Translations under genes and position numbers: made by a program
NCBI GenBank assembly: GCA_000004695.1
Contig: CM000152.2
Coordinates: 768,001 to 832,000, forward strand
Origin: Dictyostelium discoideum
Taxonomy: Eukaryota
Direction: 5' to 3'
DNA length: 64,000 bases
Shown: positions 1 to 64,000 of the stretch, piece after piece
Position numbering within the stretch: position 1 is the first letter of the stretch
Layout of the letters: each line of letters opens with the position of its first letter
Notes under the pieces: generated by a model
What the model was told of the DNA's origin: nothing
Seen by the model: only the letters and a program-made list of their open reading frames with translations
The model's database searches: none

Positions 1-775
1 ATCCTCTTCAATTTGTGATATTGTACCAAGTACATGTTTTCTACCAGTATTACCAAGTAATGAACTTAGTGGTGTAATAGTTTGATATTCATTCTTTAAT
101 TTATCAGATGCTAAAACTGGTGTTGAAAAATAATCATTTCTTTCAGTTCTTTGTAAAACTTTTAAATATCTTTTTCTATATAAATCTGATTTCGAATTTG
201 ATGATCCATGTAATGATCTATCAAAATTTTCACTTCTAAAATTTATTTATTGTGTGTGTGTGTATATTAATATTAATATAACACAATTTCTTTTATATAC
301 ATATGTAAATAATTTTAAAAAACTTACTTTATAAATTGTTTTGAATTTGAATCAAAATTAAATAATGGTGTATTAAATGCATCAATTACTTTTAATGCTT
401 CTTTTTCAATTGCATCTGAACTATTAATTGTATCAATTAATTTAAAACATCCTTCAATTGTTTGTAAATCTATTATATTATTGTTCACTTTATATTTATG
501 TATATGTATGTGTATACGTGTGGGAAAAAAAAAAAAAAAAAAAAAATAATTATTATTATTATAATTTTATAAATATATTTATTTATTTATTTTAAATTAT
601 AATTAAACATACATTGACTTTTATCTAAATTTTTTAATAAATTATCAATTAATTGAGTTATATCATAACCTTCATTCTTTATTCTATTAATAATACATTT
701 CATTGCATCTGCTTTAATTGAAAAACCAGTTAATGAAAATGATTTAGTAATTTGCTTCTTCCATTGTATATCCAT
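1..775 (-). CDS. pole2: DNA polymerase epsilon subunit 2 (Dpb2/POLE2 family), N-terminal part; gene continues beyond window start
   Basis: Minus-strand exons 613..775 (ATG at 775, [13 protein letters not shown]...DKSQ), 328..487, and 1..235 (partial). Introns run GTATGT..AG and GTAAGT..TAG. The exon 3 translation ...[63 protein letters not shown] aligns with the conserved RERYTILHQRTHRHELFTPP...LLGS block of eukaryotic Pol epsilon B subunits. Confidence 0.8.
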
Positions 776-975
776 TATAATAAATATGAAATGAATATAT
801 ATAAATATACAAATCTTTAAAGTTTAAAGTATATGTGGGGTGCGCGTAGTGTTATTGTAATTATTATTTTGAAAATTTTTTTAAATGAAAAAAAAAGGCG
901 CAACTTTTTTTTTTTATTTTTTTTATTTTTTTTTTTTTATTTTTTCGATATTTACAAAAAGGAAAAAAAAAAAAA

Positions 976-1484
976 TGACAGATACCGTTTTTGAACAAAA
1001 GCAACAAATTCAAATATTAATTGAATGGTTGGAAAATAATAATAACAATAATAATAATAATAATAATAACAAAAGTTGTACAGATTGTGACAATGATTCA
1101 TTTGGATTAATTGATTTAAGAAATAAAGATGAATATATAAATGGACATTTCCCAAATTCAACCAATATTCCATTAGAAGAATTAGATGTCAGAATGTTTG
1201 AATTACCACCAAGAGAATCATTCATTGGTGTAATTTATAATGAAAATGAAAATAATAACAATAAGGAAATAATTGAAAAATTACTATCAAATTATAAACT
1301 TAAATTCTTAATTTCACAAAATCAAATCGATAATAATGAAAATGGGAATGAACCATCAATAAAATCAAAACAATCTGAAACTGGTAACCAATCTAAAATG
1401 TTATGGAAAGCATGTCAATACCTTAATGATAGTATCAATATAATCGAATCAACTTTAAAACAGCAACAACAACAACAACATGAA

Positions 1485-1554
<70 letters not shown>

Positions 1555-2144
1555 TTAAATTTAATTGTATTGATATTGCATGTGGATCAGGTAGAGATTG
1601 TTTATTTTTAGCAAATCGTAAAATTTGGAAAGTTGTGGGTGTTGATAATGATCAAACACTTTTAAATAAAATGATGGATGCAACTAATAGATTCAATTTG
1701 AATGGTAATGTATTTGAATTAAACTTAGAATTAGAACCATTAACACCAAAACATAATCAAGATGATAATAATAATTCTGAAATTAAAGATCAAGAAGAAA
1801 TTCAATGTTTAAAATTATTACCAAAATTATTAGAACCTTTAAATAATAATAATAGTAATGGTAATGGTAATATTATCAATGGATATGATTTAGTTCATGT
1901 AGCAAGATACCTTCATAGACCATTATTTCCATTACTTAATGAATTGGTTAAACCTGGTGGATTTATACTTTATCATACATTTATGACACCAAGTATGGGT
2001 AAACCAAGAAGACCTAGATTTTTATTGAATCCAAATGAATTAAAAGAAAAGTTTAATCAATTCAATGTTTTAAATTATATTGAAACATATTTAGATGATG
2101 GTAGACCAATTCAAGTTTTATTAGCTCAAAAACCAATAAATTAA
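976..2144 (+). CDS. Rhodanese-domain / TehB-like SAM-dependent methyltransferase fusion protein
   Basis: Single exon. The likely start is ATG 976 (MTDTVFEQKQ...); the ORF-track start at 885 sits in a poly-T/low-complexity stretch. The N-terminal half has a rhodanese-like fold signature (GLIDLRNKDEYINGHFPNSTNIPLEEL). The C-terminal half carries MTase motif I (IDIACGSGRDCLFLA) and a KPGGFILYH block comparable to TehB (LDLGCGNGRNSLYLA ... KPGGYNLIV). PolyN/polyQ insertions are encoded by (AAT)n and (CAA)n. Confidence 0.7.
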
Positions 2145-2188
2145 TTTTTATTTAAATAAAAATAAATAAATTAAATATCTATTTTTGG

Positions 2189-2219
<31 letters not shown>

Positions 2220-2498
2220 TTTTATTTTTTTTTTTCAACCAAAAAAGTTTATTTTTAGAATTTAATTATATATAATTCATTTTTTTTTTTTGGGTGCTTT
2301 TTTATTTTTATTATTTATATATATAAGTGGTGTGGACAGAATTAAAAAATTAATAAAAAGTAAAAAAAAATAAAAAAATAAAAAAAATTTAAAATTTGTG
2401 TTTTTTTATTTTTTATTTTTTTTTTTTTATTTATTATTTATTTATATACAACATTTTTTTTTATGCTTATCTATTAGTATATTATAGTTATTATTATA

Positions 2499-2858
2499 TT
2501 ATTTTGATTTATCAGTTGGAGTACTTTGAACTATAGGTTTTTGCCATGATAATGGGTGTTGACAATATATCTTCCAATTTGGTAAACATAACTTTAATAT
2601 TAAAGAAAAAAAAAAAAAAAATAAAAATGTTAGTAAATAAATTTTAGTCCGATAATAAATAACAATTAATAAATTAATAAAAAAAAAAAAAAGGTGTAGA
2701 GTACTTACAATTAATGATAAGAAAGTTCCCAAAGCTACTGAATAAAAAGTAATACTAAAATCTTGTTTAATGAAACCAATAATCCAACCAATGACACCAA
2801 AGATAATAATTGTGTATTGATATATATATTCTGCTAATTTTTGACCTTCAAAATCCAT
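2499..2858 (-). CDS. spcs1: Signal peptidase complex subunit 1 (SPCS1/SPC12)
   Basis: Two minus-strand exons, 2710..2858 and 2499..2590. The intron (2591..2709) has a GTAAGT donor and an AG acceptor. The spliced product MDFEGQKLAEYIYQYTIIIFGVIGWIIGFIKQDFSITFYSVALGTFLSLI|LCLPNWKIYCQHPLSWQKPIVQ... aligns along its whole length with human SPCS1 ([29 protein letters not shown]...[20 protein letters not shown]). Confidence 0.8.
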   Translation of the reverse strand: MDFEGQKLAEYIYQYTIIIFGVIGWIIGFIKQDFSITFYSVALGTFLSLIVSTLHLFFFFINLLIVIYYRTKIYLLTFLFFFFFSLILKLCLPNWKIYCQHPLSWQKPIVQSTPTDKSK

Positions 2859-2947
2859 TTTTAACTTTCTTTTTAGCTTGATAAACGAACCTTTTTATTT
2901 TATTTTATTTTAATTTTTATTTTTTTTTCTTGAAGAAAAATTAAAAT

Positions 2948-2993
<46 letters not shown>

Positions 2994-3364
2994 TGACTCA
3001 CACAGAAAAAAAAAAAAAAAATTAAAAATAAAAAAAAAAAAAAAAAAATCATCATCAAATTGTTTTTTGAATTTTTATTTCTCTATTTAACTCCAATTTA
3101 TTGAAAACAATATTAATTGATAAATCTATTCAATAATTTTATTTCATTTTCAAGTTATTGATATGAAATAATTTCATTGATAGCTGCATTTTATATTGTT
3201 GTCAATTTATTTTGCTTTCAATAAATTGTGGATATTAAGAAATAAAAATTTAAATTATTCAATTAACCAATTTCAACAATTGTTTATATATATATATCTC
3301 TATTAGTATTGTTTTTTTTATTTTATTATATATTTTTTTATTTTTATTATTATTTTAGTTTTGA

Positions 3365-5623
3365 TTAATTTATAAAGATTTCACAAGATAATTGATTGTG
3401 ATCAATTGAATCAAGGATTGGAATGAAACTTGATAATTTTAAGTATTGTTGTCCAATTTCTTGATCAATTGATTTTAATGATGACGATGATGATGATGAT
3501 GATGATGATAATAATTCTATGAGTTTATTTATATCAAATGAAATTAAATAATAAAATTTAATATAAATTATTGATTTTCTAGTTTGATTTAATATTGATT
3601 GAATTTCCAAAAATAATTGATTAATGTAATCTTCAAATTTAATATCACTTTTTAAATTATTAAATTGTGAATGAATAAATGAATTTGAATTTGAAATTTT
3701 TAATGTAATTCCTCTATTATCATTAATTTCTAATTTCATCGGATTTGTATTATTATTATTTTTATTATTATTTTTATTTTCTTCATATTGATCAATATTA
3801 TCATAAGTTAAGTCATTTTGAATAATTTCAGGTTCTTTAAAAAGTGTGAATAAAATTTCAATATTTGAATTTTTTGGTAATTTTGGAATTTTAAATATTT
3901 GAATTAAACTAATACTACCATCACTGCCACTATCATTATTATTATCAATAAAGAATTGTTTTAAATAATTAATTATATTTTCAAACATTGTTGAATCGAT
4001 TTCATTTGAAATGAAAATTGTTGACTGAATTACATTACTAAAACTAATATTTAAACAATCTAATAAATTATATGTGTTTAATAAAATTTGTTGGATTTCA
4101 ATCTCTAATTGATTATTTATATCATTATTATTATTATTATTTGTATTAATGATAAAAGTTAAATCTTTAGAATATTTAATTAAATCCAAATTATTTGGTA
4201 TCATTGAGATTTGACCAGCTAAAAATGTGAAGCCTTTATATAGATTTGCTTGTGAATAAGGACCAATACAAGCTGGTGCCCAATTACTAATGGATTGAAC
4301 ATGAAGATTTGATTTTTTTTCAATTGCACCAATACAATCAATTAAAAATTTAGTTTTATCATTTTTTGATAATGGAATTTCAATACATGCTCTTGATGCT
4401 GGATTATTTTTAAAATATTTATAATAGTATTGATTAACAATTGAAAAATCTTTCATATCTGAAATATAAAGATTAACATATAATAATTGATCAATTGATA
4501 ATGAATTCTCTTTTAATATATTTGAAATATTTAATAAAGCTTTATCTAATAATTCACCAATATTGTAATCATCTTTATCATTATCAATATCATTATCATT
4601 AATCTTTGTTGTAGTTGAAGATAAATTAAAAAAGTTTTTATTCTTTATTAAATTTAAAGAATATTCAATATTTAAATTTGATTCTAAAAAATTAAAATTT
4701 GTTGAATTTGTTGAATTTGTTTGATCATTTGTTGAATTTGAAATTAAAGTTGGAATTAAAAGATTTTCATTAAAATTTTTTAAATTATTTAAATTTCTAT
4801 TTAAATAATTTGAATTTAAATAAATTGAATCTTGAATTATTTGTTGAGTTGATTTTTCAGTTGTTGAATATTTTGAGATTGATGCATAGGCAACTTGAGA
4901 GAAAGCATCATCAGAATGAATGATTGTTTGGTATTGGTCGATGTTTATACGCTTTTTGTATAGAGGACAATCGATTACGATCGATTCATATTCACCACCT
5001 TCACCACAAATGTGGACGCCAAATTTTTGGTTTAATGAATACAGTGTTGGGTAAAGTTGAGTTATCGATTTTAGTAAATGCTTCTCAGCTACTAATCCCA
5101 TTGATGCAACTTTGATTATAATAGCCTCAATTTTACAATCAATCATTTCTCTTAGTAACTCATCTTGATTCCTATTCCAAAGGTATGAATAACTTGTGAG
5201 GTTTAGTCGTGAACAGCAATTCTCAACCCTGATTCTTTGATAGGTTGACAGAATGGCGCCGCATGACACACCTTTGATATTTGGGTGACTCTCTTTAACT
5301 AGTTTTAAAAGGGTGTGTAAATCTTCAACTTCATCTTTTGAATTCACTTCTAACTCTTCATTATAAGTATCGGTTTCTCTGCTAATTGCAGTACCGTTGA
5401 TTTCAATTTGGTATAATGGTAATTCTAAACATTCCTTGGCAATGATTTCAATTAAATTATTACCAACTGTTTGATACATAAAACTATCCAATTCTTCAGA
5501 AGAATTGGTTTTTGGTGGTTTTAAATTTGCTAATGCTACAATCTTATGTCCATTTCTAACACATTCAATTAAATTATAAATTGAATCTTTTCCACCTGAT
5601 ATTAATCCAACAATTTCAACCAT
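3365..5623 (-). CDS. dph6: Diphthine--ammonia ligase (diphthamide synthetase Dph6/ATPBD4) with two C-terminal RidA/YjgF-like domains
   Basis: Single 752-aa ORF. The N-terminus MVEIVGLISGGKDSIYNLIECVRNGHKIVALANLKP is the PP-loop ATP pyrophosphatase signature (SGGKDS) of Dph6. The long C-terminal region matches the endoribonuclease L-PSP/RidA-like repeats seen in fungal and animal Dph6. A low-complexity Asn-rich linker lies between the two parts. Confidence 0.85.
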   Translation of the reverse strand: MVEIVGLISGGKDSIYNLIECVRNGHKIVALANLKPPKTNSSEELDSFMYQTVGNNLIEIIAKECLELPLYQIEINGTAISRETDTYNEELEVNSKDEVEDLHTLLKLVKESHPNIKGVSCGAILSTYQRIRVENCCSRLNLTSYSYLWNRNQDELLREMIDCKIEAIIIKVASMGLVAEKHLLKSITQLYPTLYSLNQKFGVHICGEGGEYESIVIDCPLYKKRINIDQYQTIIHSDDAFSQVAYASISKYSTTEKSTQQIIQDSIYLNSNYLNRNLNNLKNFNENLLIPTLISNSTNDQTNSTNSTNFNFLESNLNIEYSLNLIKNKNFFNLSSTTTKINDNDIDNDKDDYNIGELLDKALLNISNILKENSLSIDQLLYVNLYISDMKDFSIVNQYYYKYFKNNPASRACIEIPLSKNDKTKFLIDCIGAIEKKSNLHVQSISNWAPACIGPYSQANLYKGFTFLAGQISMIPNNLDLIKYSKDLTFIINTNNNNNNDINNQLEIEIQQILLNTYNLLDCLNISFSNVIQSTIFISNEIDSTMFENIINYLKQFFIDNNNDSGSDGSISLIQIFKIPKLPKNSNIEILFTLFKEPEIIQNDLTYDNIDQYEENKNNNKNNNNTNPMKLEINDNRGITLKISNSNSFIHSQFNNLKSDIKFEDYINQLFLEIQSILNQTRKSIIYIKFYYLISFDINKLIELLSSSSSSSSSSLKSIDQEIGQQYLKLSSFIPILDSIDHNQLSCEIFIN

Positions 5624-6650
5624 TATTTTATTAATTCGTTTTTTTTTTTTTTCAAAAAAACAAAAAAAACAATAAAAACAAAAAAAAAAAAAGTTTTAAA
5701 AAAAAAAAAAAAAATAATAAGATAAAATACCTTAATAAATTTGTTTTTTTTTTTTTTTTCAATTTTTTTTTTTGTATTAACGTGGAATTGTATAACAGTA
5801 ATTCCTTTCTTTTTTTATATATATTTATTATTTTTTTTTATTTATTTGCATTTTTTAATTTAAATTTTTTTTGAATATATATTAAAATAATAATAAAATA
5901 AAGTAAAATTTATTTTAGGTAAATATACAAAAAATTTGAAAAAAAAAAAAAAAAAAAAAAAAAATAGTAAAAAAAAACAAATAATAAAATTTAATTAATA
6001 CTTCAACACAACAACAACAAAAATCAAATAGAAATTAAAATTAAAATTAAAATTAAAATAAAATTATGATGGATATTTTCAAGAATTAAATAATATTAAT
6101 AATCCACATTTCACAACAGTAATAAAGAAAATAGAAAATAATAATAATTAGAAAAAAAAAATAATTATCAAAAAAATAAAAAAAAAAAAAAAATTTGTAT
6201 GATAAAGGTGTTTTTTATTCAAACATTGACTAATTTAATTATAATTGAAAGGTTTTTTTTTAAAAAAATAATTTCACCTTCTTTGGAATGGATTTTTTTT
6301 TTTAATTGAGTTTGAGAACACACTTCGCCTTCTTATAAGAACATTGACGTAACCTAGGTATTTTGAATTTTTTAAAATTATAGTTTCAGTGAACGGTAAT
6401 TATTATTATTAAAAAATTATAAAATAAAAAAAAAATAAAAAAAAATAACTTACTTTTTGAAGGTGATATTATTAATTTATGAAAACAAAAGTGTTATAGT
6501 ATTAAAAAAACAATATTCATTACGACAATATTTAAAAATGATTGATTTTCATATTGATTGAATTGTTGTTTTTTTTTTTTTTTTTGTTTTTGAACTATAA
6601 TATATTGAGAGAGACAGAGAGAGTTGTCATTGATTAATTTTCTTTTTTTT

Positions 6651-6681
<31 letters not shown>

Positions 6682-8295
6682 ATGATTTTGAAAAGAGGTA
6701 ATACCCAGGAATTACAATATTCTAATTAGCACATTTACCTTCGAAACACTTGACATAATAAATTAATATTACATGTTTGAAGTTTCTTTTTAGAAATAAA
6801 AAGAATGTAAATGAGGAGTGGTCGGTCGTTTCCTCGATTAGGATGAGAGGCATGTCTGACTCCCCAACTTTGCCCACTTTAACTGATTACAGCACGATCA
6901 CCCACTAATGATGCTTCATTGTATATGTGAATGATAAGGCTTCAAACCACCCGGCGTACAATGAAAATGTAAAAGAAGGACAACTCCAGAATAGAAAATT
7001 TTAATTCACCTACACAAAAAGATTAAAACAAAATAGAAATTAATCCATTTTGTTTTGTTTATCATTTAAAAAGTTGAAAAAAAATTATTGTATCTGTGAT
7101 GCCCCTCCAATTATGATCCATTGGAGTAAAAATCTTTGTAATACTCTTTAAACCCTCTCTAATTTATCTTAAAAAAAAGAAATTGAAATACTATTAAATT
7201 GAAATTCAAGAATAATTAACCAATATTATGTAATGTCTCTTTTGGAATTCCATTAACCTATATATTTATATAAATAGTAAAAAAGGAAAAAAAAAAAAAA
7301 AAAAAAAAAAAATAATATATAAAATTAGTATTTTTTTTAATTATGTTTTTATAATTAATTTACTTTTTTTTTTTCACAATACTATTTTAATTCTTTTATA
7401 TATATATTATTTAATTTTTATTTTTTTGTTTTGTTAGAATTAATTTTATTAATGAAAATTAAAAAGAAAATTTTTGTTTTTTATACTTTTTTTTTCTTTT
7501 TTTTTTTTTTTATTTCATACCAAGTTTGGATGAGATTATTATTATAAACCAAAAAAGGAATTCAGATCATTAAAATTTTTTTTTATTTTTTTTTTTGTTT
7601 TCATTTTTACTCTTTTTAATGATTGATCAATAAATTCCTGTTTTGGTTTTTTGTTTCCTATTCAGGAAAATAAAAAAAAAAATAAAGGGTTAATTTTTTT
7701 TTTTTTTTTTTTATTTTTTTTTTATTTTTATTTTTATTTTTTTTATTTTTATTTTTAATTTGATTTCTATTTTTAAAAATTATTATATCATTTTTTTTTT
7801 TTTTTTTTTTGATTTTATTTTATTTACAGTTTTTTTATATTTATTTTATTCACAGTTTTTTTTATATTTATTTATTTATATCTTTTTTTTTTCAATTTTT
7901 CATCCAAATATTCTGATCTTTTTTTTAGATAATTCATTTCTGGTAATATCTCTTTTTGTTGTTTTTATGATTGCAAAAATTAAAAAAAAATTGAAAAAAA
8001 AAAAAAAAAAAATAGCACCAACTTGAAAGTAAATTGTAATTTAATTTTTAAACAATCAAATAACTGTTTGAAAATAGTTTATTATTTATTAAATTTAATT
8101 GTTGAAAAATCATAAATTAAAAAAATAAATAAAAAAAAGAAAAAAAAAAAAAAAGTCAAAAAAAAAAAATTTTATTTTTTATTTTTTTTATTTTTTCCGT
8201 TCCTATACAACATCAACATTAAATATTAATACCCTTTAAAGTTTGTATAAAAAAAAAAAAAACAAAAAAAAATTAAAAAAAATTAATTAGTTTTG

Positions 8296-10895
8296 ATGGA
8301 TCCACCAAAATTAACATTTATTTCAAAAAGAGATACAAAGAAAAAGGATGAAGTGAATAAAGAACAACCAACAAAAAATTTAAAAATATTAGATTGTAAT
8401 GTATATCTTATTTTTTTAAAAAAAACAAACTTTCAAATTAAAATATTATAAATTAAAATTATACTAACATGTTTTTATTATTAAAAATAGTATTTTCAAA
8501 TGATGAAGAATTTTCAAATCCAACTCAAGAAGAACCAACAAATACTCTTCAAGAGAAATTAATGAATGTTGATCCTCTAGAATTCTTTTCAAAAGGTGGT
8601 TTAAAGGAAGAACAAAAGAAAGAAAGAGATGACCATAGGGATGATTATAGAGATTCTCGTGATAGAGATCGAGATTATAGGGATAATGGTGGTCGTGATA
8701 GAGATAGAGATTATAGGGATGGTGGTGGTGGTGGTGGTGGTCGTGATAGAGATAGAAATAGAGACAGAGATAGAGACAGAGATAGAGATTATAGGGACGG
8801 TGGTGGTGGTCGTGATCGTTATAGAGATAATGACCGTTATAGAGATACTGATAGATACAGAGACAATGATAGAAGAGATGGTAGTGGTAGTGGTAGTAGT
8901 CGTAGAAGGGATGAAAGAAGAGAGAATAGTGGTCGTAGAGATTATAGAGATAATGATAGAAGGGATGATAGAAGAGATAATGGTAGATATGGAAGAGATA
9001 ATGATAATAGTGGTGGTGGTGGTAGTGGTAAAAATAGTTCAGATAAAAAAGAAGAGATTAATCCAGTTAGTAATAATAATGATATTCATAAAGATAGAAT
9101 TAAAAGAGATACAACTCAATTCTCACATAAAGTATTTGAACAAATTAATAATAAAAGAGATAGAGAGGATCCAGAATTAAGAGATATTAAAGTTGACTAT
9201 ATGGGTATAAAAAGAGATGAAAATAGAAAGAAAATTAAAGGTGAAAAAGGTAAATTCGTTTTCGAATGGGATAGTTCAGAAGATACATCATCTGATTATA
9301 ATACATTATATACAAAGAAATTAGAAATTCAACCTCAATTTGGTCATGGTAATTTTGGTGGTTATGAAAAGAATAATAATAATAATGGTAATCACTATAA
9401 TGGAAATATATACAATAATAATAATAATAATAACAACAACAACAACAATAATAATAACATAAATAATAATAATAATGGTTCAATGATTGGTGGTAAACAA
9501 ATTTCAGAATTACCAGATACACATTGGTCAAAGAAACCATTGAAATCAATGACAAAGAGAGATTGGCATATTTTTAAAGAGGATTTCAATATTTCAACAA
9601 AGGGTGGTATTGCGCCAAATCCAATTAGAACATGGCAAGAATCCAATTTACCAAGAGAGATTCTTGAGGCTATTCGTCAACTTGGTTATGAAAAACCATC
9701 ACCAATTCAAATGCAATCCATTCCAATTAGTTTAACTGGTAGAGATATTTTAGGTATTGCAGAGACTGGTTCGGGTAAAACTTGTGCTTTCGTTATACCA
9801 ATGTTAATTTACATTAGTAAACAACCACGTCTAACTAAAGACACTGAAGCTGATGGACCATATGCATTGGTAATGGCACCAACAAGAGAGTTGGTACAAC
9901 AAATTGAAAAGGAAACAAGAAATTTCGCTCAACATTTTGGATTTCGTGTGGTTTCATTGGTTGGTGGTCAATCGATAGAGGATCAAGCCTATCAGGTGAG
10001 TAAAGGTTGTGAAATTATCATTGCTACACCAGGTCGTTTAAATGATTGTTTGGAGAAACGTTATTTGGTATTGAATCAATGTAATTACATCGTATTGGAT
10101 GAGGCTGATATGATGATTGATTTAGGATTCGAACCACAGGTTACCAGTGTATTGGATGCAATGCCCTCGTCTTTCTTAAAGAGTGAAGACGATGAAATGG
10201 CAGAGAAACAAGAATCTGATCGTAGTCATATCTATCGTACCACCATTTTATTCTCTGCAACCATGCCACCACTTGTTGAAAAGCTCTCCAAAAAGTATCT
10301 AAGAAGACCATGTACCATTACCATTGGTGAAGCTGGTAAAGTGGTTGACCGTATTCGTCAAACTGTTATCTTTGTCAAATCAGAGAATGATAAGAAGGAA
10401 CATTTAACTCAACTAATCAAGGATGGTCCACCACCACCAATCATTATATTCGTCAATAAAAAGAAACATTGTGATATCATTGCTCCCGTCCTCGAGGAAT
10501 GTCGTGTATCTTACACTATCCTCCATTCGGGCAGATCTCAAGAACAGCGTGAGGCTGCTTTAGAAGGTTTCAAAAAGAGAAAATACGAAGTACTCATTGC
10601 TACTGGTGTGGCTTCAAGAGGTATTCATGTCGATGGTGTAACTCATGTCATCAATTTCGATATTCCAAAGAATATAGAAGATTACACTCATCGTATTGGT
10701 AGAACTGGTAGAGCTGGTTCAGCTGGTTTGGCCTCCTCATTTATCACTGATAAAGATGTTGAAATCATGTATGACCTTAAACAAATCTTAACTTCAACTA
10801 ATAATATCGTACCAATTGAATTATTAAAACATCCTTCTTCACAACAAAAACATGGTTCTTCAAAAGATCATAATAAATCTGTAATTTTTAAATAA
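8296..10895 (+). CDS. ddx23: DEAD-box ATP-dependent RNA helicase DDX23/Prp28 (U5 snRNP 100 kDa) with N-terminal RD/RDY-repeat (RS-like) domain
   Basis: Exon 1 is 8296..8395 (MDPPKLTFISKRDTKKKDEVNKEQPTKNLKILD). The intron has a GTAATG donor at 8396, a TACTAAC branch site at 8463 and a TAG acceptor at 8490. Exon 2 is 8491..10895. The N-terminal roughly 190 aa consist of RDRDRDYRD-type repeats. The helicase core carries the Q motif, GSGKT (motif I), DEAD, SAT, and HRIGRTGR (motif VI). The C-terminal tail resembles DDX23. Confidence 0.85.
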
Positions 10896-11402
10896 ATTAA
10901 AATTATTAAAATTATTAAAAAAATAAAAAAACTTAAAAAAAAAAAAAGAAATCAAATTCATTTTATTTTTATTTTGGATATTTTTTTTTTTTCCTATCTA
11001 TCTATTTTTGATCAATGTAGCCCAGATTTACAAGATCCTTTCATATTTTCATTTAAAATTTTATTTTTTTAAATTTTTTTTTTTTTTGGGTATTTTTTTA
11101 TTTTTTTTTTTTTTCAAAAAAATTTTTTTATTTTTTTATTTTTTTTTTTATTTTTTTATTTTTTGACCCCTTTTCGCCATCTTTTTATTTTTTTATTATT
11201 ATTGTGCATTTTGTGGAACACAAATAAATAAATAAACAAAATAAATAAATAAAACAAATAAACAAATAAATAACAATAAATAATAAATAGATTAATACAT
11301 AAATAACCAAATAAATAAAATTAGATATAAATATATTTAAAAGATCAAGCGATTTATCCCCATATTTTTATTAATACCAACCTCCTATATTGAAAAAAAA
11401 AA

Positions 11403-11455
<53 letters not shown>

Positions 11456-11474
11456 TAAATAAATAAAAAGGGAA

Positions 11475-12415
11475 ATGCATTGGTCAAAAGCACAAACTAA
11501 AGGAGATATTGCTTTTGAAGGCATTAGATCACATACAGCAACAGTAGTAGGTCACAAGATATATGTATTTGGTGGGTCTGATATTCAAGATAGATTCAAT
11601 GATTTATTAATTTTGGATACAAGTAGGTTAAAATAAATATATACTAGATAAAACATTAATAGTAGGGTTTATGTTAACCATTCATTCATTCATTCATTCA
11701 TTCACTCATCCATTCATTCATTCATATATTTTTTAGAAACAATGTTTTGGCATAAGCCAAAGACAACAGGCGCAGAGGGTTGTATTCCTAATCCTCACAG
11801 AGCACACTCTTCAACATTAGTAGATCATAGATTATTCATATTTGGTGGCGGTGATGGTCCAAATTATTTTAAAGATCTTTATATTTTAGATACAAGTAAT
11901 GTATATTCATTTTTTATTTTTCACTAAATTATTAAGATTAATTATCTTTACTAATATATCCCTCCCTCCCTTCTTCACTCCCTTTTTCATAAAACATTAT
12001 TAAACTATTATTTATTATTTTAGATACATTAACATGGACAAAACCAACAACATTAGGTAATGGACCAGGACCAAGAAGGGCACATACAGCAAATTTAATT
12101 GGTAAATTAATATATATTTTTGGAGGTGGTGATGGTAATAAAGCATTGAATGAAGTTTATGTATTGGATACAGAAACATTGACATGGACTTATATAAAAA
12201 CAACTGGTGCTATACCAGGTAGTAGAGGTTATCACTCTAGTGTATTATTATCTAATGGTAGAATAGGTATTTTTGGTGGTTCAGATGGAAATGATTGTTT
12301 TTCAGATTTTTATGTTTTTGATACAAGTATTTATTATTATAATTTTATTAATTATTAATTATTAATTATATTATATTTATAAATAGATAGGATAAACAAT
12401 TTACTAACCTATTAA

Positions 12416-12487
<72 letters not shown>

Positions 12488-12824
12488 AATAGATAATTCA
12501 TCTTGGAGTTTATTCCCAGTTTCAAATCCATCACCATTATTATCACAATCATGCGTTACAATTGGAAAAACAATTGTTGTATTTGGAGGTCATAATGCAA
12601 ATGATTATATAAATTCATTAAAGTTTTTTAATCTTGACAAATTTCAATGGGAAGAACAAACATGTTCTGGTATATTACCTCTAAGTAGAGGTTATCATTG
12701 TTGTTGTTTTGTAGATCATAGATTATTTGTTATTGGTGGTTACGATGGCTCTCAATGTTTTTCTGACGTTCAAATTTTAGATTTAGGTGTTTTATCTTAT
12801 TTAGAGTTACATCAAAATAAATAA
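11475..12824 (+). CDS. Kelch-repeat protein (6 kelch blades; RABEPK-like)
   Basis: Four exons: 11475..11622, 11737..11895, 12024..12326 and 12493..12824. All three introns are phase 1 at the equivalent position of the recurring ILDT-x-T..W..P blade motif. The repeated units have the form hhhFGG.D......ND.hhLDT. Intron 1 holds a (CATT)n repeat and intron 3 a (TTA)n repeat. Confidence 0.7.
11679..11725. repeat. (CATT)n tetranucleotide repeat in kelch gene intron 1
   Basis: Visible as ccattcattcattcattcattcattcactcatccattcattcattcat. Confidence 0.9.
12415..12486. repeat. (TTA)~23 microsatellite in kelch gene intron 3
   Basis: Directly visible. Sense-strand (UUA)n, ending 6 nt upstream of the TAG acceptor. 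Confidence 0.95.
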
Positions 12825-12844
12825 TCAAAATAGATAATAATAAT

Positions 12845-12905
<61 letters not shown>

Positions 12906-13168
12906 TTAATAACAATAATAATAATACTAATAATAATAATAATTTATTTGCATCAATACCAAAAAAAAAAAAAAAAATACTGCTACTATAATTGAAAAAA
13001 AAAAAAAAAAAAAACTAAACAACTATTTATTAAAATGATGTAAAAATAAAGATGATAATAATAATTTAAAAAAAAATAAAAAAAAAATAAAATAAAAAAA
13101 AAAAACAAATAAAATAAACAACTATAAACGAGAAATAATTTTTTTTAAAAAAAAAAAAGAATATCAAC

Positions 13169-14398
13169 TTAATATTCTTTATTTATTAATTTACTATTTT
13201 CATTATCACTATCAAAATTTTCATTTACCACTAAATTATTATTATTATTATTAATATTTTCTTGATCTTTATTAAATAATAAAGGTTTAAAATGTTGTGG
13301 ATGAGATATTTTATATTCATTAATTGCTTCTAAAATGTCATGATTGGTTGTATTTCTAAAGGTTGTAAATATAAAAGTTCTTTTCATTCTTTTTGTATGA
13401 TTTTCATGTTGATAATGTTTGTGAACATAAAGGTTTAAAGCTTTTTTAATATAACTAACTGGTAAAGTTTGAATATTATGTGATGATAGATTATCTAATA
13501 TTATATTATCGAGTATGAAAGCATCAACTAATTTTAAATCATCGAAAATATTTGTTATTTTATCATAGATATCTTGAATTGGATCTTTGAAAAGGTAAAT
13601 GAAAACGAAAAGATTTGAAATCGATTGTACTATGGAATTTGTTGATTTACCTTGAAATTGTAATTGAATATTAACATTTTCACAATTAATCATTGAGACT
13701 GTATCAACGAGGTCATTGATTATCATTAATTTTAAAATTGAATAAATTACAACCATTATTGATAAACCACTAATAAACATTTTCTCTTCAAGTGTAAGTT
13801 TAGGTTTGGTTGCTAATACATTCACTGTTAAAAGTAATTGAATTCTCGACCTTTTTATATAAAGAATTCTCATGGTTCTCGCTATACATATTGCTATCAA
13901 CAAGAATAATATTATACAACCAATTAAATAAATATTATCTAATGTTAATTGTGATGAATATTTATCTATTAATGGCACTCTAAATGATAATGCTTCATTA
14001 CCTTCCGCACTATACATTATTGGTATACAATATTGTACTTTTTGATTTATACATGTTGATAATTTAAAATCATCTGTTTCACTATCTCTACTATTACTAT
14101 CGCTATTATTATTATTTTTATTTAAATTATAGTAATCATTATTACTTGTACTACTACTACTATTATTAATTATAATTTTAGATGAAGATGATGAGGTTGA
14201 TGAAGATGGGGAGGAATTTGAATCTACCATACAACCAGTAATATCAAATTGTAGAGAATTATAAAAAAATAATCCTTCATTTACCAACATAATTAGGGAT
14301 AAAAAAAAATTTCTAAAATAAAATTCCTTTCTTGGTTTTTGACAGTTCCTAATATATCTATAAACTTCATCATTTGAATATTTATTATATTTCTCCAT
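13169..14398 (-). CDS. Hypothetical multi-pass membrane protein
   Basis: 409-aa ORF of ordinary (non-repeat) composition with at least three hydrophobic helices (FLSLIMLVNEGLFFY; IYLIGCIILFLLIAICIA; FISGLSIMVVIYSILKLMII). A Ser/Asn-rich loop is present. No recognisable family. Confidence 0.5.
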   Translation of the reverse strand: MEKYNKYSNDEVYRYIRNCQKPRKEFYFRNFFLSLIMLVNEGLFFYNSLQFDITGCMVDSNSSPSSSTSSSSSKIIINNSSSSTSNNDYYNLNKNNNNSDSNSRDSETDDFKLSTCINQKVQYCIPIMYSAEGNEALSFRVPLIDKYSSQLTLDNIYLIGCIILFLLIAICIARTMRILYIKRSRIQLLLTVNVLATKPKLTLEEKMFISGLSIMVVIYSILKLMIINDLVDTVSMINCENVNIQLQFQGKSTNSIVQSISNLFVFIYLFKDPIQDIYDKITNIFDDLKLVDAFILDNIILDNLSSHNIQTLPVSYIKKALNLYVHKHYQHENHTKRMKRTFIFTTFRNTTNHDILEAINEYKISHPQHFKPLLFNKDQENINNNNNNLVVNENFDSDNENSKLINKEY

Positions 14399-14656
14399 AT
14401 TTATTTAAATTTCAACTCCTTTTCTTTCTTTTTTTTTTCACAAAATAATCTTAGGACGGAGCTTCGTTGACGAAAAAAAAAAAAAAAAAATAAAAAAAAT
14501 AATAAAAAAAATAAAAATAAAAAAAATAAAATAATTAAACAAAAGAAAGATATTTTGGATAAAAAAAAGATATTTTATAAAAAAAAAAAAAAAAAGAAAT
14601 ATTTTGTTTAAAATATTTAAATATTTTTATTAAATTAAAATATATTATATTATATT

Positions 14657-14692
<36 letters not shown>

Positions 14693-14697
14693 CATGA

Positions 14698-16576
14698 TTA
14701 CAAAATTGAGCACGACCAAGATTTAAAACTATTAACTGAGAATTGATTACCATTCAAAGTACAAGTTTCAGATGCATTATACTTTTCAACTAAATATTTA
14801 CAAAAACAACTATTATTATTTGTATAATAACAAACTTCCTCAGCATAATACAAAGGAGTTGCACCAGTAATACAATTTGGGTGATTTATATCAATACCAC
14901 CAACTTGTTCAAATAAATAATCAAATACTTCTTTTTGATGATATTTTGCAGCCAAATGAATTGGAAAAATACCATCACTTGCTTTACAATAATTAATATT
15001 ACCATCTTGATAAAGTTTTTCATTAACTATAAATTTTAAAATTTCTAAATTCCCTTTAATTACTGAATAATGTATTGATTGTTCAATAATTGATAATGTT
15101 GAAAAATAAAATCCTATTGAATTTAAATTATTTTCAATTTTGTTATTATTATTATTATTTGTTAATAGTAATATACTATTTTTATGATTTAAAAAATATT
15201 TAAATAAATTTAAATTATTAAAATAAGCACATAAAATTAAAGCATTTGATTGCCAAATAATTTGATTTTCAATTGGCATTTGATTATTTTTATCATTAAT
15301 TATCCATTCTATTATATCTATTGAATTATTTTCAATTAAATAACCAATTGATAAATAGTTCCAATATGGTGGTTCATTATTAGTATATGAATTTACATAA
15401 TATCCAGAATCTTTCTTGAATAATTTATTATCACTATTTAATTGTTGGTAAATATATTGATAAATATTTAAATTTTCACATTGTGAAACCCTATTAAATA
15501 ATTGATAATCTTGTGATAATTGTAAAAAAGGATGAATATTTAATGAAAATTGTTCAATTTTTTGATTAAATATTTCAAAATCTTTAGTAAGTAATGGTAT
15601 TGAATTTAAATATTTCGGTTCAGTAAATAATGTTCTTAAATGATAAAAATTTAAATTATTTTCTAATAATGTAATTAAATAAAATGTTTTTAAATTTAAA
15701 TAAAATAATAATATTGAATTGTCAATTCTTTTCAATAGTATTGTATTTGCCTCTAATTGATCTCTTAACCATTGAATTTTATTTAATAATTTTTTATTTA
15801 ATATCTCTTCAATATCAATATAATCAATTGATTCAAACTCTTTATACATCTCTAATGGACTTATTAATTCATTATTTTCATTTGAACAAATTTTATTAAC
15901 AAATAATTCTTTTTTTATTCTTTCATTTTCTTTAAATAATTTAAATTCATTTTTATTATTATTATTATTATCAATATTATTATTTGAAAATTTTGAAAAT
16001 ATTAAATTATTTAATATATAATCTTTTTGATAATTTTTATTTGAAAATTGTATTTGTTTAAAGAAAATATTAAAATTTTGATTTTCTTTAATTTGTTTTT
16101 GAATTTCAATTTCAATTAATTTAATTTGATTTTCTTTATATTTAATAGAAGGTTTTTGTGTTGTTAATTGATAACTTGAAACCAATAATATAATATTAAA
16201 TTTTAGATTGGTTTTTTGATGATGATGTTTTTTTTTAAATTCATTTTTAATATCATTAAATGGTTCTTTTAATAATTTAATTTTATCATTTTCACCACTA
16301 ATATCAATTGAAATATTTAAAAAAATTAAAAAATTAATTTCATTTGAATTATTTGAATAAAATTTATTTTCATAAAAATCTTCATTTTGAAAATTAAAAA
16401 TGAAATTAATTTTTTTCTCATTATTTCCTATTACTAAATTGTATTCATCAGGCCATGATTCATAATCACTCTCTGAATCAAAATTATTATCTAAAATACT
16501 TCTAAATGAATATAAACTATCTTTACACTCAATTACATTTACAATATTATTTTTATTACTACTATTATTATTATTA

Positions 16577-16620
<44 letters not shown>

Positions 16621-16629
16621 TTTGTCCAT
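14698..16629 (-). CDS. Ankyrin-repeat-containing protein (hypothetical)
   Basis: 643-aa ORF. The C-terminal region has ankyrin-like units (..IHLAAKYHQKEVFDYLFEQVGGIDINHPNCITGATPLYYA.. and SNALILCAYFNNLNLFKYFLNHKNS). The N-terminal polyN is encoded by (ATT)n on the plus strand. Confidence 0.55.
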
Positions 16630-16968
16630 TATTAATATCTAACAAACAAATGATAAAGTTGTGAAAATGAAATTTTTTTTTGTTTTTTTTTTTTATTTTT
16701 TTTTTTTTTTTTTTTTTTTGGGTAGTATTATGAAAATTTAAGAAATTTGTGAGAATCTGGATCTTAATTTTTTATTTTATTTTATTTTATTTAATTTAAT
16801 TTAATTTTATTTTATTTTATTTTATTTTTAGAAAAGATTTTTATAGTTTTTATATCTATACATAAAAAAGGAATTCCGCACTATTTATTCCTTTTTTTTT
16901 TTGTTTTTTTTTTTTTTTTTGAATTTAATAAAAAAAAAAAAATAAAAATAAACATTTCTTATAGATTG

Positions 16969-18402
16969 TTATTGTTGAGGTGGAGTTGTAGTTGTTGTAG
17001 TTGTAGTTGTTGTATTTGATGGTTTTTGTGGTGGTAATTTATTAAAAACAACATCACTAACAAAAGAAACTGATTGACCACCAGTTAACAAACTTACACC
17101 TGGATAAACTGTGCCTTCAATATTATCAAATGCAACACCTTGGAAAACACCATTTAAATAAAAGGATAAAGTTTTTTGATTCATATCTAATAGACAACCA
17201 ATTGTAGAATCTTGAACGAAGCAAGAGGCAAATGTAACACCATTACCACTATTATTGGCTTTTCTACCATCGGCCAAATAACCCCAACCCCCATTTGAAG
17301 TTAAATAAGTTTGCCAAATTGAGAAACTTTCAGGTACAACACCAACCACTAAATGAAAACCAGTTTGATTTGCACTTAGTGTGTTGATATAGAATTCCCA
17401 ATACACAATGCCACTTGAAATTGGTTCAGAGCCTCTTATAGATTGATAACTACCCAAATAATCACCTGCATGAGTGATGGTACGATTATTATTGGTGATG
17501 AATATTTTACCCTTTTTATTAGAGTCCCAAACACCCTTATAAGCTTTAAATGCCTTATAATAGTCTTTCCAAATTGGATAATATGGTTTTGGAACTTGAA
17601 TTGTTGTATCACCACCAAATCTATTGATAACGATCTTTTTCCATAGTTCATTATCATTGCTAATTAATTGCAATAAACTATTGGTACTTGAAACTTGAAT
17701 TAATGATTGAACATCTAAATATTGAAAAATGTAAAAAATAATCTCTTGAGGTAAATTTAACATACTAATTCTATTTTTACATTTAAACTGTAATTTCTCT
17801 GATTGTATTATTGCTAATAATTGTTGATATGATAATGATGTTTTAAATATTGATTCTAATCCATCATTATCAATACTATTATTTTTATAATTATTATTTT
17901 CATCTAAACTAATTTCATTATTATTATTATTATTATAGATATTATTATTATTACTATTATTATTATTTATATTATTATCCTTATCATTATTAATATAATA
18001 TTCATCACAATCATCATTTGATTTTTCATTATAATAATTTGAACAATCTCTCATAATTGTATCAGTATCATATTCTATATTATTACTATTTTTATCATTA
18101 TTTTCATTAATTTCTTTATTATTATTATTATTGTTGTTGGAATTTAATAATTGTAATTTTAATTCTCTGTGCAATCTAATAATTGAAACTCTATTTAATA
18201 AATTTATATTATTTTCATTTAGACTATTTAAAATATTATTTTGAAAAGCAACTGTTTGAGCTTGCTCTGCTTCAATTCTTTGTAAATTATTAATATTATT
18301 ATTATTACTATTATTATTATTATTATTACTATTATTTTGAGAAGATTGTAAATTTAGAGTGATATTTAAATTATTATATTCTCTATCAATTTGCATTTCT
18401 GA

Positions 18403-18438
<36 letters not shown>

Positions 18439-18624
18439 GTTGTTATTATTATTGTTGTTGTTGTTGTTGTTACCATCATTATTAATTCTTCTAAGGTTAT
18501 TAATATTGCTATTGTTGTTATTTGTATTTTCCATGGACAACATTTTCCTAGTTCTTTTTTTTTCTTCTTGTCTAATGAATAATGAATTGGTTTTCATAAA
18601 GTTTTCAAAATAAGAATAATCCAT
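16969..18624 (-). CDS. F-box / SPRY (B30.2) domain protein
   Basis: 551-aa ORF. The F-box is LNLPQEIIFYIFQYLDVQSLIQVSSTNSLLQLISNDNELWKKIV. It is followed by a SPRY-like beta-sandwich region (GIVYWEFYI...GFHLVVGVVPESF...GWGYLADGRK). The N-terminal half is a polyN/Asn-rich low-complexity region. Confidence 0.65.
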
Positions 18625-18655
18625 TTTAAAACTTTTTTTTTAATTTTTGTTGTGT

Positions 18656-18698
<43 letters not shown>

Positions 18699-18984
18699 AT
18701 TTGTTTTTTTTAATTATTTGTTGTTAAATTTAATAAAAAAAAACAAAAATAAAAAAAAAAAAAAAAACAAAAATAAAAAAAAAAAAAAAAAAAACTGTAT
18801 TATAAGATTATTAATTATTTGTATATGATATTGTTCTATATTTTGAACTTTTAGATGGTGTTGGCATTAAAGAAAAAAAATAATAAAAAATAATAATAAA
18901 TAATGAAAAATAAAAAAAATAAAAAAATAAAACTTTATTAATAATTATATAATCTTATTATTTATTTTAAAAAGAAAAAAAAAT

Positions 18985-19020
<36 letters not shown>

Positions 19021-19043
19021 TTATTATTATTATTATTATTATA

Positions 19044-19125
<82 letters not shown>
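19021..19125. repeat. (TTA)~33 intergenic microsatellite
   Basis: Directly visible. Confidence 0.9.
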
Positions 19126-20139
19126 TATTATTTTATTATATTCTATTCAAATTCTATTTTTTATTTTATTTTGTTATTTTTTTTTTTGTTGTTTTTTTTT
19201 TTTTTTTTATATATATATTATTTATTTAATGCATCCACCAAAAAAAATTAATTAATTTATTGGTCAAATTATAGGTATTTTATTTTTTCTAAAAAAAATT
19301 AATAAAATTGGATTTTTTAAGATTTTAAAAAATTATATTGTTCTAAGTTTGAAAAAGGTTTGATATATTTAGAAAAAAATAAAAAAAAAATAGAATTATG
19401 AGGGTGAATTTATTTTATAGTGTATATTATCTATACTGATAAAAAGAAATGAAAATGTCTAGATTTCTACTTTTGCCAATTATAAAAGTAGTTTGTAAAT
19501 TAATATCTTGTATTTATTAAAAAGTGTAATTAAAAAAGAAAGGAGAAAAAAAAAAAAAAAAAAAATGGAAAAAGGATACACAAAGAGAATTTAATAAAAA
19601 AAAAAAAAAAAAATTGATGTGTGTGTGGATAAAAATGATTAATGAAAATAATTATTTTATTTATTATTTCATTGAGGCAATATTATTTTTATTTTGGATG
19701 ACAAAAAAAAAAAAATAATAAAAATAATAATTATAAAAAAAACAAAAATAAAAAAAAAAATAAAAAATAAATAAAAACAAATTAAAATAAATAATAATTT
19801 GATTGTTCAAATAAAAAAAAAAAAAAAATAATTTGTAAAAATAAAAAAAAAAAAAAAAATAAAAAAAAATATATTAAAATAAAAATTTTAATAAATACCC
19901 CCACACATAAGTGGGAGTTTGCCTTTAGTTGTAAAAAAAAAAAAAAAAAAAAAAAGAAACTGTTTAATGTTTATTCAATCTCGCGAAAATAAATAATAAA
20001 AAAAATGAAACACAACAAACTGTTTTTTTTTTTTACTGATTTTCTTGTTTTTTAATTTAAGAATAACATTTATTAAATAGTGTTTAGAAAAATAAAAAAT
20101 AAAAAAAAAAAATAAAAAAAAAAATAAAAAAAATAAGAA

Positions 20140-21126
20140 TTATGACATTTCCATATTATCAATTGTATCACCATCATAATATTCCCTATAATAATCATCA
20201 CTAATAAAATTATGGCGAAATCATTAGTATTTATAAAATAAGAATAAAAATAAAAATAAAATGAAAACTTACAGTTCCTCTTGATCAGGTAGAGGGTCTT
20301 TTACATCTGATCCATCATCATTTAAAATTTGTAATTTACTTATATATCTACATTTGAAGAATATTATTTTTTTTAATGATTTATTATAAAAAAAATAATT
20401 AAAACTGAACCTATATATATAAATTTGATTTTAATTATTAGTAAACTGTAATGAAATTATTTAAATAAAAAAAATAAATTATACATACAATACACCATTT
20501 TCTGTGAAAGGATCACCATTTTCAGGTTTATATAAATAAATTTCACATTTTTGTAAACTTATTTCACTTTCTAAAGTTGACCAAAGTTTAGCTTCAAACT
20601 CTAAATAATAATCTTTTATATAACCAGCCAAGTTTGCATTGATACTATTGATAACTAAATTTAAGCTTGGTTCTTTTTGAAATTGTTCTGGTTTAGAATC
20701 TGTGAAATCATAATCTGGGAATGACAAATTCAGTAACTGTATCAAATAGATCATAGTTTTTCTACTTGTACTATTTGACATTGGTCCAAATGGTGATACT
20801 GATATATTTGATGTTGGTGATGGTGAATTCATTGATACTGATAATGTATTATTATTATTATTATTATTATTGCTGCTGCCGCTATTGCTATTGTTATTGT
20901 TATTATTATTAGTGTTATTATTACTATTTGTTATATTCATTGCTCCACTATTTGTATTTGATAATTCTTCAAGTTCTTTATCTAAAGACCTGTATATCTT
21001 TTTATCTGAACCTGCCATTTTACATGAATAAGCTTCTAATTCACCCATCAAAAGTGCATCCCCAACATCGATACTATTCAAATATGAATTTAATCCAATT
21101 AATTGTAATGAATCTATATATTTCAT
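20140..21126 (-). CDS. maf1: Maf1, repressor of RNA polymerase III transcription
   Basis: Three minus-strand exons: 20488..21126, 20272..20409 and 20140..20200. The start is ATG 21126 (MKYIDSLQLIGLNSYLNSIDVGDALLMGELEAYSCKMAGSDKK); the ORF-track extension to 21180 runs into a (GA)n tract. The conserved Maf1 boxes are all present: ESYSCKMAG, RKTMIYLIQLLNLSFPDYDFT, EPSLNLVINSIN, and the exon 2 block FSFNYFFYNKSLKKIIFF (human SFNYFFYNKRLKRIVFF). The C-tail is acidic. Confidence 0.8.
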
Positions 21127-21664
21127 CTTTTTTTTTTCTACTATTTCTCTGTCTCTCTCTCTCTGTCTCTGCTCTGTCACTCTGATTTATTGTTGTTTCT
21201 AAAAAAAATAAAAAAATAAAAAAAATAAAAATTAAATATAAAAACAAATCTAATTTATTACTATTACTATTATTACTATTATTACTATTATTACTATTAT
21301 TAATTATTTGCTATTATACAGTTATTTACAAAGGTTAGTGTTTAATATGAACACTGTAAATATTTTATAATTAAGTGGGTGTAAAAATTCAATGTTGAAA
21401 ATAATAAAAAAAAAAAAAAAAAAAAAAAAACAATGAGGAATTAAAAAAAAATAAAAAATAAAAAAATAATTAAAAAAAAAAAAAAAAAAAAAATAAAAAA
21501 AACAATTATTTGAAAAACAAAATTTTCAACTAAAAATATAATTTACCCAGGTCCAATTATAGATTTTTTATTTTTATCTTCACAATATTTGGAAAAAAAA
21601 CAATTTTTTATTTTAATTATTATTTTTATTTTTTTTTTTTTTTATTTTTTTTTTTTTTATTTAA

Positions 21665-23723
<2,059 letters not shown>

Positions 23724-24353
23724 TATATCTGAGTGTGTGCGGTTTTTTTTTTTGTTTTTTTTTTTTTTTTTTGGTTGATTGATTTATTGATTTGTTTTTG
23801 TGTGTGGTATGGGGAAAATAAAAATTTTATGCCTTTTGGAGTAACGTGAAAAAAAAAAAAAATAAAAAAAAATAAAAAAATAAAAAAAAAAATTAAAAAA
23901 TAAAAAATTAAAAATAAAAAAAAAAAAAAATATCTTCTTTCCCCAAACATTGTTTTATTTGGAATAGTTTATTTATTTTTCTTTTATCATTGTTATTTTT
24001 TTATTTATTTATTTTTTTTTTTATTTTTATTTTTTTTATTTCTTTATTTTTTTTTTTTCTTTAACTTGGAAATCTTTGAATTTCAAACCAAACAGTTTAT
24101 AAAAACTGAGGACTAAAACACAAAGATAATACCATTTTAAAAAAAATAAAAAAAATAAAAAAAATAAATAAAAATAGAAAAATAAAAATAAAAAGCATAA
24201 TATTTCTATTTTGTTTCTTGAGGTGCTTATGTGTTAAAAGTGAGTATGTTTCAGTGCAAATAAAAAAAAAAAAATAAAAAAAATAAAAATAAAATAAAAA
24301 TTAATTTTTTTTTAAAAAAAAAAAAAAATTAAAAAAAAGAGTTTTTTTTTTTT

Positions 24354-24394
<41 letters not shown>

Positions 24395-24399
24395 TTGTA

Positions 24400-24575
24400 A
24401 ACCAATATCGACCTCTGTTTAAATCCCCCACCTACAATCAACACACGCACGCCCTCCTTTAATTTTCACACTTTCATCTCAACTCACATTCAAACTTACT
24501 CACGCACACACAATCACTTACATTCCCAAATCCATTCACCTCCCCCCTCATATTCATAAAATCACATAAAAATAT
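24400..24575 (+). promoter_or_regulatory. C/A-rich, G-depleted strand-asymmetric tract immediately 5' of the AP-3 mu start codon (candidate CAE-type promoter element or 5' leader)
   Basis: About 175 nt with almost no G on the plus strand (..cccccacctacaatcaacacacgcacgccctcctttaattttcacactttcatctcaactcacattcaaacttactcacgcacacacaatcacttacattcccaaatccattcacctcccccctcatattc..). It ends about 30 nt before ATG 24608. Dictyostelium promoters are known to use C/A-rich elements (CAEs, bound by GBF). The assignment is by position and composition only. Confidence 0.35.
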
Positions 24576-24607
24576 AAATAAATAAATATAAATATATATA
24601 AAGTAAA

Positions 24608-25237
24608 ATGTTAAGCAGTTTTTTTATTATAGCTGATCAAGGGTAAATAATAGTAATAATAATAATAATAATTTCACCCACTACCATCACCATTACCATC
24701 ACCATCACTACCCAACAAAACATTCTTTAATATATATATATATATATATATATTAATTAATAATTTATATTTTCATATATATATATAGTGATATTTTAAT
24801 TGAAAAACATTGGAGAGGATTAATGAATAGATCAATTTGTGAATATTTTTGGGATCAAGTATTACAAAGTAAACAAAATGGATCAAGTGTACCACCAATT
24901 ATATCAACACCAAAATATTATTTAATCAATATTCAAAAGCAAAATGTCTATTTATTAGGAGTATGTCAATCAGAGGTATCACCATTATTGGTTGTAGATT
25001 TCTTACAAAGAATATATGATACATTTGTTGAATATTTTGGTTCAAATATTACAAGTGCAACCATCAAAGAGAACTTTGTACACGTTTATCAACTCTTGGA
25101 TGAAATGGCTGATAATGGTTTCCCTTTTACAACAGAATTAAACTTTTTAAAAGAAATGATAAAACCACCTGGTGTATTATCAAATGTTATTTCAAGTGTT
25201 ACTGGTACTTCAAATATTACTGATATATTACCAAGTA

Positions 25238-25279
<42 letters not shown>

Positions 25280-26195
25280 TTTTTTATTTTTATTTTTATT
25301 TTTATTATTAGATGGATCTTTAGGTGCCATTCAATGGCGTAAAACAGGTATTAAATATACACAAAATAAAATATTCTTTGATATTATTGAAGAAATTGAT
25401 TGTATAATTGATAGGTATGAAGAAGAGAATATTTCAATATTGATTATTAATTATTAATTATTATTAATTATTATACTTACTCCTATAAATTTTTTATTAT
25501 TTTTTTTTTTCAGTAATGGATATATTGTTTCAAGTGAAATTAATGGTGAAATATTATGTCATTGTAATTTAAGTGGTATGCCAGATTTAACAATGACATT
25601 TAATAATCCAAGAATGTTAGATGATGTTAGTTTTCATCCATGTGTTAGATATTCAAGATGGGAGAATGATAGAGTGTTATCGTTTATTCCACCAGATGGT
25701 AATTTTAAATTGTTATCGTATCGTGTAAAGGGTATCAATCAATTCCCAGTTTACGTTAAACCTCAAATTAGTTATAGTGAAGGTTCGAGTAGTGTAGGTA
25801 GAGTCAATGTAACCGTTGGTGCTAAAGGTTACAATGTTCAAAATAAATTATCAATCGAGGATGTAGTTGCAACTATCCCTTTCTCAAAGACTACCTCTTC
25901 AACTAATTTAACCGCTAATATCGGTTCATTCGGTATGGATGAACAATCGAAAATACTAAGATGGAATATAGGTAAAATACCAAAAGAGAAAACACCTTTC
26001 CTTAATGGTACTGTCTCTTTAATCGCTGGTTCAATGACACCAGAATCCACTCCTTCAATTATGCTCCAATTCAAAATACCACAATATGCTATCTCTGGTT
26101 TAACAATCGATAGTCTTGCTTGTAGTGAAAGATATAAACCATTCAAAGGTGTAAAATGTACTACTAAAGCTGGTAAATTCCAAGTTAGATCTTAA
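24608..26195 (+). CDS. apm3: AP-3 adaptor complex mu subunit
   Basis: Four exons: 24608..24642, 24789..25234, 25312..25414 and 25514..26195 (421 aa). MLSSFFIIADQGDILIEKHWRGLMNRSICEYFWDQ aligns with the human AP3M1 N-terminus MIHSLFLINCSGDIFLEKHWKSVVSQSVCDYFFEAQ. The C-terminus KPFKGVKCTTKAGKFQVRS aligns with KYKPFKGVKYVTKAGKFQVRT. Intron 2 contains (TTA)n. Confidence 0.85.
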
Positions 26196-26277
26196 TTTTT
26201 CTTTTTTACTCAAATTAATAAAAAAAATTAAAAATAAAAATAAAAATAAAATAAAATTCTAAAAAAAAAAAAAATAA

Positions 26278-26313
<36 letters not shown>

Positions 26314-26418
26314 TAAATTTAAGGAGAAATTTACATAATTTTATTTAAAATTTTAAAAACTTGGAAAATTAAAAATGGTTCTGAATTTCTAACTAGCCAT
26401 TTTTTTATTTTATTTTTC

Positions 26419-26464
<46 letters not shown>

Positions 26465-27179
26465 GTGGCCATCAACTCGGCAAAAGAAAATGAAGTCGAA
26501 AAAAAAAAGTTTAAATCCAAAATATCTCACCAAAAAAAAAAAAAAAATTAAAAAAAATTAAAAAAAAAAAAAAAAATGAAACCAAGCGAAAATTATTTTC
26601 ACAAAAAAAAAAAAAAAACAATAATTGGGTCAATGGTATCTAGATGTAAAAAATAAAAAAAAGTAAAAAAAAAAAGTAAAAAAACAAAACAAAAGAAAAT
26701 AAAAAAACAAAATAACTAAAACAATAATCAGTTGGCTCTTTCTTAGTTTTGCACACCACTTTTAAAAGTAATTATTTTATTTTTATCTTAAATTTATTCC
26801 CACACATTTTGATTTTGTTTTTTTCTTTAATTTTTTTTTTTATTTTTAAAATTTGTTTTTTAACCCCCCACACACTGATTAAACAATTAAAAATAAATAA
26901 AAAAAATAAAAAAAAACATTTAAAAATAGAAAAAAAAAAAAATAAAAATAAAAAAAAAAAAAAAAATAAAAAAAAAAGTTAAACTATTTAATTTTTTTTT
27001 TTTTTTTTTTTTTATAAATAAAAATTAATTAATTATTTATAAAATTTAATTATACAACTATCTGTACTCATTATTTAAATAATTATTTTAAATTAAATAT
27101 CATTTCAAAAAAAAGAGAAAAATGTAATAATTGACTCACTAAGTTTTTATTTTTTTTATTTTTTTTTTTTTTTTTTAAA

Positions 27180-27244
<65 letters not shown>

Positions 27245-27513
27245 TTATTTATTATTTTTTTTGTTTAAGACAATAATAATAATAATAAAAATAATAATAA
27301 ACAAATTTTAAAAAAAAATTTAAAAAATAACTAAACACATCTTTTTTATTATATTATTATTTCATTTTTTTTTTTATTTTTTTTAAAAATTTTAAACTTC
27401 ACTTAATTTATTAACACTTTTTTTTTTATTTTCAATACAATATATTTTTTTCTTTTTTTTTTTTTTTTTTTTTTTTTGTCAAACTAAAAAAAAAAAAAAA
27501 AAGACTAGACAAA

Positions 27514-28147
27514 ATGGATATTGATTACGAAAATGAAATATCAATAGTTTTAGAAGCTAAACACAATCAGCATCTTAATAATAATAATAATGGATGTGGT
27601 AACGCAAATAATATAAATAATGAAAATAACTTTTTACAAGATGACCTTGTATATAACTTTTTATCAGACGAAGTTACATTAGGTAGTGACTGTACAACAC
27701 CATATACTTTAAATAACAATCATATTGTCAATAGTAATTATATTATTAATAATAATAATAATAATAATAATATGCTTAACGATCATTCATCATCACCAAT
27801 GAGAGTACCAAATTCAAGTCCTTCTTTATATAATAACTCAATTGAATCACCAGAATTGGTTTATCATGATAATAGTAACAATAACAATAACAATAACAAT
27901 AATATCAATGTCAATGATATCAATGTCAACGATATCAATAGTAATAGTACAAATAATAACGAAAGTAATAACAATAGTAGTAGTGAAGGCGAATTACCAT
28001 GTCTTGTTGATATCCAACAATATCAATATCAAGACATGTTACCATTTGATCAACAACCAGTTGTTGTTATGCAAAATCCAATCATCACTACAACAACAAC
28101 AACAACAACAACAACAGCAACTATCGAACAACAAATTAACCCAAGTG

Positions 28148-28226
<79 letters not shown>

Positions 28227-28287
28227 TCAACATTTATTACAAGAACATCAACATGTCGTTAATGAAGAAGTCTTACAGTAAGTTTTG

Positions 28288-28321
<34 letters not shown>

Positions 28322-28754
28322 ATTAGTTCTCATTTTATACTATGATTACTAACAATATATTTATATTATAGTATGATTGACCCAAGTGTTGATTTAACAA
28401 ACACATATATGGATGCAGCTGGTATTTCAGATATTATAGCATCAGATTCATCAACTACAACTTCACCATCTTCTCCATCAACTTCAAATATGTTTTTAAC
28501 TCCAATGGTTACTACTACTACCACATCAGAAACTTCATCTTCTTCTGATTCTTCTGTCAATATTATTCCAAATAATACTAATACCATCACCAATATACTA
28601 ATAAAAGAAGAAGATACCAATAATGGTAACAACAATAAGAAATCTAAAAAGAGAACCATAGATTCTAGGGTTCAAAATAGTAAGTAATAATAGGTTATCC
28701 CCCCTTTTTTTAAAAAAATATAAAAAAGAAGTTTTTATTAATTGAATTTTATAA

Positions 28755-28829
<75 letters not shown>

Positions 28830-29167
28830 GTTGTTCATCCATTAACTAGAGAAGAATTATTAAAGATTGCAGGTAAAGAACCAGTACAGGTTGTAGATCC
28901 ACCAACTCATAATCAAGAGGATGAAAGAAATGTAAAGAAACAAAGAAGATTAATAAAGAATCGTGAAAGTGCACAACTCTCAAGAATGAGAAAGAAGATT
29001 TACATTGAAGATCTTGAAAAAACCATTAGTGATTTAACTCAAGATAATAGTTCATTAAAAGAAGAAGTATTATACCTTCAAGGTTTAGTTAAACAATTAG
29101 CAGCACAAAATAGTAATAGTAATAATAATAGTGTTATTGATATCAATAACAATAATGTAAATAATAG

Positions 29168-29205
<38 letters not shown>

Positions 29206-29603
29206 TTAATAATAGTAATAACAATAACAATAACAATAATAATAATAGTACAAATAAACAACAACAAAGTAAAAATGTAAAAGCAGCTGGTGTTTGTCTT
29301 TTACTTATCTTTTTCAGTTTAGGAGTATTCTTCCAACCACCACAATCATCTACTCAACGATTCGGAGCAATTACATCTTTTGATGTTAAACCCACTCATT
29401 CCATCCTTTCAATGTCCGACAGTGAATCATCCCCTCAAAAATCTCTACGTCTATCAAGTAATCATCATTCCCTTCCTGATGGTACTTTTAATACAATCCC
29501 TATTGACCAGCAAACAACAGCAACAACCAATACAAAATCATTACCATCTTATGTTTTAAATAATAATGATGATAGTGATAGCGACTATGAAAATGTAAAC
29601 ATC

Positions 29604-29695
<92 letters not shown>

Positions 29696-30263
29696 TAATA
29701 ACAATAATAATATTAAGAGAAAACAACATCAACAAAATCCTCAATCTGATAGTTTTCAAAATAGGAAAAAAATTAAAATTAATCTTGCAACAGAGAATAC
29801 GGAAGGAGATGGACCATTGGTTTCAAAATCATCAGCCACCACTACCACCACCACCACAACAACCACCACTACATCAACACCAAAGACACCTCAAATTTCA
29901 GAGGATGTTTCTATTGATGAAATAGAGGAACCAATGGTTCATTCATCTCAACAATATATTGTTTGTTCAGATTCTCCTAGAATCGTTTCAAATAATATCA
30001 CTCAAACAACTGAAAGTTTGTTAAATTCAAATTCAACAAATCCAATTACAATTGGCTTATTATTACCAGCTGAAAGTTTAAATTTACACAACATTGTAAA
30101 TAATATTGGTGGTGGTGAAAGATCAATTTTAGAAATTAGTTGTCAAGTTTCAAATATCCGTGTTTGGAATCCTTTATCAATTGACATTGATCATCAATCC
30201 TCAATTGTTCCTGCCTCCTCTTCTTCATCTTCAGCTTCTTCAATATTTACAAATCATTTTTAA
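27514..30263 (+). CDS. Membrane-tethered bZIP transcription factor (ATF6/CREB3/OASIS-like)
   Basis: Three exons: 27514..28277, 28372..28679 and 28831..30263. Intron 1 has a TACTAAC branch site, and intron 2 is largely (TTA)n. The bZIP basic region is KKQRRLIKNRESAQLSRMRKKIYIEDLEKTISDLTQDNSSLKEEVLYLQGLVKQL. A single hydrophobic transmembrane segment (AAGVCLLLIFFSLGVFFQ) lies about 60 aa downstream, as in regulated-intramembrane-proteolysis bZIP factors. PolyQ, polyN and polyT tracts are present. Confidence 0.75.
28758..28826. repeat. (TTA)~23 microsatellite in bZIP gene intron 2
   Basis: Directly visible. Abuts the TAG acceptor at 28830. Confidence 0.95.
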
Positions 30264-30920
30264 AGAAAAAAAAAAAAAAAAAAAAAAAATTACCCCAACA
30301 CTTTTTTTTTTCTTTTTACTTTATTTTATTTTTTTTATATATTTATTTATATCTCTTACAAATACATTTTTTTTACGTCTTTTAATACATACGCATTTTT
30401 TAATATAAAATAAAAATAAAAAATAAAAAAAAAAAAAACATATAAAAAAAAACTTAATTATTTCTTTTTTTCCTTATTTCTTTTTTCTTTTTCCTTTTTT
30501 TTTTTTTTTCCCCCAACTTTCTTTTTAATAAATTATTTAATTAATTTATTAATTAATGTTAATAAAAAAAATATTAATTAATTCTTACTTTTATGGTAAT
30601 ATCGAATCTCTAAAATTAAATAGTGACATTATTAAGTTTTTTTTTTTTTCTATTTAATTATTTTTTATTTTTTTTATTTTTATTTTATTTTTTTTTATTT
30701 TTTTATTATTTTTTTTATTTTTTTTTATTTTTTTTTATTTTTAAAAAGGAAAGAATAAAATGCTGATTGTGGTTTTGATTTAATTTTATTATTTTTTTTT
30801 TTTAAATAACCAAAAAAAATTTGATTTTCAATTTTGGACATTTCTAAAAAAAGTAAAATCTTGTAATAAAACCTTTTAAGGACTAACTAAAAAAATATTT
30901 CCAAAGATGGACGATCTTTA

Positions 30921-30952
<32 letters not shown>

Positions 30953-31298
30953 GTATAAAAAGAAAATTTTTTTATTATCCAAATAGTCATTTTATACAAA
31001 AAATCAGTAAATCAAAGTTTAAAAATAATAATTTTATAAATCAAATAAAAAAAAAAAAAAAACCAATGCCAACTTGTAACAAACTTAAAAATAATAATTT
31101 TTATAAATATTTAAATCAAATAAAAATGTATAAAATAATTTAATAATCATTTTTATTTAAAAAAAAAAAAAAAAAAAAAAAATCAATTTTTTATTATAGT
31201 TATTTGTTGTTTTAATATGACTTGTTCAATAACAGGGTTAAAAGATTTATCTCGGACAAAACCATTTGATTCCATCTTCTAATTGTTTAATAAAAGAA

Positions 31299-31546
<248 letters not shown>

Positions 31547-31905
31547 CTTTAATTAAAGTAGATCTTTTAACTCATGGCTTTTGAACTTGGTAAATATATT
31601 TATAATACATAGAATATAATGTCCTATATTTATAATATTATTTTTTACAATTAAAATAACAATATCAATAATAAAAATAATTTTTTTTTTTTTTAAAAAT
31701 CAATTAAATTTTAATTTATTTGAAAAAAAGTAAAGGTATTTACACTTTATTTATATAATAAAAATATCTAAAAAAATAGATTTGGATAATTTTAATTTTT
31801 TTTTTTTTTTTTTTTTTTTCTATTTCTTTCTTTCTTCTCTTAGATAAACATTAAATTTTTACTTGTTCTTCAAAAACCTGCCAAATATGTTTTTCTAAAT
31901 CTCAC

Positions 31906-32190
31906 TGGCTGTAACTCAGTATTAAAATTCTTTGTGAATACTTTTTCAACTGATCAATTGAATGGCTACCCCCTACTCAAATAATCCACTATTAAAATGC
32001 TTTGTTAATACTTTTCCAACCTATCAATTGAATGGCTACCCCTTACTCAAATAACCCACTATTAAAATGCTTTGAGAATAGTTTTGCAACTGCTCAATTG
32101 AATGGCTACCCCTTACTCAAATAATCCAGTATTTAAATGCTTGTGAATAGTTTTGCAACTGCTCAATTTAATGGCTAGCCATCACTCAAC
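31906..32190. repeat. Tandem array, about 4.5 copies of a 70-bp unit (consensus ~TGGCTACCCCTTACTCAAATAATCCACTATTAAAATGCTTTGWGAATAGTTTTGCAACTGCTCAATTGAA)
   Basis: Unit boundaries are at 31906, 31963, 32033, 32103 and 32172. Copies 2-4 are about 90% identical, while the outer copies are degenerate. Non-coding and intergenic. Confidence 0.9.
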
Positions 32191-32627
32191 AACAGATGGT
32201 TTAATAAATTATTGGAGGTAACAAAGACTTTTCTCAAAAGGAGTTTTTAGTGTCGGTTCCTCAATAATTAAATAATAAAAAAAACAAAACTAAAGAATAA
32301 TATAAAACAATTAAAAAAATAGATTTTTTATCTTTTTTGTTGTCAAAATTATAATATTTCTAATTTAATTTTAAAAACATTTACCAATATTAGTAAATGA
32401 GTTTTAATATTTAACCAGTACTGTCTTGGTCATCTATACCATATACTTGACCCAAATCAGTAACGCCAACCTTGTAAGAGGAGCTCCATGTAATAAACTA
32501 TCATTTATTTTATTTTTTTTTTGAATAAATAATTGACCGTTTTATTTTTTTTTTTTTTTTTTAAAATATATATATTTTTTTTTTTTTTATTTTTTTTTTT
32601 TTCGATAGATATTTTTATTATTATTAT

Positions 32628-32684
<57 letters not shown>

Positions 32685-32737
32685 TATTTATTGTTATTTA
32701 TTTATTATTACAATGATTAAAAAAAAACTATCTTTTT

Positions 32738-33121
32738 TTAACTTAAAACTTCATATGCAACAGATTCTCTTTTGTGGACAGCAACTTTATGAGATAAAAC
32801 ATTATGTAAAAATTGTACACATTTTTGGGAAAGAACTAAACCTTCCATTGGATTTGAACTTGATACGTCGTATAAATTTGGAGCAACAACGATTGCTAAA
32901 TTTTGAGCTGTCATTTTATTGACATCAGAGAAACTTGAAACCATTAATAATAAATGCATTAACCAATCTAATAAACTTTTTTGTGGTTCTGGTAAATTCT
33001 TTGCTGATTGAACGCATTCATCAATATCTGTACTATAGAAAATCTTTTCTGTTGGAATTGAATTTAAAATTGGTGTTGGTAATTCTCTATACCAAATCTA
33101 ATAAAAAAAATAAAAAAATAA

Positions 33122-33154
<33 letters not shown>

Positions 33155-34121
33155 TGAAAATAAATATTAATAATTATTTAAAATATTTTTTAAAATTGAT
33201 TAATTTTAAAAAAAAAAAAAAAACATACCTTAATTAAAGAAGCAACAGTATTAATATCAGTTGAAGAAGTGAAATCATTTCTATTCATTGCTTCTTTTAA
33301 ACGTTTAATTTCAGTTTGTTCACCAGCTAAACGGAAAATACCTTCTTGTTGTAAACCACCATTATCAATTAAAGATCTTTTCATTAATGCTAAAATATAT
33401 GGTACTCTAAATCCTTCATCTTCAACATGCTCTAAAGTATTTGGATCAACACCAAACACACCAGTTTCACATCTAATTTTAACCGTTAAAAAATGTGATG
33501 CTCCACCTTCAACTCTTAATACAACTTTATGATTTGTATTTATCTTTTGATTAACCATTAATTTAACTTTAATTGTTTTACTTTTTCCCTATAAAATAAT
33601 TAAATTATTAAAATTTATGAAATATAATAAGTATATATGTATATGTGTTTATAATTTTTTTTTTTTTTTTTTTTTTTTTTTTCCCAATAAATATTTAATT
33701 ATAATGAAATAATTTACTTTATCAAGTGATCCAGATGTAGGACTAAAACTTAATTGAAATTCTTTTGGTTGTAAAGGTTCAAAATGAAACTTTAATTTTG
33801 TTTTACTTGAATTACTAATTGTGAATTGATCTTGTACAACCGACTTTAATGGGCATGGTTTTTCACCTAAATTAAAGTCTAACAGATTTTTTGAAACCTT
33901 TTTTTTTTTTTAAATTTATTTTATTTTTGTATGTATAGGTTAGTAGTGATTTATTTAATAATAAAGAAAAAAAAAAAAATTATAAAAAGATATGACTGAC
34001 TTACTTCTAAACCACCACTATAATTTGATGTACCTAATTCGTCTATTGTTGGTTTTGCTTTATAATCTATTGAAGAAGCAACCGTCACAGAAGACGAGGA
34101 TTTACTTGAAGAAGAACCCAT
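32738..34121 (-). CDS. RhoGAP-domain protein with N-terminal myristoylation motif
   Basis: Four minus-strand exons: 34005..34121, 33718..33897, 33229..33588 and 32738..33097 (338 aa). All introns are phase 0 with donors GTAAGT, GTAAAT and GTATGT. The intron 1 acceptor is AG; the intron 2 and 3 acceptors are TAG. The N-terminus MGSSSSKSS fits the N-myristoylation consensus MGxxxS. Exons 3-4 encode the RhoGAP core (GIFRLAGEQTEIKRLKE ... MTAQNLAIVVAPNL). A beta-rich domain (FHFEPLQPKEFQLSFSP) precedes it. Confidence 0.7.
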
Positions 34122-34520
34122 CTTAGATGAAGTCTTGCTTACTTTTTCTTTCTTTTCTTTTTCAGGTTTCGTCACTTTTTCTAAACTATATATACACACA
34201 AAGGCGTTTGTCTCCCAATCACGTACTTCTACAACAACCTAACTACTACTACTGCTACTACTACTACTGCTGCTCTAACTTCCACTAATATATCCTTCTT
34301 CTTATTAAACTTTCAATTGAGATGCCTTTTTTTTTTTTTGTTGTTTTTTTTTTTTTTACGTGTGTTGAAATAAAAAAAAAAAAAAATAAAAAAATAAAAA
34401 AGCTAAAAAAATTAAATTTTTGAATTAAAAAATAAATAATAAATAAATAAATAAATAAATAAAAATTGGATTAAAATATTTATAACACACAAACACACAA
34501 AAAAAAATTTTTAAAATTTG

Positions 34521-34552
<32 letters not shown>

Positions 34553-35174
34553 GTAATGTTTTAGTCGCCTTGAAAAAATATCTTTTTTTTTTTTTTTTTT
34601 TTTTTTTTTGTATTGTTTTTTTTTTTATAAATTTTATTTTTTTTATTTTATTTTTACTTTTTTTTTTACTGATTCAAAAAATATAAGGAATAGATATTAA
34701 GAAAAAAAAAAAGATAATAATGATTATTTAGTTTTTTTATTATTATTTTTATTTTATTTTGTGGTTGTGTTGATGTTGATAAACAATCAACTACTAAAAT
34801 TAAAAACCCAAAAAAAATAAAAAAAAAATAAAAAAAAAAATAAAAAAAATAAAAAAAAAAATAAAAAAAATAAAATAAATAAATAAAAAATTCATTAAGA
34901 AAAAAGATTAGTTCTAAAAATAACACAAAACACCAAAATTTCAAACTACAAACAATTTTTACCACACTTTTTTAAAAAAAAAAAAAAACAATTTAGTGTG
35001 TGGTAATTTTGAGAAAAAAAAAAAAAAAAAAACAAAACACACAAATTATTAAACAAATATTATAACAATTTTTTATTTTTATTTTTATTTTTTATTTTTA
35101 TTTTTAATTTTATTTTTAATTTTTTATTTTTATAATAATATATTTTGATACATATTGATACATATAAATATAAA

Positions 35175-35438
35175 ATGGTAAGAGAAATTCCAGTTTATGA
35201 ACCATTTTCGATGGATGGTGAAACTTATGAAACTGTTTTATCTCCATTAGAAAATTCAAAACAAATTCAATTGGTATTTCCATTTCAAACAACATTTTGG
35301 ACACGTTTTAAAATAATTGGTACAAATGGACCATTGGAAGATATAGAAGCTGGTCCTGGTGCAAGAGTACCAATTGGAGTTTCCAGAATTTTTAATGTTA
35401 ACGAATTTGGTCCATCAATTTTTGTTGGTAATTATTAA
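35175..35438 (+). CDS. Hypothetical small protein (87 aa)
   Basis: ORF of normal amino-acid composition (MVREIPVYEPFSMDGETYETVLSPLENSKQIQLVFPFQTTFWTRFKIIGTNGPLEDIEAGPGARVPIGVSRIFNVNEFGPSIFVGNY), sitting in an otherwise repeat-filled region. No family assignment. Confidence 0.4.
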   Translation: MVREIPVYEPFSMDGETYETVLSPLENSKQIQLVFPFQTTFWTRFKIIGTNGPLEDIEAGPGARVPIGVSRIFNVNEFGPSIFVGNY

Positions 35439-35446
35439 TAATTTTC

Positions 35447-35479
<33 letters not shown>

Positions 35480-35770
35480 AATAAATAAATAAAAAAAATA
35501 AATTTTATTATTAACATTTTCAAAAAAATTAAAAAAAAAAAAAGAGGTATTTAAAAGAAATCCAAGAACTTATATAGATACACTAAAAGTAAAAACGAGA
35601 TCAGTGCAGGGTTACAGCATCCATTTTTTAACCCAAAATTAAAATTGAAAAAAAAAAAAAAAAGATATTATTAATGTAAAAAAAAAAAAACAAAAGTAAT
35701 TTATTATAAAAAAAGGTTTAAATGGTTGTTTGTGGTAGTTTCGATTTTTTCCACTTATCATGAAAAAGAA

Positions 35771-35814
<44 letters not shown>

Positions 35815-35858
35815 AAAATAAAAATAAAAATTATATTAATATATTAAAAATAATAGTT

Positions 35859-35902
<44 letters not shown>

Positions 35903-35908
35903 TTATAC

Positions 35909-36802
35909 TTACGTAACTAAAAATAAAACAATTAATGGGAGTGCTAATGTACCAAATGTGGAGAATATTGATTTAATATCTCTTCCTACAGATTCAAAGT
36001 GATCAAATACTACAATTTTTGGATCATCTTCATCATAATAGCAATCATAGTTGGATGTAGAATATCTACAACAACCTTTCTCATAAATTATAACTTCACT
36101 ATTTATTACTTGAGTTGAATTAATTAATGGATATGTTACATTATAACTAATATCATAATAGTAAATTATACCACCAGCTTCATCTGATTTTTGGTATGTA
36201 TTTTGTTTTGTTACAGAATTCACCTGACATTTTGTGAGTACACCAATAAAATTATTTTTAGTTACTAAACTAAACCAAAGTGCCACAAATATTCCAACCC
36301 AAATTAAAGTATAAAAAATAGTTAAACCAAAAAATATTCTATAACAATAAAAACTTTTTTTATTACCTTTTTGTTTACTATTATTATTTGTATTGTTATT
36401 ATTTATATTATTATTATTTATATTATTATTACTATTACTATTATTGACTGTAATATTATTTTTTGAAGAGTTAATTATTTTAATACAACGGTCAAATAAT
36501 TCTTGTGAAGGTATTAAAATAATAATCACTGAATTTGAATGATAGTTTGTTTTTATTTTTAAAAATATTTGTTTTGGTTGCATTTCAATTTCACCTGGTG
36601 TGGTGGTGGTGTTAATAAAATTATCATCATCAAAAACAATTATGATATTTGCTGTTAAGAAATTATTATTTTCATTAAGTTCATCAAATTCATTATTCCT
36701 AATAATAAAATTTGTTTGGTTTAATGTAATATGTTTTTTCTCCCATTGTTGATATGATCCATCTTCATTTTTATAAAGAATATCAAATACACCAATTTCC
36801 AT
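35909..36802 (-). CDS. Hypothetical membrane protein
   Basis: The start is probably ATG 36802 (MEIGVFDILYKNEDGSYQQWEKK...); the ORF-track extension upstream is poly-T-derived. Hydrophobic helices are present in the middle (FFGLTIFYTLIWVGIFVALWFSLV) and at the C-terminus (FGTLALPLIVLFLVT). There is a polyN linker and a Cys-rich ectodomain segment (EKGCCRYSTSNYDCYYDEDDP). Confidence 0.5.
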   Translation of the reverse strand: MEIGVFDILYKNEDGSYQQWEKKHITLNQTNFIIRNNEFDELNENNNFLTANIIIVFDDDNFINTTTTPGEIEMQPKQIFLKIKTNYHSNSVIIILIPSQELFDRCIKIINSSKNNITVNNSNSNNNINNNNINNNNTNNNSKQKGNKKSFYCYRIFFGLTIFYTLIWVGIFVALWFSLVTKNNFIGVLTKCQVNSVTKQNTYQKSDEAGGIIYYYDISYNVTYPLINSTQVINSEVIIYEKGCCRYSTSNYDCYYDEDDPKIVVFDHFESVGRDIKSIFSTFGTLALPLIVLFLVT

Positions 36803-36845
36803 TTTAAACTTGTTTAAATTTAAAATATGGATTAAAAAAAAAAAC

Positions 36846-36876
<31 letters not shown>

Positions 36877-37260
36877 TTTTTTTTTTAAAATGATCAAAAA
36901 AGATATTTTTTTTTTTTTTTATAAAAAAAAAATAATGCTGTTTTGTTGTTTTTGGGAAGATATGATTTTGTGAAAGGTCAGAAAATTTTATAATTTTCAA
37001 ATAACTTTTTTTATAATTTGAGTTACTATTCCAAACACAAAATTGTACTACACTTGTTTTGGTTTCACGATCATTAAATATCTACATACATCACCATTTT
37101 GTGTCTTTTACAAAAAAACAAAAATAAAAAAAAAAATAAAAAAAAAAAAAAACAGTTTTTAAAAAAATGAGATATTCCAATCTATTTGGAAAAAAGATAC
37201 TTTTTTTATTTTTTTTTTTTATTTTAATTTATTTTATTTTATTTTATTTTATTTTTTTAT

Positions 37261-38859
37261 TTATTTTCTTTTTTCAATTTTTGCATTGTAATTTGCACAA
37301 TTCATTACTAAACCATATTCACCAATTTCTTTTAATGGTTGATTTGGTGATGGATTTGAAAATTTATAATTTTTAATTAATCTTACAACTGTTAGAAATA
37401 TCATATACTCTGCAAATGATTTACCAATACAACCTCTTAAACCTAATCCAAAACTAACAATATTTTTATTTTTTTCCTTAATATTGGCATTATCAATGAA
37501 CCTTTCTGGTATAAATGATAATGGTTTATCCCAATATTGTTCAGATCTACTACTACTATAAATATTTTGAATAATTTGAGTACCTTTTGCAATTTTAAAA
37601 CCTTTAATTTCGACATCATTTGAACAATAATGTGGTTCAGATAATGGTGCAATTGAATAGAGTCTATGAGTTTCCTTAATTACAGCACATGTATATGGAC
37701 ATTTAAATCTATCATTAATACTAATTTCATCATTTTTTAAATTTGTAATAATTTCATTATAAACTTTTTCTTGAATTTCTGGATTATTAATTAAAGATAC
37801 CAATAAAAATGATAGAGTATTTGCACTTGAATCTGTACCAGCCAATAATAAATTTGTACATGAACTCAAAACTGATTCAAATTTAATTTCACCATTTAAA
37901 TAATTCTCTAAATATGCTTCAACAATACTTTTTCTTTCTTCTCCTTCTTTTTCTTTATTATTATTATTATTATCATTTAATTTTGATAATTGTTGATTAA
38001 CATTTTTTGATACAAAATTTGTTAAAACTTGAAAATCTTTAAAGAAATTATTTCTTGATAAATTTATTAAATCAAATGGTAATAATATTGGAATGAAATC
38101 AGAATAAAATAAAGATCCAGATGTTTTAAAAAATCTACCAATTGAAAATATAATATGTTTTTTCTCTTTATCAACATCATCGTCATCTTTATTATTAATA
38201 TTATTTGTATTGTTACAATAAATTGATTGTTTACCAAATATTAAAATTGACATAATATTAAATAACATGAATTTCATATTTTCATTAATATTTGTAACAA
38301 TATTATCATTATTTTTACTTTTATAAAGTTGTTCAGCCATTAAATCAACTTGTGATTGAATTTCAAATTGATAAGATTTTATTTTTCTTGGAGTCATTTG
38401 AGTTTGAAAAATTGTTTTTAAAATTTTCCAATATTCCCCATTTGAATGAATTATATCTAATCCATTATTGATTTTTCTAGATTTTTTAACGAATCTATCA
38501 ACAAATGAATGTTTATTAAATAAAAATGATTCTTCTAAAGTATCGATACCAGTTAGTACTACAGTTTCAATATTACCCATTCTTAATCTATATACTGGTC
38601 CAAATTCTTTATAAAATCCGTCAATACTTTTTACAACATTTTTATTTATTTGAAATAAATTTCCAACAATTGGATATCCAATAGGTCCAGGTATATTTTT
38701 ATTTATTTTTGAAATTCTTGAAGGCTATCATAAAAAAAAAAATTAATACACTATATTGTAATTTTTTTTTTTTTAATTATTTTCAAATTTTAATTTTTCA
38801 ATTCATACAATTAAAAAATATAAAGTAATTACAAATAAAAATAATAATGATAAAATCAT
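37261..38859 (-). CDS. Cytochrome P450 monooxygenase
   Basis: Two minus-strand exons: 38809..38859 (MILSLLFLFVITLYFLI signal anchor, GTATGA donor) and 37261..38724 (starts PSRISKINKNIPGPIGYPIVGNL, the Pro-rich hinge). The heme-binding loop FGLGLRGCIGKSFA is present, with the ETHR motif upstream. Total 504 aa. Confidence 0.85.
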
Positions 38860-38957
38860 TTTTTATAAGATTTATTTAAATCCAATAAATAATAAAGGAA
38901 TATTTTTTTGATTAGTATTTAAAAAAATTAAATAATATAAAATATTATAAATAAATT

Positions 38958-39030
<73 letters not shown>

Positions 39031-42000
39031 TTTGGGAGGTGTTAAAAAAGATCTTAAAATAAAATGTTTATGAGGGGGTGTTAAAAAAAAAAAATAAAAA
39101 AATCTAAAAAATCATATATTATATTTATGACAACATAAATTCAAATTCGCCATTTGTTTTTTTTTACCTTTTTTTAATTTAATAACGTAAGATTTTTATT
39201 TAATTATTTGGTGTTTGGTGTTTATTTTATAATACTATTTCACAAACACAAAAAAAAAAAAAAAAAATCTGAAGTACACAAAAAATTGTTTATTTTTTTT
39301 TTTTTTTTTTATTTAATTTTAACGTATGAATGAAAATAAATTCATTATTTTTTTAATTTATTTTTTTATTTTATTTTATTATATTTTTTTTTTTTTTTTT
39401 GGAATAAAGAAATAAACAAATCAGGTTTTTTTTTATCTTTTTATTTTTTTATTTTTAAATTTTTTTATTTTTTTTAATTCAAACTGCACTAATCTATAAT
39501 AAAAAAAAAAAATTATTTATTTTTTTATTTATTTTATTTTAAAACTATAGATTATTTTTATTTTTCAATAAAATTACTATTACTTAACACTTGTATTAAA
39601 AATAAATAAATTTAAAAGAGTGTTTAAAAAATATATTATTATTATTATTTTTTTAATGATTTATTTTTTAAAAAAAAAATTATTTTATTAAAAATTTAAT
39701 TTTATTGGATGTTTATTCTGGCAATTTATACTTGTTTTCCAAAAATATATATAGTATTAAGAAATAGAACTACCAATTTTTGGTGATATCAGCTTTTTAT
39801 CTGTTTTCTCCACTCTGGGTAAAAATACGCATTTTTTTTATAATTTTAAAAAAAAGTGTCTCTTTGTGGAATAAAAAGCATTATACTAAAATTAAAAAAA
39901 GTTAATTAAAATGAAAAAAACAAATCAATCAGTTTACATCCCAACTTTTAAAAATTAACTTTGATCGTTGCAATTTTTAATTTTTTTTTTTTTTTTTTTT
40001 TAATATTATTTTTTTTTTTTTTTTTTTTTAATCATTTGTTTTTTTAAAATTATTATTTTTTTTTTTTTTTTTTATTGTTTTTTAATTCATTTGTTTTTTA
40101 AAATTATTATTTTTATCATTTAAAAAAATTTTTTTAAAAAAAAAACTATTTAAACAAAAAAATAGGAAACATAACTATTTATGGTATCAACAAGTACAGA
40201 TTCATTAAAACAAATAAAAAAATTATTTTTAATTGAAAAAAAAAAAGATTTAAATAATTAAAATCTACTGTTTTTAAAATAAACTTGATAATGATTCAAA
40301 TAATTTATTTAAAAATAAAATAAAAAAATTAAATGAATTAATTTATTATATGTTAAATTAAAAATGTATTTTTCATATTAATAATAACAATTAATTATTA
40401 ATTGTTTAATTTATTTTTTTTTTAAAAAAAAAAAAAAAACACCCTATGCATATATTAAAATTATGATAAATGAGATATTCATGATTTAATTACTTTATAT
40501 TATTATTATTATTATTATTATTATCACTCAGTGCGATTTTTTTTTAATCTCTAACCCACCACCATATTTTTTTGATTCTACCTATTTATTTTGAATTTAA
40601 ATATTTTATTTTTTTTAAAAAAAAAAAACAATTAAAAAAATTTTTTTTTTTGAAATAATATATATAGTGAGCCATTTCCATATTTGTTTTTTAAAACTTT
40701 TTTTTAAAATTTCTTTTAAATTTGTGGTTAAAGTGTGATGTTTTTTTTGTACATAATGAATTATATATTAAAAAAAAAAAAAAAAAAAACCAATCAAAAA
40801 TAACAATAAAATTTTATGACCAAAATCTACAAAAAAAAAAAAAAGTTCTTACTTGCAAAATTTTTATATTTATTTATTATTTTTTTTATTTTTTTTATTT
40901 ATTTGTTTTATTTTTTTTTGTTTTTTTTATTTTTTTTTTAAAAATAATTTATAAACATACCACCAACAAAATTACAGTGGTACACCACCCAATTTCATTG
41001 GGATTGTTTATTTAATTTTTTGAGGTGGTAATTATTGTAGTTGCAATATTGCTACTGCAATTTTTGATTTTGAAAAATTAAGGGGTGGTAACACATTGTT
41101 TTATTGTATTTTGTTCTATTTTGTGTTGTTGTTGTTGTTGTAATAAAAATTAATTAATTCAAAAAATTAGTTTTCTTATTATCCATGTGAAAAAGACCCC
41201 ATTTATTAAAAAAACTACTTTTTTTATACATATTTGTTAAATTGTTTTTTTGGTTGAATAGATAATCATACCTTTTTTGTTAAAATTTAAAATTTTAACC
41301 ACAAATAATAATAAAAAAAATAAAATATAAGAAAAAAACCTTTTGAAAATCAAAAACCTAAACCTTTTTTTTTTGTGAATCTACAAAATTTTTTAACCCA
41401 AACTCACACCAATACAACGCCTACACAATCACCAATAGAAGTAATAATTGCCATCACCACTATAATTTTAGTGCGATAGTATTGGTAATACCCTACTCCA
41501 AAATCAAATTTTTTTTTTTTTTTTTTGATGATCATAACAATAAATTGTTTTCAATTACTAAGAAAATGTGTGTGAGTGTGGGAGAGTGTGTTAGATATAA
41601 ATTTTTTTTTTCTTCAATTTTATTTTTAATTTTTATTTTTTTTTTTTTTTTGGGATTGTGGTGTATTAATTTGGATTAATAGAGCGAGAAAAAAATAAAA
41701 AAAAAGAAAATGGAAAATTTGTTTTTTGTTAACATAAAAATTGAGTGGGGTTTTTTTATTAGTGTGTATTCTCAAACATTTTGATTTTAAAGGAATCACA
41801 AATAACAGATACTATTTTTTATAATAAAACAGCAATACTACTACTACTTTTATTCATTCCTTTAGATGAAAGAAAAAAAAATAATAATAATAATGTTTTA
41901 GTGTGTAAATAATTGTAGATTTACAATCTCTAACTATAAATTATAATTTTTTTTTTATTTTATTTTATTTTTTATTTAAATACATATTCCAAATACGCAA

Positions 42001-42764
42001 CACACCACCCTAAACCCCACTTAACCACATTAGTTTTTATCTTTCTTTAGGAAAAAAGTGTGGTAATAGCTTTAATTGTGAAAAAAGTTAGAAGTGTTGA
42101 AATCAAGGAACAATGTTTTTTTTTTTTTTTTTTTTTTTTTTTTGTTGTTGTTGTTGTAGTTATTCTTGTTGTTTTTTTTTTTTTTTTTTTGTTGTTAAAT
42201 GGTAGTAGTTTTGGTGTTGATATCTTTATAGTTGTTATTGTTGATTATGGTATACAAATATGCAGGTGAGGAGAGAGAGGTGTGGTTTAAAAAAAAAATT
42301 TATCATTTCCACTTAACCACCCAATCATTGATGGTGATGATATTAATTTTTTTGATTTTGGAAAAAAAAAAAAAAATTATAAAAATAATTTAATTTTTTA
42401 AATAATAATAAAAAAAAAAAATAAAAAAATAAAAAAAAACACTCCTTTTAAAAAAATAATTTACTATAAATAATCATCAAAAAAGAATATTTTTAATCAT
42501 TCACAAATTAATTCAAACCAATTAACAAATAAAAATAAAAAAATTAAACACAAATAATAATAACAATAATATTTATTTTTTATTTTAATTTTTCTAAACA
42601 TATACCAATTATAATTATATTTTTTTTATTATAAATAAAATAAAAAAAAAAAAAAAAAAAAATTTTTTTATTTCCAAATCACAAAATCAATTTTAAAAAA
42701 ATAATTTACTAAATACTTTTTTTTCTAAAAAAAACTTTACTTAAAAAAACTTCAAAAACTAAAA

Positions 42765-43000
42765 ATGGAATCTAAAAGTGAAATTAATTTTATCTTAAAT
42801 AAAACCAAAGTTCCACCAGTCATTTTCGGAGGAATCTTTTCAACATTTGGAGTTGATAAAAATATGGATTATTATTATAACTATAGTGATTACCAAAATA
42901 AAAATAATAATAATAATGATAGAAACTATACAAAAAATAATAAAATAATCAATAGTTGTCAAACTGTTCAATGTAATAATTTATCATACTTATTACACTA

Positions 43001-43001
<1 letters not shown>
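42765..43001 (+). CDS. Hypothetical small protein (78 aa), low confidence
   Basis: ORF MESKSEINFILNKTKVPPVIFGGIFSTFGVDKNMDYYYNYSDYQ... with a non-repetitive N-terminal half. Flanked by poly(A). No homology recognisable. Confidence 0.3.
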
Positions 43002-43060
<59 letters not shown>

Positions 43061-43382
43061 ATAATATAAATGAAAAAAAAAAAAAAAAAAGATCAACTTT
43101 AAAATTCCAATCAATTCCAAAAAGTGTATTTTTTTTTTTTTTACTGCCATGTGAAGATCCTAATCTTGCTTTGTAAATAAAGAAATATAAAAAAAAAAAA
43201 AAAAAATATGGATTGTACATAACTAATATCATCAACTGATATATATATATAAGAAATACGCCAAAACGATACTCTAAGAGTAAAATTAAAAATTTTAATA
43301 AAAATAAATTTATAATTTAAAATAAGAATTTCTTTTTTTTTTTTTTTTTTCATTATATATACAATATTAAAATCAAAAGTTT

Positions 43383-44402
<1,020 letters not shown>

Positions 44403-45840
44403 GTTGATCTATTTGTTTGCTTAATTTTAAAAAATAAAAAAAATAAAAAAAATAAAAAAAACTTCAACTGATTTTTTCATTTTTTTTTTTTTATTTTTAT
44501 TTTTATTTTGGATATTATTATTTTTCTTTTTTTTTTTTTTTTTTTTTGGGAGCTTTGAAATAAATTTTAATAATTAAATATATATATATATTTTCTTGAA
44601 AATAAAAAAAGTTTAAAGGAGAATGGTTGGAGACTTTTATTTATATATATTATTAATAAAATAATAAATATTTATAAAATAAAATTTTTTTTTTTTTTTT
44701 TTTTTTTTATTAATATAGCTTTTTTTTTTTTTTTTAAAAAAAAATTAAACTTATCAAGTATATTAATTACTAATCTAGCAATAATAAATCAAAAATAAAA
44801 CAGTAATTTAAATCAATAAATTTTATCACCAATCCAATCAAATCCAATCAAATCCATTAAATCAAATCAAATCAATCAAATCAAATCAATATTTAAAATA
44901 TCCCAATAAAATTAAAGATGAATCTGGGAGAAAATAATAAAATAAAGAATATTGATTATTTTAACTTTTTTTTTAAGTAAATCTTTTATTATTTTTTAGA
45001 TTTTTTTCTTTTTCCTTTTTTTTTTTTTTTTTTTTTGTTTTGTTTTTTTTTTTTTAAATATATAAAAATTATAATTCAAATATTATTTTGTACTGTGGAA
45101 TTTTTTTTAATTATTTGTATCCTTTGTCCTCTTTTTTAGGTTCTTTTAAGTTAGTTTTTTTTTTTTATTATTTTATTTTTTTTTTTTTTATTTTGTTAGT
45201 TTAATTTTAGAATTAAAATAAAAAAAAGAAAAAAAAAAAAGAAAAAAAAAAAGAATTAATATAAATATTGAAATTATACCATTGTTCAAAGAAAATATGA
45301 TTTAATTTCAATAGAAAAATAACAACAACAAATTTTTAACCAAATTAAATTTAAATGATTCAAATAAAACATCCACGTACCCAATAATAATAAAAAAATT
45401 AAATAAATGAGAGAAAAAAAAAAAAAAAAAAAGAGAGAAAAAAAAAAATAAACGAAAAAAGAAAATAATATAATGATGATGATGAATAAATTTTATATAC
45501 CTTTTCATAAATCGTAAAGTTTTAATTTTTTGTATATAAATCTATTTAATGGGGGGGTGCGAAAATTAATTATTATTATTTTTTTTTTTTTTTTTTTTGG
45601 GAGAGAAAAACCCACATTTTTTTATTTTTATAAATTCTTCACTCAAATGTGGTGAATTATATGGTTAGATATATAAAAAAAAATTAAGTAATAAATATCC
45701 CAATATAAAGATTGTTCCAAATTACAAAAAAAAATTTATTTATTTTAATTTTAATTTTTTTTTTTTTTTTTTTTAAAATGATGTTTTTATAGATATATAA
45801 TACGCGGTATTTATAATTTAAAATTTTATAACAGATTTTT

Positions 45841-45950
45841 CACTCACTATCACCCTCATTTTTTTAAAATTACATTATTTTAACCCACTTTCAAACACCC
45901 CAAACCTATACATCTCACTATTATCATACATATCCACGCTTAACAATGAT
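45841..45950 (+). promoter_or_regulatory. C/A-rich G-depleted tract about 700 bp upstream of the 46663 GTPase gene (candidate regulatory element)
   Basis: Visible as cactcactatcaccctcattttt...taacccactttcaaacaccccaaacctatacatctcactattatcatacatatccacgcttaac. It has the same strand asymmetry as the 24400 tract. Confidence 0.25.
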
Positions 45951-46662
45951 TTAAAATCTTTTTTTTTTTTTTTTTTTTTTTTTTTATTATTTAATTATTT
46001 TTTCCTTTTTTATTTTTAATTATTTTTTAATTATTTATATAAATTTTTTTTTTTATTTTTTTGAATATATTCAACAAGAACTAACACATATATTTTTTTT
46101 ATTATATTATAATTTTATTTTAAATGGTTTTTTTTTTTTTTAAAAAATAAAAAAAATTTATCAATTCAATTCTTTTAATCGAATAAGTTAGATTTATATT
46201 AATAAATATTTATTTTTAACTTAACCCATTTTTTTTTTTTAATCATACACACTCCCAATATTTTTTTTATTATTTTAAATTATTTGTTTAAAAAAAAAAA
46301 AAAAATTTGTGGGTTTTTTTTTTTTTTTTTTTTTTCTTTTTTCTTTGTGTAAATAGCATTTAAATTTAAAATTTTTTAATTTATCTTTTGTAGAAATAAA
46401 ATTAAAAACACTCATCTTTGTTAAATCATTAAAAAAAAATATATATATTTATTTTATATTATTTTTTTATTTTATTTTTAAATCATTAAAAAAAAAAAAA
46501 AAAAAAAAAAAATTTTTACTTTCCTTTTTTACTATTTAATTCAATTCTCAATTTTATTTTTATTTTTTATTTTTTTTATTATCTAAATTAAATTTAACAA
46601 ATCAAAAAAAAAAAAAAAAAAAAAATCAAAAGAACAAGTATACATATAAATAATTTTTAAAA

Positions 46663-47380
46663 ATGAGTAAAAAATTAAATATTTGTTTTTTAGGTGCATC
46701 AGAAGTTGGTATGTATAAAAAAAAAAAAAACAAATAAATAAATTAGTTTTATTAATTTAATTTTTATACTTTTTTTTTTCATTTTATTTTTTTTTTTAGG
46801 AAAATCAAGTTTAATAAGCTCATTCCAAAATTCATATTTTGATGAAAGTCAAACTTATGTACCAACAATTGAAAATAAATCATCGAAATTATATACCTAT
46901 AAACAATTATATACAATTAATAATTATGACACAAGTGGTTCCATAGAGTGTAATTGTATTATACCACAAACCATTAAACAATGTGAAGCATTTGTTATAG
47001 TTTATTCATTAACCGATAGAAATTCATGCGACTCGATAACCATGTACATAGAAATGATAAAAAACTGTTTTAAATATTTAAAAGGTTGTGACAATGTTCC
47101 AATAATATTAGTTGGTAATAAAGTCGATGGCGATAATAATAAAAATTTGGCTTTCACTGAAACCGAAATTCAAGAACTTTCAAAATATATTAATTTACCA
47201 TACATTGAAGCCAGTGCCAAAGATATCCGCTCTGTTCAATCAATTTTTAATCTTTTAATTGATACAATTAACATTAAAGAAAAACAATTAAAAAAACAAC
47301 AATTAAGATATAAAAAACAATTAAGAAATGAAAATAATAGAAATTTCTTTCATAAATTCTTTGCTTTAAAATTAAAATAA
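46663..47380 (+). CDS. Ras-superfamily small GTPase, atypical (no catalytic Gln, no CAAX)
   Basis: Exon 1 is 46663..46708 and exon 2 is 46800..47380. The phase-1 intron (GTATGT..TAG) splits the P-loop codon. Motifs: G1 GASEVGKS, switch I YVPTIE, G3 DTSG (the Ala and the Gln of the canonical DTAGQE are replaced), G4 NKVD, and G5 SAK. The C-terminus ...FFALKLK has no Cys. Confidence 0.8.
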
Positions 47381-47811
47381 CCTTATAATAATTATTATCC
47401 TAAATAAACAAAAATATAATAATATAAAAAAAATGAAAAAACAAAAAAAAAAAAAAAAAAAAATAATCCAATAGTTTAAATATTCAAGTAATTTTGGTGA
47501 AAAAAAAAAATAAAAAAAAAAAAAAAATAATAAAAAACGAGCTATTTTGCTTAAAATATTATCTTTTGCAAAAAAGGTTATATTTAAGTTTAAACATTAA
47601 AAAAAAAAAAAAAAAAACGAGCTATTTTGCTAAAAATATATTATTTGTTTCAAAAATGTTAGATTTAAGAATTAAAAAAAAAAAAATCAAACCTAAAAAT
47701 TTAATAATTATTATTTTTTTTTTTTTAGTATAAATTAAATTTTTTTTTTTTTATTATTATTATTACTATTCCATACTTAAAATTAATTAAAAATTAAATA
47801 AATCAAAAAAA

Positions 47812-48438
47812 ATGAACAGAAAATTAATTTTATTTTTATTAAGTTTTATTTTTATAAATTTTGTAAAATGTGGTTACATTCACATGCAAATGTTTGCTGA
47901 TGCAGATGGATTATGTAAGGATTTGTTTATTGGAGCTTATGTTTTAGAAGGAGTATGTATTGAAAATGTTATTATGAAATGTTCAACAAATCAAAAATCA
48001 GTTTTAGCATATCAGTATGAAAATGATGATTGTTCAGGCCCAATAATTAATCATGAAGAATTAGTAACTGGTGGATGTGTAAATGTTTCATCAAAATTCG
48101 AATGTACTGAAGAAATTGATTTACCACAAGACACAAATACAATTATTATAGTTAGTCATAATTCAACCCAAGAAGAATGTCCAGATTATAAACAAGGTTT
48201 AGTTAAATTAAGTTATCAGATGACAAATCTATGTTTACCAAATATAATCAAACCAAATCAATTTTCAACTATTCAAACATGTGATGAAACTTCAATAACT
48301 CAAACAAATTACCAATCAAGGGATTGTAATCCATCAACTAAAAATCAACCAAACATAAATCCATTGCCAGTAAATGATTGTAAAAACTCTACAAATTATT
48401 TATCAACATACCAATTTTGTTATATTCCAAGTTTTTAA
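47812..48438 (+). CDS. Secreted cysteine-rich protein (hypothetical)
   Basis: 208-aa ORF with an N-terminal signal peptide (MNRKLILFLLSFIFINFVKC) and about 16 Cys in the mature region. There are N-glycosylation sequons. No TM segment. Confidence 0.55.
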   Translation: MNRKLILFLLSFIFINFVKCGYIHMQMFADADGLCKDLFIGAYVLEGVCIENVIMKCSTNQKSVLAYQYENDDCSGPIINHEELVTGGCVNVSSKFECTEEIDLPQDTNTIIIVSHNSTQEECPDYKQGLVKLSYQMTNLCLPNIIKPNQFSTIQTCDETSITQTNYQSRDCNPSTKNQPNINPLPVNDCKNSTNYLSTYQFCYIPSF

Positions 48439-48629
48439 TTTAAATAAAATTATTTAAATTCATTTTAAATTTAATTTTTTTTTTTTTTTTTTTTTTTAAT
48501 TCATTTAAAAAAGAAAATATTTTAAATGGTGAATGTATCAAATAGTATTTTAAAGTGGGGTTGTTAGCCTTTAAAGAATTAAATACGAGGTTATTTTTAG
48601 AATAAAAATTATTATTTTTAATAACAGGG

Positions 48630-48677
<48 letters not shown>

Positions 48678-49358
48678 AAAAAAGAATATGATATCAATTT
48701 AAATTGTTGAATTTCTTTTAAAAATAATAAAAATAGAACAAAAAAAATATAATAATAACCTTTTTGATTTTGTGGTTAAAATGTGGTGAAAATTATTTGA
48801 GGTTAATTTCACAACTGCTTTGTTTAATTTTGGATTTTCACTTTTTTATTTTTTTTTTTTTTTTTGGAATCTCAATATATTTCAGATCCAAATAATTGAT
48901 TTATATAACTTTTGGTATTTAAAAAAATATGAAAATTTATTTAAAAAAAATAAAAAAAAAAATTAAAAAAATTTTTAAAAAAGTAGGTGCATAACCAACC
49001 ACACATCAATAAAACCTATTTATAGAATTTCTTTTTTTTTTTTTTTTTTTTTATTTTTATTTTTATTTTTATTTTTATTTTTTTTAAAAATTTCACAATT
49101 GTTTTTTTTATTTTTATTTTTATTTTTTTTTTTTATTCAAATATTGTTATTTTATCTTATCAACCAGTTATTTGTGGTTTTACTTTGTTACGGTTTATAA
49201 ATAAATAAACAAATAAAAATAAAAATAATAAAAATAAAATTTTAAATTAAATATTATTTTTTCATTAGATTTAATATAAAATCTACTACAAAATTTATAC
49301 ATTTTCACATATAAAATAATCATTTAAAAAAAAAAAAAAAAAAAAAAATTTTTTAAAA

Positions 49359-50847
49359 ATGAATAATAAAATTTTAATTTTATTAATAGTTTTAATTTAT
49401 TTTATAAATTTTATTTATAGCCAAACGTTTTATGTGGAAAGTTCAATGGAACCACCAACTCAAGGTATACCAAATATGGAATTTTATTTATATAATATAG
49501 ATATTGATAATCAAGATAAAACACCAACGATTACATTTACATCAAGTCAATTGAAAACCTATGGAAGTCGAAAGAATGCTACAACTTTTAATTTTCAAAT
49601 TCCAAGAGGGTGTGGCAAAGATAATGATATAGTGGTTCAGATAGGCACAGATTCATATCAAATGAAAATATCCTACCAAGCACCAATCATTTCAAGTTGT
49701 TCAATAGTGCAAGGTGGTAATAATAATTTAGTGATGTGTGTTGGTGATAATTTCGGAAGCGATGTAGCAAATTTGGATGGCTCAAAAACAATTATCAAAT
49801 ACTCCGATCAAGTTATACCAATAAAAACATTCAACGATTCAAGTATAACCTTTGAAATTCAAGATTATTATTTTAGTGATTATATAAATATTGATGTTTG
49901 TAATGTATCGATTGCAACCAACTATCTTATAAACATTGATCCAATTTTTAAAAGTTATTCACTACCAATACCATTACATAAATCAAATGAAATAGTTGAT
50001 ATAATTGGTATTCATTTTTCACCAACTTTATCAAATTCTTCATTAAATTGTAACAGTAGTAGTAGTAGTAGTAGTAGTGATGGTAGTAGTACAAATTTAA
50101 CACCAATAATTTGTAAATTTGAAAATTCATTAAAATTTTCATGTAATTTATCAATAGTTAATAGTAAAATTAAAGCATGTAGCATTTTAGTAAATAATAT
50201 AATTCAAGATACATTTAATATAATTTATAGTGAACCAATCATTGAAAGAGTAACTTCAATTTATTCTTATGAAAATGGTAATATCACCATATATGGTACA
50301 GATTTTTATGAACCAATTCAATTTGTTAAAATTGGTAACTTAGATTGTTTAAATCCAAATTTAACTAATAACCACTACGATGATGATGATGGTGATGATG
50401 ATGATGACGACAATGACAAAAACTCCAAATCATATATAACTTGTCAATTATTAGCTTTACCAGATGATTATAATATAAATTTCAATGTAAATATTAATGT
50501 AACAGTAAAATCTGATGGATTAATTGGAATTTATCAATCATTCCGTTATTTAGATAAAATTAGTCAAGGTAGTGATAATCATGATCAAGATGATAAATTG
50601 AAATGGATGATACCTGTTATTATAATTCCAATCTTTTTTGGAATGTTAACAATTTTCATACCTTTTATTTTATGTAAAAATAAATCAACAATGACTGCTT
50701 TCAATAATTGTTGTATGAGAAGGTTTAAAGATCCAACAAAATCAAAACGTAATAGTAATGGTATGGTTTCTTCAAAAATTCCAAATAATAATACTACAAA
50801 ATCAATTTCTGATGTTAATATTCATGGTAATTTAGCAAATTATGATG

Positions 50848-50852
<5 letters not shown>
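49359..50852 (+). CDS. Type I membrane glycoprotein (hypothetical; IPT/TIG-like ectodomain)
   Basis: 497-aa ORF with a signal peptide (MNNKILILLIVLIYFINFIYSQ). It has a large Cys- and N-glycan-rich ectodomain, one TM helix (WMIPVIIIPIFFGMLTIFIPFIL), and a short basic cytoplasmic tail. Confidence 0.55.
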
Positions 50853-50887
<35 letters not shown>

Positions 50888-51226
50888 AAAAAAAAAACAA
50901 ATAATAATAATAATAAATCCGTATATAAATATATAAAAATATAAAAAACACAACACATCATTTAAAACATATGTAAAAGTATATATATAACTTCTATAAT
51001 TATAAAATCCAACTACTTTCCAACAATAATAATTATTGTAAATATATAAAATGTAATATAATTAAATATTTTTTTTTTAAAAAAAAAAAAAAAGGCATAA
51101 AATAAAAAAAAAAAAAAAAAAACTTTTAACAATTATAATTTATAATTGTAATCAATATTATTGTATTGATTTACATTTCTGTAATGATTTTTATTTTTAT
51201 TGTTGTTATTTTTTTTTTTTTTTTTT

Positions 51227-53289
51227 TTAATTATAATTATTTTTAATTTCAAATCTAACTAAAATATTTGTAATGATATCAGAATGAGGATTATCTGTGA
51301 GTGCAATTTGAGCAAGAGTAGTTTCAAAAGGTAATAGAATTGGTAAATTATAAGATTCCTTTGAAAGACGTGATAATAAACTTGCTGCTCTTTTTGAAAT
51401 TTCTGCATTCTCTCCAGTTGGTTTATGTGTTAATAAATTAATTAAATGTCTAACTAATCCTGGATAATGACAAATTGTAATTCTAAATATATGTATAAAA
51501 ATAAAATAGTTAGAATAGTTTTTAATTATATATACATATATTTTTTTTTTTTAAAAATTTTCACATACCTTAATTTTTGAGAAGATTTTGAGAGTGTTGA
51601 TAAAATTTGAATTGATAATAATTGAATTGATTGATGTGAATGACTTAAAAGTTCTACAACTCTACTAATTAAATTTGGATGTTTTTCAAAGACTTTCTTT
51701 GGATTTTTAATTGTAAAAGTTTCAATTACTGAAGAAGTTAGAGTTTGGAATGTTGGTGGTGTTGATGTAGATTGTAAAGTTTCATTGTTATTTGTTGTTG
51801 TTGTTGTTGTAGTTGTAGTTGTAGGAAATGGTGGTGATGTAACATTTGATGATGATGATGATGATGATGTTTGTGGTAATGGTGAAGATACTGCATTCGA
51901 TGTTGAAGATGAGGTAGGTGGTGGTGGTGAATTATTTGAAATTATAAATTGATCATAGATTGGTTTCATTACCAACTCATCCAAAGCATAACGATTTCTC
52001 TTTGATTTACAAATATAATCAATGGTTTCGACACATGCCAATAATTCTGAATCATCCTTAAAACAATAGATTGACATCTCTAATATTGATAATAGTTTTT
52101 TAGTTAAAATTGAAACTGGTAATTTCTTTAAAACATAAAATTTATTTGATCCATAACACATCTCTCTAACTTGGTCTTTTGAAAATATATTCTTTTCATT
52201 TAAACTTTTAACTAAATCTTCATTTTCATTATTATTCTTATTATCATTTGTTGCAGTAGTAGTTGTAGTGGTAGCTGTTGTAGTTGGTGGTGGTGGTGTA
52301 GTAATATCCATTAAAGTTTCGTTATCATTTTGTTGAGGTTGTTGTTGTTGTGGTTGAGGTGGTTGTGGTGGTGGTGGTGGTTGTTGTAATGTTAAATATT
52401 GAATAATTTTTGAGAAAATTTCAATGATATATCTAGTAATATTTGAATTTAATTGATTGATTGGGTGTAAATTTAAAGAATCGAATGGGTTGAAAGTATT
52501 TGGATCAAATGAATTCTGTTTACTTGATAAACTTTTTCTATATGTTAAATAAGAATGTGCAATCTCTAACAATGCTAAAAGTGCAGTTGGATTATTTGCT
52601 AAATATTGATCATTTGGTTTTTGGAGTATTGAATTTCTTAAGATTGATACAATTTTTGAAATTAAAATAGTATCATTATTTAAATTTAATTTATAAGTTG
52701 TTAATTCTTCTGAATCTTTATCATCATCATCATCATTATTATTACTATTATTATTCTTATTCTCTGGTGTAAATGATACAATAGCATTTAATAATGAATC
52801 TAAAATTGAAGGAATTGGAAACATTGTCTCTTTGAAATCCTTTTCAATGCTAATTGAAAAAATTAATTTTTCTTGATAGGATTTTGTTAATAATGAATTC
52901 AAAGCAAAGTCAATTTTTTTATCATCTTTTGATAATAAATAATCTACTAATCTAGATAAATATGAATGAACTTGAATTCTCTTATTTAATCTATCTGAAT
53001 AAAATGGTACTTCTGTTCTTTTAATATCTATTAAAATAATAATAATAATATTATTAATAATAAGAATAATAATAATAATAATAATAAATAACAATAACAA
53101 TAAATAATAATAATAATAAAAGAGATATTTAAATTATTTTATTAATATTAAATATTAATTATTACTATTTTTTTTTTTTTTTACAAATTGTTTTTTAATT
53201 TTTTTTTTTAATTTTTTTTTTTTTTTTAATAACATACAAACTGTATGGCTATATTGCATAGCATAAGGATGATATTGATTCATCTGCAT
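51227..53289 (-). CDS. Hypothetical protein with helical (ARM/HEAT-like) repeats, polyQ/polyP/polyT tracts
   Basis: Confident minus-strand exons are 51569..53027 and 51227..51482 (GTATGT donor, TAG acceptor; ...SKSSQKLR|ITICHYPGLVRHLINLL...). The ORF-track N-terminus (MLLLFIIIII...) is read-through of an (ATT)n-containing intron. A putative 5' exon at 53238..53289 (MQMNQYHPYAMQYSHTV, GTATGT donor) splices in frame to the TAG acceptor at 53028. That first exon is inferred only. Confidence 0.5.
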
Positions 53290-53870
53290 TTTTAATATAT
53301 AAAATTTAATACACCAAATATTGTGTGGATTTTTTTTTTTTTTTTTTTTAAAATTTGGGACTAATTATCTATAAATAAAAAATTAAAAAATAAATGAAAA
53401 AAAAAAAAAAAAGTAATGACCAAAAATTCAAATTTTTTTGAAAAAAAAAATAAAAAAAAAAAAAAAATGAAAAAAAAAAAAAATTAATAAAAAAAGGAAA
53501 ATGTTTCAGAGAGGCAGGTTTTTTATTATTTTTATTTTTTATTTAAATCTAAGAATTCTTTACAAGAATATTTTATATTATATTGATTATTAATAAGATT
53601 GATCGTACATTGAAATTTTTAAAAGTGTGGTAATAGTATTATTTCTATTTGTTTTTTAATATTGTTTTTTTTATTTTTTTTTAACTTGTGTGTTGATTTG
53701 TTATTATTTGTTTTTAAAAGTAAGAACATGGAAAAAAAAAAATAAAAAAATAATTACAAAAAAAAAAAAAAAAATTGGTAAATCCAAAAAAAAAAAAAAT
53801 ATATAAAGGGAAATTTTTTTTTTTTTTTATTATTAAATAAATTTAAAAAACTATTTTTTAAGAAAATAAA

Positions 53871-54323
53871 ATGAAATTTATAATTACAATTTTATTATTT
53901 GCTTTATTAACCATTAGTTTCAGTTCTGCCTCTGAAGATAGCTTCCAATGTGGTAGATATGCATGTTTACCAGGCCATTCTTGTATTTGTGATAATGGTG
54001 TTTATAGATGTGTTTATGTTTGTGAAGAAGTAACAATCGTTCAAACTATTACTGATTCATGGGTTGATAGTGAAAAGAAACCAAGTGTTAAAGTAAATGT
54101 TGATGTTATCAATCATACTCATCGTACAATTAAGGATATAGTAATTGCAACTGATGCTCATTTAAATTCCGGTCAAATTTGGGGTGCCCACTTAAATGGT
54201 TTCTTATTAGATTTCCCAGATTACGTTTCAATTGCTCCAGGTCAAATTCATTCATTTGGTTATATTAATAGAGGTACTAGTGCTGCTCATCTTTGGGTTC
54301 AACATGTTTTCATCTCTGCTTAA
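53871..54323 (+). CDS. Secreted protein with Cys-rich N-terminus and a putative carbohydrate-binding (CBM49-like) beta-sandwich domain
   Basis: 150-aa ORF with a signal peptide (MKFIITILLFALLTISFSSA) and a CxxxxCxxxxxCxCxxxxxxCxxxC module. The domain VKVNVDVINHTHRTIKDIVIATDAHLNSGQIWGAHLNGFLLDFPDYVSIAPGQIHSFGYINRG resembles the cellulose-binding modules of Dictyostelium spore-coat and expansin-like proteins. The family call is tentative. Confidence 0.5.
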   Translation: MKFIITILLFALLTISFSSASEDSFQCGRYACLPGHSCICDNGVYRCVYVCEEVTIVQTITDSWVDSEKKPSVKVNVDVINHTHRTIKDIVIATDAHLNSGQIWGAHLNGFLLDFPDYVSIAPGQIHSFGYINRGTSAAHLWVQHVFISA

Positions 54324-54510
54324 TTTTTTTTTAAATAAATAAATCATCATTTTTTACAAAAAAAAAAAAAAAAAAAAAAAATATCGATAAGAATTTTCCA
54401 TTTCCAAAATTAAAAAAAAACAAGAAAAAAATCTTTTTTTTTTTTTAATTTCGGAATTGAAAATTCCAATACCAATTTTTGATGACGTTTGGAATGTTCA
54501 GTGCCAAAAT

Positions 54511-54567
<57 letters not shown>

Positions 54568-54686
54568 ATAAAAAGTTTTTGAATAATATTTTTAATATAT
54601 TAATATTCTAAAACTTTTTATTAATATATTAATATTATATATTTTAATTTTTTTTTTTTATAAAAGATAATCACAAAATAATATAA

Positions 54687-55177
54687 ATGAAAGTTTTATC
54701 TGTTCTTTGTGCTTTATTAATTACAGTTGCAACTGCAAAACAAGAATTATCAGAATCTCAGTATAGAGATGCATTCACTGATTGGATGATCAGTAATCAA
54801 AAATCATATAGTTCAAGTGAATTCATAACTCGTTATAATATTTTCAAAACAAATTTTGACTACATCGAGGAATGGAATTCAAAAGGTAGTGAAACAGTTT
54901 TGGGTTTAAATAAAATGGCTGATATCACAAATGAAGAATATAGATCATTATACTTAGGTAAACCATTTGATGCCTCATCATTAATTGGTACAAAAGAAGA
55001 GATTTTATTTAGTAATAAATTTTCATCAACAGTTGACTGGAGAAAAAAAGGTGCTGTTACCCATGTAAAAAATCAACAATCTTGGTAAGTAAAATTTTTT
55101 TTTTTTTTTTTTTTATTTATTCTTACTGGGGTGAACGACGGGATAATTCGTGATTTTACCGAGTTTCGAACCTCAGA

Positions 55178-55239
<62 letters not shown>

Positions 55240-56101
55240 TTACTAATATACTTAATTTCAAAATAATTTTTAGTTCTGGTTGTTGGTCATTTTCAGCTAC
55301 TGGAGCAACTGAAGGTGCCCATAAACTTGCTAATAATGGTACAAATGAATTGGTTTCATTATCTGAACAAAATTTAATTGATTGTTCAACTCCATTTGGT
55401 AATACTGGGTGTAATGGTGGAGTGATAACATATGCATTTGAATATATTATTAGTAATGGGGGTATAGATACAGAGAAATCATATCCATTTGAAGGTACAG
55501 ATGGAACTTGTCGTTATAAATCTGAAAATTCGGGTGCAACAATTTCATCATATGTAAATGTTACATTTGGTTCAGAAAGTTCATTAGAATCTGCTGTAAA
55601 TGTTAATCCAGTTGCATGTTCAATTGATGCATCACATAGTAGTTTTCTATTTTATAAATCTGGTATTTATTTTGAACCAGCTTGTTCGAGAACCAACCTT
55701 GATCATGGTGTTTTAGTAGTTGGTTATGGTACTGAAAATAGCCAATCACAAGATTCAAGTAGTGAACCAAATCATTCAAATTATTGGATTGCTAAAAACT
55801 CGTAAGTTTTAAAACATTTATTATTCAATAATTTTAAAATATTAAATTATTATTATTTTCTAACCACATAATTTTTTAATTTTTATTATTATAATCTCAA
55901 TAGTTGGGGAAATGAGTAAGTATTTTATAATATTTAAAATTACAATTATATAATTTTAATTTTTAATATTTCACTAACAACAATAAAAATATATTTTTAA
56001 ATTTATATTATAGTTGGGGAATAAATGGTTATATTTTAATGAGCAAGGATAGAGATAATATGTGTGGAATTTCAACATTAGCATCATTCCCAATTGTATA
56101 A
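54687..56101 (+). CDS. Papain-family (cathepsin L-like) cysteine proteinase precursor
   Basis: Four exons: 54687..55084, 55274..55801, a 12-nt micro-exon 55904..55915, and 56014..56101. The signal peptide and I29 propeptide are present (ERFNIN-like: [20 protein letters not shown]). The catalytic Cys lies in NQQSCGSCWSFS, which spans intron 1, and His in [10 protein letters not shown]. Asn is in the KNSWGNDWGINGY segment, which is assembled only when the micro-exon is included. Confidence 0.85.
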
Positions 56102-56956
56102 AGAAAAAGTAAAATTAATTAAAAAAAAAAAATAGACATAATAAATTACATTAAATACCATCAATCGAAATTCGAAAAATTAAATAAAATTTCTAAATAA
56201 TTTATAAAAAAAAAAAAAAAAAAAAAAAAAGAAAAAAAAACAAAATTAAATTAATTAATTAATTTTAATACATTTATTTGGTCCTTTTTGAAAAAATTAA
56301 TAAAAATGTAAAATTAGATCGATAAAATATTTTACAAAAATTAAAAAAAATGAAAAAAATTGTAAAACTAATTAATCTGAATTATAAACAAGGGTGTTGG
56401 TAATATTACCCCCACACTAAAAAAAAAATAAAAAATAAAAAATAAAAAATTTTATTTAACAATTTTTTAAAAAAAAAAAAAAAAAACAATTTTGGTATTC
56501 CTTTTTTTTCCTTTTTATTTTTTTTTTTTGTACAATAAATATTGTTTGAAGGGATTTTTTTTTTTTTTTTTTTTTTGTATAATATATATTATTTGAATAG
56601 AATTTTTTAAAAAATTAAAATTATCATTGTTGATTTTTTTCTTTTTTTTTTTTGAAATATGAAAGTTAAACCTTTAGTGGATAGGTTTTGTTTGTTTTTT
56701 TTTTTTTTTTTTATGGTTTTCATTTTAATAATATTGTTACTAAATAATTTAACAAAATTTCAAATTTAAATTTTGCCCAGATATTGAGTACACTTTATAA
56801 TTAAGGGGGGTGAATGTTAATTATAAATTGAGAAAAACAATGATTGAACTAAAAAATATTTTTTTCAAATTATCTACTAAACTACTAGCAATATTAGAAG
56901 AAATGAATGTAAGCGCACAAAAAAAACAAAAATACGAAAAATTTTAATTTTATTAC

Positions 56957-57016
56957 CACAAACACAAACACAAACACAAACACAAATACAAGCACAAACA
57001 CAAACTCAAACTCAAA
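56957..57016. repeat. (CAAACA)n-like C/A microsatellite about 260 bp upstream of the 57274 GTPase gene
   Basis: Visible as acaaacacaaacacaaacacaaacacaaatacaagcacaaacacaaactcaaactcaaa. Contains no G. Confidence 0.85.
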
Positions 57017-57273
57017 TAATATTACCACATACAAGCAAACACACGAAAATATTTATTTTTTAAAAAAAATTTGTTAATTGCTGGTTAATTTGTATATTGA
57101 TAAGTCATTATTTAAAAAATATCCTTTTTCTTTGATTTTTTTTTTTTTTTTTTAAAAAAAAACAAATATGCATTTAAAAAAAAAAATCAATAAAAAAAAG
57201 AAAAGAAAGAAAAAAACTTTATTATTTATTTGATCACATATCATAAAAAAAAAAAATAAAAAAAATAAAAACT

Positions 57274-58184
<911 letters not shown>

Positions 58185-58495
58185 AATAAAAAAAATAAAA
58201 ATAATAAAAAATCCCTTAAATAAAAAAAAACTCTTTGAAAAATAAAATTTAAAAAAAGTCGTAAAATTTTGGAAAAGAATGCACGAAAAAGATATTTTCG
58301 GTATTATTTTTTTGTGCAGAGTGTCATGATTGCAATCGCATAAAAAAACCACAAATTTAATCAAATATGTTGCTTTAAACTTGAATTAATAATATTTACA
58401 TTTTTTTTTTTTTTTTTTTTTATTTTAATTAATTAATAGTTGTTTTATTTTTATTTTTTTAAAGAATTTTTAGCGTTTTTTTTATCTTTCCAAAC

Positions 58496-58542
<47 letters not shown>

Positions 58543-58824
58543 AACTTAGTTGTTTGAGTTTAAATATTTTTTGTCATTCACCTTTTTTTTTTTTTATTAT
58601 TTTTTTTTTTTTTTATTCAGAGCAAAACACACGATCGGTGAAGTCTTATTTTTATCAAAAAATAAAAAAAAAATAAAAAAAAAAATAAAAAATAAAAAAA
58701 TAAAAATTTTCTTAATGTTTTTAAATGATCAAAAAATAAAAAAAAAAAATGAAAATTAAATAAAATATATTTTTCTCCAAAAAAAAACATGGTCACTCAA
58801 GCCTCTTGGCCTCCAATCTTGGTT

Positions 58825-58911
<87 letters not shown>

Positions 58912-59062
58912 CATTTTACAGACAATGAGTAATGTCTTTAAAATATTAAACAGGTAAAAATTTAAATAGTAAAAAATAAAATTTAATTAAAAAAAAAAAA
59001 AAAAAATAAAACTATTAATGTAAAGTTTCATTTTTTCATTTTATTTAATAAAATTTTTTTTG

Positions 59063-61140
<2,078 letters not shown>

Positions 61141-62234
61141 AGTTATTAAATCTTAGAGAAAACACAAAAAAAAAATAAAAAAAAAAAAAAATCTATTTTT
61201 TTTTTCAATACACAAAGAGAAAACACAAAACTATACCAAAAAAAAAAAAAAAAACAATTTCTTTAAAATATTTTCAAATAACCTGAGAAGAGATATTTAA
61301 AAAATTGTAAAAAATTTTATTTTTTTTTATTTTTTTTTTATTCCAAATCTTTCATTTGGTGAAGTTTCAATATTTTCTTAACGTAAATAATTTATTTTTA
61401 TTTTATTTTTTATTTTTTTTTTTTTTTTTGAAAAAAAAAAAGATCAAACAAAAAAAAGAAATTGTAAAATGACCCAAGAGATAGGTTCTCAATCGTCGAT
61501 TAAAAATGGTATTTAAAAAATTAAAAAAGAAAAGATTTTATCTCGTTGTTAATGATTCTGTAATTAAAAAAAAATAAAATAAAAAAAAATAAAAAAAAAA
61601 TAAAAAAAAAAATAAAAAAAAAATAAAAACTTTTTTTTGATTGGGGGTGTTAAAATCTAAAAATAACATTGTTTTTTTTTTTTTTTCAAAATAATTTCAA
61701 ATTATCAATGCTTTATTATGAAATAGTGTTATATATCTAATAATTTTATTATTTATTTTGATTAAGTGGTTATTTTAGATTTTTAGGAAAATATTTTTAT
61801 GTTGGTGTCAAAAAGTGTGGTTTGGTTTTTTTTTTTTTTTTTTTTTTTTTTCAAAAAAAAAACAACACATCTGTACCAGCCCTTTTTTTTTTCTTTTTTT
61901 TTTTTTTATAATTGCACATAATATTTTCTCAGGTGATTTCAAAACCATATATATTTATACTATTTTTAATAACAAAAGAGTTAAAAATAAATTTGTGGTA
62001 ATACTCAAATGAGAGAGATATAAAATCATTATAATAACTTTGGTGTTTTTTTTTATTTTTTTTCTTTTAATTTTTTTTTTTATTTTTTATTTTTTTTATT
62101 CAAAAAACCTATCTTATATATTTTTTTTTTTTATTTTTTTTTATTTTAATAAATTTATTTTATTTTGTAAATTATAATTATAATTGTTTAAAAAAAAAAA
62201 AAAAATATCTATTTAATAAACCACTTATATTTAA

Positions 62235-62271
<37 letters not shown>

Positions 62272-62275
<4 letters not shown>

Positions 62276-63263
62276 TACCAAATTCACATTCAACATCAAC
62301 AATATTTTTTTCATCATCATCATGTCCACCATCACCAACATTAAATTCAACATCATCAAAACAATATTTAAGTCATTTAACGAATATTGTTTATGAAAAT
62401 AATTTAAATAAAAAAAATAAAGTTGAAAGTAAAAATCCATTTATTTTACATCCATCAGAATATCAAGGATATGTAGAATATCTTCAACGTAATACAGACC
62501 AATTATTAGATATATTAAAAGATCATACAATTTCAAGCGGAAATCATTATTACATATTATTTTCAAAAAATATAATTGAACATTATTCAAATGATATAGT
62601 TGTATTAGACCATTCAATAATTGGTATTAAAAAATTAAAAATTGTAAAATCATTCATTCTTAAAGAATATACAAATATAATCTATATAAATTTCATTCCA
62701 AAAGAACAAAAATCACAAGAATATTTCATTAAAATTGAAGTTGATTATAATTTTAAAATTAAAATTGACGGTTTACTACCAAATGGAATCTATGAATTGG
62801 ATTTAGGTGATACATATAATGAGCCGTTGTTGACCAATTGTAAAACTATACCAAGTTCAGTTAAAATTTTAAAAATTGGATATTCATATAATAATCCAAT
62901 TCATAATAATAGATTACCAATTGATTTGATATCATTAGATTGTGGATTTAGTTTTAATCAAAAAATACCATCTGGAATATTTTCAAATAGTTTAACAACA
63001 TTAAGATTTGGTAATAATTTTTCAAATCCAATTTCAAAGGGATCAGTACCATCATCAGTTAAATATATTCAATTTGGTGAGAAATTCGACCAAAAAACTA
63101 ATTTCCCACTATTACCCCCATCAATCACATCAATTGAATGTTTTTATAAACAACCTATAATCTCCCCGGATTCCACAAATCTATGCGAAATTGAATCTGA
63201 AATTAATATTGATAATGATTCATTTCCTGATCAATCTCCATATTGGTTATATGGTCATTTATT

Positions 63264-63311
<48 letters not shown>

Positions 63312-63874
63312 TATTAAAAGATTAAAACTATGTGGTAAACATTACTCATCATTCACTATAAATCCATTTAAAGATTCATTTCCATGGTTAAATTTAGAAC
63401 GAGTAGAATTTAGTTCGGAATTTGATACTTTAATCGAAGCTGGTACATTACCACCAAAATTAAAATACTTAAAATTCGGTTACTCATTTGATAGGCCAAT
63501 AGTTGTTGGTTCATTACCATCAACTTTGGAAACCCTTAAATTTGGTGAAAAATTCAATCAAACAATCTCAAAAAACTCAATTCCAAACTCTGTAAAAAAG
63601 TTAATATTTGGCTCAAGATATAATTGTGAAATATTAGCTTCAAATTTACCACCAAATTTAGAGGTTTTAGATTTAGGTTTATCCTATTCTTTTAATTTAT
63701 CTCAAAATTCAATTCCTAAAAAATTAAAAATACTATATTTAAATCATTCTTTTAATCATTTCATAATTGATATTTTACCAAATTCAATTAAAGAATTATA
63801 TTTTTCAAAGAAATCTCAAAATTTATTAGAACCTTTAAAAAAATCACGTTTATTATATCAACAATTATTAATTG

Positions 63875-63972
<98 letters not shown>

Positions 63973-64000
63973 ATTCAACAAATTCAACAAATTAAACAAA
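62272..64000 (+). CDS. FNIP-repeat-containing protein (Dictyostelium-type FNIP repeats), 3' end beyond window
   Basis: Open reading frame from ATG 62272 to the window end with no stop. It is absent from the ORF track because no stop occurs within the window. Contains 8 or more iterations of the FNIP-repeat pattern (IPxSVKxLxFGxxFNQxI...LPxSLxxLxFG), a polySer tract from (TCA)n, and a terminal polyQ from (CAA)n. Confidence 0.7.

What the first reader, a model, noticed from the sequence alone, without database searches (positions are those of the whole stretch)
6290..7260. GC-enriched, ORF-less island in the divergent dph6-ddx23 promoter interval: candidate ncRNA or transposon relic
The 2.7-kb spacer between the divergently transcribed dph6 (start 5623, minus) and ddx23 (start 8296, plus) is mostly poly(A/T). 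The exceptions are two blocks (about 6290-6370 and about 6700-7260) whose base composition is far more balanced than normal Dictyostelium intergenic DNA, for example ggagtggtcggtcgtttcctcgattaggatgagaggcatgtctgactccccaactttgcccac... and ...ccacccggcgtacaatg. Neither strand has an ORF longer than about 25 codons, so it is not a missed exon-rich gene. Such islands in this genome are usually structured RNA genes, or fragments of retroelements such as TRE, DGLT-A or Skipper LTRs. Short C-box-like (GTGATGC, AATGATGC) and CTGA/CTGAC strings are present, but no convincing C/D or H/ACA architecture could be assembled by eye.
Basis: seen in the sequence. Interest (0 to 1): 0.5.

Follow-up and report, generated by a model that had tools for sequence, protein, structure and literature searches.

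The report
Catalogued lncRNA in strain-variable spacer DNA
The GC-rich, ORF-less island is the core of a long non-coding RNA already listed in a 2017 Dictyostelium RNA-seq catalogue, and it lies in young DNA that differs between strains, so it is a known and probably minor feature rather than a transposon relic or a classic structured RNA gene.

Summary
The dph6-ddx23 spacer is 2,672 bp. Window 6800-6965 is 44% GC, against 12.6% for the rest of the spacer, and its 150-nt peak of 46.7% is the highest in the 64-kb window.

The window is D. discoideum AX4 chr3:768,001-832,000. Rosengarten et al. 2017 (PMC5295588) list a single-exon, 710-nt intergenic lncRNA at chr3:774,585-775,295 (+). That equals window 6585-7295 and covers the main island, but not the small first block at 6290-6370. 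Its expression is uncorrelated with either neighbour.

Nothing supports a known RNA family: no Rfam hit, tRNA, DUSE promoter element or excess folding energy. Nothing supports a transposon: no terminal or direct repeats, no protein relic, and the transcript model was built from uniquely mapped reads.

The DNA is young and variable. The same spacer is only 361-416 bp in D. cf. discoideum and D. citrinum. The island occurs in two of three D. discoideum lineages. It lies about 0.5 kb from the place where other strains carry two pore-forming-toxin-like (BB_PF) genes that AX4 has lost.

One new detail is a box C/D snoRNA-like module at 6806-6891 on the transcribed strand. It is rare in shuffles (6-9 of 2000) but is absent from the 47 validated D. 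discoideum C/D snoRNAs.

Verdict: an already known lncRNA, function unproven, low interest.

The parts
6585..7295 (+). Published single-exon intergenic lncRNA model (710 nt; gene model DDB_G3972941; labelled CUFF_2118_1 in File S6 and CUFF_2236_1 in File S4 of PMC5295588).
   Evidence: The mapping window = chr3 - 768,000 is fixed by two genes. DDB_G0278373 at chr3:771365-773623 (-) equals dph6 at 3365-5623. DDB_G0277857 starting at chr3:776296 equals ddx23 at 8296. The model is 27.0% GC, against a catalogue median of 17% for lncRNAs and 13% for untranscribed intergenic DNA.
6800..6965 (.). GC-rich core of the island (44% GC; 150-nt peak 46.7%, the maximum of the 64-kb window).
   Evidence: Against the second D. 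discoideum lineage it shows 3 substitutions in 166 nt (1.8%). dph6 third codon positions differ by 5.4% and first/second positions by 2.0%.
6806..6891 (+). Box C/D snoRNA-like module. Terminal stem TGTAA (6806-6810) with TTACA (6887-6891). C box ATGAGGA 6811-6817. Internal CTGA (D'-like) 6856-6859. D box CTGA 6883-6886. The C-D gap is 65 nt.
   Evidence: This is the only such arrangement in 6585-7295 on either strand, and the only one in the 64 kb with a stem of at least 5 bp. It appears in 9 of 2000 dinucleotide shuffles (6 of 2000 with a stem of at least 5). It is on the same strand as the lncRNA. Its box and stem features match the validated orphan OR8 (AUGAGGA, CUGA, stem 5) in Table S4 of PMC8817022. 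It is not among the 47 validated snoRNAs. The terminal stem is not in the minimum-energy fold.
6085..7620 (.). Strain-variable block of about 1.55 kb that carries the island. It is shared with one other D. discoideum lineage and absent from a third and from sister species.
   Evidence: Window 6093-7642 aligns to L008 8785-7194 (= L002 3194-4785). L007 has unrelated sequence to the left of the common junction TAATGATTGATCAATAAAT at about 7620. There is no match in L003-L006 or L009-L011.
6290..6370 (.). First, mildly GC-enriched block of the finding (29.6% GC). It lies outside the lncRNA model and its role is unknown.
   Evidence: It is conserved in L002 (5 substitutions across 6290-6440).
7657..7842 (.). 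Retained 3' flank of a BB_PF (monalysin-like) gene that AX4 no longer has.
   Evidence: 85% identical to L007 11586-11398, which lies just downstream of the BB_PF gene ending at L007 11076.
7843..7962 (.). Deletion scar. About 3.2 kb holding two BB_PF genes in other D. discoideum strains is missing here.
   Evidence: Window 7962-8295 matches L007 8232-7890 and L008 3723-3368. The intervening L007 8233-11397 has no counterpart in the window. tblastn of BB_PF proteins against the window spacer finds nothing even at E <= 10.
5624..5790 (-). dph6 promoter-proximal DNA shared with the short spacer of D. cf. discoideum.
   Evidence: Read from the L003 spacer sequence printed. BLAST matches lie at the dph6 end.
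8085..8295 (+). ddx23 promoter-proximal DNA shared with the short spacers of sister species.
   Evidence: L003, L004 and L005 spacer sequences. Window 7962-8295 is also conserved in L007 and L008.

Best explanation
The island is the sequence-complex, GC-rich core of an independent, single-exon, roughly 710-nt long non-coding RNA. It is transcribed from the + strand (window 6585-7295 = AX4 chr3:774,585-775,295) and is already catalogued from developmental RNA-seq.

The DNA is single-copy, non-coding accessory DNA restricted to part of the D. discoideum lineage. It lies about 0.5 kb from the spot where other strains carry a duplicated pair of BB_PF genes, which AX4 has deleted.

The most likely mechanism is inferred, not shown. 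RNA polymerase II initiates near the TATA-like and oligo-T region at about 6596-6690. It produces a low-abundance transcript that ends near the A-run at about 7270-7310. The RNA most probably has no conserved sequence-specific function. It looks like a young, polymorphic transcription unit arising from the only complex sequence in an otherwise 13% GC spacer.

Shown here or in the cited paper: the transcript model and its strand, its lack of correlation with neighbours, the absence of coding potential, the absence of known RNA-family or transposon hallmarks, and the lineage restriction. Inferred: the polymerase, the exact transcript ends, and the lack of function.
For: - **Transcript.** The published lncRNA model has an exact coordinate match. 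It was built from uniquely mapped, strand-aware reads. Models with a tiling path to a neighbouring gene were removed. Spearman correlation is 0.054 with ddx23 and -0.081 with dph6.
- **Composition.** The model is 27% GC, above the lncRNA median of 17%.
- **Non-coding.** The longest plus-strand ATG ORF is 21 aa. The 51-aa minus-strand ORF is frameshifted in L002 and has no homolog. NCBI annotation calls no gene there.
- **No known RNA class.** Rfam is empty at E <= 10. There is no tRNA and no DUSE. Folding z-scores are +0.47, +0.27 and +0.11.
- **Young and variable.** The spacer is 361-416 bp in D. cf. discoideum and D. citrinum, against 2,672 bp here. The island is present in L001 and L002/L008 only and absent in the third D. 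discoideum lineage, L007.
Against: - The catalogue's filters were lenient: at least 200 nt and at least 2 raw reads. The median maximum for lncRNAs was 1.0 RPKM. No expression values for this model could be retrieved because the table was cut when stored. The transcript could be very rare, or favoured simply because this is the only mappable sequence in the spacer.
- The core is less diverged between two lineages (1.8%) than dph6 third positions (5.4%), Poisson p about 0.02. That hints at some constraint.
- The core's 44-47% GC exceeds every exon in the window. That is unusual for neutral Dictyostelium DNA and remains unexplained.
- The C/D-like module on the transcribed strand is unlikely by chance.
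Confidence: 0.6

Rival explanations
1. The island encodes a box C/D snoRNA (window 6806-6891, +). This RNA would be either an orphan or an rRNA methylation guide, processed out of the longer lncRNA, which would act as its host or precursor.
For: - The architecture is canonical and sits on the transcribed strand: a 5-bp terminal stem directly flanking AUGAGGA and CUGA, a C-D gap of 65 nt, and an internal CUGA.
- It arises in only 6-9 of 2000 shuffles and is unique in the 64 kb at stem >= 5.
- Its features equal those of the validated orphan OR8. The Diesend screen penalised candidates that were part of a longer transcript, which would have excluded this one.
- GTGATGC at 7097 lies 286 nt downstream of the C box, close to the 263-337 nt spacing between clustered D. 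discoideum snoRNA genes, calculated from Table S5.
- From my own recollection of rRNA sequence, untested here: the element before D' (GAGGCAU) is complementary to 26S next to the guide-less site Am2547, and the element before D would place an A followed by GUGG at the +5 position, as at guide-less 17S-Am1469 in the human-like context (sites).
Against: - It is not among the 47 expressed C/D snoRNAs, which were selected from 577 snoScan candidates.
- The C box has a mismatch at position 5.
- There is no proper C' box, and the order of internal motifs is atypical.
- The terminal stem is not in the minimum-energy fold, and z = 0.11.
- The +5 rule for the D' element points to G2549, not the methylated A2547.
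- The D. discoideum rRNA sequence could not be obtained, so no target is verified.
- The locus is absent from one D. discoideum lineage and from sister species, which is odd for a ribosome-modification guide.
- The criteria were fixed after the motif had been seen.
Confidence: 0.15
2. The island is neutral debris with no genuine transcript. It would be a decayed scrap of unknown origin, brought in with or next to the BB_PF segmental duplication. The lncRNA model would then be noise, or a mappability artefact of very lenient thresholds.
For: - The filter was at least 2 raw reads.
- The island is the only uniquely mappable, complex sequence in a 12.6% GC spacer.
- The region is structurally unstable. 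Three D. discoideum lineages have three different contents between the BB_PF flank and dph6. Sister species lack it.
- There is no structure signal.
Against: - The model is strand-assigned and 710 nt long, extending into AT-rich flanks on both sides.
- The authors removed models contiguous with neighbouring genes.
- Divergence in the core is reduced.
- No donor sequence, protein relic or repeat was found.
Confidence: 0.15
3. The island is a fragment of a transposable element (a TRE, DGLT-A, Skipper or DIRS-1 LTR, or a DDT/Tdd/thug element) inserted into the divergent promoter region.
For: - About 2.3 kb is extra relative to sister species.
- The interval is an insertion and rearrangement hot spot. 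D. dimigraforme has a 5-kb spacer with 1.2-kb inverted-repeat arms.
- The composition is atypical for intergenic DNA.
Against: - No complex direct or inverted repeat of at least 10 nt exists in the spacer other than one palindrome.
- There is no tRNA gene in the window for TRE targeting.
- The Pfam signal is only a sub-threshold chance hit.
- There is no second copy in about 250 kb of window plus loci.
- Reads mapped uniquely in AX4.
- The extra DNA is largely explained by a BB_PF gene-pair duplication followed by deletion.
Confidence: 0.07
4. The island is a DUSE-driven small ncRNA gene of a described Dictyostelium type: a Class I/II RNA, a spliceosomal snRNA, or SRP, RNase P or MRP RNA.
For: The GC content is typical of such genes. 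DUSE-like fragments (ACCCACTAA at 6900, ACCCAGGA at 6712) are visible in the sequence.
Against: - There is no exact DUSE ([AT]CCCA[AT]AA, consensus) anywhere in the spacer, and the two fragments each carry 2 mismatches.
- Rfam, which holds these families, gives nothing at E <= 10.
Confidence: 0.02

Closest known systems
D. discoideum intergenic lncRNAs catalogued by Rosengarten et al. 2017 (G3 7:387; PMC5295588; 621 models)
   Same: It is one of them, with identical coordinates and strand. It is single-exon, 710 nt (catalogue median 628), fully intergenic, has no long ORF, and is richer in GC than untranscribed intergenic DNA.
   Different: It is much more GC-rich than typical members (27% overall and 44% in the core, against a median of 17%). 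It lies in DNA that is polymorphic within the species. It carries a C/D-like module.
D. discoideum box C/D snoRNAs (Aspegren et al. 2004; Diesend et al. 2022, PMC8817022), especially the orphan OR8
   Same: The C box AUGAGGA, D box CUGA and 5-bp terminal stem are as in OR8. The 86-nt length and 65-nt C-D gap fall within the reported ranges of 66-113 nt and 50-97 nt. It is intergenic.
   Different: It is not in the validated set. It is embedded in a longer transcript. At about 46% GC it is slightly above the most GC-rich validated snoRNA (CD7, 44.3%) and well above the family mean of 32%. It has no verified target and no conservation outside two D. discoideum lineages.
snoRNA host-gene lncRNAs of animals (GAS5 or SNHG type; comparison from general knowledge)
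   Same: A non-coding Pol II transcript would carry a C/D unit on the same strand.
   Different: Animal snoRNAs sit in introns of spliced hosts. This model is unspliced. All but one of the known D. discoideum C/D snoRNAs are intergenic, and many lie in clusters. Processing was not shown here.
Dictyostelium transposon fragments (TRE5/TRE3, DGLT-A, Skipper, DIRS-1, DDT, Tdd, thug)
   Same: It is lineage-specific extra DNA with atypical composition in an intergenic region.
   Different: It has no repeats, no tRNA association, no TE protein signal, and is single-copy by unique read mapping.

Membership tests
Intergenic lncRNA (Rosengarten 2017 catalogue) | A transcript model of at least 200 nt lying wholly between annotated genes, with no tiling path to a neighbour | tested here: met
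   The listed model chr3:774585-775295 (+) maps to window 6585-7295, inside the 5624-8295 spacer. The coordinate mapping was verified on both flanking genes.
Intergenic lncRNA (Rosengarten 2017 catalogue) | No substantial coding potential | tested here: met
   The longest plus-strand ATG ORF is 21 aa. The 51-aa minus-strand ORF is frameshifted in L002 and has no homolog. Pfam gives only a sub-threshold hit.
Intergenic lncRNA (Rosengarten 2017 catalogue) | Measurable, strand-specific expression | not testable with these tools
   Taken from the paper. The stored expression table was truncated, so no values exist for DDB_G3972941. Raw data are at GEO GSE90829.
Box C/D snoRNA | C box RUGAUGA near the 5' end and D box CUGA near the 3' end, with conserved GA dinucleotides | tested here: met
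   AUGAGGA at 6811-6817 (one mismatch, U5 to G, both GA kept) and CUGA at 6883-6886. The same C box occurs in validated OR8.
Box C/D snoRNA | Terminal stem flanking the boxes, and a C-D distance of 50-100 nt | tested here: met
   5 bp, TGTAA with TTACA, and a 65-nt gap. However, the stem is not in the predicted minimum-energy fold of the isolated 87 nt.
Box C/D snoRNA | Antisense element of at least about 10 bp to rRNA or snRNA, with the modified nucleotide paired to the 5th position upstream of D or D' | not testable with these tools
From recalled eukaryotic rRNA there are only 7 contiguous bp next to 26S-Am2547, with the wrong register (+5 falls on G2549). The match to the 17S-Am1469 context is untestable (site list).
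Box C/D snoRNA | Accumulation of a discrete RNA of about 70-110 nt | tested here: not met
   It is absent from the 47 RNA-seq- and primer-extension-supported snoRNAs. None of the chr3 entries lies at 774.8 kb. This is indirect, because that screen rejected candidates lying within longer transcripts.
Box C/D snoRNA | Conservation of the gene in related species | tested here: not met
   It is present only in L001 and L002/L008. It is absent at the syntenic site in L003-L007 and in the BB_PF loci L009-L011. Whole genomes could not be searched.
DUSE-dependent small ncRNAs (Class I/II, snRNAs, SRP RNA) | A DUSE [AT]CCCA[AT]AA about 60 nt upstream, and a match to the family model | tested here: not met
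   There is no DUSE in 5624-8295 (consensus). There is no Rfam match.
Transposable element fragment | Terminal inverted or direct repeats, or target-site duplication | tested here: not met
   No complex repeat of at least 10 nt exists in the spacer apart from the palindrome TGGAATTCCA.
Transposable element fragment | Multiple copies in the genome, or similarity to a TE consensus or TE protein | tested here: inconclusive
   There is no other copy in the window or in 11 loci. Reads mapped uniquely in AX4. There is no TE domain. No Dictyostelium repeat library or whole genome could be searched.
tRNA gene or tRNA-derived element | Cloverleaf detected by ARAGORN | tested here: not met
   There are 0 tRNA or tmRNA genes in the whole window. 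The box-B-like GGTTTGAAGCC on the minus strand (6940-6950) has no T-stem.

The most novel reading that the evidence does not exclude
The lncRNA is the host or precursor of an unrecognised box C/D snoRNA (6806-6891, +). The published screen would have missed it because it lies inside a longer transcript. Its antisense elements would serve one of the two D. discoideum rRNA 2'-O-methylation sites that still lack a snoRNA guide: 17S-Am1469 through the D element CCAACUUUGCCCACUUUAA, or 26S-Am2547 through the D' element. Because the locus is present in only some D. discoideum lineages, this would also mean strain-polymorphic ribosome modification.
Probability: 0.07. Interest if true: 0.5.

Novelty: already known. 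Interest (0 to 1): 0.25.

Why it matters
As it stands this mainly closes a question. The odd GC island is neither a missed gene, nor a transposon, nor a new structured RNA class. It is a lncRNA already in the literature.

Two side results have modest value. First, the ddx23-dph6 interval is a hot spot of structural change in the D. discoideum group, ranging from 0.36 to 6.6 kb. The laboratory strain AX4 has lost a pair of monalysin-like pore-forming genes that other sequenced D. discoideum strains keep. This matters to anyone who uses AX4 as the species reference. Second, the lncRNA sits in DNA that is polymorphic within the species. That makes it a concrete example of a very young transcription unit.

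If the embedded C/D-like module proved to be a processed snoRNA, it would show that the published screen's rule against longer transcripts hides real snoRNAs. It might also supply a missing guide for an orphan rRNA methylation site.

Tried and rejected
- **Rfam.** An E <= 10 search of the spacer and a gathering-threshold search of the whole window gave only chance miRNA-like hits.
- **tRNA scan.** None found.
- **Folding.** The core on both strands and the 87-nt module have z-scores near 0. The z of -2.6 for the whole 711 nt comes from U-run/A-run pairing and only 20 shuffles, so I do not count it.
- **H/ACA architecture.** Tried by eye on both strands. Candidate ACA and H boxes fall inside stems or too far from hairpin bases. 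Rejected.
- **miRNA-like hairpin at 6915-6963.** The stem is only about 10 bp with a large loop. Rejected.
- **DUSE search.** None in the spacer.
- **Whole-window repeat finder and undusted BLAST.** Both were swamped by low-complexity matches and were uninformative.
- **Exact look-up of eight island ORFs in the 15-billion-protein collection.** All absent.
- **Exact 22-23-mer scans.** One 23-mer was scanned against the JGI metagenomes, GTDB genomes and IMG/VR, and a second 22-mer against the first two only. No matches, so there is no sign of bacterial or viral origin.
- **Full-text searches for island oligomers.** No relevant paper.
- **BB_PF pseudogene idea.** tblastn finds nothing in the window spacer.
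- **Island homolog next to the ancestral BB_PF clusters of three species.** None.
- **Weak Pfam Herpes_UL52 hit on the minus-frame ORF.** E = 0.0016, below cutoff. No support from PDB, PHROGs or 1.84 billion representatives. Treated as chance.
- **Resemblance of the minus strand to 26S rRNA around H69-H71.** It is only a 7 + 5 + 3-nt patchwork and there is no Rfam LSU hit. Treated as chance or a guide-like element, not rDNA.
- **Getting the D. discoideum rRNA sequence.** No tool or held paper text provides it.
Full report
**1. What is in the sequence**

dph6 is a single uninterrupted 752-aa ORF on the minus strand at 3365-5623. Its product is identical to D. discoideum AX4 protein XP_642320 / Q54Y82. 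ddx23 begins at 8296 on the plus strand. The spacer is 2,672 bp.

| Region | GC |
|---|---|
| Spacer outside the transcript model | 12.6% |
| First block, 6290-6370 | 29.6% |
| Island, 6690-7260 | 29.9% |
| Core, 6800-6965 | 44.0% |
| Peak 150-nt window | 46.7% |

The peak is the single highest value among all 150-nt windows of the 64 kb, above every exon.

The statement that no ORF exceeds about 25 codons is slightly off. ORFs of 51 and 43 aa exist if GTG and TTG starts are allowed. None is credible as coding:
- The longest ATG ORF on the plus strand is 21 aa.
- A 2-nt indel in a second D. discoideum lineage shifts the 51-aa frame.
- That ORF has no relative among 1.84 billion protein representatives.

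**2. Tests for known RNA genes and transposons**

*RNA genes.*
- Rfam at E <= 10 over the spacer returned only chance miRNA-like hits. At gathering thresholds it returned nothing in the whole window.
- ARAGORN found no tRNA.
- The promoter element of Dictyostelium small ncRNA genes, DUSE ([AT]CCCA[AT]AA, from PMC3188802), has no exact match in the spacer.
- Predicted folding energies of the core on either strand are no better than shuffles, with z = +0.47 and +0.27.

*Transposons.*
- The spacer has no complex direct or inverted repeat of 10 nt or more, apart from one palindrome.
- The island has no second copy in the window or in any of eleven related loci.
- Six-frame Pfam scanning gave one sub-threshold hit (Herpes_UL52, E = 0.0016). 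PDB, PHROGs and the 1.84-billion-protein search did not back it.
- Exact 22-23-mers from the core are absent from JGI metagenomes and GTDB genomes, and the 23-mer is also absent from IMG/VR.

**3. The island is a catalogued lncRNA**

Supplementary File S6 of Rosengarten et al. 2017 (PMC5295588) contains this row: DDB_G0277857 chr3:776296-778895 (+), then lncRNA chr3:774585-775295 (+), then DDB_G0278373 chr3:771365-773623 (-).

DDB_G0278373 is 2,259 bp, exactly the length of dph6. It ends 2,673 bp before the start of DDB_G0277857, exactly the distance 5623 to 8296. So window position = chr3 position - 768,000, and the lncRNA is window 6585-7295 on the plus strand.

File S4 lists it as a single exon of 710 nt, gene model DDB_G3972941. 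The CUFF labels of the two files disagree for the same coordinates.

How the models were built:
- The data were strand-specific and rRNA-depleted, from an AX4 developmental time course. Only uniquely mapped reads were used.
- Models had to be at least 200 nt, have at least 2 raw reads, and have no tiling path to a neighbouring gene.

Its Spearman correlation is 0.054 with ddx23 and -0.081 with dph6. It therefore behaves as an independent unit. It is neither ddx23 upstream read-through nor a by-product of a bidirectional promoter.

Caveats:
- The thresholds were lenient.
- The catalogue's median maximum abundance is 1.0 RPKM.
- The expression table held here is truncated, so I have no values for this model.

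The first block of the finding (6290-6370) lies outside the model.

**4. Evolutionary context**

I used the dph6 protein to fetch orthologous loci and checked the ddx23 ends.

| Locus | Source | ddx23-dph6 spacer |
|---|---|---|
| window | D. discoideum AX4 | 2,672 bp |
| L003 | D. cf. discoideum | 416 bp |
| L004, L005 | two D. citrinum assemblies | 364 and 361 bp |
| L006 | D. dimigraforme | 5,088 bp |
| L007 | D. discoideum, other assembly | 6,346 bp |
| L008 | D. discoideum, other assembly | 6,633 bp |

The short spacers align to the two ends of the AX4 spacer, roughly 5624-5790 and 8085-8295. About 2.3 kb is therefore extra in AX4.

In L007 and L008 the interval holds a divergent pair of BB_PF (monalysin-like pore-forming domain) genes. 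These resemble a pair within a four-gene BB_PF cluster found elsewhere in D. discoideum, D. dimigraforme and D. firmibasis.

AX4 has lost both genes:
- Window 7657-7842 is the retained 3' flank of the second BB_PF gene.
- Window 7962-8295 is the ddx23-proximal DNA.
- About 3.2 kb between them is gone.
- No BB_PF protein similarity is left in the window spacer.

The 1.55-kb block carrying the island (about 6085-7620) is shared only with L002/L008. The third D. discoideum lineage, L007, has unrelated sequence to the left of a junction common to all three at about 7620. That unrelated sequence includes a 50-54% GC tandem-repeat piece.

The island is thus at most as old as D. discoideum in the strict sense, and it is polymorphic within the species.

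Between AX4 and L002 the core shows 3 substitutions in 166 nt (1.8%). dph6 third codon positions differ by 5.4% and first/second positions by 2.0%. This is a weak hint of constraint, with Poisson p about 0.02. It is confounded by the poor alignability of the AT-rich flanks. With only two sequences, no covariation test is possible.

**5. A box C/D-like module**

On the transcribed strand the core reads TGTAA-ATGAGGA-(38 nt)-CTGA-(23 nt)-CTGA-TTACA, at 6806-6891. This gives a one-mismatch C box with both GA dinucleotides kept, an internal D'-like CUGA, a D box, a 65-nt C-D gap, and a 5-bp terminal stem directly abutting the boxes.

I scored standard criteria: a C box with at most 1 mismatch and both GA kept, CUGA 40-100 nt downstream, and an adjacent stem of at least 4 bp.
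- This is the only hit in 6585-7295 on either strand.
- Such a hit arises in 9 of 2000 dinucleotide shuffles, or 6 of 2000 with a stem of at least 5.
- The whole 64 kb has one other hit, inside apparently coding sequence.

The features equal those of the validated orphan OR8 (AUGAGGA, CUGA, stem 5) in Diesend et al. 2022 (PMC8817022).

Points against:
- The module is not among that paper's 47 expressed C/D snoRNAs. However, their pipeline penalised candidates that were part of a longer transcript.
- The terminal stem is not in the predicted minimum-energy fold.
- There is no proper C' box.
- I fixed the criteria after seeing the motif.

Targets could not be tested, because no tool or held text gives the D. 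discoideum rRNA sequence. The following rests on my own recollection of eukaryotic rRNA. I checked the numbering against yeast psi2258-2266, m5C2278 and Gm2288.
- The element before D' (GAGGCAU) pairs with 26S AUGCCUC, immediately 3' of Am2547. This is one of three D. discoideum sites with no assigned guide.
- The +5 rule would hit G2549, not A2547, and a 7-nt match is expected by chance.
- The element before D would place an A followed by GUGG at +5, as in the human-like context of the other snoRNA-less site, 17S-Am1469. That hairpin is variable between species, so this is only a lead.

**6. Conclusion**

The best-supported reading is that the island is the complex, GC-rich core of a known, independently transcribed, non-coding RNA. 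It arises from young, single-copy, strain-variable DNA. Conserved function is unlikely because the locus is missing from a conspecific lineage and from sister species.

The transposon reading finds no support. The described small-ncRNA classes are excluded. A snoRNA-host reading remains open at low probability.

What remains unexplained is where a 44-47% GC, ORF-less, unique sequence came from in a genome whose exons rarely reach that value.

Noticed in passing
window 7657-7962; L007 8870-11076; L008 4296-6917: AX4 lacks a divergent pair of BB_PF (monalysin-like pore-forming) genes that two other D. discoideum assemblies carry between ddx23 and dph6. Only the 3' flank of one gene and a scar of about 120 bp remain. 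No AX4 protein appeared among the BB_PF homologs.
   Followed up: partly
L009 3616-8940; L010 4085-8910; L011 6434-11856: A cluster of BB_PF genes with alternating strands exists elsewhere: four adjacent genes, three of them with a BB_PF hit, in D. discoideum (strain ACTFIR) and D. dimigraforme, and part of it in D. firmibasis. It looks like the source of the pair duplicated into the ddx23-dph6 interval.
   Followed up: partly
L003 5585-6000; L004 5637-6000; L005 5640-6000; L006 913-6000; L007 7890-14235; L008 3368-10000: The ddx23-dph6 spacer ranges from 361 bp to 6.6 kb across six close relatives, with a different content in nearly every lineage. It is a structural hot spot.
   Followed up: yes
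L006 1189-2362 and 4403-5534: The D. dimigraforme spacer contains two inverted-repeat arms of about 1.2 kb (87% identical) around a central segment. Small, asparagine-rich or otherwise low-complexity ORFs there have been called as genes.
   Followed up: no
L007 13000-13631: A 50-54% GC piece made of tandem repeats is called as a 167-aa gene. It occupies the position where AX4 and L008 have the lncRNA block, and is unrelated to it.
   Followed up: no
L002 about 4785-5650 (= L008 8785-9650): An 0.87-kb segment specific to this lineage lies between the shared block and the dph6 promoter. It has a coding-looking ORF (MVEGVVTAHTQKEEKCTGLYLNNLSISGFIGG...) followed by an intron-like GTAAA.
   Followed up: no
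window 19098-19759 (+) and 39529-39949 (-): Two further lncRNA models from the same catalogue fall inside the window: chr3:787098-787759 (+) and chr3:807529-807949 (-).
   Followed up: no
PMC5295588 File S4 versus File S6: The CUFF identifiers for identical coordinates differ between the two supplementary files (CUFF_2236_1 versus CUFF_2118_1 for chr3:774585-775295). The label column of File S4 looks shuffled relative to genome order. Use coordinates or DDB_G ids, not CUFF ids.
   Followed up: yes
window 7097-7127: A second C-box-like GTGATGC lies 286 nt downstream of the first C box, within the usual 263-337 nt spacing of D. discoideum snoRNA clusters. It is followed by the perfect hairpin CTCCAAT-TATGATCC-ATTGGAG, but there is no D box within 100 nt. 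It may be a decayed second unit.
   Followed up: partly
window 6722-6877 (-): The 51-aa minus-strand ORF gives a sub-threshold Pfam hit to the Herpes_UL52 primase zinc-finger domain (E = 0.0016, 18.7 bits against a cutoff of 21) and ends in a C-x4-C motif. No support came from any other search, so it is treated as chance.
   Followed up: yes
window 32921-33028 (-): This is the only other C/D-motif hit in the window (TTGATGA ... CTGA, 4-bp stem). The sequence looks like coding DNA, so it is probably chance.
   Followed up: no
window 6940-6950 (-): GGTTTGAAGCC on the minus strand matches the Pol III box B consensus (GGTTCGANNCC) at 10 of 11 positions. It has no box A, no T-stem and no tRNA call.
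   Followed up: partly

Follow-up and report, generated by a model that had tools for sequence, protein, structure and literature searches.

A 70-bp tandem array beside gacA in Dictyostelium discoideum: very probably a copy-number-variable minisatellite and not a class I RNA locus

The intergenic interval beside gacA

The window analysed here is a stretch of 64,000 nucleotides (64 kb) of Dictyostelium discoideum DNA with an overall G+C content of 20%. It contains two convergent genes whose facing ends are separated by 2,474 bp, from the plus-strand stop at 30263 to the minus-strand stop of gacA at 32738. Within this interval lie a long poly(dA) tract and a short array of 70-bp repeats embedded in an island of raised G+C. 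The principal features are listed below.

28986–30263, plus strand: last exon of the convergent gene, whose products in related assemblies measure 782–834 aa
31302–31544, plus strand: poly(dA) tract of 243 nt, separated from the array by 362 nt and preceded at about 12 nt by AATAAA (TRF and sequence)
31800–32299, no strand assigned: island of raised G+C around the array, 0.26–0.355 against 0.08–0.175 in the surrounding intergenic DNA (composition profile)
31906–32190, no strand assigned: 70-bp tandem array, the probable minisatellite (TRF, repeat family D7, unit alignment A3)
32738–33109, minus strand: last exon of gacA (RhoGAP), 99% identical to the gacA cluster

The initial annotation had described a gene-free interval of 2.4 kb next to a poly(dA) tract of 240 nt. 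Both descriptions hold at the lengths given above: the near-identical assembly L002 carries no gene call in the interval, and TRF delimits the tract to 243 nt. Interval alignment indicates that about 200 nt of the tract is kept in a further D. discoideum assembly, L004. The tract may have begun as a retroposed poly(A) tail that later expanded, or it could simply be a homopolymer enlarged by slippage.

At the gacA end, a spliced transcript contig (L009) maps to the last exon and continues to window position 32661. Because the contig ends there in an (ATT)n run, it does not locate the end of the gacA 3' UTR. At the opposite end, the last exon of the convergent gene begins with a stretch that by eye resembles leucine-zipper heptads, IEDLEKTISDLTQDNSSLKEEVLYLQGLVKQL. 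Pfam returned no bZIP domain for three ORF pieces of this gene, only weak hits below threshold.

Structure and composition of the array

TRF detects a head-to-tail tandem array at 31920–32189 with a period of 70, 3.9 copies, 88% matches, and a score of 400. A direct-repeat search recovers the same units at spacings of 70, 70, and 69 (family D7). The unit alignment A3 resolves the following layout.

31906–31919: partial unit of 14 nt
31920–31989, 31990–32059, and 32060–32129: full units
32130–32189: degenerate last unit with a 1-nt deletion

This tandem organization is far beyond chance, and the 70-bp array first described from the letters alone is real, its paralogous units differing by about 10%. 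Both ends of the array grade into unique sequence that is still unit-like. Searches for further copies were negative at every scale covered: BLAST of the consensus found no second array in the 64-kb window, no second copy of a unit occurs in the 13-kb orthologous loci, an exact scan of JGI metagenome contigs gave no match to a 24-mer core of the unit, and 15–16-mers of the unit had no match in a full-text literature search.

The G+C content of the units ranges from 31 to 36%. When seven units from two strains are compared, ACTCAA is the part that never varies, and the columns of CCTTAC rank among the most variable.

Distribution among strains and species

Orthologous loci (L001–L008) were fetched by way of gacA, and D. 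discoideum is represented in the comparison by four assemblies. The stretch between the stops of gacA and the convergent gene differs widely in length among the fetched loci.

L005, D. citrinum: 344 bp
L007, D. cf. discoideum: 400 bp
L001, D. firmibasis: 405 bp
L006, D. dimigraforme: 443 bp
L008, D. cf. discoideum: 600 bp
L003, D. discoideum (GCA_054859355.1): 868 bp
L004, D. discoideum (GCA_054859385.1): 2,294 bp
L002, D. discoideum (GCA_054883475.1): 2,328 bp

Among these very close relatives, the intergenic length between the convergent genes therefore spans 344 bp to 2.5 kb when the window is included. The window and L002 share 99.5% identity over the 9 kb compared and are identical over 31841–32520. 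Within L001–L008, the array occurs in L002 and L004 only, and no array-like sequence was found in L001, L005, L006, L007, or L008. Copy number amounts to 3.9 in the window and L002, 2.9 in L004, and zero in L003. Three nested segments account for these differences.

30511–32512, no strand assigned, ends approximate and in A-runs: non-coding block of about 2.0 kb, lacking in D. firmibasis, D. citrinum, D. dimigraforme, and the two D. cf. discoideum assemblies
30773–32324, no strand assigned: segment of 1,552 bp that spans both the poly(dA) tract and the array; the window, L002, and L004 carry it, and L003 lacks it (junction 7698/7699)
31975–32044, no strand assigned: 70-bp segment in unit register, missing from L004 (three-way interval alignment, L004 units V1–V3)

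The smallest of these segments is one unit gained or lost since the strains split. The L004 array matches that of the window at 93.5% identity, and neighbouring non-coding segments range from 84 to 97% in this one strain pair. Paralogous units differ by about 10%, compared with 6.5% for orthologous units, so the units were duplicated before these strains separated.

Since the window and L004 both carry the 1,552-bp segment, its absence from L003 is most simply explained as a recent deletion. L003 and L004 differ by 0.3% in the flanking coding segments, and the deletion junctions in L003 lie in short A/T runs. The loss looks like a recent deletion of the microhomology type.

The history of the larger block is less straightforward. 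The AX4-type window carries it, as does L002, and L003 and L004 carry part of it. At this locus, the D. cf. discoideum assemblies are no farther from L003 and L004 than AX4 is (1.3–2.5% differences). Because they are no more distant, the presence or absence of the block does not track species labels cleanly. With differences of 1.3–2.5% among AX4, L003/L004, and D. cf. discoideum, the block may have been gained once or lost repeatedly.

The presence or absence of this DNA as one block between close relatives raises the question of a mobile origin, in which the lineage-specific segment of 1.5–2 kb would be an uncharacterised element, mobile or retroposed, and the array one of its internal or subterminal repeats. 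The 243-nt poly(dA) tract, with its AATAAA shortly upstream, likewise recalls a retroposed 3' end. However, terminal inverted repeats and long terminal repeats are absent, the only matches being low-complexity A/T sequence, and no clear target-site duplication can be made out, the junctions being located in A/T runs. The segment contains no ORF and no Pfam relic. ARAGORN found no tRNA gene in the window, and hence none of the type that attracts TRE elements. The segment is also single-copy in the 64-kb window and the 13-kb loci, and the comparison of L003 with L004 favours deletion over insertion. An origin as part of such an element is accordingly very unlikely.

Comparison with class I RNAs

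The class I RNAs of Dictyostelium, or DdR-21 family, are reported in Aspegren 2004 and Avesson 2011. According to Kjellin et al. 2021 (PMC7919456), these RNAs are 42–65 nt long, their ends are joined by a 6-bp stem, and the 5' G is invariant. The 11-nt motif CCTTACAGCAA directly follows the 5' half of the stem and is nearly invariant within Group 4, CTGT is conserved at the 3' end, and G+C content is 32–41% (PMC7919456). A DUSE is located about 60 nt upstream of the class I start or of a TGTG box (AAATGTG), and the lowest score admitted for the class I covariance model is 15 bits (PMC7919456).

The initial annotation had offered three readings of the array: a class I locus in decay, a satellite that arose from such a locus, or a minisatellite with no such connection. 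The last of these is upheld, and the first two are not. A decaying, tandemly duplicated class I locus, or a satellite that started from a class I gene and its DUSE promoter, would account for several likenesses. The array is intergenic, as class I genes can be, for intergenic clusters of them do exist. The unit G+C of 31–36% is close to the published range, and CCTTAC followed by CAA occurs in two units as the class-I-like CCTTACTCAA. Finally, one unit carries the DUSE-like octamer ACCCACTA about 50 nt upstream of GGCTACC in the next unit. The positions of these two elements are as follows.

32041–32050, plus strand: class-I-like CCTTACTCAA, inside the exact copy of TGGCTACCCCTTACTCAAATAA at 32033–32054
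32054–32061, plus strand: ACCCACTA, the sole octamer in the array within one mismatch of the DUSE

Closer inspection weakens the motif resemblance. Only two units contain an exact copy of the 22-mer TGGCTACCCCTTACTCAAATAA (32033–32054 and 32103–32124, plus strand). It had been placed in each of copies 2–4, which is correct for these two, but another unit (31963–31984) reads CCCCCTAC, with one mismatch. The remaining unit reads TGGCTAGCCATCACTCAA, also given as GCCATCAC. CCTTACTCAA is thus carried by two of four units, and its likeness to the 11-nt motif needs a gap: the reported identity at 9 of 11 positions of CCTTACAGCAA is obtained only when 1 nt is skipped, and without gaps the array does not come within two mismatches. 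Chance alone would yield 0.46 occurrences of the gapped pattern CCTTAC N1-2 CAA per window, and the two hits in the array are copies of a single ancestral occurrence. The CCTTAC part of the motif also falls among the columns that vary most across units and strains, which further speaks against a class I origin.

The DUSE resemblance fares no better. No exact DUSE ([AT]CCCA[CT]AA) is present in the array, and the DUSE-like element ascribed to each unit reduces to the single one-mismatch site at 32054. Sites of this kind are rarer in the window than expected (153 observed, 183 expected), and the DUSE-likeness of ACCCACTA is put down to chance. In this genome, a near-DUSE together with a short gapped match to the motif lies within chance expectation, and the class I and DUSE resemblance of the array is a chance partial match. 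Overall, the initial description stands for the array, the gene-free interval, and the poly(dA) tract, but not for the 22-mer in each unit or the details of motif and DUSE.

Profile searches point in the same direction. Curated D. discoideum class I sequences were taken from the supplement of PMC7919456, and 30 canonical DdR members were aligned. From these 30 sequences a covariance model with terminal stem (R1) was built, which is distinct from the published multi-species model. In a search of the whole window with filters off, R1 gave no hit in 31800–32300 on either strand at E<=10. It returned 33 weak hits across the window at this threshold, the weakest listed at 7.5 bits. The array accordingly scores below 7.5 bits, against the published minimum of 15 bits. 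The best R1 hits in the window are at 59654–59697 (plus strand, 15.6 bits) and 60902–60958 (minus strand, 14.9 bits). The former is a partial match, TTACAGCAAAT, without stem, within a long asparagine-rich ORF (59060–60664). The two hits appear to be coincidental matches within coding DNA. An nhmmer sequence profile of DdR genes scored the control DdR-21 at 41.8 bits and listed 223 window hits at E<=1000, none of them in the array. This profile tests canonical class I RNAs only because it is narrow, the held-out atypical DdR-64, -65, and -67 being barely detected.

The structural features are missing as well. The terminal 5'/3' stem, which the initial annotation had suggested looking for, is absent from every unit, whereas the controls DdR-21 and DdR-47 both pair at 6/6 positions. 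Stems were sought beside the CTTAC core in four registers (−2 to +1) and at lengths of 36–99 nt; no unit reached 6/6 in any register, and the best reached 4–5 of 6 pairs at lengths outside the class I range. A conserved 5' G/stem register is missing too. CTGT occurs nowhere within the units and follows none of the candidate 3' stems, and the array contains no TGTG box (AAATGTG). Single units fold no better than shuffled sequences (z = +0.4 to +1.6). Folding of the whole array gives z = −0.03 on the plus strand and z = −1.91 on the minus strand, the latter a mild effect of pairing between units. RNAalifold predicts 0 pairs for the seven units from two strains. Rfam found nothing over the whole window at gathering thresholds, nor in 30200–32800 at E<=10.

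The arrangement of the units differs too. Real class I clusters consist of distinct genes 0.5–1.4 kb apart, whereas the array units follow one another head to tail every 70 bp. The array has none of the defining features of class I RNAs that were tested, and descent from a class I gene is extremely improbable. The analysis disposes of a mistaken lead towards a tandem class I RNA locus and matters little beyond that.

Coding capacity and transcription

Six-frame translation places stops in all frames of every unit. Pfam has no match in the array, and the concatenated array peptides have no homologue at E<=10 in a collection of 5.8 billion protein sequences. A coding array was rejected on these grounds and because the 30-aa ORFs described below are not preserved.

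Transcription of the array deserves separate consideration. The G+C of the island (0.26–0.355) is more typical of transcribed than of intergenic D. discoideum DNA, which counts against a silent repeat. The array could in principle lie within a transcript of about 0.45 kb made by RNA polymerase II, young and specific to D. discoideum, which would be either an lncRNA or the carrier of short ORFs such as MATPYSNNPLLKCF... (30 aa). Upstream of the array on the plus strand are a T24 run (31796–31819) and a TATA-like TATATAAT (31753), and AATAAA (32274–32279) lies downstream. Two overlapping 30-aa ORFs start from the ATGs of successive units. Yet A/T motifs of this kind are commonplace in DNA of 20% G+C, and the third ORF is truncated by the 1-nt deletion. 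In L004, one unit lacks the ATG and another has a different ORF end. The 30-aa products were never called as a gene in the assembly collection and have no homologue, the element is deleted in a natural strain, and its divergence equals that of the flanks. A transcript of this type is consequently unlikely.

A more specific version confines the transcription unit to about 31820–32280 and makes it very young, specific to D. discoideum, and situated in newly acquired DNA, its product being an lncRNA or repeat-encoded micropeptides. Such a unit is distinctly improbable; if it existed, repeat copy number would vary its product between strains. The supplements of a D. discoideum lncRNA paper (PMC5295588) mention neither gacA nor the chromosome 3 identifier and are uninformative on expression here.

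A minisatellite in dispensable intergenic DNA

The array is very probably a neutral, lineage-specific minisatellite of variable copy number, situated in dispensable intergenic DNA, and not an RNA gene. Its tandem structure, restricted distribution, one-unit difference between strains, flank-like divergence, and removal by the 1,552-bp deletion are directly observed. Features of coding sequence, of RNA structure, and of class I RNAs are plainly absent. As to transposon hallmarks, no terminal repeats, ORFs, domains, or second copy were found in the window and the compared loci, and the junctions fall in A/T runs.

Under this minisatellite interpretation, a unique segment of about 70 bp would have been duplicated in place, head to tail, within some 2 kb of lineage-restricted non-coding DNA. 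The array would later have drifted at the rate of its flanks. Replication slippage or unequal exchange may change the copy number by whole units, and the entire array could vanish without disturbing the two convergent flanking genes. Both the mechanism of slippage or unequal exchange and the neutrality of the array are what we infer from these patterns.

The comparison with eukaryotic minisatellites (VNTRs with units of 10–100 bp) is favourable in most respects. The array is non-coding and intergenic, is built of 70-bp head-to-tail units that diverge by about 10%, varies in copy number by one whole unit, and can be lost. It diverges as its flanks do, with no constraint beyond theirs (93.5% against 84–97%, in one strain pair). 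Unlike typical minisatellites, it is very short, at about four units, and its G+C exceeds that of the surrounding D. discoideum intergenic DNA. The polymorphism between gacA and its neighbour, comprising the 70-bp copy-number variation, the 1.55-kb deletion, and the block of about 2 kb, is a possible strain marker for the D. discoideum complex.

Other features of the interval

Two further parts of the interval stand out in the strain comparison. The patch at 32399–32502 (104 bp) has an unusually high G+C and reads TAGTTTATTACATGGAGCTCCTCTTACAAGGTTGGCG... on the minus strand; in its place, L003 and L004 have a non-homologous AT-rich segment of 119 bp. The open-frame peptides of this patch have no homologue in the protein collection and no Pfam match.

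The blocks on either side of the poly(dA) tract, 31545–31690 and 31193–31290, are the best conserved non-coding DNA between the window and L004. They contain two mismatches in about 150 nt and two in about 100 nt, respectively, compared with about three per 50 nt elsewhere. The block at 31545–31690 carries two TATAAATA motifs upstream of a T-run on the minus strand. These conserved blocks may represent a promoter-like element or just local variation in rate.
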